A DNA stretch of 64,000 bases from Albugo candida (lineage: Eukaryota). The stretch covers positions 310,001 to 374,000 of the forward strand of contig JBDOQK010000011.1 in assembly GCA_040437565.1 (NCBI GenBank), written 5' to 3'. Below, piece by piece: positions 1-64,000 of the stretch. The notes beneath the pieces were generated by a model. That model was not told the origin of the DNA and did no database searches. It saw nothing but the letters and a program-made list of their open reading frames with translations. Both the position numbers and the translations under genes were made by a program. The stretch's first letter is position 1, and each line of letters begins with the position of its first letter.

Positions 1-1199
1 TCAGGTGTTAGATCTGTATAGCCTAGTTGATGCAAACGCTTGCTATATGCATGACGACCGGAATGTTTACCAAGAACCATCTTGCTTTCATTAAGACCTA
101 CCGATTCAGGGCACATGATTTCATACGTCGCTTGATGCTTTAGAACTCCATCTTGATGAATGCCAGATTCGTGTGCAAACGCATTTGCACCAACGATAGC
201 TTTGTTTGCCTGAATATGCATGCCCGTATAGTGGCTGACCATACGACTGCATCGAGTTATGTGAGTTGAATCAATGTCACTGGATACCGGACAATGCTGT
301 GGACGTGTTTGCAAAGTCATAATCAATTCTTCAAGTGCTGTATTTCCTGCTCTTTCGCCAATACCATTTACTGTCACCTCAGCTTGGCGAGCTCCAGCAC
401 ATACTCCAGCGAGAGTGTTAGCAGTCGCAAGTCCAAGGTCATTATGACAGTGAGTCGAGAAAATGGCTGCCTCACTTCCTTCAGTGTTCTTAATCAAGTA
501 ACGGATCAAAGATCCGTATTCATCAGGAACGGTGTACCCCACAGTATCAGGAATGTTGAGGGTCTTTGCGCCAGCTTTGATGACCTCTGCTAGGACTTCA
601 CACAAAAAATCAGGATCCGTGCGACCAGCATCTTCTGTCGAAAATTCAACATCATCACACAAACTCGAAGCAAAAGAAACTGCTTGAATGGCTTTGCGTA
701 TACACTCGTCCCTGCTTATTTTGAGTTTATATTGCAAATGAATATCCGATGTCGCCAAGAAAGTATGAATACGGTGACGTGGAGCATGCTTCACAGCATC
801 ATAACAGCGTTGGATGTCTTTCTCCATTGCACGTGCAAGCCCACAAATGACCATCGGTACTTCTGATTTTCGATTCGCTGTCAATGGCCCAATCTCTTTG
901 GCGATCGCTGTAACTGCGTCAAAGTCGCCAGGAGAAGAGATTGGAAAACCAGCTTCGCAAACGTCCACACCCAGATGAGAGAGAGAACGAGCGATATCCA
1001 GTTTTTCTCGAAAATTCAGTGTAGCTCCAGGTGATTGTTCGCCATCGCGAAGCGTTGTATCGAAGATAATCAGCTTTTCTCTGGTGTTGGTCGAAAACAG
1101 TGCTTTTTTTCGCTGAAAAAATTCCACGTTTTTGTTTGATCGATGGTGGATTTTGGTCAATTTGTGAATTCGGTGAAAGCCATTCGCACTGCGAAACAT
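1..1199 (-). CDS. leuA: 2-isopropylmalate synthase, N-terminal part (runs off window start), with a probable mitochondrial transit peptide
   Basis: Manual minus-strand translation from ATG 1199: [13 protein letters not shown]...[16 protein letters not shown]...[10 protein letters not shown]...LNIPDTVG...[14 protein letters not shown]...NGIGERAGN...[20 protein letters not shown]...LGKHSGR, the canonical IPMS (DRE-TIM) motifs. Absent from the ORF track because it has no stop in the window. Confidence 0.95.
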
Positions 1200-4100
1200 T
1201 TTGAGTGTTTTTGGATCTGTTGGTCAGTGGCGATTATGTTTGTGGTACTTACAGTCGTGACAAGTCGTACTTAGCAATCGGTCACCTTGAAAAATAAGGT
1301 AACTCTACTAGCATCACTTGACTACAACTCTTCAAATACGTTGATGGCATTTGGCTGTTACAGGGTTGACAAAAAAGCTGGTATATATGTAGCGTATGAT
1401 TGTAGCCCAGCAACTTCCCATTGCCGCTACAGAAAATCATGATAAAGTGATGGACTGATTCGGGGAGGTGCGTGCATGTCGCAGCACGGCATATCATGGG
1501 GTAGAATCGTAATCTGTGTCGGTTGACAGAGTAGGAGACGTCGAAGTTATTTACAGCTCGATACATGTGCCAAGACGTTTGCATTTACCAGACAGGAGAT
1601 TGTTTTGTTTACATTCGGTCCTCCATACATTTCTCGCACGGTTTCAAGCAGCGCAATTGGCGCTTGATTGAGTTAATTTTTTGGCCTTCGATTTTGAAAT
1701 ATCGAGCCAAAAAAATGCGGGAATGAGGTAATTGCCGAAATGGAGACTAGATTCTTAGATTTGTACTAACAAGACCTTTGCTTAGACCTTCTTACTTCCA
1801 ATTAGCTCTGTTCAATACATGAACATAAACAATGATACTTTATCAAATATTACTAAACTGGAAACTTCATAGTTTCGCAACGGCCCCAGCTGTGTGTCTC
1901 ACCACTTTATTCATCGGTATCCCGTTCGCACGCATTGCTCTCGCCGCACTCGACCCAGATGCCTCCGCCTATGATGTATTCATTGAAATTTAATCTTCCA
2001 CATGTATCTATACCGTTTTCATACCATTATGCGTAACTCGTTTGTGATTGTCACTGTAAAGCTGCCGACCAAAACAGCAGCTAGACGCTCGAGTGCACGG
2101 GCAACTAGCATCTTCATTGTCGTTAAGTGTCAAGGGTTGGTTAAGGATGATAGGGTTTTCATCAAATGCAGACTTTTGTAACCTTCTTGTTAAGTCATGC
2201 CATAAGCGCATAATTAACCAATCAACATGTCTGACTGCGTATCCAGCTGACGCGTATCTATTCGCAACCTTTCTGTATCTCTCCTTTTCTGTTGATTTTT
2301 CGGCTGCGCTTTTTGTTTGTGCTCGATGCGGAAAAATTTCAGGAAATCTGCTTTTATGTGGCCCCGACGTTGTACTATATATCAGAATCGCAAAGTAAAA
2401 TCTTTGTTCAAAACAAGTACACGGCTGCAACACCATACATGGTACTTATGGCATGCAGTACCAAAAATGGGTCGGAAGTAGCAGTGCGACTAAGGAAAGA
2501 CGTTTCGGTTAATAGCAACTATCAAGTTATTGCGGGTATTGCATCACAATTGGTGAAATTCAAGTGACCTATGCGTTGATACTAACTGTCACATGAGTCA
2601 CAAGTCCACAATACATCCCAGTCTTATGACTAGGTGAAGGTTGAATTAGTGCAAGAGCGGATCAAATGAAAGCATCATTTGGCAATAGCTGAGCACGCTT
2701 TCTCTCCCGCGTCTGCTCTTCTCGAAGAAGCCAAACGAGTCTAGATCGGCACTTTTACTTGAGCAATTTTGGTTCTCGATCAGAGGCACGTAACGTTTGC
2801 TAATCCTAAGAGCATCTTTCCATAGTCGCTCTAATTGGGTGAGACACTCTTTATGCCCAAGCCGTTTGAGGATTGCATGTCAAGCTCACGCGAACAGAAT
2901 ATAAAATGTTTCNNNNNNNNNNNNNNNNNNNNNNNNNNNNNNNNNNNNNNNNNNNNNNNNNNNNNNNNNNNNNNNNNNNNNNNNNNNNNNNNNNNNNNNN
3001 NNNNNNNNNNNNCTAAGAGCATCTTTCCATAGTCGCTCTAATTGGGTGAGACACTCTTTATGCCCAAGCCGTTTGAGGATTGCATGTCAAGCTCACGCGA
3101 ACAGAATATAAAATGTTTCCTTTTAGTCTGTTTTCTTCCAGCACATTCTCAGAATGATGTGCTGTGCACTCTTGAAGAGAACAATGGGGCACGAGAGCCA
3201 CTCAGAATGCGTGAGATTTGGTGATAAGACTACCAACTTGAGCTTAGAAGCATGCAGAACATCCAAGAAAAGAAGATCATTGACACCGGTTGCTGTATAA
3301 AATCTAAACATGGTCTTACACCCGGGATTTCTTGAGCATGACTCGAAGAGTCAATTTAGCGAGTCCAGTTGAATAAATGAATTTGCGCATGTTGAACGTA
3401 GGAACACCTGGACATGATATATAACTAGTCGTGATGGACAACACAAGACTGTCGCTCGACCAAATCCGATGATCATAAAGCTATCGAAATTATACCAAAA
3501 TCTTCAGGCTATTAGCAAAGAGAAATTGTATAACAAATGACATCTTTTTTGATTTTATACAGATCCGATAATATATTTGTACTCGAATGGCTCAAATATC
3601 AACATATAAGGACCATGCTGGTGTCTCGGCTTGCGTTATGAGCCTGATCGGTGTAACGCTACCAGAGCATATGCTACCTTAGACGTGCCATCAATTCAAA
3701 AAATCGAGTGGCGGCCAATGAGCAATTCGCATGATTGAATTGCATAGAGACTTCGTGACAACAAGTCATAGCTCAGAATCAGCGATAATTAAGAATGTGA
3801 GAGTTTGATTACATGTGTTAAATCGACTAAAACTGGCGTACTATGGATAGTGAGGTGGTGTGCAGCAATCGATGGACATGCTTTTTCACTGCAATAATGG
3901 TAGACAGGAGAGAAACATCGGACACACCACGGCGCCTCGGAATGACCATGCAGAATATCAAGCACAATCGTACGGTACAAATCTGAATTCGAAGAAAGTG
4001 GTCGTTCAGCCCAGGCAGCCACGAACTATTCACCATAATGGCCCACAGAATATCCATCGCTAGCAAGTAAATCGTGTTCATGCATGAAGGGGAACGTTTC

Positions 4101-4912
4101 GTGACATTTACGCTCTGCAGATTTTTTCCTGATTGTAAGCCTAGGCGCTTTGCATTTGTGAAAAAATCGTTACTGCAAAAATTGAAAATGCAGACTTATG
4201 ATTGTTTAGCCATTTGTGATGCATGTGTCTGGTGCACGTTCGCGCGTGCGTAGGGCCGAGACGTCAAATACCGAATGTCAAATGCGAAACCGCTGGAGAT
4301 AGATTTGGACTATAATGAATACAACGGATCGTGTGTCTCAGAGCTGACATGATAATAACTACTACAACTATTGTTTCAAAGAGTCCGAATCAGCCATGCC
4401 TCGATGATAGTGTATAGAAGGTCAATTGTAGTATTACTTGATGTCTGACGCTTTGAGCTGCACATCGAAATAAGTAGTGACTACTTGCGCGAAGACACAT
4501 TTTCCAGCCTAGCAATTTATATATGGTATTTCGTCTCACGACGATATCAAATCATCACTTGTTCTCACGACCGCAATTGTCATCGTCACATCGTATTGAT
4601 AAAAACTTTTGGGTGGCATCATCACATTCAGAGAGATAAAGTGCCGGATAAGTCCTTCCGCACGTGCTCCTTTTTTTCCTTGAGCACATCGAGCTCATCC
4701 ACTTGTCGACCGGCAGATCATAGCGCGTAAGCTACGTAGTGCTCAAATTTGTAAAATTGGACTTTAATTTGGCAGCTGCCGATCCACATGTACTCCGATA
4801 TTTCGATGGTCATATCAAACTTGTATTGGTTATGCATTGTCCGCACAAACCGGCTTAACAAATATCAGACGATTATTGGATTCTGTACCCTTCCTTTTAA
4901 GTTGTGTCATCA

Positions 4913-5783
4913 ATGGCAAGCGATGCTCGAAGAGAGCTTGTAAAATTTGTTGTGACGCAATTGATCGATAATAACTTTGACCGACTTGCAATCAAGATCA
5001 ATAGATATCAAGCAAAATTTATCACCTCACAGGAGAGCAGTTTGGAAGCAAGAGGCAGTTGGAGGACCAGAAAGTATGCCATACGACTCCAGCATACACT
5101 TGCTCTCGCATGTAGTCTACTAAAGCAACAACAAGAAGATTTAGATCATTGTATCAATCTACTTGACAATGATATCAAGACAAAAAAGTTTACTACCGAG
5201 AAATGCAAATTGAGAGTAATCGATCACTCTGCAAAGTACAGGGATAACTCTGGCTCTATTTTTGCGTGTGGAAGTTTGGTGACAGCTAAAATTGCTCGTA
5301 GTCACGAACTTTGGATCTTAGCTCGAGTGACAAATTTCTATCCTGTCAACCAGGTGTACGAGGTGGAAGATGTTGACTCGATCGAAGATGATAATGGAAG
5401 ACTAATTCTCACGGAGACACCTAAATCCTCGCATGCAGAAGCAAGAAGACATCATTTTGTACAAAAAGTTTTTGTGGTTCCTCTAGTAGCGGAGACTTTG
5501 AAAGGAGGTGAATGGATCATGTACAAACTCAATGAACGCGTCATGGCAATGTACCCGAGTACAACCAGTTTTTATCGAGCTACAGTGCAGATTCCGAATC
5601 CCAAAGTAAGCAAATGCCTGCTTGATTGACCTTACTCTTAATATCCGTTGCTCCCACTAGGGTTCACCGTCAGTCTTACTAAAGTTTGATGATGATGCTG
5701 ACGAACTCGGAAACGTTCCTGACCGAAAAGTACCATTTCGATTTGTGACGCCTCTGCCAAATTTCAACGCGAAACCTAGCTAG
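4913..5783 (+). CDS. SGF29: SAGA-associated factor 29 (double Tudor domain); 2 exons (4913-5605, 5661-5783)
   Basis: WILARV...YEVEDVD and RVMAMYPSTTSFYRATV; a GT-AG intron at 5606-5660 restores VLLKFDDDAD...RKVPFRFV, the typical SGF29 C-terminus. Stop TAG at 5781-5783. Confidence 0.85.
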
Positions 5784-5973
5784 ACCATCCAGCATCAAGG
5801 ATATGCACAGATGAATTGATGGGCAAGTTTGGGAGGAACAATGGCTGCATATCCTCTCTCCGCATCAGACTTGGTAGGGCAATGTAAATGTGAAGTGGGT
5901 GTGGTGTGGTCCAACTCAGCCAGATATAAAGTCGAGCTAAAAACATCAATTTTTACGTATACACTTCTACACA

Positions 5974-7383
5974 CTACTCAAAACTCGTGCATTCTTGAGA
6001 TGCTCTAAGAATCTTGTTAACCATCTTATACTCAATTCCTCCCGATACGAAAGTATCCAGATCGTATATGGTTCTGTCCAGCCAAACAAAGTCGAACTGT
6101 TCATGCAAGTTTTCACCACCAATCACATTGTCCTGATCATCCAACTCAATGATCATTCTTTGAAGATGCTTCGCGGAGTCGTGCACACGCGCACCGGATG
6201 CATGATACTCATGACCCGGTTTGTTTTCGACGACCCACCACACTTCCATTTCCAAATACATTAAGCTCGCTGCGGCATCATTGAATGGATACTGGCTCGA
6301 GTCGTACAGCTTCTGTAACATTTTTTCATCCACCGGCTGAACGACATTGATCTTGTACGACATGACAGGTTGGTTCCACACTGCTTCGTCCACGGTAATG
6401 TCGGCGACAAATGATTTACCAAGAATCCCAACCATATTGATCAATATAATGAGAAGAGATCCTGCATTAATATCACGCAGAATAGGCGAATTGGGTCGGT
6501 TATAAGAATCCCTTGTTTTATCCATGCTTGCATCAAAACGGGCTCCAGCCATCACACTTTCTTTTGCGGCTTCATCGTACATGTGCGTCAATAAAGCTTG
6601 AATATCAAGGGGTGAGAACTCCACATTTCCGACAGTGACGGCGCACTTTGGCTGAAGTTCTAAGATTGATGCCATCGACCAAGCGTGACAGACCCCGGCC
6701 CAATAATCGATGCATACACCTGCAATATCGGTCCCGGTCGCATCATTCATACGAGAACAGATAACAGTCCCATCCGGTTTGCAGTCCACATTAGTCTGAC
6801 AGCTTGGAAAATTGTTATCGTAGTAATATTGAATTCCTTTTTTGGCGGAGACTTTGGCAACAACAGTCTTGACATCCAGACCAAACGCTTCAGCGTATTT
6901 TGCTGACGGACCTTTCTGGCCAGGTCGTGTTGGATGATTAATGCTGTCCAATGCAGCTGGATAGAAGTGACCTGACCATGGAAGGTTGGTAACATTGGCA
7001 ACTTTGTGCTCCATTAAAGTGGAAAATTTTCGCGTAAAAGTGCTTCCAACAAATGCTTCGAAACGTGCAACTGAGTCGGTATCGTCTGCGGTCAACTGAC
7101 GATCAAGCCCGAGCAACGAAGTTCCTGCGCTTACGCCTGATTTAACAGTGTTCAAAGTAGCATTTATTGTGCAACCGATATCGATAACAATGAGATCCAA
7201 TTCCGATATATCGCAACGCAAGGGACCACCGTATTGTGGAGTCTTTGAACTGTCGGAACTGATCGATCCATACCGCGGTTCCTGGCTCATTGGTGAGGCT
7301 TGTACATCAGTCATTGGGCCCTCAAATACAATCAATGTGCAGACAGTAGCCCAAACAAAAGCGCGAAGAAACGTGAATGCCAT
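5974..7383 (-). CDS. Secreted transglutaminase elicitor (GP42/TGase_elicitor family), copy 1
   Basis: Signal-peptide-like MAFTFLRAFVWATVCTLIV; PWSGHFYPAALDSIN; catalytic-Cys motif WAGVCHAW; Pep-13-like VWNQPV; single exon. Confidence 0.9.
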   Translation of the reverse strand: MAFTFLRAFVWATVCTLIVFEGPMTDVQASPMSQEPRYGSISSDSSKTPQYGGPLRCDISELDLIVIDIGCTINATLNTVKSGVSAGTSLLGLDRQLTADDTDSVARFEAFVGSTFTRKFSTLMEHKVANVTNLPWSGHFYPAALDSINHPTRPGQKGPSAKYAEAFGLDVKTVVAKVSAKKGIQYYYDNNFPSCQTNVDCKPDGTVICSRMNDATGTDIAGVCIDYWAGVCHAWSMASILELQPKCAVTVGNVEFSPLDIQALLTHMYDEAAKESVMAGARFDASMDKTRDSYNRPNSPILRDINAGSLLIILINMVGILGKSFVADITVDEAVWNQPVMSYKINVVQPVDEKMLQKLYDSSQYPFNDAAASLMYLEMEVWWVVENKPGHEYHASGARVHDSAKHLQRMIIELDDQDNVIGGENLHEQFDFVWLDRTIYDLDTFVSGGIEYKMVNKILRASQECTSFE

Positions 7384-8145
7384 GAGTGATTGTAATAAAG
7401 CACCAAGTTGACGATGTCGAGAAGAATTGAATGTGAGGGTTAGAATATGCGACTTGGATTCAGATAAAAGAGAATGATCTATATCACCAGGCTTCTTATA
7501 CCAAGGCTCAGAATTTGCCATTGATTTGACAAGGCAACGTTGATACTTTATATCATACGTCACATTTCTCAGGTGCGTTTTCTTTATCGCAGATCGTATG
7601 TGATTAAAAGATTTATTCCTTACGGGAAAAACTTATTTGTAACGAGTTGTGTGAAACGAATTCTGCGGTATAAATTTCTGCTGATATGCAAGAAGCAGCC
7701 AAAGAGTTGAAAATAGTACGCACCAAATTCCTGAGAATCTCTAATGTACCTGAGCAAGGCGGTTCCAAATATATACGCAGTCTGTGAGAAGTTGACTTCT
7801 AAGTGCGATTTTGTTGAATCTTGCCTGATTGAACCGTAACCAAAATAGGTTGACCAATTTTATTGTTATACGGAAAAGCGGGGCGTAAAGCGGGTAACAG
7901 CATGCGTGCAAGTAGTGCTACTAATAATCTCGATTACGACCGGATGATCAAATTCCTCTTTTTCTCACATATGCAGCTGATAGGCTTGCAATATGTGTTC
8001 TGAGCACTCGTATCCTTAATATTTTCGAACTGAGTAATATACCGAAACATGGTTGACTTTTTAGATCGTAGAAATGAAGGGGATGTCGTTGCAGGTAGCA
8101 AAAGGGAGGGGAGACAGACTTACTGCTACTTGTCTAACTGTGTCT

Positions 8146-8212
8146 TATTGGCGGAATTAATTATCGACATATCTGATTGACGGAATTGATAATGCCTTCA
8201 TGGTGATTGGTT
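8146..8212 (+). promoter_or_regulatory. Reverse CCAAT boxes (ATTGG) upstream of the histone gene
   Basis: tATTGGcg (~8147) and tgATTGGtt (~8206) within 150 bp of the H2A ATG; CCAAT boxes are typical of histone promoters. Confidence 0.45.
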
Positions 8213-8290
8213 AGATATTCCACCGAGTAAATTTGCTGTCACATCTTCAGAAACGCATCATTATTGAATTTGCACCACCTTACAACTACA

Positions 8291-8710
8291 ATGTCTGGAA
8301 AAGGAAAAGCAGCAACCGGTGGACGTGGAAAGAAAGACAAGAGTACTTCTCGATCAGCTAAAGCAGGTCTTCAATTTCCAGTTGGTCGTGTAGCTCGTTA
8401 TCTAAAGAAAGGACGATTTGCCAAACGTATCGGTGGAGGAGCTCCAGTGTACCTAGCTGCTGTGTTGGAATATCTATGCGCTGAAATTTTAGAATTGGCA
8501 GGAAATGCCGCACGAGATCATAAGAAAACTCGTATTATCCCACGTCACATTCAAATGGCCGTACGAAATGATGAAGAACTGAACAAATTGCTTGCCGAAG
8601 TGACAATCGCATCTGGCGGTGTGATGCCAAACATCCACAACATTCTCCTTCCGAAGAAGAGTGCCACTGGCAGTAAGAAGAGCAAAGCCTCGGAGAGTCA
8701 AGACTACTGA
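8291..8710 (+). CDS. H2AX: Histone H2A, H2A.X type (C-terminal SQDY)
   Basis: MSGKGK...[15 protein letters not shown]...[13 protein letters not shown]...RIIPRHI...NDEELNKLL; ends SQDY*, the SQ[E/D]-hydrophobic PIKK target motif. Confidence 0.95.
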
Positions 8711-8931
8711 GCTGGCACATCGAAGCGTTTATTCTACTTATCCTATAGTTTTACCAATGCGCATGAAATCTTGTTTTTGTATGCCAAAGTTTATATATCA
8801 GGAGCATCAATGCCTGTGTCTCTTTTAAGAGGATTACCAATAAACGAATATATAAGTCACAAAACTACTGGTCTTTAGTTTTTCTTAATAAAAATAGAAC
8901 ACTACGTACAGAACTTCTTTGACTTCGAACA

Positions 8932-10664
8932 ATGCATTTCCACGTAGATGCTAATTCGAGATTGGAATTGAAACCACGTACAACTGAGTTACTTTATGAA
9001 AAGGCACGAAAGAACTCTTTCAGCGGTGAGACCAAAGACGCGCCTGACGATATTTTATTTGTCAAAAGACCGACTGCGGGCTTCTTGCTTACTTATTGCA
9101 CGTTTTACGCTGCTGGTGCGGCCATGATATCTATGTGGTCGTGCTTGACTTTGACATTAGATTTTTTCCGGGCAAAGTACCCTTTGAATCGAGTCACTTT
9201 TGTGTTCCCAGTCATCAATATGTCGACTCTATTGCTGGTGTCGATATACATGATCCTGGCAGGGAGGCAAGCAAGTATCAAGCTGCGAATGCATGGATCG
9301 CTAATGAGCTACGCGATATTCTCAGCAATGATCTTGTTTGTCAACCTTATTCATATCCACCAGAATACTGCGTATGTATGGACGATATTGGCACTTGTTT
9401 GCTCGACTATCAGTAGTTCGGTTTTGCAGTCATCGGTTTCCGGCTTGGCAGGAGTATTTGGACCAACTTTTATGCAAGCTATAGATGGTGGAAGAGGTTT
9501 TGGAGCCATTGTTTTATTCATCGTGCGCTTTGTCGTGATGTGGCTATTATCGGATGACCAAGAACGTTCCAGCAAAATCNNNNNNNNNNNNNNNNNNNNN
9601 NNNNNNNNNNNNNNNNNNNNNNNNNNNNNNNNNNNNNNNNNNNNNNNNNNNNNNNNNNNNNNNNNNNNNNNNNNNNNNNTAGTTCGGTTTTGCAGTCATC
9701 GGTTTCCGGCTTGGCAGGAGTATTTGGACCAACTTTTATGCAAGCTATAGATGGTGGAAGAGGTTTTGGAGCCATTGTTTTATTCATCGTGCGCTTTGTC
9801 GTGATGTGGCTATTATCGGATGACCAAGAACGTTCCAGCAAAATCGCAATGATTGCTACCTTCAGCATCGCATTTGTCCTTATTCTTCTGACATGGGTGT
9901 TGTATGCATTCCTAAATATGGTCTCGTTTGCGAGGCCTCTTTTGGAAGAATTTCTCTTATTGCATGAAGCCTCGCCTGCAGAAACGCTTTTCTCGCCATT
10001 GCCAAGTCCATTGCGTGTCCACACTTTAGCGGAGGTCCTATCATATGACGAAGGTTCTCGATCAGAGAGAAGATTGTTAGTACCGAAACAGGCGAAGACT
10101 ACACATTTTGTAGCTGAAGGATACGTCCGTCACAATGCGAATGCAACCTCGCTGTTTGGAGTATTGTGTACCGCATACAAGCCATTTCTTTCAGTCACTT
10201 TATCAAACTTGATCTGCTTGTCGTGTTTTCCTGGTATCATTGTTGCCATTCCATTGAAAAATTTAGACTTGTACGGGTGCTTTTCTGTGATATTGGTAGG
10301 ATGCTTCAATATAGGTGATTTGGTGGGGAAGAGCCTTCCTGTGCACTGGATGGTTTTGAGTGTAGACATGCTGCATTGGTCGTGGATTTTACAAAGTGGC
10401 TTTTTGCTATTTTTTCTTTTTGATTATCTGAGCCCGGTCAATGACTTGATCACGATTATGATGGTCCTGGGGTTCGGACTTACTTCAGGTTACGTGGCGA
10501 CATGCAGTAACATGCTAGCTCCAACACTCTGTTCGGATTCGCAAAAAGAAATTGCTGGCATGGTCGGAGCTTTGTGCTCCATAGTTGGGCTTTGTCTTGG
10601 TTCATATTGCGGCTTGGCACTCATCACAATTCTTCAGTTAATCCAGCTATTGCGAACAGCTTGA
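8932..10664 (+). CDS. Equilibrative nucleoside transporter (ENT/SLC29 family); interrupted by an N-gap with duplicated flanks
   Basis: About 11 hydrophobic segments; LQSSVSGLAGVFGPTFMQA, SCFPGI, FNIGDLVGK, GLTSGY and EIAG motifs typical of ENTs. Sequence 9413-9579 recurs at 9680-9845, so the two ORFs merge into one gene. Confidence 0.85.
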
Positions 10665-10828
10665 CCAAGGAGCATGTGCACACCACCACACTGCGGCATC
10701 GTATTACAAATAAATATCGATAAAGGAGCACTATGCACTTGTCTGTAATAGTTCCGACCAACCCATTTGACTGTTGGAGAAGTGATTTTGGTCCAAAAAG
10801 CTCGAAGGAGACAAGACGTATAAGTTCC

Positions 10829-11984
10829 TTAGGTAGAACAAATTTGGCCATTGCCATGATCAGCTGGATTGTAGTCAAACTGTGAAAGGCTGATATCATT
10901 CATATCATAAACTGTTGGCTCCGTCTTGTTTGAATCTTGAATGGGTTTCTCGCAGTGTTGTGCTTGCTGAGCTCTCACGTACTCATGCCCCTGTATTCCT
11001 TTTTCTCTATTCGGATGGAGTGGTGGAGTCGTCGAATGTTTTTGCCGCCCGTACTGATCCAATGGTCGACTCGGTTGGTGGATCTGTTACTCTCGATTAC
11101 AATTGAGAGCTACCCCGATTGAGAAATGCGTACCGTCGTCGACGAGCCCAAACGTGTTCTAGTTGGTACAGCGGGTGTATTTGCAGCATTAAAACGTGGT
11201 TGATCATCACTTGTCACGCCCTATAGAGTTGACGATAGTTTCTCAATGTAGCTAGATCAAGCTTATGAGCATTACATTGTTCGGGACTAGATTGGATGCT
11301 GGTAGATGAGCTCTACTGGGCTACAAAGAGTCATGTAGAATAAACATCGGTACTCATGGTATCTAATGTTTGATAAAAGTCACCTTTTCCGCAAGAGCAT
11401 CGCGAACGTGCTACAAAAGATAAAATATAGTCATGTCTGGAGTCGCGTGACACAATCCTCTGGCTTACCTCCTTGTCGTAACACGAGTTTCCAAGATACT
11501 CTCCAAACAAACGAAGTGCACGTTTACGAGCATCAGATATACTCGCCTACGAGTGAATCAAAATGATCAAAAACGCAGCGCGATGGTGACAAATTACTTA
11601 CTTTTTTTGCTTGCTCCAAGGCAGCTCCCAAATCGCGCTGACCATCAGCTTGCCCAAATCCAACGTCTTCATGTGACGTCCCATCTTTTAGCTCAATGCG
11701 AACAAGCGAGCTGAAGGCTATGCTCCATTTATCCTGCTTTTTCTCTCTCTATATATATATGGAGAAGATTGACAAACCAGCATAAAGTTCAATTATGTGC
11801 GCATTACATATTCTTCCTTGCATTCCAAAAGACGACATGACCACCCATTGAACCCAAACGTCTGATTCGCGAGCTCGATAGCTTTACAGCTCTCAATATA
11901 AGTAAGTCGAGTTCCCCGTGGTCCTGGCCGACGCGACAGATTTTCTTTTCCGAGTTTTTGATGCAGCATTTTATCTGTGTTCAT
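10829..11984 (-). CDS. RAD52: DNA repair protein RAD52, multi-exon; start codon and last exons uncertain
   Basis: RRPGPRGTRLTYIE...IELANQTFGFNGWS; next exons VRIELKDGTSHEDVGFG...ALEQAKK and DARKRALRLFGEYLGNSCYDK, the Rad52/22 core. Confidence 0.85.
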
Positions 11985-12408
11985 TTTGTCGTTTTCGCTG
12001 AAGGAACTTGCTCCAAACAGGGACGGTCGAAATACATTTGATAGTATGGTGTCCGCAACATGTTTCGACACTTGTGTGAATAAAGATGACTTCCACTCGT
12101 TCAGATCGATTGAATCGGTGATGACATTAAGATGTGGAATAGATGTGCATTGCTGATCTATCCTCCGTCCACTTTGCGCTGTAGCCTCCAGTTGGTTGAC
12201 TTGGCCAGCTTTCTTTTCATCGTGAAAAAATCGTCCAGTGAGAGTACTTTACTTTGCAAAAGTAGTACTAGAAATATAATTGACAATAAACTAGTGTGCA
12301 GCGACTAAAGTATGGACACTTGGCAGGATTTCAAGATGACCAATCAAAGTATTTCTGTAGTTGATCACAAATCGCATTGGATATTATACGTCATCTCCAA
12401 GCCAAAAC

Positions 12409-12696
12409 ATGTCCGACATCAATTCTTTAGTTGTGCAGCCATTGCAAGAATTCTTCCAAAATAGCCTTCATTTGTTCAAAAAGTGTACCAAACCAGACCG
12501 TAAAGGTAGCGTGTCGTGTCTTGCGTCTTGTACGGCCTCCTTTAACTTAATTATGCTGTAAATGGATTGGGTAGAGTTCTATCGCATTGCCGGTGCAACA
12601 ATGGTTGGATTTCTGCTAATGGGATTCACCGGATTCTTTGTCAAATTGATACACATTCCCATCAACAACATTCTCGTGGGGGGAGGAACTGTGTAA
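12409..12696 (+). CDS. SEC61G: Protein translocase Sec61 gamma subunit; 2 exons (12409-12505, 12575-12696)
   Basis: [45 protein letters not shown] after removing GT-AG intron 12506-12574. Confidence 0.95.
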
Positions 12697-12996
12697 TTGA
12701 ATGATAGAGACAAGAAGGCTTAAAAGTAGCATTTTTACGAGTCACTCATTATCTTCGGCTACAAATTGAGCTAAAACTACTTTCTAGCGTGACATCTCTC
12801 CGGACGCAATGCGAATCTTAGTCATCTAACCATTCATCATCTCGTCGGCTTTTTGGCTCGATCTTTCACTGCATAAGGCGGAAATCTCCAAGGCTTTGTT
12901 ACCAGCTACATACAAAATGAGATGTTGCACTAGAACACAAAACCTTCGATCTTCACACGAAATTCAAGAGGGACACTATACTGCGCTTCTCCGCTC

Positions 12997-13882
12997 TCAA
13001 TATCTCCTATGGTTCTTCAATACCATCACGACACTGCTATGTCCCGAAAAACGAGCAAATACAACAGGTGTCAATCCGTTCACATCCTCTACATCCAGCT
13101 TTGCTGATGGTCGCGAGAGAATGTATGTAACAACTTCTGTAAATCCCTGCAAACAAGCGATGTGCAACGGAGTCCATCCAAAGCAATCCCTTTCATTTAC
13201 GAATGAACCGCCGTGCTTTGTCGAAAGAAATTGAGCCACAGGCTCGAAGTGTCCACGGATAGTGGCCCAATGAATCGGGCGTAGGCCCTCGCGATCTTTT
13301 GCACCCGTATATGCTCCAAGAGATATAAGTCTCTGGACGAGAGGTTTGTTATCCATCAGAATTTCCGTATGTATGGGAGTATACTAATCTCGCGTATTTT
13401 GTAAGTTTAGATTAGCACCACGCCCAATTAATAGCTGGATGAGAGGATCGTGCTGCTGTTGGATGCATATGTTCAAAACAAGCTGACCATTAAGACCACG
13501 GGCATCCGATTGATTTGGATGTGTGCCAAGTACCGCATACATCTGCGATATATCTCCATTTAAGGCTGCTGTTATAGCACTGGGAGAAGATGTTAAGAGC
13601 CATGCGAAATGTTCACGAAAGAATCGTTTCAAGCCAAAAAAAATATGTTTGCGGTTTGCGATTTTGAAGTTCCAACGGTGGACGAGAGAGAAGAAGTATT
13701 CGCTTTCGTATTTGAGCAACAGCAAGTCTGCGTCGTTTGTATTCTACTTGTGCATATTGAAACTGCAATGTATCGATGACGGGTCCATCTCTCCAAGCAT
13801 ACTCAATGCTCGTCCATTCCACAATCGCCTTTCCTTTAAAATCTCTACTACAACACTCCACTGGTCGCTGTTGCATTATCAT
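12997..13882 (-). pseudogene. Ankyrin-repeat gene with an in-frame stop and a probable frameshift
   Basis: Ankyrin repeats (GLRPIHWA, GWTPLHIAC, GLTPVVFA). ORFs 13384-13725 and 12997-13356 are in the same frame, separated by TAG 13384-13386 inside a repeat (LQNTRD*YTPIH). Apparent frame switch near the A/T run at ~13636-13643. Confidence 0.6.
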
Positions 13883-14536
13883 TGACGCGAATTCATTTTC
13901 AGATGAGTTATTTGTGTTTTGTTCGTCAATTACAATTTCGGCTTCTTTCTCACTGATTTGTTCGATATGACCAGAGTTCTAGAAAGATGAGTTGTTGTCC
14001 ACTGCAAGTCTCCGATGTCTACCCATTCATCCAAAAGGGCAATGACGCTACTCTTTTTATAGAGCACACCGAATCATGTGATGAACCCATATTGTGCATG
14101 CATACTTTATTGCAAATTATGTTATGACAATAGGCTTTCTCATCGTACGTCACCTAAAGCATTAAATTTTCTCAAGCTCTGATCGCAAATGCTGAGACGT
14201 CGACTTACATTATAATGGCTTCCTAAGGGGATAGAGTGGCGTACACAAGTTGTTATCACCTTGTTGCTGGAGCAGAATCGATTAAGCGGATGGTTACGAG
14301 TTTTCTCATTTGAACATGCTCTAACTTATGCCCACGTTGCTGCTTGTATGTGAGACCGTATGAATTCTGTTACCAATCACTCTACATGAGATGCTCATCT
14401 GGGGAAGTAAAGAATAATAAGCGAAAAATCATGGGATTCGATTCCCATCAGTCTGTTTGTGATGTCTGCCTCACGCTACATTAAGATAAGACACGACAGC
14501 AAAATTGTTAAGGTATCCTGCACTGCATTGTTGCTG

Positions 14537-14961
14537 TTAAATTGAGTATAACACTGCCCACCAGAGTGTAAAACATATGCAGGTAGCAATCACTAATGCC
14601 AAGATAGTGTTGTTTCTCATTTTCTTTTGACGAATACTGGCAACTAAATTGTGAATGCCAGCAAATGAGTCTGTGGTGGTTGTCATCTTGTTCCGCGATG
14701 TAGTCATGTGAGATCGTTGATTCTCCAAAGCATTCTTTGCTGCCATAGCCTGCCTAAAACACGTGAGTCTTTGCATTGTTGGAGATAAATTGTGCAAGAG
14801 ATTACTGAAGAATCGTGCTCGCAAGTGATCGGGAAGATTCCACCTTTGATCGTTCATGTAATAATCCTTCAACATCTGAATCGTTTCCAGCAGCAAAACT
14901 TGATCTTCACCTCGAGAACACTTTTAGAAAACAAATGAATGTATCACAAATCCTGCGTTCA
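14537..14961 (-). CDS. GOS1: Golgi Qb-SNARE GOS1/GS28, 3' exons (copy A); 5' part lost in the N-gap
   Basis: Spliced translation GLLHERSKVESSRSLASTILQ|QAMAAKNALENQRS...GIHNLVASIRQKKMRNNTILALVIATCICFTLWW matches the GOS1 SNARE motif plus C-terminal TM anchor. Confidence 0.7.
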
Positions 14962-15061
14962 NNNNNNNNNNNNNNNNNNNNNNNNNNNNNNNNNNNNNNN
15001 NNNNNNNNNNNNNNNNNNNNNNNNNNNNNNNNNNNNNNNNNNNNNNNNNNNNNNNNNNNNN

Positions 15062-15420
15062 TAAACCAAATCGCAAGGGAAAAAAGAATGAATATAGAAC
15101 GCAATCCGCCCCATACAAAAAGAAAGTCAAAGCGTTCCATATCGCAATCAGTAGGTTATTCGTTCACCTCTTTCCAGTATTGTGCTACATCGGGTCTTAT
15201 AGTTATTTTAGTAAATAGGTAAGTTACATAGTTTAATGAAATGATTGCCTGATGTCAACCACGAAAAGAGCCTCACTTTATTCTTAATGTAAACCAAATC
15301 GCAAGGGCAAAAAAGAATGAATATAGAACGCAATCCGCCACATACAAAAAGAAGATCAAAGCGTTCTATATCGAAATCGGCAGGTTATTCGTTCACCTCT
15401 TTCTAGTATTGTGCAACGTT
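15062..15420 (+). repeat. ~230-bp tandem repeat upstream of HAD1 (2 copies)
   Basis: taaaccaaatcgcaaggg...aaagaatgaatatagaacgcaatccgcc..catacaaaaagaa...ggttattcgttcacctcttt starts at 15062 and again at ~15290. Confidence 0.85.
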
Positions 15421-15505
15421 GAGGCACTTAATTTTTTCTTCTTTGTGGCGAATGTTCTCCGGCATTCCATTCATCCCTGGCAAGCTCCAGACACAATTAT
15501 AACTA

Positions 15506-15518
15506 TCATTTTCAAATT
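15506..15518 (+). promoter_or_regulatory. Oomycete INR/FPR-like core promoter of HAD1
   Basis: TCATTTTCAAATT ~20 nt upstream of ATG 15525; conserved as TCACTTTCATATT at 22582-22594 before HAD2; resembles the oomycete TCAYTY..AWTT consensus. Confidence 0.55.
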
Positions 15519-15524
15519 GGTCTT

Positions 15525-16969
15525 ATGGTTCACAAGTACTTGCTCGTCGGACTTACTCCGCTGGTATCTCTCGTCCCAATTTCTGGGAATTTCGTGAAGG
15601 AAGTTGAACAGTTCAGTGCAGGTGAAGTGATTCTTCCAGTTTTGGATACCTTGAAAGATGATGGCCGAAAATTCTGTCTCTTCTTTGATTTTGACAAGAC
15701 GATCATCAAAAAAAATCTCCCTGATATTGTTCGGGATAAGCAAATTGAAGAGGGGTTATTTGGCTTCGGACCCGACATGGTACAAGATGTTTTTGGATTT
15801 CAGAGTGTTCCTACATCTCGCGATTGCATTCTTGAGAATGAACTCTTTTCAAATAAAGTTCAGGAGATTTATCGTTTTTTCCTGAAGCATCAACGAGAAT
15901 TAAATTCTCCGCACGCAAAATTGAGTCACGAAGAGCAAGAGAAGCTAAAAGGATTGTTTAAAGCGTGGGATACATTGGTTTTCAAAGTTATCAAGTATAA
16001 AGGAGAAGAAAACAATAAACGCTGTTCATACTTATTGTTGACCAAAGACTACAGGTTGCTATTCGGCCTGGAGGAAAATNNNNNNNNNNNNNNNNNNNNN
16101 NNNNNNNNNNNNNNNNNNNNNNNNNNNNNNNNNNNNNNNNNNNNNNNNNNNNNNNNNNNNNNNNNNNNNNNNNNNNNNNACTCTTCCCAAAAAAAGTTCA
16201 GGAGATTTATCGTTTTTTCCTGGAGCATCAAACAATATTAAATTCTCCGCACGCAAAATTGAGTCACGAAGAGCAAGAGAAGCTAAAAGGATTGTTTGAA
16301 GCGTGGGATACATTGGTTTTCAAAGTTATCAACTATAAAGGAGAAGAAAACAATAAACGCTGTTCATACTTATTGTTGACCAAAAACTACAGGTTGCTAT
16401 TCGGCCTGGAGGAAAATATTCGAAACAAACTTATTGCTGATGCTTTCGATGTCCCGGGCAGCTCACATCTTTCTCCGGAACATCTTATCGCTATGAAGCA
16501 AAAACAATTCGCTTATCCAAAAATGCTCGAATTCATCAAGGTTCTGAGAGAAAAGAATGCGAAGTCGTTTATAATTACTGCCACCCATTATGCATACCTT
16601 GATCCTACATTGAAAGCTTTGGGTATTGAAGACCAGTTCACAGGTGTATATGGTACTTCTCCAACCAATGACTTGTGGAATAATGTTCTTACAGGAAATG
16701 GTCATTCTATGAGCGGCATTGGTAAAGCCAATCAAGTGCAAGAGATCAAGAGAGTCGAGAAATGTACCGCAATATTCGCGGTTGGTGATTCGATATATGA
16801 TTACCAAATGCTTGAAATCGTTCTGAAGGAGAAAGGGTACGGCCTCGTGATTTCAACCAAACAGGGTGAACCCCAGAAGGGGCAGCTCGAATATATCGTA
16901 AAGAGATATCCTAAGGTCGCTATTCAACGTGTCAATGACGAAGACTGGATTTCCACATACAACAGTTAA
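15525..16969 (+). CDS. Secreted HAD-superfamily (IB/phosphoserine-phosphatase-like) hydrolase, HAD1; assembled from two overlapping, non-identical pieces across an N-gap
   Basis: Hydrophobic N-terminus MVHKYLLVGLTPLVSLVPISG; motif I FDFDKT, motif II IITAT, motif III K (GIGK), motif IV GDSIYD. Confidence 0.85.
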
Positions 16970-19783
16970 GCAATGCTTAAATATATCCTTTTTTGAAATC
17001 TTGCCATGTTACTCTGCAAAGTAGAAATAGTGAGACTGATCTCTAGAATAGCTATTTAAGAAGATCGAATTCCTAAGACTATCCGGATTTGTTGTTAGAA
17101 ATCGTCGAATGGTAGCTTCTGCAGCATTAGTAATGTCGTTTCATTATTAAACTTATTACTGACTGACTCGGCGCTTTGCTTGTCCATATACGGTGTGGTA
17201 ACTGCAGGATGAACTAATGAACATGGAGAAGCTGGCTCTCCAGTATATAATTGGTCTACCGACTGTGTGGAACATGTGTTCAGCGAACCTTTGTTCTTTC
17301 CATATCGACGAAGCAACTCCATCGATATCAAGTAGCTCGTTCTTCGTATCATGAGGGATAAGCTGCCTTTAGCGCTTTATCTATCCCACAAAGTGGATAA
17401 ATTTACGAAAAAGATGCTGTCACAATTTCTCTTTAGGAGCCTCGAGTTCCACCGCTTTCATATACTTATTCAACGTTTTCGTGTTTGGTCGCATCATCAT
17501 CTTGTGGAAGACTTAGAACTTGATAAAGTTCGTGCAACAGAAGCTGCAGCAGAGAGGCTTGCAAAGCGCACTTCGGTTTCCCAGGGTCCGACAGCACCAT
17601 TTATAGCTACAACACCACGTCGTTCCCATCCTTAATACCTTTTTTTGTACGTATCTTCTCCCTCTGATTTGGCAATATCACGGCCTGCTGCTTCACCTTC
17701 TGTCCCTTGTGGAATTTTTCATCTCTCCCCCAGCTTAGCCACAGTTGATTGTGATGTTGCAGAAAGGCAACATTTTTTGTGGTACTTCTCTTGGTCCATC
17801 TCATTAAAGAGCACAAATCCACTTGCTCAATAGTTTATAGCACGCATGCTGAAGAAAAGATCTTGGCTCTTGAGAAGGATGATTTCCAGGCTGTACTAAT
17901 AACGTTCGGTAGGCGTCGCAGAAGTAGTGATCGGCGAAATCATAAAAGTGACAAGTTTCAACCATTATTAACTGTCCCAGCTCCACAGATCAAAACATGA
18001 GGGATTTCGAGAGAAGAAACCGTCGCTTTACTGCGAGGGTCGCCTTTTTTGGGTTCGAAATATGTAGGTGTTCTCAAATCTCGTCAGTAGAAAATTGTTC
18101 AAGCCATAATGGAAACCATTAAGATGATTAGCTACTTTTGAACAAGAGTTTATCGTTCTTCAAGATCTTCGTAAGAGCCTCACTCGTTTCATTGCACTAA
18201 GTAGCACTGAGCTCTTTCCGATGCACTTGGGCTGACGTATACCAGAAAAGCCTGATTACACCTCCTGTTTGGGCACCCATCGAAGCGATCTTCCAGCCTT
18301 TCCACAAAACTTCCAGTCAAAAACTGAGCTGGCAAACCTTGAAAGCAATATCTGGTCTTGTGCCAGTTGCCACGTACAGAATAGAGCCGATAAGTGAGCG
18401 ATATGGTCGATTTTCCATTCGTAGTTGCATTGCTATTTCATGCCTAGCACTGCTTGCTCCCCATTTTACGCTATAACTATGTGAATTGATGCGCCCAACA
18501 GATAGCCATTAGAGCTACCCCCAATGCTATGACATCGATATAGGAAAGCATCTCCTAACTCACTTAACTTCAAAATTTCAGTGATAGCTACATTACATGC
18601 GTGCGGTTTTCTCGTTAGCTCGTTCGCTCGTACACAGCTGTGAGTATGAATAATGTAAAACTTGCTTTCCATTGACAATGAAAACCTTTTTAGGCGCGAT
18701 GAGCCTCAGTTTGCCTTCTTTATGATCTTGAGACTATGCCGTAGTGCCATGGTCTTCGCCGTGTGCTGTTCGAGAAGTCTCTTATCACATTGACGATTGA
18801 TAGAATGATTCGGTACACAAATNNNNNNNNNNNNNNNNNNNNNNNNNNNNNNNNNNNNNNNNNNNNNNNNNNNNNNNNNNNNNNNNNNNNNNNNNNNNNN
18901 NNNNNNNNNNNNNNNNNNNNNNTGTGAATTGATGCGCCCAACAGATAGCCATTAGAGCTACCCCCAATGCTATGACATCGATATAGGAAAGCATCTCCTA
19001 ACTCACTTAACTTCAAAATTTCAGTGATAGCTACATTACATGCGTGCGGTTTTCTCGTTAGCTCGTTCGCTCGTACACAGCTGTGAGTATGAATAATGTA
19101 AAACTTGCTTTCCATTGACAATGAAAACCTTTTTAGGCGCGATGAGCCTCAGTTTGCCTTCTTTATGATCTTGAGACTATGCCGTAGTGCCATGGTCTTC
19201 GCCGTGTGCTGTTCGAGAAGTCTCTTATCACATTGACGATTGATAGAATGATTCGGTACACAAATATTTTCGTCGTCGAAAGCTTTCCTGGACGTGACAG
19301 TCGCTCAGAGTAATATCAGGAACCTTGAAAACAGAATCCGTGTTCAGATGTTCAGATAAAAGGCTTGCCATTTGGCCGGAAAACACGAGGATTGACATTG
19401 AGTAACGTTATAAGACACTTTTGGGTCAGATCCGGCTGCAACAAAAGAAAAGTAGAAATCTCACACAATGGATGTATGCGAAAGCGGATATTCAAGCATT
19501 AGTTCCATTGATCCAGGATCACTCTCCTATCACGCTACAGTGAACTAATAGACATATAGATGCTACTCTTGTTATGTTTACAATACTCGAAACGGACGCC
19601 TCTTTCTCCCGCATCTCAAGGTGCCTCCACCTTCTCAAAGATGTGGATCAGCAACATCATACGTAGTAGATATCAATGCATCGCCGAAGTCAAACGACCA
19701 AGCACTTTTTCAAAGAGCGTCGCTTAATTGCAACAGTGCACGTGGTTGGTTTGCGCACTTGTTGGCATGAGACAGTCAGCTCC

Positions 19784-20026
19784 CTTACGTATTCGACAAA
19801 TTGTTTGGAATGCTTACTTTCATTTGCTGCTGTAACCACAAGAAAGAGGACGCACTTGAGATTCCCACGCAGCAATTTACACGATCGAGGTCATGACCAC
19901 CATCGAAGAGACCCTAGCTACCGATCTGGATACAATGCGACGCTAAACGTCTGGAAATAGGAGAAAATATGACCGTAATTGACTTGAATACCAGGAAACC
20001 TTCTTCGACTCGAGATATATCCGTTG
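19784..20026 (-). pseudogene. Duplicated last two exons of ATP12, with a nonsense mutation
   Basis: Translates as IGS*GLFDGGHDLDRVNCCVGISSASSFLWLQQQMK versus IGSWGLVEGGHDLDRVNCCVGISSASSFLWLQQQMK in intact ATP12 (TGG>TAG); the DISRVEE exon is also copied. Confidence 0.8.
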
Positions 20027-20183
20027 CCTTCAATGAGATCCTCATCTGGAGAAGTATAGGATAACAAGCGAAAAATCATGGAATTCGATTCCCATCAGTC
20101 TGTTTGTGATGTCTGCCTGACGCTACATTGAGATAAGACACGACAGCAAAATTGTTAAGGTATCCTGCACTGCATTGTTGCTG

Positions 20184-20608
20184 TTAAATTGAGTATAACA
20201 CTGCCCACCAGAGTGTAAAACATATGCAGGTAGCAATCACTAATGCCAAGATAGTGTTGTTTCTCATCTTCTTTCGACGAATACTGGCAAGTAAGTTGTG
20301 AATGCCAGCAAATGAGTCTGTGGTGGTTGTCATCTTGTTCCGCGATGTAGTCATACGAGATCGTTGATTCTCCAAAGCATTCTTTGCTGCCATAGCCTGC
20401 CTAAAACACGTGAGTCTTTGCATTGTTGGAGATAAATTGTGCAAGAGATTACTGAAGAATCGTGCTCGCAAGTGATCGGGAAGATTCCACCTTTGATCGT
20501 TCATGTAATAATCCTTCAACATCTGAATCGTTTCCAGCAGCAAAACTTGATCTTCACCTCGAGAACACTTTTAGAAAACAAATGAATGTATCACAAATCC
20601 TGCGTTCA
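20184..20608 (-). CDS. GOS1: Golgi Qb-SNARE GOS1/GS28, 3' exons (copy B); 5' part lost in the N-gap
   Basis: Near-identical to 14537-14961 (three amino-acid differences in the ORF-track translations: H/R, V/L, Q/R); ends at the same base before an N-gap. Confidence 0.7.
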
Positions 20609-20708
20609 NNNNNNNNNNNNNNNNNNNNNNNNNNNNNNNNNNNNNNNNNNNNNNNNNNNNNNNNNNNNNNNNNNNNNNNNNNNNNNNNNNNNNNNNNNNN
20701 NNNNNNNN

Positions 20709-21600
20709 AGAAACAATTCCATCATCAGTGGAGGGTGGCGATTCCAGGAATGAGAAAGTTCCTAAATCGCCAATGTACAGGCTGAGACAACGAGCACATA
20801 TTACAATGATCGAAGGCATACTGCTCAGTACATACGCCGGCCCATGTTTTATTCTTCAGATCCGGCCAGAGCCACTATTTTAAGGAGCCTATCCGGAACA
20901 ATTGACTCGAAGATCGAAGCGTCTTTAACTGCATGGACACTGGGAAGAAATTTGGACTTTTCAATGGCCGGCATCATTGCCGATTCACTGGCAAAATATA
21001 TTGTGATGAAGTATGTAAACGAGTGGAGGTGATCCCGTCTCTTGGGTACTATACTCCCGCTCGTGTTCACGATTCTTGCATTGGCAATCTATCAACCGAA
21101 ATGCTGGAGGATCAACAGTTTCTGTCGGAGAAGACGTCAGAGATTGTGAGTCTCTTAGCTGATGCAATAAGGCTACTAGGTGGTGGGAATACGATTCCGA
21201 TACAGTTTCAAAATTCTGTACAACTACGTACTGCTTCAGATAAAGAGCTCTCACGATCACCTCAGCAGAAGATCATATTCTCTACAACTGATTGCGATGA
21301 GTTGAAGCTCACTGGTAATCAGAACTCGCTTAAGATTTCCGCACCTACCGGAGTTCCGAAAGAATATAGCGTGAACCCTCGAAAGCGTGCAAAAGCAAGA
21401 CGTCAACGTTTAGAGGCAACAAGAGAAGAAGAACGTGCACAACGTGCTCAACGCCGGGCACAATTACAGCAAGAACGAGAGCACGAACGTTTTGAACGAA
21501 TAAAAATACGGAAAGCTTAAAGCAAGCTGAGAAAGACGCCAGGATGCGGAGCACTCGGATCTCGATTCGAATGCGTCTTCGTTGGGACAGTTCGAGTTCA
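20709..21600 (+). pseudogene. Degenerate FYVE zinc-finger/coiled-coil gene, probably pseudogenised
   Basis: *LEDRSVFNCMDTGKKFGLFNGRHHCRFTGKIYCDEVC...RVHDSC: the FYVE WxxD tryptophan position is TGA (20903-20905) and several Zn ligands are replaced; Arg/Glu-rich coiled coil downstream. Confidence 0.65.
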
Positions 21601-21989
21601 ATAAAGTAAGGCCAAGCCGAAATTATACAAACACAAACACTCCAGGCTTTTCACAGCAGGACTCTGGAAGAATGGTTAGTGAGCTTGCTGCGATTCTTGT
21701 ACGACGTCGTGAAAACGCAGAGTACAAGACATTCTTAGCTCTCAATTGTTCCGAGAATTGGGAGATATGTTCGGATTGATACTAGACAATGGTTTAATCG
21801 TGGCGTTGACTTGGTCTCAAGGCTAAATCACCTTCGGTTCTCTCAAGGAGGATTATGTTGCCATTTTCACATTCGAACAACAGAGAAGTCTTTCGTAAAT
21901 ACGAAATCGTATATTTCGTTTTATAGTAAACATGATTATGTCACCTCCACTTACTTCAAATTTGTCCAAGTTCTCACTATGTCCTTTAT

Positions 21990-22500
21990 GTAAGGCCAAT
22001 CGCAAGGGAAAAAAAGAATGGAAATAGAATGCAATCGGCCGCATTCAAAAAGAAGGTATATGCTTTCTATATCGGAAGCGGCGGGCTTTTTGGTCACCTC
22101 TTTTTAGTATTCTGTTACTTTTAGACATGTTCTTTTAGTGAGTAGGTAAAGTCACATACTCTAATGAAATGATTGCATGATGTCAACCATCTTGGATCAT
22201 GAAAGAGCCTTACCCTATGGATCGGCCGCAAACAAAAGAAGTCGTATGCGTTCCATATTGAAATCGACGGGTTTTTTGCTCACCTCTTTCAAGTGTCCTA
22301 TTTGGGATAATAGGTAAAATCTCTTAGTCAAATCAAATGAATGCACGATGTCAGCCATCTTGGCCCGCAGAAAATCTCGCGATACGCAGAAAAGAATGAG
22401 AAATAAAATGCATTCGGCCGCATACAAAAAGAAGGTGTAAGCCTTCTATATCGAAATCGGCAGGTCATCCGTTCACCTCTATTTGATTTCGTGCAACGTT
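21990..22500 (+). repeat. Diverged tandem repeats (about 3 copies) upstream of HAD2, homologous to 15062-15420
   Basis: Recurring gaatg..aatagaatgcaatcggccgca.tacaaaaagaagg...ttctatatcg.aa.cggc.gg...tcacctct at ~22016, ~22220 and ~22393. Confidence 0.75.
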
Positions 22501-22600
22501 GGAGCTCTTGATTTTTTCTTCTTTGTAATTGATGTTCCATGGCCAATCATCCTTGACTAGCTCCAACCACTACAGCATTAATCACTTTCATATTGGCATA

Positions 22601-23686
22601 ATGGTTCCCAAGTACTTGCTAATAGGCTTTTTCCCGCTGGTACTTAGCGGTCCGACTCGCCAAGAATATGAAAAGTCCATCACGGGTTACGGCGGGGACA
22701 AACTTCTACTTTCTGTCTTAGAAACACTGTATGATAACAAAGCCAAAAAAGGAGGGACAGAACATGTTGAATACGCCTCTATGCTGGACATGGATAAAAC
22801 AATCATCAAGAAGAACCTTCCAGAAACGGTGCTCCTTAAGCAAATTGAATTGGGAGATTTTCGTTTCGGTTCTGATGATGTAAAGAAGCTTTTTGGATTC
22901 GAAACTATCAGAAATACTGAAAGCAGAAAAAACTGTTTCAACCAAGAGTTGATGGTTCCGTTTGATAGTAAGGTCGGGGCGATCCAATCAGTGTTCCTGG
23001 AGAGGGAGGAAAGAATAAAACTCGGAAGGAATACGCAAAACACATTTGTGCCTGAGGAGATTTAGAAGCTCACTACTGAGATCCAGCATTGGTCTAAAAT
23101 GGTTCAAGACTTTATTCTCTTCAAAAACCAAGAGCACTGTTCATACACACTGTTGACCAAAGAATACCGACTGCTTCATGATGTCAACAAAGAAGCCCGG
23201 GACGAACTAATTAAAAAAGCTTTTGAAGGTCACCCGGAGAAATTCGCCTACAAGCAAATGCTCGATCTCATTCATATCCTAAAAGATGTGGACGTGCGTA
23301 CGTTTATAATAACTGCCACGCATTTGGATTACCTCGACGCAACTCTGGCTGCGTTGAAGCTTACTGGATCGATCGCCGGTACATATGGCACTACTCCCAC
23401 GAATGAAGACGGCATTTTCACTGGAGATGGTACATGTATGAGCGGTGAAATGAAGGGTAAAATTGTGAACGAGTTAATTACTTCATATGGTTTTCACACG
23501 ATATTATCGGCCGGCGACTCGGATTATGATAGTCACATGCTTGAAGAATCCATTAAAGGTGGTGATGGGTACGCACTCCTCATTCAGCCCTCTTCCAAAT
23601 TGAGTAAGAATCTCGAACTCCTTGAAAGCAAATATCCAAGCCAATGCGCTATCCAGAGAGTTAATGCAGAGGAGTGGTTGATGTAA
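22601..23686 (+). pseudogene. Secreted HAD-superfamily hydrolase HAD2 with one in-frame TAG (23063-23065)
   Basis: MVPKYLLIGFFPLVLSG signal-like N-terminus; LDMDKT, IITAT, GEMK and GDSDYD motifs. ORFs 22529-23065 and 23099-23686 are in one frame; EEI*KL aligns with HAD1 EEQEKL (GAG>TAG). Confidence 0.8.
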
Positions 23687-26032
23687 GATCGACCTCAAAC
23701 ACCAAGCTCGAATATATGCCCTTGAAACCAAATTATTTTGGTTGAACAAACTTTTTCTCGTACCTGGCATCTTCGACCCATTTCTTTCTTGATTAACTAA
23801 TCTCTGGGTCCTTGTCTATATTGCGCACTGATTTCTACTGTCCCGCATTTGATTCCATTATGTTCGGAGAACACGGAGGCATATGTTCATTATTCTAGAT
23901 TTTTGAGAACAGTGACTAAACCTGTGTACTTCCACATCGACCTAACACCTTTAAAATCAAGTCGCTCGTTCTCTTGGAGAAAGCTGTCTCAAGCACCACC
24001 TCTATTCCGGGTGTTCAGGAATGCGTTAAAAGAAGAGTAGCGTACCACAATTTGATTTTCAAAGGAGCCAAGAATTCGGCCGCTTCATATACTTTTAACT
24101 TTCTCACGTTCGGTCGCATTATTATCCTGAAGGAATATTTGAGATTCGTAAACTTTCGTGCAACGGATAGCTGCAGTGACCAGGCTTGCAAAGTGCACTT
24201 CGGTCTCCAAGGGTCTATCTGCATCATCTGCACCATCCATAGCAACAACAAACACGTTCATTATCAATCCTTTATTATCTTTTTGCACAGAGCTTCTTGC
24301 TTTGAGTTGGCAATATCACGGCCTGCTGCTCCTTCATCCTGTCCCTCGTGGCATTTTTCAACCCGCCGGCAACTTACCCACAGTGGTTGTGTGTATGTAT
24401 TCTAGCTTTCTAGCACGTATGCTCAGTAAGAATCTTGTGTCACAAAACGGATACAGCCCATGTTGTATTAGTGACGATCGGTAGGTGTCGCGGAAGAAGG
24501 GATCGACAAAATCTTGAACAACGATAGTAGTCGACTATGTCATCTGTCCCAACTCCAAAGACTAAGAGCTGGTCAATTTTCATTAGAGATCCGTCACCCT
24601 GTTGCAGCGATCTTCGTTCCTGGATTCGGCATATGTGAATGTTGTCACATTTTCGCTGCAGAACGCTTATCAAGTGATTGGGAGCCAGCCAAGATGATAA
24701 GCTACTCTTGTATAAATTATCATCGTTTTTCAAAATCTTCGTAAGAGCCTTTCTCGTTTTGTTGCAATGAGTAGCTCAGCTCTTTCTTGACGCATTCAGC
24801 CTGACGTATACCAGAAAGACCTTGTCACATCTCATGTTTAACCAACATCGGTTTGGACCTTGTGCCGATTATTTTTGACTTTCCAAGATTTTTTCAGCAT
24901 AGAGAAAAGCATCTCACAAATCAGCCGACTTCAAAATCCCAGTGATAGCTTTATTCCATGCGTACGTCTAGCTCGTTAGCTCGTACACAGCTGTGAATAC
25001 GCATAATGTAAAAGTTGCTTGCCATTAGCTATAAACTTCTCCATTCTGGTACCGCAAAACCCACTGTGAGTTTTTTCTATGAGATGTTTACACTATGCCG
25101 CATCGCCATCGGTCTCGGTCGTGTGTTGCTCGAAGAGTCTCTTGGAAACACTGATAATTAATTGGATTATTCGGTAAACGTAGCTGTTCGTTGTCAATAC
25201 ATTCTTGGGTGTGAATCTCGTTCGAGTAACACTGATACCTTGATACAAATATCGTGTTCACATTAACGGCTTGCCCTTTGAGCGGAAAGCGTTCAAAGCA
25301 CCACGAGTATACGTATTATTTTGAAACTAGTATGAAGTCGTCCAATACGAGATTGACATTAAGTAGCGTATCAACACAATTTGGACCGGATTCGGTTTTC
25401 ACATCGCAAAATCAATGAAAAAAAATCTCACACAATGGATGTATGGGATAGCAGATATTCAAGCTTTAATTCCATTGACCCAGCAGCACTCTCCCATTCA
25501 ACAATACAGGAAAAAAATAAATGTGCAGATGCTAATCTTTCAGTACTCGACATGGACTCCCACATCTCAGGTGTCTCCACCTTCTCCATTGTAAGTTTGT
25601 AATCTGCACAGCACATATCAATCTTTCATTTCCTGACGCGTGTCATGTTGAGATAGCAGCGGCTTTTTATCTTGTTGAGTACACTGCGCCAACATTAGGG
25701 CGCTGTGAGAGAATTTATATTGAAGGCTGAGTGCATAAGCATGAGATGAATCTTATTTTTGGCATCGTTCAGCATGTATCAATTTTAAAGGCACTGAAAG
25801 TCTACAGTTTGTTCTTGCCCAAAGCACTGAACAGCGTATATGTGTCGAGTAAAGTACAACGGAGAGAGACTTGGAAGGAGTGGATCAGCTACATCATACG
25901 TAGTAGATATCGCTGTATTGCCAAAGTCAAACAACCAAGCATTTTTCAAAGAGCGTCGCATAATTGCAACAGTGCACATGGTTGGTTTGACACTTATGGT
26001 ATGAGACAGTCAGGCACTTGTATTCCGCTCCC

Positions 26033-27675
26033 TTACGCATTCGACTGTTTGTTCGGAATGCTCGCTTTCATCTGCTGCTGCAACCACAAGAAGGAGGACG
26101 CACTTGAGATTCCCACGCAGCAATTTACACGATCAAGGTCATGACCACCTTCTACGAGACCCCAGCTACCGATCTAGAAACAATACGAAGTAAAAAGTTT
26201 GGAAATAGAAGAAATATGACCGTAATTGACTTGTATACCTGAAATTCTTCTTCAACTCGGGATATATCCATTGCCTACAAAGAGATCAGGTCATGAACGA
26301 ATTGGTTTATGAGTCTATAGTCCGATTCAGAAACGTACGTCTTTCGCGGTGATATGACGATCAAATAATGCTGATGCAGTGATGAAAGACTGTGCGAGAA
26401 TAAAAGCATTGGAACGTTACCCTTAGAAGAAGATAGAGATAAGCAAGATAGAGAGTAAGCAAACCTTGCAATTTCTAGTCATCGCACGTAAGGGAACGAG
26501 TTCGAAATCATTCAGCTATGCAGATAGTATTGTTGCTATGATTGACCGAATATGACATGCTTTACCTTTTGTAAATATAACCGCACATTATGAACAAGTG
26601 TTTCGTCATGCACAAGTGCATTCATGGTCCCATGGCTGACATCAAGTTCACCATCAAACTTTTTCTCAAACCATCTTCTTATCGGCTCCCATTTTTCCAG
26701 CTGCAACGAGTAAAGCTTTTCCTGCGGGGTCGGCGACACTTGATAGCAGATAGTATCACTTTGTAAGTAGTTCATCATATCTTCTATCAAATCATGTCTG
26801 CTTGACGTCAAATGTAGGTCAATAATGGTTGATGCAAGCGTCATAATCGGCATGGTCGCCGGACGAATTGTANNNNNNNNNNNNNNNNNNNNNNNNNNNN
26901 NNNNNNNNNNNNNNNNNNNNNNNNNNNNNNNNNNNNNNNNNNNNNNNNNNNNNNNNNNNNNNNNNNNNNNNNTTCTCAAACCATCTTCTTATCGGCTCCC
27001 ATTTTTCCAGCTGCAACGAGTAAAGCTTTTCCTGCGGGGTCGGCGACACTTGATAGCAGATAGTATCACTTTGTAAGTAGTTCATCATATCTTCTATCAA
27101 ATCATGTCTGCTTGACGTCAAATGTAGGTCAATAATGGTTGATGCAAGCGTCATAATCGGCATGGTCGCCGGACGAATTGTAGTTTTCTGCGCATCCCAC
27201 TCATGCGCAACAGCATACGCTAATGCTCTGTACGGAACTTCAAATTTAGATTTCAATGAAGTCTTGATGTTCCTCCCATCCAAAGCAACGCTATACGCAG
27301 GTCTCTCTGAAAGTATCTCCACAACGCTAACTCGATCATAAAACCGCAGAGCTCCATCAATGTTTGGACCTTGAGGAGTGTTTATGAATCAATCTTCAGT
27401 ATATCTAGAATATCTTTATAGATCTTACTAGCGATTTTAGCTCTTCCAAATCTGCCCGTACCAAAGTAGCGCGCCAGATTCCAGNNNNNNNNNNNNNNNN
27501 NNNNNNNNNNNNNNNNNNNNNNNNNNNNNNNNNNNNNNNNNNNNNNNNNNNNNNNNNNNNNNNNNNNNNNNNNNNNNNNNNNNNCTTTATAGATCTTACT
27601 AGCGATTTTAGCTCTTCCAAATCTGCCCGTACCAAAGAAGCGCGCCAGATTCCAGTCATGCCTATAACACCTCAT
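26033..27675 (-). CDS. ATP12: Mitochondrial F1-ATPase assembly factor ATP12/ATPAF2, multi-exon; spans two overlap-type N-gaps
   Basis: MRCYRHDWNLARFFG|PNIDGALRFYDRV...VALDGRNIKT...LAYAVAHEWDAQ...RPATMPIMTLASTIID...YLQSDTICY...AMDISRVEEEFQ|IGSWGLVEGGHDLD; stop TAA at 26033-26035. Confidence 0.9.
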
Positions 27676-27742
27676 GAATGTAAGCCAATCAAATTTACTT
27701 AAACAAATCAAGCTGTGCTTGTCGGCTTCATTCTGTCAAGGC

Positions 27743-28326
27743 ATGGCCTCCAATTCCAAGCACGTAGTCGACACTGAAGATGCCGCTGAATTAAATTTAG
27801 GAGAAGACTTTCGTGATGAAACCTGCCTGTCCAACGCTGAAGTTGCAGTCATCCTGGAAAAACAGAAGCAAGATTATGAGAATCAGGAGAAGCAACTGAC
27901 GAAGTAAGCAAATAATCGTTGTCGAAATCAATGCAACACAATTGTTCGAATCTTTCGTAGTGTTTTCCAGAAAACATACTCATATGTGCAGCGATTCAGT
28001 GGCACGAAGGATCCAGTGTCGAATCAAGCATCTGTGACAGAGTTACGAGAGTAAGTGCATCAGTTGATCAACACAGTCTAGACGGATCAGATTTCTTGTA
28101 TAATTGTAGAGCACTCATGTCCCTTGTTTTCAACCGAGAAGTCGACGATAGAGTTGTGGAAATTCGACTGGAGGAATTCGAAATTGCTTGCTTATCGAAT
28201 CTGAATCCAGAAGAAGTGGAAGAAGCGGTCGCTTTGATCCCTAGTCTTAGTAAGCGGTACGCAGAGGAAGAGATAGAAGAAATACTGGGGATAGTTTCTA
28301 GAACAGCAGCTAGAATGTATGGATGA
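27743..28326 (+). CDS. RPB4: RNA polymerase II subunit RPB4; 3 exons
   Basis: EDAAELNLGEDF...CLSNAEVAVIL...VFQKTYSYVQRFS...LEEFEIACLSNLNPEEVEEAVALIPSL; introns ~27904-27960 and ~28051-28109. Confidence 0.92.
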
Positions 28327-28399
28327 ATATTAAAGGCCGCTCCAAAAACTTTGCCAGTGATTGTTTGGTGCTTATATTGCATCACTTTAGGAACCTACT

Positions 28400-29524
28400 C
28401 TTACCTTTTCTTGCATTCATCATCTTCTACTGGAGTTTCATTGTTCTCTTTTTCAACGATGCTTGTCAGTAGCTCACATTTTCGCCGCGAATCATCTATC
28501 GACTAATCAGTAGATACCGATAATGTGATGTTGATCAAAACAGCATAAAGGTTGTTTGTGCGCTCGCCTGGTCTTGCTTACGCCTTTCTTACGCGCTTGT
28601 CTGCTAAACTAACTTGCTCATCCTCTTTAAACTGTTTCTCACGAGTTTCGCACGTTTAATTCGACGCCGTCAATATTTCTTCCTAGTTGAAGAATGGTTC
28701 ATCAAGGCAGTGCTTCTTAAAAGTTCATGAGCAGAATATATGTGCGTTATTCCATGAGTTCGATTGCTTGTCCAAGGATACTTCCGCACGATCGTTTAGT
28801 GTGGCCTGCTCTATTATTCAGTCAGCTTTGGCTAGCTGCGATTCCTTAGACGCTCTACGAGTCGGTTATCTTATACCTAAATTGATATTCCGAGTGATTA
28901 CTTTCATGGTCTTCAACTTCCGAGTAGTAAGAGGACCCCATCTGCATTTTATTGCCCTTGAACTCAATCGATGTCATTGTTACTTCTTGCAAGCGACGCA
29001 TGCTATCTCGGATCCAGGCCTGCCTCAGTCGATAGGGTTTGCACATCTTGTGCTGTCAGTATGAATCTCAAGCAAATGATTTGGAAGGAAAACACAAACT
29101 ATATCTCTAACAGACGTATCTCTCTCGTGTGAAGAAATCTGTCACTTCTGAACGAACCCTTTTGTTTCACTTTGTTGCAACAAANNNNNNNNNNNNNNNN
29201 NNNNNNNNNNNNNNNNNNNNNNNNNNNNNNNNNNNNNNNNNNNNNNNNNNNNNNNNNNNNNNNNNNNNNNNNNNNNNNNNNNNNTGCTCTATTATTCAGT
29301 CAGCTTTGGCTAGCTGCGATTCCTTAGACGCTCTACGAGTCGGTTATCTTATACCTAAATTGATATTCCGAGTGATTACTTTCATGGTCTTCAACTTCCG
29401 AGTAGTAAGAGGACCCCATCTGCATTTTATTGCCCTTGAACTCAATCGATGTCATTGTTACTTCTTGCAAGCGACGCATGCTATCTCGGATCCAGGCCTG
29501 CCTCAGTCGATAGGGTTTGCACAT
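28400..29524 (-). CDS. Possible small multi-exon hypothetical gene; structure unresolved, spans an overlap gap
   Basis: Short charged ORF pieces bounded by GT/AG-like sites (MCKPYRLRQAW..., DDSRRKCELLTSIVEKENNETPVEDDECKK); no recognisable domain. Confidence 0.25.
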
Positions 29525-30340
29525 CTTGTGCTGTCAGTATGAATCTCAAGCAAATGATTTGGAAGGAAAACACAAACTATATCTCTAACAGACGTATCTC
29601 TCTCGTGTGAAGAAATCTGTCACTTCTGAACGAACCCTTTTGTTTCACTTTGTTGCAACAAAATACAATATGTATTTGTAGAGGTGTACTGGAGGCACTG
29701 CGCCCATATGGTTTCTTGTCAATGAGAGAACTGCATCACGGCATCAGATAAATGGGAAATTTTCGAAACGTGAGCTGCATTTTTAAAACAGCAACATAAC
29801 CCTTTAGCTCACAAATAGAGATCAAACAGGAAGCAGCCGACGCTTATCGTATCCGTCCGTTTACAGCTCTGCCGTCCCAAAAGTTGCCTGTATATAAGAT
29901 TCAAAAGTCAACCGGATCTGTCTCATGCCAAACGATGACTGTACTTTCATTCACATACTTTGTATAATATTATGCATGCAAGGATTCTATACCTGTGATT
30001 CAACGAGATCTACGTCTCTGATTGATCGAATTCTAACAAACAGCGTCTCCATAACACCAACTGATTGAAGAGGGATAGGACTTCAAGCGGACCTTATCGG
30101 AGTTTTTGTATGAAATTTGCCCTTGCTCAGCGCATGTACACGCACGGTGGTAACACAAAAATAGTTTACAGCGAGATTCTTCCTCAAGTGGAACGAGTGT
30201 ACCTGCGGGGAAATACCAGAAACCCGAATCAAGTTATCGTTCCGAAGGTTCCAAGAATTGGACGAAAAGTCACAAACGTACTTTGACTGGTTTGTACTGG
30301 TAACAGCAGCATCAGCTTTCAAAGCCAATCATATTAGACT

Positions 30341-32995
30341 ATGAAAACGGATTCGAAAGCGCTGAATTGTGACACACCCTGTGCAAAATCTCTGATTGTT
30401 AGATCGAGACAAACCCCGTTCTCTACCTCATTGCGAAACAGTTCGGCTGACAGACTACCGAAAGACGCGACAGCAGCCATTTCTTCACCTAGTAGTAGCA
30501 ACACAAATAATTGTGGTCGACTAACGCAATCTTGGTCTCAAAATCTGACCAAGAGTGTCACTACAGGTGCACTGGAAACAAGGATGCGACCAGGTAGCTC
30601 TGATGAGCTGATGGCCAATTTGTCCTCATCGATTCCTGGTGATAGCGTTTCGAATGCAAGGCTCTTTTACAGGCAATGGCGCACACGGCCACAAAGGGAA
30701 ATTGGTGCTCACAATGACTCGGACACAAAATCTGACGATAAGACCAAAATTGGTCCAACTTTTACTTTTTTTGATTTGTTCGGATTATGCGATACGAAAG
30801 TATCATTAGCGCTGGCAAGCAACACTTTGGAAGAATCCGATGTACACTTACCCCAAATCATGGAAAAATCAGAGCTTACCATGCAAAAGCATGGAAACAG
30901 TGCTATGTACAATCAGCTGGAGTCGCGGGTAGATTTTTGGACGGAACCATCAAAAAGTCAGAAAGATGTCTGTATTGATAACAGGGTGGTTTTGCCAATC
31001 AATCGCTGCATTCATCCTGTCGGCTCTTATGAACAGCAACATGCATGTTCTGATAGTACAACTCTCAACATGACAAGATCAAGTAGCTATCAAGCTTTGA
31101 GTGATTTTGAGAAACAAAATTATTTTCCTACACCACCAAAGGTTCGAAACGTTTTATCAATCTAGTGTTTGTGTTTTCATTGTAATCATTTTCACTGATA
31201 AAAGCCTTCAGCTCGTGGGGTGCAAAGAGGATTGAAAGACTCGGTCGTGAACGATATGTGCCGCGCAGTCGTCAAACATATGGTCGGTGATATATACGTC
31301 GTAAGCTCGGGGCCATTTGGTTTAAAGAAAGTATTAAATCATCTGTACGAACCAGTTCTCAACTCTGTACAGGTCAGTGACAGCTGTGCCACATGTTTGC
31401 TAGTAAGTCCTGAACAGGAATGAATCATACCACGGCAGAACCATTTTCGCCTTCTTCCGGCTCGGTATGCCTTGTCAGTCAATCCTGACGATGTGCCTTT
31501 GCACATGCGTTTATTAGCGAAGCACAAACGCAACCCCTCAGAAGTTGGCGTCAGTGTTCAGCAACGAAAAGATGACGACGGAAAGTATGGTATCATCATT
31601 TATTATTGTCAATTGTATACGTTTAAATCGATCTTTGTTCGATCTACATAGAATCATAAACAATGGTTGTGAAGTTGTTGTGGTCTCAGTCGACCAAGAC
31701 AATCTGCTAGATGCTATTACAAGGTAAGCGATGCACTAATCACTTTGATGAGCAGTGACCTTTGACATTATGTAACACTCTGTCATAGAGCATTGACAAG
31801 TCTGAAAGGAAGTATCTTAGATGCCGATGTGATGACAACATGCGACGGTGTGACCTTGGATAGATTTGTCGTTCGTGGGAAATTTCTATCTGATGAGCGG
31901 CAAAAGGAGCTCAAAACCCGTATTGAGGATAATCTGCTCCGACTAAGTCTGGAAAATGATCCTGACTATACATCGTCGCGCTCACATGAAGACAATAAAC
32001 AGGAAAGTATTGCCAAAATAATACAACAGAAGGAATTCAAGTCGGACTGGCAATTGAATATATCCGAGATCAAACTTGGAAAATCTATAGGATCGGGGCG
32101 ATCGGGTCATACTTTTGAATCTTATTGGCGGGGAACAAGAGTAGCTGTGAAGGTGGTAGACTGCTCGATCCATACGGATCAAATGGCGCAGGAAATTTTG
32201 AATGAGTTTCAACGAGAGATCACAATTGTGAGCAAACTTCGTCATCCCAACGTTATCTTGTTTCTCGGGGCTACGATATGCCCACCTCGCTATTGTCTAG
32301 GTAAGCTCAAGCTTTCGAAAATCACCTCTCATAGTGCTTTCATTCCCCAGTCTTCGAGTATATGGCTAATGGGACCCTGAGTGACTTGATTCATTCTCGT
32401 AGAGGTCTCTTGGACTTCTTCCAAATTGTCAAAGATGTAGCGATGGGCATGAATTATCTTCACCTCTGCTCCGTGATTCATCGTGACCTCAAGTCGGGCA
32501 ACATATTGATAGATTCTCACGGTCTCGTCAAGATCTCCGATTTTGGGCTTAGCTGTCTTCTTGACAATGGTAGCACTTCTGACTTGACGGCAGAGACAGG
32601 AACGTATCGTTGGATGGCTCCAGAAGTGATTCGGCATGAACCTTACTCTTCAAAGGCTGACGTCTATAGCTTTGGAATAGTGCTGTGGGAGATGATTGCC
32701 AAAGATCAACCATTTCGTGGAATGACGCCAATACAAGGTTTGCTGTCGGTACGGTTTAAACTCATGTAATCTAACTCAAGGTTCTTGCGTAGCGGCATTT
32801 GCAGTCGCAAGGCAACGCGCGAGACCTGCACTGCCAAAGCATACGCCTGCTAAATTGGCGGAGTTTGTGGAATATTGCTGGCATCAAGATCCGCAGCGAC
32901 GTCCAACATTCTCAGATATTCTAGAAGCCATTCCTATAATCAAGTCCACGCTGAAGAAACGAGACTTCCGACACTTGAGTTTCGTAGGAAGTTGA
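30341..32995 (+). CDS. ACT-domain Raf-like (TKL) protein kinase resembling plant STY8/17/46-ACTPK; multi-exon
   Basis: HFRLLPARYALSVNPDDVPLHMRLL, ACT-like VVSVDQDNLLDAIT..LTSLKGSILDADVMTTCDGVTLDRFVV, then kinase IGSGRSG, VAVK, HRDLKSGN, DFG, AETGTYRWMAPEVIRHEPYSSKADVYSFGI, CWHQDPQRRPTF; stop TGA at 32993-32995. Confidence 0.85.
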
Positions 32996-35900
32996 ATCAA
33001 GCAGACTTGTGCAAACGCGCTGGCAAACAAAGAATTCACCAACTTAATTATTTTATGCGCAATAATGGCTTGGAGTAGTTCGTGCTACATTTGATGGATT
33101 TTGAGAGCGGTGTGAAAACGCTGTAATTATTCGGTGATAGAGTCGTGGTCGAGTGAATTTGAATGTTTTTGCAATAAAGATCAAGTGACTTGATTGGATG
33201 GTCAGTCAATTAATTATTAAGTGTTCATTATGCCATGAAGTGCAAGTTCGAATATTTAGTCATTGCCGCATTTCGGTATGAATATGATTTGCGAATTAGA
33301 CAAATTAACGCCGCAAATGTATCGACTGGAGTCATAATCAGGTGCCCCGAGTTGTGGTATATTTACGTTCTCATGTACTGATATCTGAGTAAGCAAGGCG
33401 CTATCACTTGACGCGTAATCTGCGTAGTTGTACTACCATGACCATACAATGCATTATTCCACCGGCTCAGTGTGTGTTTGAAGAATGTGCATACTTTATA
33501 GGAAGAACAGAACCAATAAATCGTCGTATGAATCGAAAATGCTGCCACGAAGCACATTTTGACTACGGCCATAATAAAGAGAAAAGTGGGTGGATTGTAG
33601 TTCTACGCACAATCTAGTGGAACTGTGCAAGGAGGACTTAAATTGACTTACTATAGAATTGATCTTTTTCTGACTCTGTCGTGGGTTTCGCCACCAATGA
33701 CACCTCGTAACTCATCCACTTTGATAAGTAAAAGATAATGGATTGCTGCTTATAGTCGGGAGAAACATCATATGGAGTGGCATCACCACTAAACTTCAAG
33801 TATCTGGCAGAAGTTCGTTTACACATGAAAGAAATTATGCATATCCTAGCCATATGGAAATGTTTCCACTCCATGAGCTTCCTTCCAAGCGCCCCAGGAT
33901 CCACTTGATATGTTGCACGCGGTCTAAGAATCCACGTTGGCTACTTCCAAACTTTAATATATTGAACCCGATCGATGAGTATTGCTTTTATGTGCATTCA
34001 AATAGTATTGTATGTGCCACCTCTCATCGAAAATATCGCATTGCTCTTCGGAACAGCAGAGTGAGGCTTCGCTTCCGCAATGATGCGATGAAAACCATGA
34101 CAGACACCTTATTATGCAAGCATGCACATAAGCTTTGTAACAGTATGACCATCCCGTGTGTCGCACAAAATAACGGCACTTGAGCAAACGTTTGTACTGC
34201 ACATAAAAGCCAGCATTGGGTACTACTAAATAGTTGAGTATTCTACTTTACAGTCAAAGCAAATCAGTTCATTTGCATTCATGCACACTGTGCTATCAGT
34301 GTTCAGACAAGGCTCAAAGAGTATTGACGCCATAAATGGCCATCGTGTTATGATTGCTGGAGTACATTTGATCCTTGACTGAACAATCTGTTCTCGATAT
34401 GATTTTAATAGACGTTTTTATAAAAGTTATTGTGCACAGTGTGTTTGTGGAACACAGCAAGTTACCTGGTGGAAATTGTCGATGTGCGAGTCAAGAACTA
34501 GGAAGTTGAAGGTTAAAAGTCGAAAATTGACTGGCACTTTTCGTAATCGTTCCAGCAGACTTTTATTCGATAAGAAGTCGCAATCATGATAGCAATGTGA
34601 TTGGAGGTATGAGTAGGGTACATCATTAAATACTATATCGACAAAACAAACATGGAGCAGCTGCTACACGAGCTAAGTAAGCGTTGGCTGGTGATGTGCG
34701 AGGAACTGAAGGATATCGTACATGAATAATGGATATCCCTAGTTCAAAGCCACCAATTCTAACGCGAGAGTACTTCCTTTATCGCATTACATTCACGTTT
34801 TTGTGATGCTGTAAATTTGCCGGTTCAGTTGGATGCCAGATGACAGTAAGACTCGAAATGTCTGCATAGCTGAGATTCTTGACATAAGGGATGCGAAACT
34901 CATACTTGAACGACCGTGGCTTCGATACGGTTAACCGATGGCACACTGTAGAAAGGGAGACGAGAGTGAATATCGTGCGGTAGCTGTGGGGTATCTATCG
35001 AGGTGGTGCTTCGCTTGCATAATGCGACAACTTGCAGCTAGTTGTACATTTATGCAAAAAGCCACGCAGCACATGTTACCAAAGTTTGCTACATTCAAGG
35101 CTGATGACATGGTGAGTAGTGGCAGACTTTTGAAAGAAGACAGCCCGTTTCGCTACTTGAACTATTACTGTGGACGATTTAGTTGAGGACGTTTCCAACT
35201 ATTCCAAGACTGTGAACGTCTTACCAGGCTTGTCGGTGTAGGTGACATCTTTGTTACTTGAAGAAGTCCATCCACCTCGATGCCGAGGTTCTTCCGCCAA
35301 AGTAAATGATGACACCATATGGTAGGGGCCCCGACGATTGAGGAGCTAAGTGTCGAAGTTCAACGGGCAAATACACAAGTACAGGACGAGACCCACCCTT
35401 GCGAAGGGATATACGTCAGTATAAACTTGGCAGGCCCTGGCTGTAAGCTATGGTATAGTGAATGTTCATACGTGTCGTTTGACAAGTTTACTTCACGGGT
35501 ATAACGAAAACCGGAAATATTGCAAGGACGAATGCGGCTCCATTCCACTATTGACACGATGGAAGATCGCCGCGTGAAGTCTGCTTTTCGAAAATCCCAT
35601 ACATTGATGATTCTTTTAGTAGCACAGTATATACGCGCATTTCTATCGCTGTGTATGCGCTGAGATATGGGGCATGTATTAATGCCTTCTTTGTCGGGAA
35701 CAGATTTCAGCCAAAATATATAATAGCAGCTTCTAGAGGTATTCATTGTGTAAGGCTACACACATTGGGGCTTATGATAGTAATTACTGATGATTGTGTT
35801 AATGTGCTATATAAGTGCAATGATCAGCTACTTTTTACGATGGAGATGTTTTTTACATGTATTCAAGCTAGCTCACTTGTGTCCTTAATAAGCACGGAGG

Positions 35901-38678
35901 AGTGACTATACAAACTGTGGGCTGTGATTATTATGACATTGAACAACCTAAGTGCGAGTGTGCTTTCCTCCAATCTCGTGCCGCTTGATGTACAGTACGT
36001 TGTGTTGCACTTGATACGTGACAAATTTATTGGTATCAGCCTACCACACGGTCCCATATTTTTGATTACTTCTGTAGCGTTTGGGAAGCTCTCTATAGCT
36101 GGGTACTTGGTACCTGTAGCTGCATATGTTTAAGGCACGGAGGACTTCAGCATACAATCGAAATTTGGCTGTATTGATGCTGAGACGGTATGTTTGGTAC
36201 TTACCACACACATAATCCGAAGTGGTCATAGTCTCGTAAATTCGTCTCACATAATCAGCATAGTTTTATCTCCGTCTCAGCTGACTACTGCTCACTTCTC
36301 AAAATCTCCTACACATTCGACAAGACGCTGATTAAGAACATCGACAGCGGACATTGGATCACTTCGCGATCCAAAGGATGGGACCGAATCAATTTTGAAT
36401 TGTCCGTGTACAGACAATATAATTGGAATCAGAATCAGTCCGATGTTTGGGCCAACCGCTTCGGTTCGGGTCGACGTTATTTGTTCCTTCGTCAAGGACA
36501 GCGTTCAAACGTATAGCATTAGATTTGCGAAATGTAGTGCATCAAATATCGTATGTCTTGATCTCCAATACGAACGTAGTAATAGTACACAGTAGCGCCA
36601 TCTTCATTATCGAACAACTCGCCCAACTACGGCAAATGCCAAGCCAATGCGGCAAGGTTGCGCTCATTTCCCGCTATATCTGGAGCATGAGAGATAGAAT
36701 ACTTTTGTCGACTTCGCAGTGACTTGTGGCATTTCCTAAGTCTTCGTCTATCAGCTTCATGATTCAGCAAATGAGCTCCAGCTACTTTGAATATTATCCG
36801 GATCAAATGCTTCGAGTACTAGATCAGCCCGCTGAGGTTAAATATCTTTTATCGCTACTCAAACTTTCCAGCCAAGGGGATTTTGACGTCCAGCCAAAAT
36901 GATCTTATGGTTATTTTGTCGCAAGCAACTGCCAATGTTTTGTAAATATCATTGTGTCAATTTGTAGTTGCAACATCCATTCAAGTCTTGTGACCCATGA
37001 AAATAACGACAAAAGAATCTGCATCAGATGTTGGTGCTTTGATACCTTGAGACACTACACCACCATAGGGCTGGATCATTCGATTTGATTACTGATGATC
37101 CATGTGCTTATTCTGTAAGCCATTTAAAATCGAAATTAATGAAAATATAATATAAACGTGAAATCAGAGGGTTTCAGATGTTCATGGATGACCACAAAGC
37201 GCTTGAAATTTTCGGATTGTGCTACGCGAGCGAATCACGTCCTCGTATAACCATTGCGTCATTAAATCGAGTCGTACCATCGACTGTCCGAGCAGTCGTC
37301 CCTTAGCTTCCACCTCGATTATTGCAGACAATTACATCTATATTCAGTCACTGTCTCCCGCTTCGTATTGTCATGTTTTTTTGTTTTTTAGCAGATGCCA
37401 TGCTGATAGTCTCGGTCCCAACAACACATTGCACTAGAAAAATTCTACTTGCAGCGGGCTTCGAACCCCGGTTATCGGTCTGACGAAGTTGCAATCATAT
37501 TCCTTTCCTCATCTACATAACTTAAAAATATAGCGCAATAATGTGCCTAGCCGCAAAGTGTTGAAGCCCGCTATCTCTACCAGGATTGTAGATAATCGAT
37601 TTACTTCAATCACAAGTACCAAAAGATTCTCGTTACAACGCCACTTTTGCAACTTTGAGTGTCATGCAAGCACTTCTTATAAGCTTCTATAGATTAGGTA
37701 TCACGAAATCACGGTTCTTACTTGGCCGGGTGCGGAAGTATATTGCTAACGTGGAAATTTAACATTTTGTAAATCGTTTATCGGAACCAGACTACTGAGA
37801 GGAAGTAGACGGCATCATCTGCGAGGTTTAACTTCGACATGCTAGATATGTTGGCGAACCAAAAAGTAAGGAAGCCAAGTCTCACATTTAGCGCACTCGG
37901 GCAAATCACGCAGNNNNNNNNNNNNNNNNNNNNNNNNNNNNNNNNNNNNNNNNNNNNNNNNNNNNNNNNNNNNNNNNNNNNNNNNNNNNNNNNNNNNNNN
38001 NNNNNNNNNNNNNAGTGTTGAAGCCCGCTATCTCTACCAGGATTGTAGATAATCGATTTACTTCAATCACAAGTACGCAGACATGCTCGTTACAACGCCA
38101 CTTTTGCAGCTTTGAGTATCGAGCAAGCACTTCTTATCAACTTCTATAAATTAGGTATCACGATATCACGGTTCTTACTTGGCCGGGTGCGGAAATATAT
38201 TGCTAACGTGGAAATTTAACACTTTGTGAATCGTTTGTCGGAACCCGACTACTGAGAGAAAGTAGACGGCATCACCTGCGAGGTTTAACTTCGACATGCT
38301 AGATATGTTGGCGAACCAAAAATCAAGGAAGCCAAGTCTCACATTTAGCGCACTCGGGCAAATCACGCATTGTTGATAAATGGCTGACCAGTTTGATTGA
38401 TGCAGGCAAAGCATGTGTTTTCATATAGCTCAGGTACCGCCAAAAATCGAATTTGTGCACTTTTAGTTCTCAGTGTGTTAGTACGTTCGCGTGCTGCTTT
38501 GCATACCAGTACGATCCCGAACTCCACTACTCGTTTTAGAATCATACCGCAATTGAAATGCGCTTTAAAACCTTAAGTCAAAGTTATTATTTTTATCAGA
38601 TACTGTGGCATTAAGTGTAGTTGGAGTACACTAGAGACATAAACAAGATACAAACGCACAATCGAAGCTATCAAAAAA

Positions 38679-38855
38679 TCACGAGCATTTTTGTGAAGCT
38701 ATTATCAGATCCTTCACATTTGAGTATTTGAAGCCATCACGAGTTACTGTATTGGGAGGTATGGAGGTATATGGAGCCCAGACAAAATCAACGTTAACCT
38801 GATACGTATAATACTCGCCACCAATAATAGTGTCCGACGCGTCCAGTTCAATCAA
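38679..38855 (-). repeat. Second, slightly different copy of the 3' end of transglutaminase elicitor 2 (allele or paralogue) with its downstream flank
   Basis: LIELDASDTIIGGEYY...VKDLIIASQKCS* versus VKDLITASQKCS* at 39305; flank 38336-38855 matches 38956-39481 with many substitutions. Confidence 0.8.
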
Positions 38856-39304
38856 NNNNNNNNNNNNNNNNNNNNNNNNNNNNNNNNNNNNNNNNNNNNN
38901 NNNNNNNNNNNNNNNNNNNNNNNNNNNNNNNNNNNNNNNNNNNNNNNNNNNNNNNCAAGTCTCACATTTAGCGCACTCGGGCAAATCACGCAGTGTTGAT
39001 AAATTGCTGACCAGTTTGATTGATGCAGGCAAAGCATGTGTTTTCGTTACAGCTCACGTACCGCCAAAAATCGAATCTGTGCATCTTTTAGTTCTCAGTT
39101 TGTTAGTACGTTCGCGTGCTGATTTGCATACCAGTACGATCCCAAACTCCACTACTCGTTATAGAATTATACCGCAATTGAGGTGCACTTTAAAACCTCC
39201 AGTGAAAGTTATTATTTTTATCAGCTACTGTGGCATTAAGTAGAGTTGGAGTACACTAGAGACATACACAGGATATAAACCCACAATCGAAGCTATCAAA
39301 AAAA

Positions 39305-40723
39305 TCACGAGCATTTTTGTGAAGCTGTTATCAGATCCTTCACATTTGAGTATTTGAAGCCATCACGAGTTACCGTATTGGGAGGTATGGAGGTATATGG
39401 AGCCCAGACAAAATCAACGTTAACCTGATACGTATAATACTCGCCACCAATAATAGTGTCCGACGCGTCCAGTTCAATCAACAAGTAGAACATACGGCAA
39501 GTCTGATAGCCTGCATAAGCGTCATCCGAAGTTGTCACGGTGCTGCTATCCGTCTCAAACACCCAACAGAGCTGCACTTCCATGTATACCAGTTTTACCA
39601 TGGCTTCATTGAACGGATAATGTTCTACCCCGTAAACTTGTTTGGAGGTCCCCGTGGGATCCACGAGATAATGATCAGTGATCTCAAAACTGGTCACTGG
39701 CTGGTTCCAAACTTGAGAGATCGGATCTATGTCAACAATTATTGGTTTTCTGAGAAGAGAAACAATGTTGGCCATTGAAATTAGAAAATCTCCAGCAGTA
39801 ATGTCTCGCACGGCTAAAAGCTCCGGACGACCAAATTTGTCAAATTTCACATCATTCGTATACGCCCGATTGCCAGCATACACAATGGCCAGTTCAGAAT
39901 CGTCATAAATATAAGAGATCAAACCTTTGATATCTTGAATTTCGAATGTCACATTATTCCGCTTCACAGCACACCGTGGCTCCAGTTCCATGATCGATGC
40001 AACAGCCCAAGCATGACAAATACCAAACCATGTAGGAATGCATACTCCATCTTTGTCATACTGTTCGTCTCGTTTGGAGCACACCGCCTCCCCAGTATAC
40101 TTCGGGTCGCACTCGATTGTTTCCTTGCAAATCCGGGCACCGATTCTTCGTTTTAATCCATCGATACCATTTTTCAGCGAAACTGCATCCGCCAACTTTT
40201 TTGGATTGAGTCCGAATGCTTTTGCGTATTTTGTGACCATGCTATCGCTTTCCGCACCATCCCAGCGATAATTGATACTATCCGACGCTGTTGGCCAATA
40301 ACTACCCGCCCATGGGCGGACTGAACTTTGATCTTTGGGATGCTGTGTCAGTGCAGCATACGATCGGGTGAAGGTTGCATTGAAAGCCACTTCGAGTGTT
40401 CGCAAAACAGACAGGTCGAGCGATTCCAGCTGACGAGAATCGTCCGAAGGTATCGTTGCTCGCAAGCTTCTATGATTGCCGAAAGAGATACCAGCATCGA
40501 TGGATGGTACGCTGATATCGAGAAACGCATCACTCATACCAGAAACCTGATGACCAACCACAGGACATTTCGGGTCATTCAGCTGGAACACTGATAATTC
40601 AAAATTAAATCCCACCAAACCCAAATCCAATGAAAGTGATGATGATAGGCGAAGGAAGGGTAAAGACTGTATAAGAATACTGATGATGCAAACGCGGAGC
40701 CGGTGCGGGCTGAAATAATACAT
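39305..40723 (-). CDS. Secreted transglutaminase elicitor (GP42/TGase_elicitor family), copy 2
   Basis: MYYFSPHRLRVCIISILIQSLPFL signal-like region; PWAGSYWPTASDSINYRW; CIPTWFGICHAW; EPRCAVKRNNVTF; VWNQPV; INR/FPR-like TCATTCATAATTTC just upstream. Confidence 0.92.
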   Translation of the reverse strand: MYYFSPHRLRVCIISILIQSLPFLRLSSSLSLDLGLVGFNFELSVFQLNDPKCPVVGHQVSGMSDAFLDISVPSIDAGISFGNHRSLRATIPSDDSRQLESLDLSVLRTLEVAFNATFTRSYAALTQHPKDQSSVRPWAGSYWPTASDSINYRWDGAESDSMVTKYAKAFGLNPKKLADAVSLKNGIDGLKRRIGARICKETIECDPKYTGEAVCSKRDEQYDKDGVCIPTWFGICHAWAVASIMELEPRCAVKRNNVTFEIQDIKGLISYIYDDSELAIVYAGNRAYTNDVKFDKFGRPELLAVRDITAGDFLISMANIVSLLRKPIIVDIDPISQVWNQPVTSFEITDHYLVDPTGTSKQVYGVEHYPFNEAMVKLVYMEVQLCWVFETDSSTVTTSDDAYAGYQTCRMFYLLIELDASDTIIGGEYYTYQVNVDFVWAPYTSIPPNTVTRDGFKYSNVKDLITASQKCS

Positions 40724-40756
40724 AGCTTTTGGGAGATGGTATGCAAGCAACCGGCC

Positions 40757-40770
40757 GAAATTATGAATGA
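40757..40770 (-). promoter_or_regulatory. Oomycete INR/FPR-like core promoter of transglutaminase 2
   Basis: Minus-strand TCATTCATAATTTC ~35-45 nt upstream of ATG 40723. Confidence 0.5.
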
Positions 40771-42370
40771 TCTTTATTGCTTTGTTGAATCTGTAACCTA
40801 CATAATTTCGCAAGCTAGTCTAGCAACAGATCGGAAGGATTTGGCAAACATTTTAGTCAGTTCCAACATTGCTTTCTAGGGAAAAAGGAATGGACTTTAA
40901 GCGTGTTGCAGTGAGGATGACGCCAATGTAATGCACGATATCCAGAACCATTAGAAATGAAGAGAGCACTTCGCCACACGGACGTTGTTGATTTAATTAC
41001 CGGCTCACCCAAATTTGATTCACACCGACTGCTACTCGGCCATGCTTTACTATTGGCACTTTTTGAGCCATCAAATACCCGTCTAACTGACTAAATGCCT
41101 CCGAAAAAATAGAGACTATATCGAAGGTTTATCGGCTGTGAAATTGACGAGTACGATATGATGGGCGCAGGGTCATGGCTTCAAGGTATAGTGCAGGGAA
41201 ATTATTGAAAATTTACAGTTGGATCTAAAAGAATTGCTAGTCACCGTGTAATTTGACCCAAATTTGTTGTTCGGTGTGTGTGTATTTCCAGACCTCGAAG
41301 TACAGTACGATCGGGACGTGAAAAATCCACCAATATACTACATCTGATTAGAATAGTTACTCGGCTGTCGAACGATGGGGTGGAATGTGATGGTTTGTTC
41401 GTTATGACGATACTTACCGTGTTGTAAAAACACTTAGGTCGTTTCTGTCATTGCTCACAAGTGCTCATTCGAGTCAACTTTCTTGTGAACTTTACTACTT
41501 CATAGTACCATGAGTTTCTTCTCACGTTCATGATCCCAGGACTGACATAAACCAAAAAATAAACCAAACGCTTGCAATAGTCATACATACACACCCGACT
41601 CTCTTTCACCGAAATAAATCTGCTAGGATCTCGCTACTTTGATGTTTGGTTCATCGCTTCCAAATCACATTTGCTATTCAGGTCAGGAAAGACAGCTAAT
41701 AGAGAATACCCTCCGAATTACTAGCCGTCGGCAGATTGCGCCCACATTTGATTTCGATCTGCTTTTCGATGTTCATTTCGGAGGAGATGTGTAGAAACAT
41801 ATAAGTCTCATATGGCAATTGCAAACAAGCCGGAGGATGCCACTTCGACGTAATGGGCATTGAAGCATTGTGAAATGCGGTTAAATGGACATCATGCTGT
41901 GAAATAAAGTACTCATTTACAATCTTGGACTGCGATGCGGTTAAAACTTTATCGATTTTGAACTATGGCGATTGCGAATTATCTAAAGAGAATCAGAAAG
42001 TTTACAATTTTCCGCGCTGAAGAAACCGTTCACTAGATTCGAGCATATCGATTAAAAAGAAAATTGGTGGTCAAAAATGAACGAGAATGTTACATGCGTC
42101 TAATTACCCCCTACCTGCAATAATTTCGGCTAGAAAGATCCTTGAGACTGTTTATATGACTTTCATGGAAGGCATTTCATGGTAGCAACCAATGATGCCT
42201 ACCTCCGTGGTACACGGCCGATCTTTGGCCACTCTGTTTCGCGGTGTGCTCATTGTGGTCTGATTATAATTAACGAAACAGTCGGAATTATTTGGCTGTT
42301 GACATTCGACAATACAGTGGGTTTGGGGAACATTACAAAGTAACAAATGGCCAAATCTGTAGTCTATTGT

Positions 42371-43565
42371 TTAGTGTGCTTCAATCAACGCCGGAGATAA
42401 ATCTCTGAAATATGAGTGATTCATCGCTTCGGCCGCAGTGATACGCTTCGATGGATCATACTGTAGCATTTTCTCAAATAGATCGACTCCAATGGCATCC
42501 AGTGTAGGGACGAGATGCGCTAGAGAGACTGGTGTTTCATAGTGCGGGAAGTCACGCTGTGGTAACAGTATCCCAACGTAAGCTTACCCAAACCGAGCTT
42601 TTGATTTTATATACCTTGAATTCCGGTAAATCAATGATGCCAGGATAAATATCCAGAGTGGGAGTACCCAAAAGACGGAAGATTCGATCCAGTTGATCAT
42701 TTTCTGATGTTCCTGCAACAAGTGGACCACCATTGGCCATTTCAGCAAATATACAGCCTACACTCCAAATGTCTACTGGTGTTGAATACTTGCTACAACA
42801 TGTGATGAGAAAGCTAGATGCGCATGTATCTGAAGTTGAAGCGTCAGTATCTTACCGGGAGCCCATAAGTACGTCAGGGGCACGATACCACAAGGTAACA
42901 ACCTCGTGTGTATAGCTTTGACAATCCAAAAAATAATAATAATAATTAATCGAATCTTTTTGTACAAGTAGGTAATCCCACCTCCGAACGGGAATTCCAA
43001 AAGCTCGTGCAAGACCAAAGTCAGCCAGCTTGAGTTCACCTTCTCTGTTTATCAGCAAATTCTGCGGTTTTAAGTCTCTGTGCAGACCACACGTAGACTT
43101 ATATAAAGGGACTCAATTCCAGCGTGTCATGTATTACCGATGAAGTACACGATGTTGATGGCAGTATGCAATCCCACGAAGAAGCTGATACAGAAAAGAC
43201 TACGACCAAAAAGTAATATTGTAACGTGATCGTACACAAAGACCTATCAATACCTTCAAAATAGGTATGTCGAGACCTTTTTCACAAACATCCAGATACT
43301 TTTTTAGATCTTGGTCAAGATATTCGAAAACAAGCGTCAATTTACGCTCTGTATGTACAATATTATACAGCCGGACGATGTTCGGATGCTGCAGTTCTTT
43401 CAATAATGAAATCTCGCGTATCGCAGTTGAAGGAATTCCTTCATCCTCTGCTTCTAGTCGAATTTTCTTCAAGGCAATCACTTCTCCTGTAACGCGATCT
43501 TTTGCCTTATACACAACTCCATATGTACCTTCTCCAATCTTCTCAAGCTTTTGATATCGTTCCAT
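42371..43565 (-). CDS. CDC2: Cyclin-dependent kinase, PSTAIRE type (cdc2/CDK5-like); 6 exons
   Basis: [21 protein letters not shown]...[17 protein letters not shown]...[12 protein letters not shown]...[54 protein letters not shown]; five GT-AG introns traced; stop TAA at 42371-42373. Confidence 0.95.
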
Positions 43566-44621
43566 ATAAACTTTCGTTTGAATGCCAAACAATGATGCCT
43601 TTGTGAACTTTTGTCGAGAAACTATAGGACGAAAAGCTCAACCTTGCATTCAGATCCGGCAATTCTGTCCGGCAATCTGAGAATATTCTGAGTCTGATTC
43701 GAATCAGTTGTTTTAATGGCTTTAATGGCTCGAAATTTCGAGAGCTATATGTCCCAACATCTCTCTTGTTTACTCTTTGGTATAGCACTGAATCTTCGGG
43801 TACGAGCTATACACTTGGCCAGCATGGAAACTGAGACCAACTTTCGTATTCGTACAAAGTTAAAAGATCATTTTATGAAAAATGTACGATTGTTATCGTT
43901 TTCTCTACCGGGCGATCACAGACATGATCCTATGTCCTATGTTTATAAGAACATCAGGAGGGGCTGCCTTATATCAAACAATGGTAAAAAATTGCATTAA
44001 GACCTTTCCTATGTTACTGAATTCAAGGATACCGCTTCTTTTGAGTGCTGATGGAGACCAAGCACTACTGCTCCAAAACTTTCGCCACTGATGAACGAAC
44101 TCTGAATGAGAAGCTTAACGTGAAAGTATCATCATAAGCTATGAATATTTGGTAGATCAAAACAAGTGTGGGAGGGGTTGTGACTAGCAATTGATCCAAT
44201 TCCGCTCCATGCTGGCTGCGACTATATATTGTGGTATCAAGGAGGGCAGTCACAGTGACAGAAGAAAACTACAAGAGAAGCGATCTACTCGTAAATGCTT
44301 TGATATTACGATAGTAACAATCAATCTAGTTATTCGTTTTTTTGTCGGTCGAATGCGTCGACCGCTCTTTTTGCTCATCTGCGCCATTGGCGCAGTCGTC
44401 ACCGTTGACCGACCTGGAGGTAGATCTCTGTATTGTGACTGGTTAATCGCTAAGTACAACAAAAGTATTGATGATCTGGCAGACAGAACACANNNNNNNN
44501 NNNNNNNNNNNNNNNNNNNNNNNNNNNNNNNNNNNNNNNNNNNNNNNNNNNNNNNNNNNNNNNNNNNNNNNNNNNNNNNNNNNNNNNNNNNNGTTAATCG
44601 CTAAGTACAACAAAAGTATTG

Positions 44622-47600
44622 ATGATCTGGCAGACAGAACACAACATTGCTGCCATTTTAGAGCCATCAGTAAGATCGTTGACGATCTCAAATAGTAAGG
44701 TAGCATTGCCAAGTCATGCCTACCGAGACGTCTGTATTGGGCAGTTTGCAGGGATGCGTTACTTTGTGTATTGTAGAGAAACTTTGTTGGTCATCTTGCG
44801 CGAAAAACTGCATGAAGTTACCGCGTCAAATGTGCGTGGTAAATCAGTACGGTGTTCCGAATTTGACTTGTGGCAAGTTCACGACATGAAAAATACTATA
44901 CAATCGATATGCTTCAATCCGAAAAAAGATACCACCAATCGAAGTGCTTCGGGTGTCATTGCCGTCGTACTGGCGGACGGAAATGGAGTTCTGATGACAC
45001 CGACGTCTGATTCTTCGCTTTACATCCCGGACGCAATGGAGCGCAAACCACTTGGAGATGAAATTTTCCGAAAACGGCCTCCGTCAGCGCGAAATCCTTC
45101 TATGGCCAGTAGCTTACCATTTCGCTACCTGAGTAACACAGAGATGAGCGTAAATGAGCAATATGTTAAATGTCATCTTCATCTAAGAGCCTCCAAATGG
45201 TATGAAACAGCTCGATGGCAAGCTGAAGACACTCATTTAAGATATATCGAGTGGGCGGAATTTGGAGAAGATGTATACTTGATCGGAGCCGGTGAGCTCG
45301 TTTCAGTGTGGAAGGTTGTGGAAGATGAAGTTCAATTATACTTTCAGCGATCCTTTGACTTTTTTGGGACATCCATGATACCTCACTTAGCGATTTCACA
45401 TGTAAGAGCTCAAAATGTCCTTGACATCGAAAAGAGAGCCAATCGGGCGTGTCATCTCGTCACTCATTTTGGTGTCAGCCCAAGTGGAAAATATGCTGCT
45501 ACTGCGCGAGAAACAGATCGCATAATTAAGTTGTGGTCTTTACATGAATTTAATCAAATTGGAATGCCACGTGTGTTTCTACTCGGCTGCCATCGGCGTA
45601 TTCAGTCAATGCAGTGGCGTACAGAACGGCATAATCATCAATCTCTTTTTGCAAGAACGGACTGCCATGCATTAAGAAATAGAGACACACATGAAATGCT
45701 CATAGTCCTTGATTATCAGGGCTCAATTTTGATTTGGAGGAGTAGCAAGACCATCAATGCAGAGACTTTCGTACTTTGGAAAGAGATTTCAATGCAAGAC
45801 TCTTTTCCGCCATCAAATAGCGTAAATGTCGGTGTGCCTTCTCATACACAAGCGACCAAGGGTTCATCTTTTACATCAAAGAGCTCTACTTTTCCGGCGG
45901 CTATCAGTGATTTACAACTAGTGGAATGTTTAAGAAGCCACGAAACTCAACCCACAGATACCTTGCAAAGTTCGCTCTTAGATGAACACAATATGCTGAC
46001 AGCATTGACCCGGTTCCACTTTGGATACTCCTATCTGGAAGACGTGCGGAAGAATGAAAATTCCAGTCAAATGCGGACAGAAACTCTTTCCAAAATAAAT
46101 AAACAGCTTCTTGGAGACCGCCACGGGTTTCTAGGTGATACACACGCCGGAGAGTCTGTGATTTGTGGAAATCTTCCCTTAGAGCAGACAATTCAGTCAT
46201 ATCTCTTGTTTGCAGCATGCAAGAATGGGGACTTATGTTTGGTTCGACTGGATGATGCTCCCTATTCTGTAGGATCTTGACCGGTATCAGTCGACAATTC
46301 TGACATCTTGCGCTGTAGAGCATCTCACCTCGTGTGTTCATAATCCTTCGTGAGACAAACTATCGATCTCAACTTGAAAATGCTCAGATTCATAGTGTCA
46401 GCTCTTCGGATTATAAAGGTATGGACTTGAAAGCATTCCGCGCAGAACTTACCGGTAAGCATACGCTAGAAGGCAAAGGATCGTTCACTCTCGAAGTCAT
46501 CTATCAGGGGAGGCAAAAGAAACAGAATAATTCACTCAAGACACTTCGACTGAGGCTGCAAGTCGACCCGCACACCAAGTCACATTGTGCCGGCGACAAC
46601 TATACAACAAATAGTATTCGTCGAAGCTGTATGATGAGCTACACAGTGCAGTCACATGAGTTTGCGATCATGTGTAAATCGCTTCTACCATCAAACTCAC
46701 TTGCAAACAAGATAGAGCAAGTTGTTTCATGTCCTCTTGGCACCACTTCAAACCTGATAACATTAGCACCAAAGCGACCAATATGCATGCTTCGATCGAA
46801 TGCAGCTTGTGACTCCCTGCAGACGCTCCCTCGAAACTTCATGGCGAAAGTTTACGATGCAAATTTTGCTATCGTTAATGATCTTGGGCTTATTTTTTTT
46901 TATGATAACCCCATGCAAAAGCTCCGTGCGTGTCGAATTCCACCATCAGAAATGGGAAACGATGATAAAGGCAAGCAAACTAAGACACCCAATTCATGTA
47001 GCTCGACGACAGCCAAGATCTTACTCTCCCCTTCCATCTCACAAGCATCACTGAGCACCAGCAACAGGACTGCCTTGATTGAATATGAAGTGGAACAGAA
47101 GGGGTCTGATGCTGATATGAGTAGCGACTCTGCATCTTTTTGCAGCTTCATCTACGTACCAACTTGCAAAACCTGGAAAAATCCGGTCACTTCAACATCT
47201 GATGCATCCTGTATATTTGTTGGGCTAACGATTGATGGAATCACTTTGTCTGTGTGGCTCGTCAAAATCTCGAATAGTATCGGTGTCCTCCAGGGACGGC
47301 CTCTACAAGATCAGGCTATCGAGATTCGCGTAAGGCAACTTTTACGAATCTCGTCAATCCAAGAGCAAGGGCACTGGACTCAGCTTGGCCATGTACCAGA
47401 TTCGGTCTTTAGCGACGACTCCCTTTGTAGTGTGGATAATTATTTCGTCTTTCGATTCTGCAAACTACAGCAGAACAGCGGGGACTTTAGCCTCGTAGTT
47501 TTATATACAGTCCAGCTAGACACCCTAGTACGCCAGGAGTTGATAGCACTGGATGAAGTTCATTATAAAAATGGTGGTATCGAATCAGTATCCGGGGTGG

Positions 47601-50600
47601 AGCTGTGTGAGCTCAATCATCTTGAAATCAGTCCCTCTGGACACGTTACCACTCTGGTGACTGTAAATTTAAACAAGAATCACAATGAAGCAAGCATGAA
47701 CTCGGCGAGAAGTTGTGAGCATTACATTATTGTTTTCGGCCTCACGGATAACGCAATTGAGGCAATTGTTCCATTTTTACAGGAGCAACATGGTGGTCTA
47801 GTGGCAATCAAATGGATGGAAAACTCGATTGAGAAACCTTTTAGTTATTCCAGTCACCGAGCAAATGGCACATCTAATATGTTCACTGATTGTAACTCAT
47901 TTAATACGTCCAAACTCCTGGTGCTTACGAAGACCACATTGGGAGTATTACGCAAATGTGTACGATCATCGATTGTAACAACTCCGCTGACAACATATTG
48001 GGCGCTTGTTTGGTCAATGACTCGCTTTTCGTTACCAACGCATTGCGCGGCATTCGTCGCACCTTCATTGTTGTATGTTGTTTTAGAGACAAACGCAATC
48101 ACTAGCATCAACATATGGGACCAAAACTTTATGGATCGAGCACAAATTGATACAGCCTGCATTAGTACGCTTGAGAATGTGGGCCTTCCACTCCAAAATC
48201 AGGCAATCCCTCGCGAGTTAATCGCGACAAAGGAAAGATCACGGGGTTGCATTCCAATACAACACCCGCTATACGTGCTATTTTTCCTATCAAGAGGTTC
48301 CTTCGTGATAACGGAGATGATTCTTGAAGATCTTCGAAAACAAGTCTTAGAGTATGAGAATTATTGCTATTTGAATATGACAGATGCTTTAGGATTGACG
48401 GAGCTGAAGCACTTGGATCTCATCAAGATTCTCAAACCGAGTATGGATGGCACCGATAATGCTACTGAGGGCACGGATGATGATGCCCGGAATCGTATTT
48501 ATACACAAGGGAAACAAGCCTTCACTTCGATGAGTACAATTAGATCTTCGAAAAGGGATTGTGCAAGTGACTTATTTAGCAGTGCTCGTCCTGTTGACAG
48601 AAGTGATCGGGCTGATCTTTTGTTCGCTTGTCGTGAAACAGAAAAGTCGAGTATTCCAGATGGAGTCCAAGACAAAAAAGAGCATCTCAATACCTGTATC
48701 CTAGCAACGGACGATTATCATAATTTCATACTAAAATACTACGATCGAATCAAAATTTGGACGGTGACCGAGCGATATATACTTCGAAAGATCATTGAGG
48801 GCATTCGATTCATTTTTTCGTGGGTTAACGATATCGACAGGAAGAAAGATGAGGCAAGCCTTCGCTTTTGCACTAGTCTTTTATGGCCATTCTCTTCTAC
48901 ACATCAAACGTGTCTGCATTCAAAAAATCAGAGGTCCGATAAGAATTGTGAGGCTTCGTTAGCCAATGCACAGTTGAACGAAGCACTGGCATCGGAAAAC
49001 GAAGTGAATCAGAATAACGGTCTTGTCTCCGAACAAATTGCGTGGGCTTTGATTACTGATGAACAATCTCAACTAATACGAGAGTGCTTTCCTGTACTTG
49101 GCGCAAATCTACACGGTATAGGGTCGTTGTTCTCGTATGGCTGGGCCCTTTTCAGACAATGGCGACTACCTTTCTGGGTACACGATATTCAAGATCTCAT
49201 TATCCTCACCGAAAAAGCAGCACAAGTAGAGTACACCACAACAAAAAATCCTTTCGCTGTTGCACTCTTGTATGTCCTGCTTGGAAAGTCCTCTCTACTC
49301 GCGAACTTATTTAAGGTAGCCCAAGAAAATCGCATCTGTGATCTTTTGCGCAAGGATTTCAAAGAAGAGCGGTGGCAGCATGCTGCAATAAAGAATGCTT
49401 ATGTATTAAAGGGAAAACAGCGTTTCGAACTGGCAGCAGCATTTTTCTTGTTGGGGAATAAAGTTGAGCAAGCAATGTCTGTTTCACAACATGCAGACCC
49501 AACGCTAGTGACTTCATTTCTGATCGCCCGTATTGTTGAGCGCTGGAGTCTAAAAGCAGCAACTGTAGAAGGCCAATCTCACACCACACATACCTGGAAC
49601 CACCAAAATTTAAATACGTATGCCGTTAGCGAAACAAATTTCGGTAACGAGAGGACAAAATCAACAAGTATTGGACCCGGTAGCAAAAGGTCGATCTGTC
49701 TTCATTTTTTGAAGAACAATGTGCTGGAACGTGCACACGCTTGCAACGATGTCTACATGTCCTTCATAATCAATTATCTGACCCAAAACTTCTCGGTCAT
49801 TAAAGCAGCCGAGATTCTACTCACTAAAGAACCAAATTCAGACATGAAGTGTTTTTTTCGATCAAGCTACAACAAAGTTGCAGCCAGTCAGGAAAATCCA
49901 CATATCGATGTAAGGTTTTCTTCCTCGTACTCTTTTCGACTGTATTGGCATACCTATTGTGAAAGTCTTCTGGGTGCATGCAACCTCGTTCGCTTTCTTT
50001 TGCCCGTTCTGGAACCACGTTTCAACCAATTTCAGAAACAGATACTACAACTTCAGATCAGAGCAAGTCATCGTCTACGAAACGTAAATTTGCCGCTGAT
50101 GGCCTTATACGTGCAGAAGGACCTAGGACTGGCCGTAGACAAGTATCAGAAGCATCAATCTCACCCACTGGAAGCTATAGTAGCGGCTGGAAACCGCTTG
50201 GCAGAATGTCAGATTATCTACGAGCAGGTCATTAGAAGAAACTGCTTACTCGAAAATTCAATCGATAACTTCATGCAGAGCGATTCAAGCGGCGACAAAG
50301 GAGCATTACTGCATGCGATTTCCTCTGAAAAAAAGCATTGCCTCGAAGTAGTTCACTTGTATACTGATGCTTTACAAGCATTTTCTGGAACGAGAGGACG
50401 TCAGGATGCTGTTCTGTCAGCAAATGACTTCAGTGCGATGTTGAGGAACAAGAAGCTTTTTCAGTTTTTAGCCTGCTCGAGGCGTGTTGTGGCTGTAGAG
50501 CACCTCTTTTCCGCAAGCACCCAAGCGAACAAGCCACACATACATCTATCAAGCTTATCCTCTACACCGATGATCTTGAATCTTGTGGATATAATCAGTG

Positions 50601-53526
50601 ACGGTATAACATTTGTTGCTTCAGGCGATTTACTTCGATCCTCGACAGTAGTGGCAATCACCAAGCGCGTTGATCAAGTCTGTCTGGATCTCTTAGGCAT
50701 TGCTTTAGAATTGCTTCGGTGGATTGTGAGTGTATATGCGACAGTTTCTGACCGACGAGAAAACGTAGAGAACGTTCGTATTGTATCAGGCTCCATTTAT
50801 AGTGTGATATGCCTCTGCCTGAAGTATTCAAGAAGTCCTTGCTGCATCATGCCGTCGTTGCGTGTCATATTTCCACACAAAAAAACCCTATCTAGCGCAG
50901 TGGTTGAAAAACTCGATTACAATGGGATTATGAAGGCTTGTCCTCATTGCTCCCAGCTCGAGAGTGTCTCAAAGCTGACATTGGAGAAGACAACAAATAG
51001 CAACTCGATTCAGGAAGACATTCCGATACTGTACAAAGTGATCGATATGCTTACCGTCGACTGTAATGATTTTATCACTCGAGTCAAAGTATGTCGCTCA
51101 CAGCCTGTACGAAGTGACGGAAGATCGACCGAAGACAATTTACTTATGAAACCAATCTCATTGAGTCATGGCTTTTGCGTTTATTGGACAATGTTACTTT
51201 CGTTTGCAGCCTGTAGCATGTCCGAACATGTTAGGAAGATCACGTTTCCAAGATACTCTCATGAACCATCTCAAGATCCGGGCCAAGAAGACCAAGATGT
51301 GCTTGTAACAATCAATGAAAAAGTAGCACGAGAATCAGTACGGAGTGCCAAGCGATTGATACAGGCTTGGAGTGATGTACGAGCAAGCATGTGTAGGATA
51401 GTTGTTTCGCAAATGCTACTTGAGCTTGTTGTGAATTACTTCACCTCATTGGAAGCACAAATTGTATCATCGGATCACATTGAATGCAAAAGTAATGATG
51501 CGAATCTCTCAGCTACATCAATGGACTACAAGGAATCCCTGCATTGCTCCTGCACAAACTGTCCATGGATTGTAGTACTTTCGCTAGTAGTGGATACAAA
51601 CGATTTGTTATCGAAGCTGAATGTCAGGCTGAAAGCCTCTTCTGAGAAAATTCGCGAGTTGATAAAATGGGGCTATCTTCCTGAATACAGAACGATGCGG
51701 CAGGGAACATATGCACCAAAAACCATCCAGTCGGCAACTATGAAAACGAGCTCTTCCAGTTCTTTATTCTCTATCTCGTCCTTATCAGTTGTTCGAACAC
51801 ACAATTCGATTCGTTCTTATACCAGTAGTGGTAAGTCAATCATGGCAGCAATGGATCTTGCATCTGCGTCGGAGAGAAAAAGTAATCGAATGCAATTTCA
51901 AGAGAGCCGATACATAGGGCCAATAAGTACGTTGAGCATCTCTTGTATGTATCATGGAGATGAGTCAATCAAGGCATTCTGCATCAACAACTTAAAGCCT
52001 ACGGAAATGATTATCTGCAGCAGCAAGTCTATGGTTCGTCTTGTCAGTACAGCCGAGTCAAGCAATAAATTTGTATTGCGGAGTCGATTTGTCAGTCCTA
52101 GTTTCAAGCATATTTCTTTGGGGATGCAAGATGTTTTACGAAGGAATACCACGGCAGGGATAAAGCGATCTGATGCTGAAGATTTAGTGAGCGAGACACG
52201 ATCTTCTCCGAAGCAGAAGCATCAGGTCATTGAGAATATATCGGCAGCTCAACACTCGCCACGTAACCGATCGAGTATGAGGCAGGTGCCTGAACCATCA
52301 TCCCCATCAACCGCTCACGATATGAGAGCATCTCACACCAAACCAACAGCTCTCCGAGCCCATCCTTACCTACCATATTTTGTGTCCGGCAATCATAAGG
52401 GGGAAGTACATCTTTGGGCTTATGACAAACCACAAGCTTTGTGCGAATTTAGGTCTTCCGAGATTGTCCAGGTATGTGCATCACTGTCATGGATTCCATC
52501 GAATTGTCTGTTGTAATTTGGTGGGATAGGCTTATTCGACCAATAATGCGGCGCAAGGACGTCGTGACATCAGAAGAATTCAATTTGATACTTTGGGACA
52601 ACAGGCATGCAGCATATCATCAATGATGTGTAAAATTAAGATAATGTGCGTCGTAGATGGGTGTCGTGGACATGACGGGGCATCTTTGCCTTTGGAATTG
52701 CGCTAAACTTGGTCAAATGCCGTGTCATCGAACAATTTTGGTACAGTACAAATGTGTTTGCTACTATATTGAAGGATGAGCTAAGATATATTTTGCAAGT
52801 GTCACGATAAAGGCGCGCGTTCGTTGGCATTTGTGAATTCATCCACTTGTGTTGCCACAGTGGGAAGCTCTTCAGGGTAAACGAACCATATATTGCAATC
52901 CTGGAATCAGGCCAAAAGTGTGTTTGCATTGTAGAAAGCAAAGTGTTTGTGTGTGGGACCTCCTACTTCCGACATCCAAAGCAATGATTGCATCGCCGGT
53001 GTGTCATTCAGCGGGAAGTGCTTCAGTGGTTTTCTCATCTTCTCACCAGGTGAAGATATCATGTACATCATCGACGCATTTATTTCTAAGCATTCTCATC
53101 CGGTAGCTATTGATATCCGGAGGTGAAGGTGGCGGAATCAGTATTTTTGACGTCCGTCAGCGACGTGTTCTCTACAGTTTATCGAATGCTCATGAGACTG
53201 CTATCACAACTCTCGAGTTGCATCCAGAGAATCACTGCGTTCTATCTGGATCCGCAAGTGGTGATGTGAAAATTTGGTCCATTCCAATCTTTCGAGAAGT
53301 CCTTACAATTCCCAAATTACACACGAAAGCTTCACTGATTGGAGACGGAGTCAGTACCTTTCTTGGAGAAACAGCCTCCAATATGGCGATCAACGTGACA
53401 AACTCATCCTGGGGTGTCACTGATGCCTTCGCAACAAAAACCTATTTCTACACTACCGGCACAGATGGATCCGTACAGCGCATTCGTATCCCAAGTATCC
53501 AGCAATCTGACCTCTCTGACATCTGA
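44622..53526 (+). CDS. DmX-like / Rabconnectin-3 alpha / Rav1 WD40 protein (RAVE V-ATPase assembly complex); multi-exon
   Basis: Rav1p_C signature NPFAVALLYVLLGK...LANLFK...DFKEERWQHAAIKNAYVLKGKQRFELAAAFFLLG; N- and C-terminal WD40 repeats (AHPYLPYFVSG, VCVWDLLLP, LISGGEGGGISIFDVRQR, SGSASGDVKIW). Confidence 0.9.
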
Positions 53527-53635
53527 AACAGATAGAATGCTTTGCTATGGCTCACGATTCCAAATATGCCAAAACAAAAGTTCATTATCATTCCTATGGT
53601 AAGTGTTGCGAAAAGGCGCTGACATTGCTATAGAT

Positions 53636-56561
53636 ATGCAAAATGCATTGTTTCTGCTCATTCAATTTATTCTATTCATTCTGATCCGCATTGATCCTGG
53701 AGATGGATTTTCAAAACAATCGGTAAATGCAGTTTCTGGTCAGAGTTCCAAAAGGTTGTGCGTACAGCGCTTACCAAAAACTTTGCAGCTGTTGAATACC
53801 GTACAAAAAGAGGCATTATGCAGTGCTACGGACACTGACAGCTCTGCTCGTTGTGTGGTCTCCGCTTCGAAACATAATAGCCTAAAGTTTCATTTGGAAC
53901 ATAGCGACACAATAATGCAAGATGTGGTGGTTAGTTTTCTTGTCCAATTNNNNNNNNNNNNNNNNNNNNNNNNNNNNNNNNNNNNNNNNNNNNNNNNNNN
54001 NNNNNNNNNNNNNNNNNNNNNNNNNNNNNNNNNNNNNNNNNNNNNNNNNTGCTATAGATATGCAAAATGCATTGTTTCTGCTCATTCAATTTATTCTATT
54101 CATTCTGATCCGCATCGATCCTGGAGATGGATTTCCAATGCAATCGGTAAACGCAGTTTCTGGTCAGAGCTTCAAAAGGTTGTGCGTACAGCGCATACCA
54201 AAAACTTTGCAGCTGTTGAATACCGTACAAAAAGAGGCATTATGCAGTGCTACGGACACTGACAGCTCTGCTCGTTGTGTGGTCTCCGCGTCAAAACATA
54301 ATAGCTTAAAGTTTTATTTGGAACATAGCGACACAATAATGCAAGATGTGGTGGTTAGTTTTCTTGTCCAATTATGTGCACATGCAAGTAGCAGCGGACC
54401 CGCGAAATGTCTGAATAAAATTCCAGCATATATTCTCTCAAAACCACAAACTACTCAATTGCTAAACGCACAGCTGAATTGGACAGGAAGTTTATGTGGG
54501 GGTGCAGTGGATGATAAACCTGCTGGCTGTATCGTGGAATTACATAGAATTTCCGGACAGAGGCTCATTTTTGGACGAGATTCTGGTATCCAACATCAAA
54601 AGAGCCAGCCAGCAAAAGCTCTCGGAATATGTCGAGCATTTGACGGGGAGTTGTCATTGTTTACAAAATGCGTAAAGTCAGCACCAAGAACCCTGGAGTT
54701 ATGGACACGTTTTGAATTGTGTCGAGAAGGCGCCGTGTACTCGGGCGTCATAGGCTGTGCATCCAAACTGGTGATAAAGGGTTTTCCTAATGCGTTTATC
54801 CCACAGATTTGTGCGTCAAGTTCGATGCAAACCTACAAACAGACCACAAGATGCATTCTTACAGCTCAGCAAAAGCTGGGATGGATGGAAGTCGCATTAC
54901 AGGCTAGATTATGCGCAAACGCCTTGCGTTTGAATCCTGTCGACTGCGCAATTGCTCTCAGAAAAGGACGAACAAATAAACTTGGAACGGGCTTTGGTGT
55001 TTCTGAGATTGTGGAAATTTGTATAGATGACACCGACTCAGCCCTAGTTTTGCATTGCATGGAACGAATGCATACAACCTCACTCAACGCAATCGAGCGA
55101 TTACGACTATGCAAAACAAATTCACACGTCAAAATGGAGTATTCATCTTACTGTATCATAAGCGCGCTGCAGATTCTTGATAAGGCTTTCCCCGAAGCTT
55201 TTCATCAAACACATGCGATTCAACTCTGCAGAGATGCGATATCCTTAGCCCCAGTTCAATGTATCAAGTATTTGATCAAAAGAAGATACCTGACGATTAC
55301 ACAGATTGCGACTTTATGCAATCAAGCGATGTCAGATCATCGAGAGAAATGCTACGAATTTATACACGGATTGGGGACGTTTACATCGGAACAAGGAATT
55401 AAATTCTGTGTTGGGGTGATTTCGGAAGGACCCACTGACTGTTTAAAAACCCACATGAAACTCACTAGTGCCAGCACATTCAACCAGTTTGGTTTATTAC
55501 TCTGCGAGAATGCCTCCAGTGAAGCTCCAGCGATATGCTTTGATGCTACCTCACCAAAATATTCAAAGATTGAAAAATGCGCTTTGTGTAATGGAGCTTC
55601 GAGTGTTGAGCCAGCCAAGTGTGCTTCAGTCACAATCACCAGAATCTCACAGGCCTATCAAGCGGCTCTTTGCAACAAAGCTTCGTCGATAGCACCAGCT
55701 TTATGTGCACTTGAGGCACCCTACAAACTCTTCTCAGAAGATACTGTAAAGCTATGTCGAGGTGCACAGGACATCATTCCTGCAAAATGTGCAATAATCC
55801 TTTCCACAAATTCTTTCGTATCGTCTTCGGTTGTCGTGCAGACCTGTCAGAACGTGACATCAACAACACCGGCCAAATGCCTTCTTTTCTCGGTGTCAAA
55901 GCGCACAGCGCTGTGCCCTCGAATGATATCTTACTGCCGTGAAGCATACAGCATACCGACATCTTTGGCAGTTATCAATGTCATTCATACGTGCGCAATC
56001 ATCTCTTCCGATTGCCCATTGACTTTCCTGGTACAAGCCTTTGATCAGTATGGAGATCTGGTTGGATCTTTAAACAGCGGAGTCGTACGCCTTTTCGTCG
56101 TAAGAAACACAAGCACATTACCAATTTTCGACATCAGAAACTCTATCGGACTCCAAGGTTACTCGCAAGCAAACTTTGTGAACGGAACAGCTAATTTTTC
56201 TGATTTCCGATTTAAGAAAGCCGGATCATTTACACTACATTTTCGGTCAAAAGAAGTGCGAAAAGGAAGTAAAGGGGAAGCTGTGATTCGAGTGAATGTG
56301 CACCCGAGTAAGCACCAAGCAGAAAGCACGCGCTGCCAAATCTGGCTTGCAAAAGCGCGTGGCTTTAATCACAGAATGGAACTAGGGGAAAATGGGCCTG
56401 GTCAAGAAGTTATGCTTCTCGCGCTTCCAGTCCACATGTACTTTCAAGTTTTGTATTGCGAGAAATACTTGTCCGAAAGTATGGGTCTTAAACACATAAC
56501 AAACACCTTTCGCTTTGCATTTTGTAAAGTCAATATGGCCGCGTACGATATCGTCACGTAA
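53636..56561 (+). CDS. Secreted Cys-rich repeat protein (LCxxAxSxxPAxC repeats) with a C-terminal Ig-like beta domain; 5' end present twice across an N-gap (second ATG at 54060)
   Basis: Hydrophobic N-terminus MQNALFLLIQFILFILIRIDPG; about 12 clear C-x10-C repeats; FLVQAFDQYGDLV...NGTANFSDFRFKKAGSFTLHF. Confidence 0.75.
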
Positions 56562-57038
56562 CACGAGAATACGACCGACTTGACTTCTCTATTATACGTC
56601 AACGATGGCAATGATGAAGAAAAAGCAAAGGGTTCATGAAATAATATCAACTGCAAGACCCATTGCAGGCAAAGTCCGACCTCACGTAATTGTTTGTTTG
56701 GTGGGATCAATCAGAGCTCGCTTCAATTGCGATCCAGGATGTCATCAGAAAGAGTTAATTTAGAGCTACTCTTTCATGTCATTGGAGAACGCAGCCACAG
56801 CATTTTGCGAAAAGAGGCATCAAAATATTCTTACTGATTACTAGTGCCTATGAGAAGCTCAATGCTGCTACTCAAGTGTAGCAGTATCCGGGGTGGACAT
56901 CACCTTTTCCAAGATACTTTTGTCTATCCGATAATATAGACGATTGATCGTAATCTTGTTACATTTATCTACCCGTCTCCTATTTTGGAAATCGACGACT
57001 GTGTCGGTTCGATCGCACGCGCTATATTTTTCGTTGCA

Positions 57039-60000
57039 ATGGAAACTATGTCCCCCGACCACATCAGCGAGATTATGGGAAGCCAGGAAGAAGCAGAAAG
57101 CTCACTCAACCCGAAACGCAAGCATCGATTACGGCAGTATGTAAAGGACCGAGCCGCATCTTGCTTCGAACTTGCGAGTGAAAGCAATCACTCAGTTTGG
57201 AAATCTCAAGACATAAAACAGCAAGTAATTGTATACAAACCAGTGAACGAATGGAATGGGTATCTTTCATCAAAGGCAGTTATCACTGCTAACGCCTCGT
57301 TTTCTCTCATTCCGAGAGTATTGGCCGAATTGAGCTCTACTACCAATTTCAAAACATTCCTTCGCAAGATTTTGGGCGACTATTTGATAGATGCACAGGT
57401 TTTAGAAGAACTGGAACAAGTAGCCGACATATCGCCTGAGGATGTTATCCACGCCGAGACTTCGGTTTTTGNNNNNNNNNNNNNNNNNNNNNNNNNNNNN
57501 NNNNNNNNNNNNNNNNNNNNNNNNNNNNNNNNNNNNNNNNNNNNNNNNNNNNNNNNNNNNNNNNNNNNNNNACTGCTAACGCCTCGTTTTCTCTCATTCC
57601 GAGAGTATTGGCCGAATTGAGCTCTACTACCAATTTCAAAACATTCCTTCGCAAGATTTTGGGCGACTATTTGATAGATGCACAGGTTTTAGAAGAACTG
57701 GAACAAGTAGCCGACATATCGCCTGAGGATGTTATCCACGCCGAGACTTCGGTTTTTGCAGAACAGGCAGCTATCAAGTGGTGGGCTATTAAATCATGTC
57801 AATTAGCTAGTAAGCCATCGGATTTCTACGTCTTAGAGGTATATGACAAGGTTTCGATTGGAAAGACGATTTTCTATATTACTTTCGCTAGTACATCGGG
57901 GCTGAAGTGGATCAACACGAGATAAAGTCGTGCTATATGTATCAGGAATCTCTAGCACAAGTTGGCGATATGCCTACAACAGAAGCACTGAACTTGGAAA
58001 GAGCCAAGATAAATGCGTTGATATGCAAATTTGAACGTCTACCGATAGCGGATTTTACACAAGAATTGGTACAGATTTCAGTCATTTGTCAGCGCCGTTC
58101 CCCGTTAGTAGCGTTTTTTCGGAGCAACACTGCAGCTGAAATGGCCACACAGTTCGCAATCGGTCTCAAAGATTTGCTGGAGGATCCAATTGAGGCACAA
58201 GAAATAGCGATTATGAGCTCCACAGATTGGATCAAAGATAAGTAGGAAAATTCTTTCCAAGATCGCACAAATTGACTGTCCTCATCTTATTCTGTTTTCA
58301 TGCATGACCTAGAGAGCGGTCTAGCTGTGTCATTTGTTTGCGCAAGTACTCGGCCATCTTCCGGCGGCGACATCATTGTCGCACTTGCGGCGAAGTTATC
58401 TGTTCGCAATGCAGTAGTACTATTCGGGTTCCGGGAAAGAAACTTAAATGCAGCGAGAATCAGCCCACAGGTTACAAAACAAGTATTCGATTGTGCATAC
58501 ACTGCGTTGGATTATATTCACAGCACAAGGGAATAATGAGCTACTCGGGTCAGCAAGTTCTGAGTGATCTTGTTCATCAACAAAGAAAGGAGTCATTGTC
58601 CCCTTACGAAGAGGAGAAAAATGAACAACAGGTGTTGGATCAGAACTTGCAGCATGGTAGTAAGGCTACTGCCGACGATACAGAAATCAGTCAAATTGTA
58701 CTGCTCGAACGACCTTCGCGTAATTACAATGACGCAGAAGGCGACATTTTGTTACAGCATTCTGGGGATTCGGAATCGTACGGTTCTGATGAACATCTTC
58801 CATTATGGCTACATAGCGGGGAATTATCGCAGACTTCCAATTATACCTCCGAATCTTCGATTTCCGAGCATTTGCTTCTTTCCATGACTATGGACGATGA
58901 GAAGAAGAATTCGTGTTTATATAATTCAGATGCGGATTCTATGATAACGTTAGATTCCGGTCCGCCTTCGTGCTCATTATCATCAAAGACGAGAAGAAGC
59001 AAAGCGTATAGTTTTAATGCATGCAATCAAAAGCAAGTGAGCACTATAGCACAGACCGAAGATTCTCCACTGAGACATCGTACAAATTCTACTCTGGACA
59101 AGGAGATACATTTCATACGCTCGCAACATGGTCGCGAAGCATCTGCCTCATTTTCATTTCAATGTTCCACGAAACCTACGCGAAAGACCGTACATCGTTT
59201 AGTGCAAGAGTGTACTAATGTCTGTACGGCTTCTGCTTGGTCAAGCCACCGAGACGAAAAGTGCGCTTTGAAAGAAGCATACGATAAACTTTTACTCAAG
59301 CTCGAAGGAACAGCGCATTTTCTTGTCGTAGGGTTTACCACTGGATTTTGCGCTGAGTTGTTGATCACATCCTTACGAGAGCAAGCTCCCAATGTGCCAT
59401 ATATCGGTGGCTCCATTGCTTGCGGCTTGTGCGATGAAAATTCGTGGATTTCTGTGAATCGTCAAAAGGATGAAGAATTTCTAACACTTTGGGGCGTCCA
59501 TGACCCATACGGCATCTACTCTGTCGCTCATGCCGATTATTCACAGAGCGATCCAAAGGAAAAAGCTTACGCAGCTGCACGAGCCGCATACGGCCGAGTT
59601 GAAAAGGATATACAACCAGATGAGGCTCCGGTATGTAGCTGAAGATCCTACACACTATCGCCATGAGTTTACCTCGCAAAGTCTTTCATCGTAGCATATG
59701 CATGCCCCCAAAGCGTCGAAGACGCAACTGAAGGAATTCGTGAAGCCATTTGCTGCCCTCTTGTGGGTGGCTGCTCGTCAGATGTAGCCAAACAGGGCGA
59801 TCTACGTGGCCATCATATTTCATCCACACAAATTAGCAGTAGTAGTTGCTGTGATTATACTAAGAATGTTCATGAACTTCGGGGTGACAAAACCAGTCTC
59901 GGTATAGCATTCGCGCTATGCTTCCCCAGTGTGGAAACACGGACAAGTTGGTTCACTGGATACCAACCCTTTCATAGACCGGAAAGCACACATTGTACCG

Positions 60001-60742
60001 GGACAGTCACGAAAGCTTCGTGCAAGAAAATATATGAAATTGACTCAAAACCAGCTGCCCAAGTCTACCAAGAGGTTAGTGCCCTCCACTGTCCTCTCGT
60101 AATCTAATTTTCTTATCTGTATGCGCTATTGGATAAATCGAACAGTGGATTGACATTGCAGTGAAATCCAATCCTTCAGGAGATTCAGAGACCAAATTTC
60201 CACGGCTTGGGAATTTGTATCCGCTTGGTACCAGCCTAGAATTTGATAATGGAGAGGATGCCGAAATTCTTTATAACATGACTGCAGTTATCATTTCTTT
60301 GGATCCCGAGGAAGGCTCGCTGATCACCACAAGCTCTTTGACTCCAGGAACTAGCGTTACGCTTATGGAAATGACTGAAGAATCGCTTGAGGCTTCCATT
60401 CGCCAATTGCGGCAGCGTGTCTTGAAGAGCGGCGATTTGGATGGGAATGATATCGACGGATCCTTAGTATTTGTATCATCAGGGGTCCATGCACTTCTTG
60501 GCCACCACAAGATCAACAAAATGGTACGGTCATAGAATCCCCCTACATATGCAAGTGATGAAAATTGTCTGTAGGTTGACGCTTATCGCAAAGAATTCAA
60601 AGGAGCAGCGTTGATGGGAATGACTACCTCCGGTGGGATCGGACACCTTGTGGACGTGAATGATTTCCCACATTTTGATTCGCTTATGTTTGGTGCTATT
60701 TTTTTCACTGGACGAAGGAGAACAGAGTACATGTTCTTGTAG
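57039..60742 (+). CDS. START-like + FYVE + FIST_N/FIST_C fusion protein; multi-exon, spans an overlap gap
   Basis: N-terminal oomycete START-like region (AAIKWWAIK...SDFYVLE); FYVE WIKD...CHLCLRKYSAIFRRRHHCRTCGEVICSQC...RLCIHC; FIST-like VPYIGGSIACG, CPLVGGCSSD, GYQP...GTVTKASCKKIYEIDSKPAAQVYQE, YPLG, PGTSVTLME, LMGMTTSGGIG; stop TAG at 60740-60742. Confidence 0.8.
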
Positions 60743-60831
60743 CAAAATGTACATAAATACTAATAAATAAATGCTAACAAATAACGGTACTAGTGGTGTG
60801 CTCTGCTTCTGGAATAGCTATAGACCGTCAA

Positions 60832-63435
60832 ATGTTTTTGCGCCGCAAACGTGAGGAGGTCCACGCTCGACAATCATCCAGCGGGTCGATTGAACTACCC
60901 GACTACATTACTTCAGCTGATAATCATCATGATCTTGCACTGCTGCAGCGAGAATTCGGTATAAAGCCGATACAAGATTCGGATGTGCAAGCAGAGTTGG
61001 ACCTTTTGATTGCCGATAATGTAGAGTCGATGGAATACGAGAATAATGTGATGTGTCCAGCGAATAGAGAAGGTGAATTGGAAGATATACTATGGCAAAG
61101 TATGAGAGAAGAGAATGAAGATGACATGGCTCAAGACGCGTTGAATGCTGATGATGAACGGCAATACGGTGAAAGTCACGAACGAGTTGATGAGAGCTTG
61201 GAATCGGACTTGGACCTTGTCGAAGAAGTGACAGATGAGGATATGCTTGATCCAGAATTTCTGACTCAGCTCGAAGCATTCGGCCATCGAGAAAATGGAA
61301 GAATCAATAAAGACGAGCAAAATTATCAGATTGATTTACTTATGCAAAAAATAAAGGACATGAAAGTCAAATCTGTTACGCTGAAGAGGCAAAACAATAT
61401 TGCAGAAGCACTGCAGGCATTTCGGGAGCTGAAGGTATTCGAGGAGAAACTTGCGCTATTGAAAGAGGGCGCAATTTCAAGCGTTATAGATGTGAACATT
61501 GCACAGGGAAAGTATACTGCTACGCATCCTCCTTCTCGACATAGAGTGAAAATAAGGGACTCAACTTGTCAAGTCAACAATGCACCTCAGACAAATACTC
61601 GTAGAATGGGTGAAAGTGTTGATGACTTTCAGAATCGCACTACCGAAATAGTCTCGGGTGTCGATGATGAAGAATTTAAAAGCAATGACTCAAAAGGGTG
61701 CAACAAAGCCAGACATGTGCCTCAGATCAGGAAGGAGAAAAGTCTTGAAGCTTACAGCCAAGAACGGCCCATTTTAGATGAAGATATTGAACGACGCCTA
61801 GAAGATGCAAAAAGAGAAGCCATCCGGCTGAAGCGGGAAAATGACATTCAAGGAGCTGTCAAAGTCATGCGACAGATCAAGGATTTGGAGTCTCGTCTAA
61901 ACCTGGAAGAATATCTAGATAGAACGAACAGCGGTGATAAAACCAAGCATGCCGAAATACCAAATGTACCAGTTGTCAAAGCCGACTGCGACTCTGATAA
62001 TGAATATTCTCAATTGGAACGGTTGTTAGTGAAGTTTGCAAACGACGCAATGCTGCAATCCGCAAAGTGGTTACCAATCAATCGCTTTCATGCTGCGTAC
62101 TGGGTAAAACAGGTGGAGATTTTTCATTTTGCTTGACTCGCTTTCTCACCCGATTCTCGTACGTAGCGCAAACGCTACGTAGATGATTTGGAGAATCTTC
62201 GAACGAGGCTGCATAAAGCTCATACTCAAGATCCACCACGTTTTGCGATACAGCATCATAGTGAGGACGTTGAGAGAGTTTTGTCAAATGTATCACAAGA
62301 TGAGATCAGAGTAGAAATTCGATCGCTGCATCAGCTATGTCAGCTAGCTGGAAAGGAAGTGTTTGTAAAATTCTGTTTGAATGTCCCGTCGTCGAATCCA
62401 ATCGAAGGCAAAACGAGCAATTTCCACGTCCCGGCCACTCCTCCATATGCATGCAAATCATTTCCTTCCAAAATGTATTCCCAATTTGCGTTTCCAATTA
62501 AACGAAATCGCGGATTGCAACGATTATTCGACCTGAAGAAAGCCACTTTCGAAGTCTGGCGTCCCAGCACAATATTCAGGTCCTCTCAAATGGTAGCACG
62601 TGCATACTTGACATTGGTAAAGTTTTTTGTACTCCAATCGGTACTATTGTGAAGTATCTCATGAATTCAATTGAAGAGTCCTCTCAATACTCAGTGTGAA
62701 ATACACTGCGAGATTCCATTTGTCAATCCAAATCGGCGACCCACAGGTGGGGATATTGAGGTACGTCTCCATTCGATACAGAAAAAGCTTGACATCCTCA
62801 CGTTCTTCCTTGGCAATTTAGGTCGTAATTCAGCTCCGAACTCCTCTTCGTGTGAAAGAAATAAGAAAAAGCACATACGAAACGCTCACCGTGGAGAATG
62901 TACCGGCCAAGTCTTCTATCCTGTCTTCAATCATACCTCAACCAGCTGAGATGCAGAACAAAGGGAGCGAAGCCATAGCCGACGTACTCGATGATCCTTT
63001 TGATCCTCACAGTGTCGACCTGATAGTCAGTTATGATGTTATCATCGAAGAGGTAGCGATTGTTCGACTTGTATCACCGTAACTGAATGCTCTTATAGAT
63101 GAAAAAGATCAACGAAAATCTGGGGGATCAACGAGCTGAGAGATCGGATTTGAAGGACCGCATCGATTCCTTAAGTTTAAAAAAGCAGGTCGGACTTGCT
63201 TTATGAATATCGTAGCCGTACTACTTTGCTTTTGTAGCTTCTGGAAATTAGTATGGAATCAGGTCGCTTGACATTGAAGCAATACTTGGAGCAACTTCGA
63301 AGCAGAATCGACTCCGACTACGTAATATTCAAGAAACTTCAGCAGCAGAATCGATTTGTTGACGCTGAATGCGTAATGCGACGAATTCGCATAATGAAAG
63401 AGGAGATGAAAGTTGATCCTAACGAGCTTTCCTGA
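60832..63435 (+). CDS. CC2D1A/B / Lethal giant discs-like protein (DM14 repeats + C2 domain); multi-exon
   Basis: DM14-like KVKSVTLKRQNNIAEALQAFRELK and AKREAIRLKRENDIQGAVKVMRQIK; C2 region FAFPIKRNRGLQRLF..KKATFEVW...PTGGDIEV.IQLRTPL; C-terminal helical tail. Confidence 0.75.
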
Positions 63436-63484
63436 AGGAAAATAATTTTGTATACTTTGTATACTGAGACAATTATTACTACCA

Positions 63485-63966
63485 ATGAGCATTTGCATCA
63501 ATGGACTAGCTGAAATCGACCTTCCTCAAGGTGAATAGAGGCAGCTGCTGCATAATAAGAGATCTATCAGGGCGCTAATACACGTGTAGAGCTAATCCGT
63601 AAATCATGCGCGCATTGCTGTACCGCAACGGCCAATGTGGAGTGCCCAGAATGCAAAAAATGTTACTGCAGCACGTGTATGCATCCGGCTCACGGCGTGG
63701 TCGATCCAGACGGAACCGTAAAGTCAGAGTATACGGAGACGTCCCATGCACATTTCGACAAGATCGTTAGGTGTAATGGTACGAGCCAGCAATGTATTTT
63801 TGCATCGCGTCTTACCGCATCTTGTGTAGTTTGTCTGGAATGCCGGGATAAAGATGTGGAATTTTACTGCGTGAATTGCGATGTGTATCAGTGCGAAGTC
63901 TGTTGCGCATCATTTCATTTGACGAATGCGACAGATCACTCATATTTTGCAGTTCAAGGTGAATAG
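63485..63966 (+). CDS. Small tandem B-box zinc-finger protein; 2 exons (63485-63530, 63590-63966)
   Basis: CAHC...VECPECKKCYCSTCMHPAH and CLEC...FYCVNCDVYQCEVCCASFH...DH; a GT-AG intron keeps the frame. Confidence 0.7.
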
Positions 63967-64000
63967 AATACTTTCAATTCTGCATTTTCTTACTTTACGA

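What the first reader, a model, noticed from the sequence alone, without database searches (positions are those of the whole stretch)
57039..60742. FYVE finger fused to a FIST sensory domain: a putative endosome-anchored small-molecule or NO sensor
Seen: a START-like region, a canonical FYVE (WIKD, RRHHCRTCG, RLC), a low-complexity linker and a complete FIST_N+FIST_C module in one spliced gene. Known: FYVE binds PI3P on endosomes. FIST domains are mostly prokaryotic sensory modules, proposed to bind small ligands; the NosP subgroup binds haem and NO. Oomycetes are known for novel FYVE fusions such as FYVE-GAF. The FIST_C 'SCxxR' and 'GE' positions are altered here (SSGV, GG). Inference: a largely uncharacterised lipid- and ligand-sensing module, perhaps with a bacterially derived FIST domain.
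Basis: partly seen in the sequence, partly recalled or inferred. Interest (0 to 1): 0.75.

Follow-up and report, generated by a model that had tools for sequence, protein, structure and literature searches.

The report
Oomycete START–FYVE–FIST gene, family already described
This is one expressed oomycete gene that joins a lipid-binding START fold, a PI3P-binding FYVE finger and a strongly diverged FIST module; its Phytophthora sojae relative PsFYVE1 is already published, so it is a new member of a known family, not a new kind of sensor.

Summary
Window 57039-60742 (+) is one six-exon gene. Two RNA-like run assemblies remove the predicted introns on single contigs spanning FYVE and FIST: all five in one, the first four in the other, which ends in exon 5. 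The protein (about 1,040 aa) has an N-terminal START fold, a canonical FYVE finger, a Ser-rich linker of about 240 aa, and a complete FIST_N+FIST_C module. A 100-N gap with identical 187-bp flanks inside exon 1 is an assembly artefact.

- FYVE+FIST_N+FIST_C is in print as P. sojae PsFYVE1. It binds PI3P in vitro and is claimed to be a secreted effector.
- The family is pan-oomycete, including Saprolegniales.
- The window protein has no signal-peptide-like N-terminus.
- The FIST module does not nest among bacterial NosP-like proteins. It groups with protist FIST proteins.
- All 10 oomycete rows have lost 17 positions conserved elsewhere in the family, including two His and two Cys. That weakens a haem/NO-sensor reading.

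Best reading: a cytosolic, PI3P-docked START lipid-binding protein whose diverged FIST acts as a protein-binding or regulatory module.

The START domain is not mentioned in the PsFYVE1 preprint.

Novelty: new member of a known kind. Interest is modest.

The parts
56959..57038 (+). 5' untranslated leader (minimum extent)
   Evidence: The spliced contigs of X18 and X19 begin at 56959 and 56993. An in-frame stop lies just upstream of ORF start 56940, and the first ATG is at 57039.
57039..57284 (+). Exon 1, first part (82 codons): hydrophilic N-terminus and the start of the START fold
   Evidence: The maximum 9-residue Kyte-Doolittle mean in the first 45 aa is 0.04, so there is no signal-peptide-like core.
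57285..57571 (.). Assembly artefact: one extra 187-bp copy (57285-57471, identical to 57572-57758) plus 100 N (57472-57571)
   Evidence: The two copies are 187 of 187 identical and the gap is 100 N. All 4 of 4 runs laid, two of them DNA, join 57284 to 57572 and skip 287 nt.
57572..57838 (+). Exon 1, second part (89 codons): START fold
57839..57891 (+). Intron 1 (53 nt, GT..AG)
   Evidence: Removed in the X18 and X19 contigs and kept in DNA runs. Splice sites.
57892..58241 (+). Exon 2: second half of the START fold, ending in the FYVE WIKD motif (58228-58239)
   Evidence: The fold is assigned from the model of ortholog P0059, to which the window exons are 36-52% identical.
58242..58312 (+). Intron 2 (71 nt, GT..AG, phase 2)
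   Evidence: removed in X18 and X19.
58313..59630 (+). Exon 3: FYVE finger (to about 58505), Ser-rich linker (about 58506-59225) and the first half of FIST_N (59226-59630)
   Evidence: Pfam FYVE 3.2e-11 at residues 3-66 of the exon. Motifs. The linker is 234 aa with S as the commonest residue (38). It aligns poorly among orthologs.
59631..59681 (+). Intron 3 (51 nt, GT..AG)
59682..60074 (+). Exon 4: second half of FIST_N; the FIST_N/FIST_C boundary lies at about 60050
   Evidence: Pfam FIST 0.0031 at profile positions 100-189 of 189. Bacterial-only profile, domain 1. Boundary taken from ortholog P0003.
60075..60145 (+). Intron 4 (71 nt, GT..AG)
60146..60523 (+). Exon 5: FIST_C, first part, holding FVSSGVH in place of the family's YCxGC
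   Evidence: Pfam FIST_C 2.5e-4.
60524..60574 (+). Intron 5 (51 nt, GT..AG)
   Evidence: Removed in the X18 contig. The X19 contig ends before it.
60575..60742 (+). Exon 6: end of FIST_C (TTSGGIG in place of the family's FTFGEQG) and stop TAG at 60740-60742

Best explanation
One transcribed six-exon gene encodes a cytosolic multidomain protein of about 1,040 aa, ordered START fold, FYVE finger, disordered Ser-rich linker, FIST_N+FIST_C. It is this organism's member of a pan-oomycete family whose P. sojae member is very probably PsFYVE1.

Proposed working:
1. The FYVE finger docks the protein on PI3P-bearing endosomal or autophagic membranes. This is shown in vitro for PsFYVE1 and inferred here from the intact WIKD, RRHHCR and RLC motifs and the four CxxC pairs.
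2. The START fold holds or moves a hydrophobic ligand at that membrane. This is inferred from the fold only, by analogy with CERT and STARD3, where a START domain is tied to a membrane-targeting part.
3. The FIST module has lost 17 residues conserved elsewhere in the family. It more likely acts as a protein-binding or regulatory output than as a haem/NO or small-ligand sensor. This is inferred, and it fits the report that PsFYVE1's FIST domains are needed for a protein interaction.

The ancestral role is a housekeeping one inside the oomycete cell, not host manipulation.
For: Gene and transcript.

Domains: FYVE; FIST; START fold.

Family conservation:
- 27 hits of 770-2195 aa, of which 23 carry all three Pfam domains, in Phytophthora, Peronospora, Plasmopara, Pythium and Globisporangium.
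- FYVE+FIST also occurs in the Saprolegniales Aphanomyces stellatus and Achlya hypogyna.

No secretion signal: the window's N-terminus is hydrophilic, as are those of the Pythium orthologs and the Globisporangium ortholog.

START and FIST stay together where FYVE decays. P0111 keeps only a partial variant FYVE. P0219 has no Pfam FYVE hit. Both keep the START-homologous N-terminus and FIST.

Membrane association looks like a theme of this protist FIST group. By a crude hydropathy scan, 6 of the 9 non-oomycete rows have 3-7 TM-like segments before FIST, and Rozella has a 7tm_3 hit.

FIST divergence; the stem branch is 2.06.

PI3P binding and the FIST dependence of a protein interaction in PsFYVE1: preprint passages.
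Against: - No localisation, lipid-binding or ligand data exist for this protein.
- The START assignment rests on a model of a Phytophthora ortholog, not of the window protein. Pfam's START profile finds nothing.
[quoted passage not shown] Loss of conserved residues therefore does not prove loss of ligand binding.
- The only experiments on the family argue for a secreted effector that acts in plant nuclei.
- Orthology to Ps136834 was not tested directly, because no call returned its sequence.
- The full-length AlphaFold2 model failed (pLDDT 30.2), so domain contacts are unknown.
Confidence: 0.55

Rival explanations
1. Endosome-anchored small-molecule, haem or NO sensor: FYVE anchors the protein and FIST binds a ligand as bacterial NosP does.
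For: - The FIST_N+FIST_C module is complete in length.
- The closest prokaryotic relatives are stand-alone FIST proteins. They are followed co-directionally by GGDEF-EAL genes in 9 of 10 loci looked at and by a histidine kinase in 1 of 10. That is a NosP-like sensory context.
- NosP proteins sense NO through a FIST-bound haem (PMC12570481, passages).
Against: - 17 positions conserved in bacteria and other protists are replaced in all 10 oomycete rows. They include both conserved His and both conserved Cys.
- The window additionally changes the GE glutamate to Gly.
- No kinase or cyclase output domain is present.
- The residues that bind haem in NosP are not known from anything I read, so this is suggestive only.
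Confidence: 0.15
2. Secreted host-targeting effector, as published for PsFYVE1: the protein leaves the pathogen, enters plant cells and disturbs RZ-1A-dependent splicing.
For: The preprint reports, for PsFYVE1:
- a 24-aa signal peptide that works in a yeast invertase trap;
- reduced virulence on silencing;
- FIST-dependent binding to plant RZ-1A.

The runs that hold this gene include plant metagenomes.
Against: - The preprint itself says only the P. sojae protein has the signal peptide.
- The window's N-terminus is hydrophilic.
- The family occurs in Achlya hypogyna and Aphanomyces stellatus (Saprolegniales, not known to me as plant pathogens; recalled), in Pythium oligandrum (a mycoparasite) and in P. 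insidiosum (an animal pathogen) (names; lifestyles recalled).
- Phytophthora and downy-mildew orthologs carry a lineage-specific Ala/Val-rich N-terminal extension (9-residue hydropathy up to 1.97). This could be what is scored as a signal peptide. That is my inference; I did not see the P. sojae sequence.
Confidence: 0.12
3. Gene-model artefact: the FYVE and FIST parts are two neighbouring genes, or the internal repeat is a real duplication.
For: - An N gap and a duplicated 187-bp block sit inside exon 1.
- Several public models of orthologs are fused with, or named after, a DEAD-box helicase.
Against: - Single spliced contigs in two RNA-like runs span START to FIST.
- 23 of 27 orthologous models carry FYVE, FIST and FIST_C together.
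- The duplicate is absent from 4 of 4 runs laid, two of them DNA.
- No helicase match lies in the window.
Confidence: 0.02

Closest known systems
PsFYVE1 (Ps136834) of Phytophthora sojae (Lu et al.; preprint 10.1101/2021.12.02.470886; journal version cited in PMC10381902 as Plant Physiol 191:925, not held here)
   Same: - One classic FYVE followed by FIST_N and FIST_C.
- 'Highly conserved in other oomycetes'.
- The FYVE motif set used there for PI3P binding (WxxD, R(R/K)HHCR, R(V/I)C) is present in the window as WIKD, RRHHCR and RLC.
   Different: - The window protein has no signal-peptide-like N-terminus.
- The preprint's text does not contain the word START (0 occurrences). Here the roughly 250 aa before FYVE are shown to be a START fold.
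- The window has Gly where other members of the family have the GE glutamate.
Bacterial NosP and related stand-alone 'FIST signal transduction proteins'
   Same: - FIST_N+FIST_C over the full length: 136.5 bits against a profile built only from FIST-only proteins of the family shown to be bacterial.
- Shared motifs such as PxxGG and IDxxPAAxVY.
   Different: - The bacterial proteins are about 400 aa, stand alone, and sit beside GGDEF-EAL or histidine-kinase genes.
- The window's module is the C-terminal part of a fusion.
- The window keeps 38 of 66 conserved positions and lacks the CxGC cysteines and both conserved histidines.
- Whether the ~400-aa family sampled here includes experimentally studied NosP proteins was not tested.
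START-FYVE proteins PITG_07422/07423 of the Phytophthora mating-type cluster (bioRxiv 10.64898/2026.04.23.720443; passages read)
   Same: - An N-terminal START domain is followed by a FYVE-type finger.
- Database matches to START are weak and structure models were needed there too.
   Different: - Those proteins are described as START plus FYVE only, with no FIST in the text, and as restricted to Peronosporales.
- The family here adds FIST and reaches Saprolegniales.
- Homology between the two START-FYVE sets was not tested.
CERT and STARD3/MLN64 (START lipid-transfer proteins with a membrane-targeting part)
   Same: - START fold: CERT, MLN64, StAR and STARD4 are among the top Foldseek hits, with target-normalised TM-scores of 0.56-0.74 among the START rows.
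- A START domain is combined with a module that selects an organelle membrane.
   Different: - Targeting here is by FYVE/PI3P, not by a PH domain/PI4P or the MENTAL domain (the roles of those parts are recalled, not tested).
- Sequence identity is 10-17%.
- An added FIST module has no counterpart.
FBXO22 (animal F-box protein with a FIST domain; recalled from Borziak and Zhulin 2007 and later work, not read here)
   Same: A eukaryotic protein in which FIST is fused to a non-sensory partner and is thought to bind proteins.
   Different: No sequence link was detectable. Profiles of the oomycete family (A1) and of the FIST-only family (A6) found no FIST-bearing chain in the PDB sequence set at E up to 1 and 10. 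I did not verify that FBXO22 chains are in that set.

Membership tests
FYVE zinc finger, PI3P-binding type (PF01363) | Pfam profile above the gathering score | tested here: met
   43.6 bits against 27.8, E 3.2e-11, on the exon 3 translation.
FYVE zinc finger, PI3P-binding type (PF01363) | The WxxD, R(R/K)HHCR and R(V/I)C motifs, as defined in the PsFYVE1 preprint | tested here: met
   WIKD and RRHHCR match exactly. The third motif is RLC (Leu for Val/Ile), a conservative variant; the orthologs have RVC.
FYVE zinc finger, PI3P-binding type (PF01363) | Eight zinc-binding cysteines as four CxxC pairs | tested here: met
   CVIC, CRTC, CSQC and CIHC.
FYVE zinc finger, PI3P-binding type (PF01363) | Binding to PI3P | not testable with these tools
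   Reported for PsFYVE1 on lipid blots, together with PI5P binding. Not tested for this protein.
FIST (PF08495) plus FIST_C (PF10442) | Pfam profiles above the gathering score on the window's own sequence | tested here: not met
   As separate exons: FIST 12.6 and 17.8 bits (cut-off 23.2); FIST_C 21.6 bits (cut-off 28.5). The module is split over four exons, and the spliced protein could not be handed to the Pfam tool.
FIST (PF08495) plus FIST_C (PF10442) | Full-length match to an independent family profile | tested here: met
   A profile of 20 bacterial-side proteins, run against the exons joined with X, scores 136.5 bits over positions 2-396 of 397. 200 shuffles score at most 2.2 bits. Orthologs pass Pfam cut-offs for FIST in 6 of 6 and for FIST_C in 5 of 6.
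NosP-type NO/haem sensor | A stand-alone FIST protein encoded beside a histidine kinase or a c-di-GMP enzyme | tested here: not met
   Here FIST is the C-terminal part of a START-FYVE fusion in a eukaryotic gene. The bacterial relatives do have that context, in 10 of 10 loci looked at.
NosP-type NO/haem sensor | Family-conserved residues retained | tested here: not met
   The window keeps 38 of 66. Seventeen are lost in all 10 oomycete rows, including H287, H394, C349 and C352. Which residues bind haem is not known to me.
NosP-type NO/haem sensor | Haem and NO binding | not testable with these tools
   Needs spectroscopy on purified protein.
START domain (PF01852; helix-grip fold) | Pfam profile match | tested here: not met
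   No START hit at E up to 1 on the window exons or at E up to 0.1 on six orthologs.
START domain (PF01852; helix-grip fold) | Helix-grip topology, with nearest solved structures being START domains | tested here: met
   The model of ortholog P0059 has the order helix, 3 strands, 2 helices, 6 strands (a short 4-residue helix follows the first of these), long helix. The first 38 of the 39 Foldseek rows shown (ranks 1-46) are START domains, E 4.5e-10 to 3.3e-7. The Atlas's nearest clusters are named 'START domain-containing protein' (score 0.93, a lead only). The window exons are 36-52% identical to P0059.
PsFYVE1 orthologous group | FYVE+FIST_N+FIST_C architecture, and a single family in Peronosporales | tested here: met
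   Architecture. The full-length Peronosporales and Pythiales proteins fall into one 50% cluster, represented by P0007; three further rows (P0031, P0093, P0037) are partial models of the same family.
PsFYVE1 orthologous group | N-terminal signal peptide | tested here: not met
   Hydrophilic N-terminus by hydropathy scan; no signal-peptide predictor was available. The preprint says only the P. sojae protein has one.
PsFYVE1 orthologous group | Direct sequence orthology to Ps136834 | not tested
   No call returned the P. sojae sequence. The preprint's supplements are closed and the journal version is not held.

The most novel reading that the evidence does not exclude
The pan-oomycete START-FYVE-FIST protein is a PI3P-docked lipid (sterol or terpenoid) transfer or sensing device. 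In it, a FIST module inherited from membrane-tethered protist FIST proteins has lost its ancestral ligand site and become a protein-binding output. The published 'effector' PsFYVE1 would then be this housekeeping protein, and its 'signal peptide' would be a lineage-specific Ala-rich N-terminal extension placed before an unrecognised START domain.
Probability: 0.3. Interest if true: 0.6.

Novelty: new member of a known kind. Interest (0 to 1): 0.33.

Why it matters
The fusion flagged as novel is already in the literature, so the main value here is correction and context.

1. The family has a third, unreported domain, a START fold. That turns 'FYVE-FIST' into a lipid-binding protein docked on PI3P membranes.
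2. The family is pan-oomycete and lacks a signal peptide outside P. sojae. This bears on whether PsFYVE1 should be read as a dedicated effector.
3. The oomycete FIST is a strongly diverged form of a protist FIST group that is mostly tethered to multi-pass membrane proteins. This gives a concrete residue set to test for what FIST domains do in eukaryotes.

START-FYVE proteins have just been linked to Phytophthora mating-hormone biology. An older, universal START-FYVE relative is therefore a useful comparison.

Tried and rejected
- **Full-length AlphaFold2 model.** P0003 with 14 orthologs gave mean pLDDT 30.2 and was unusable.
- **PDB sequence searches.** The family profile A1 found only FYVE chains. 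The FIST-only profile A6 found nothing meaningful (best E 0.27). No solved FIST relative is detectable by sequence.
- **Whole-genome search of the window's assembly.** No genome is held. FIST copy number in this organism is unknown.
- **Careful IQ-TREE search.** It did not finish in three runs (667 s of search). Only the quick PMSF tree and the FastTree tree are reported. Both have long eukaryotic branches, so long-branch attraction cannot be excluded.
- **First fragment alignments.** A2 misplaced one window fragment and A3 included FYVE; both were replaced by A4. A4 still holds about 250 linker columns and the tail of FYVE from P0029 and P0030. That let two non-FIST rows into the top 150: P0180 (FYVE only) and P0130 (no Pfam hit).
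- **RNA evidence.** No listed holder is on record as RNA. X18 and X19 are labelled 'RNA?' by guess. I count them as RNA because their contigs lack exactly the five introns that the DNA runs keep. The X18 contig runs on into the next gene, so it does not by itself define the 3' end.
- **NosP reference sequence.** The 14 control genomes gave FIST_C hits only in Synechococcus elongatus and Methanocaldococcus jannaschii. Membership of studied NosP proteins in the sampled bacterial family stays untested.
- **Journal version of the PsFYVE1 paper.** PMC9922423 is not held, and preprint supplements are closed. The length, the N-terminus and Fig. 1E (orthologs) of PsFYVE1 were not seen and could bear on orthology and on the signal-peptide remark.
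- **Synteny with a DEAD-box helicase.** The names of some orthologs suggest it, but no helicase match lies in the window.
- **Earlier findings of this scan.** None were found.
- **Neighbouring ORFs.** 54096-56558, 60778-62133 and 62167-62649 have no Pfam hit.
Full report
**Observation.** The + strand between 57039 and 60742 holds six open exon-sized frames. Reading the sequence gives this model:
- ATG at 57039.
- Exon ends at 57838, 58241, 59630, 60074 and 60523.
- Five GT..AG introns of 53, 71, 51, 71 and 51 nt.
- TAG at 60740-60742.

None of the seven translated pieces has a stop, and they align end to end with 13 full-length orthologs.

Exon 1 is interrupted by 100 N (57472-57571). The 187 bases before the gap are identical to the 187 bases after it (187 of 187). 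The orthologs show no such repeat.

**Transcript and assembly evidence.** Contigs of four public runs were laid on 56900-60900.
- All four join 57284 directly to 57572. Two of them are DNA. The gap plus one repeat copy is therefore an artefact of this assembly.
- Two runs labelled 'RNA?' by guess carry single contigs in which exactly the predicted introns are missing. X18 has a 12,113-nt contig from 56959 to beyond 60900 with all five removed. X19 has a 2,960-nt contig covering 56993-60485 with the first four removed.
- The DNA runs X1 and X4 keep the introns.

The gene is thus transcribed and spliced as modelled, and the FYVE and FIST parts lie on one spliced molecule. One caveat applies: these are assembled contigs, and the X18 contig runs on into the next gene, so the transcript ends are not defined.

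**Domains.**
- *FYVE.* Pfam gives 3.2e-11, above its cut-off, on exon 3. WIKD, RRHHCR, RLC and four CxxC pairs are present.
- *FIST.* Exon by exon, the window's pieces score below Pfam's cut-offs, because the module is split over four exons. Three results settle it:
  1. Six full-length orthologs score FYVE 7e-17 to 1.4e-13 and FIST 3e-12 to 2.4e-10. FIST_C scores 1.2e-11 to 7.8e-11 in five of the six; the sixth is truncated.
  2. The window is about 52% identical to the P. infestans ortholog over the FIST region.
  3. A profile built only from 20 FIST-only proteins of about 400 aa, of the family later shown to be bacterial (three named), matches the exons read through with X at each junction. 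It scores 136.5 bits over positions 2-396 of 397, against at most 2.2 bits for 200 shuffles.
- *N-terminal region.* It has no Pfam hit. The Atlas gave 'START domain-containing protein' clusters as nearest neighbours (score 0.93, a lead only). An AlphaFold2 model of the 341-aa N-terminal ortholog fragment P0059, built from a 35-row alignment that includes Saprolegniales and the window exons, reached pLDDT 73.7 and pTM 0.71 with a helix-grip order of elements. Of the 39 Foldseek rows shown, the first 38 (ranks 1-46) are solved START domains, among them silkworm carotenoid-binding protein, CERT, StAR, STARD4, MLN64 and PCTP. E-values run from 4.5e-10 to 3.3e-7.
- *Linker.* It is 234 aa, Ser-rich and poorly conserved.

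**What is known.** A full-text search for FIST, FYVE and oomycete found two papers. [quoted passage not shown] According to the passages and section 5 that I read:
- the protein binds PI3P (and PI5P) on lipid blots, and PI3P binding is lost when four FYVE residues are mutated;
- both FIST domains are required for binding plant RZ-1A;
- it is 'highly conserved in other oomycetes';

The journal version is cited in PMC10381902 but is not held. The word START does not occur in the preprint.

A 2026 preprint calls START plus FYVE 'a combination not reported previously' in two other Phytophthora proteins, which are linked to mating type (passages).

In summary, the FYVE-FIST fusion is in print and START-FYVE is newly in print for other proteins. 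The three-part START-FYVE-FIST reading of this family did not turn up in my searches.

**Distribution.**
- The first search gave 27 proteins of 770-2195 aa. Of these, 23 carry organism names, all of them oomycetes, and 23 carry all three Pfam domains.
- A FIST profile was run against 1.84 billion representatives. It gave 2,202 hits at E up to 0.001 and 392 at E up to 1e-30.
- Among the best 150, FYVE with FIST and FIST_C occurs only in oomycetes. These are the Peronosporales/Pythiales cluster, Aphanomyces stellatus (1,011 aa) and two Achlya hypogyna proteins (957 and 831 aa).
- A further A. stellatus protein (756 aa) keeps the START-homologous N-terminus and FIST, but its FYVE has decayed. One Achlya paralogue has only a partial variant FYVE.
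- START and FIST therefore stay together even where the PI3P finger degenerates.

**Origin of the FIST module.** The ~400-aa FIST-only family is bacterial.
- At least 544 stretches in species-representative genomes encode a relative. The 80 kept come from Pseudomonadota, Myxococcota and other phyla.
- In 9 of 10 loci looked at, the next co-directional gene encodes GGDEF-EAL; in 1 of 10 it encodes a histidine kinase.
- This is the context described for NosP-type sensors.

In a FastTree tree of 151 rows and a quick IQ-TREE (LG+C20 PMSF) tree of 67 rows:
- All oomycete FIST modules form one clade (support 100) on a long stem (1.05 and 2.06).
- All 29 named bacterial rows, with 19 unnamed rows, lie on one side of a branch (SH-like 98 and SH-aLRT 97).
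- The oomycetes lie on the other side together with Cafeteria roenbergensis, Polykrikos kofoidii, Pelomyxa schiedti (FIST+TIR), Rozella allomycis (7tm_3+FIST) and five unnamed long proteins.

The careful search did not finish, and long branches may attract one another. Within these limits there is no sign of a recent transfer from bacteria into oomycetes. An ancient bacterial origin of the whole protist group remains open.

By a crude hydropathy scan, 6 of the 9 non-oomycete eukaryote-side rows have three to seven TM-like segments ahead of FIST. The Atlas points to 7TM-like families for the Cafeteria N-terminus (scores 0.81-0.86, a lead only). In this protist group FIST is thus typically tethered to a membrane. 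Oomycetes achieve the same through START-FYVE.

**Divergence of the oomycete FIST.** There are 66 alignment positions conserved in at least 90% of the 48 bacterial-side rows.
- The window keeps 38 of them.
- The other oomycete rows keep 34-43.
- The other eukaryote rows keep 51-60; one truncated row keeps 41.

Seventeen positions are replaced in all 10 oomycete rows although at least 7 of 9 other eukaryote rows keep them. In P0048 numbering they are G135, E137, G149, S158, A160, F196, R229, H287, P288, F300, R322, C349, C352, Q385, H394, G395 and N396.

The 'GE' glutamate is kept in the 6 other main-lineage oomycete rows, is Gln in the three Saprolegniales paralogue rows, and is Gly only in the window.

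Which FIST residues bind haem or any other ligand is not known from what I read. The loss of both conserved His and both conserved Cys argues against a NosP-like haem site but does not prove it.

**Mechanism.** Status of each step:
- *Shown here:* one spliced transcript; an intact FYVE motif set; a complete but diverged FIST; a START fold in an ortholog.
- *Shown elsewhere, for the P. sojae protein:* PI3P binding in vitro, and FIST-dependent protein binding.
- *Inferred:* the protein is cytosolic and docks on PI3P membranes through FYVE; the START domain holds or moves a lipid there; FIST serves as a protein-binding or regulatory module.

The secreted-effector reading fits poorly as the family's ancestral role. 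The window protein and the Pythium and Globisporangium orthologs have hydrophilic N-termini. Phytophthora and downy-mildew orthologs carry an extra Ala/Val-rich extension (9-residue hydropathy up to 1.97) that might be scored as a signal peptide. That last point is my inference, since I did not see the P. sojae sequence.

**Verdict.** The gene is a new member of a known kind, with two additions worth recording: an unreported START domain, and a residue-level picture of how far the oomycete FIST has moved from the rest of the family.

Noticed in passing
window 57285-57758: A 100-N scaffold gap is flanked by identical 187-bp copies inside a coding exon. Independent DNA and RNA-like assemblies have a single copy, so gene callers on this assembly will mis-model the gene's 5' part.
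   Followed up: yes
window 53916-56561 (+): A long open frame (881 codons, with another N run near its start) encodes a Cys-rich protein with a recurring 'LC...A...P..C'-like spacing. Pfam finds nothing. RNA-like contigs end at 56929-56967, just upstream of the START-FYVE-FIST gene.
   Followed up: partly
window 60778-62136 and 62167-62652 (+): The downstream frames encode an acidic, Glu/Asp/Lys-rich protein with no Pfam hit. An X19 contig begins at 60779, only 37 nt after the FIST gene's stop, so the intergenic space is very short.
   Followed up: partly
Orthologs P0015, P0023, P0035, P0059, P0096, P0111: Public records name these proteins 'DEAD/DEAH box RNA helicase' or 'ddx46'. Pfam finds no helicase domain in the three that I scanned (P0015, P0096, P0111). 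The name probably spread from fused gene models such as P0018 (1,676 aa, with PF00270). No helicase lies beside the gene in this window.
   Followed up: partly
Loci L005, L007, L011, L015, L021, L027, L044, L049, L059, L061: Bacterial stand-alone FIST genes are followed within a few bases, on the same strand, by a GGDEF-EAL gene (9 of 10 loci) or a histidine-kinase gene (1 of 10). This is a tight, widespread two-gene unit.
   Followed up: partly
P0216 (Rozella allomycis), P0228 (Pelomyxa schiedti), P0199 (Cafeteria roenbergensis), P0215, P0140: Other eukaryotic FIST fusions turned up: 7tm_3-type receptor plus FIST, FIST plus TIR, and multi-pass membrane N-termini plus FIST. I met no description of these in the papers read.
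   Followed up: partly
window 57059-59840: About 30 single-base differences from the window were listed, 21 of them shared by all four runs laid. The window's strain therefore differs by roughly 0.5-0.8% from the strains in those runs. X4 also carries second, diverged short contigs over 58084-58209 and 58937-59046, including a 3-nt deletion at 58991 in the linker.
   Followed up: no
P0086 (112 aa, ENA metagenome): A metagenome protein fragment is nearly identical to the window's exon 2 translation, with a few substitutions. A close relative of this organism is therefore present in public metagenomes.
   Followed up: no
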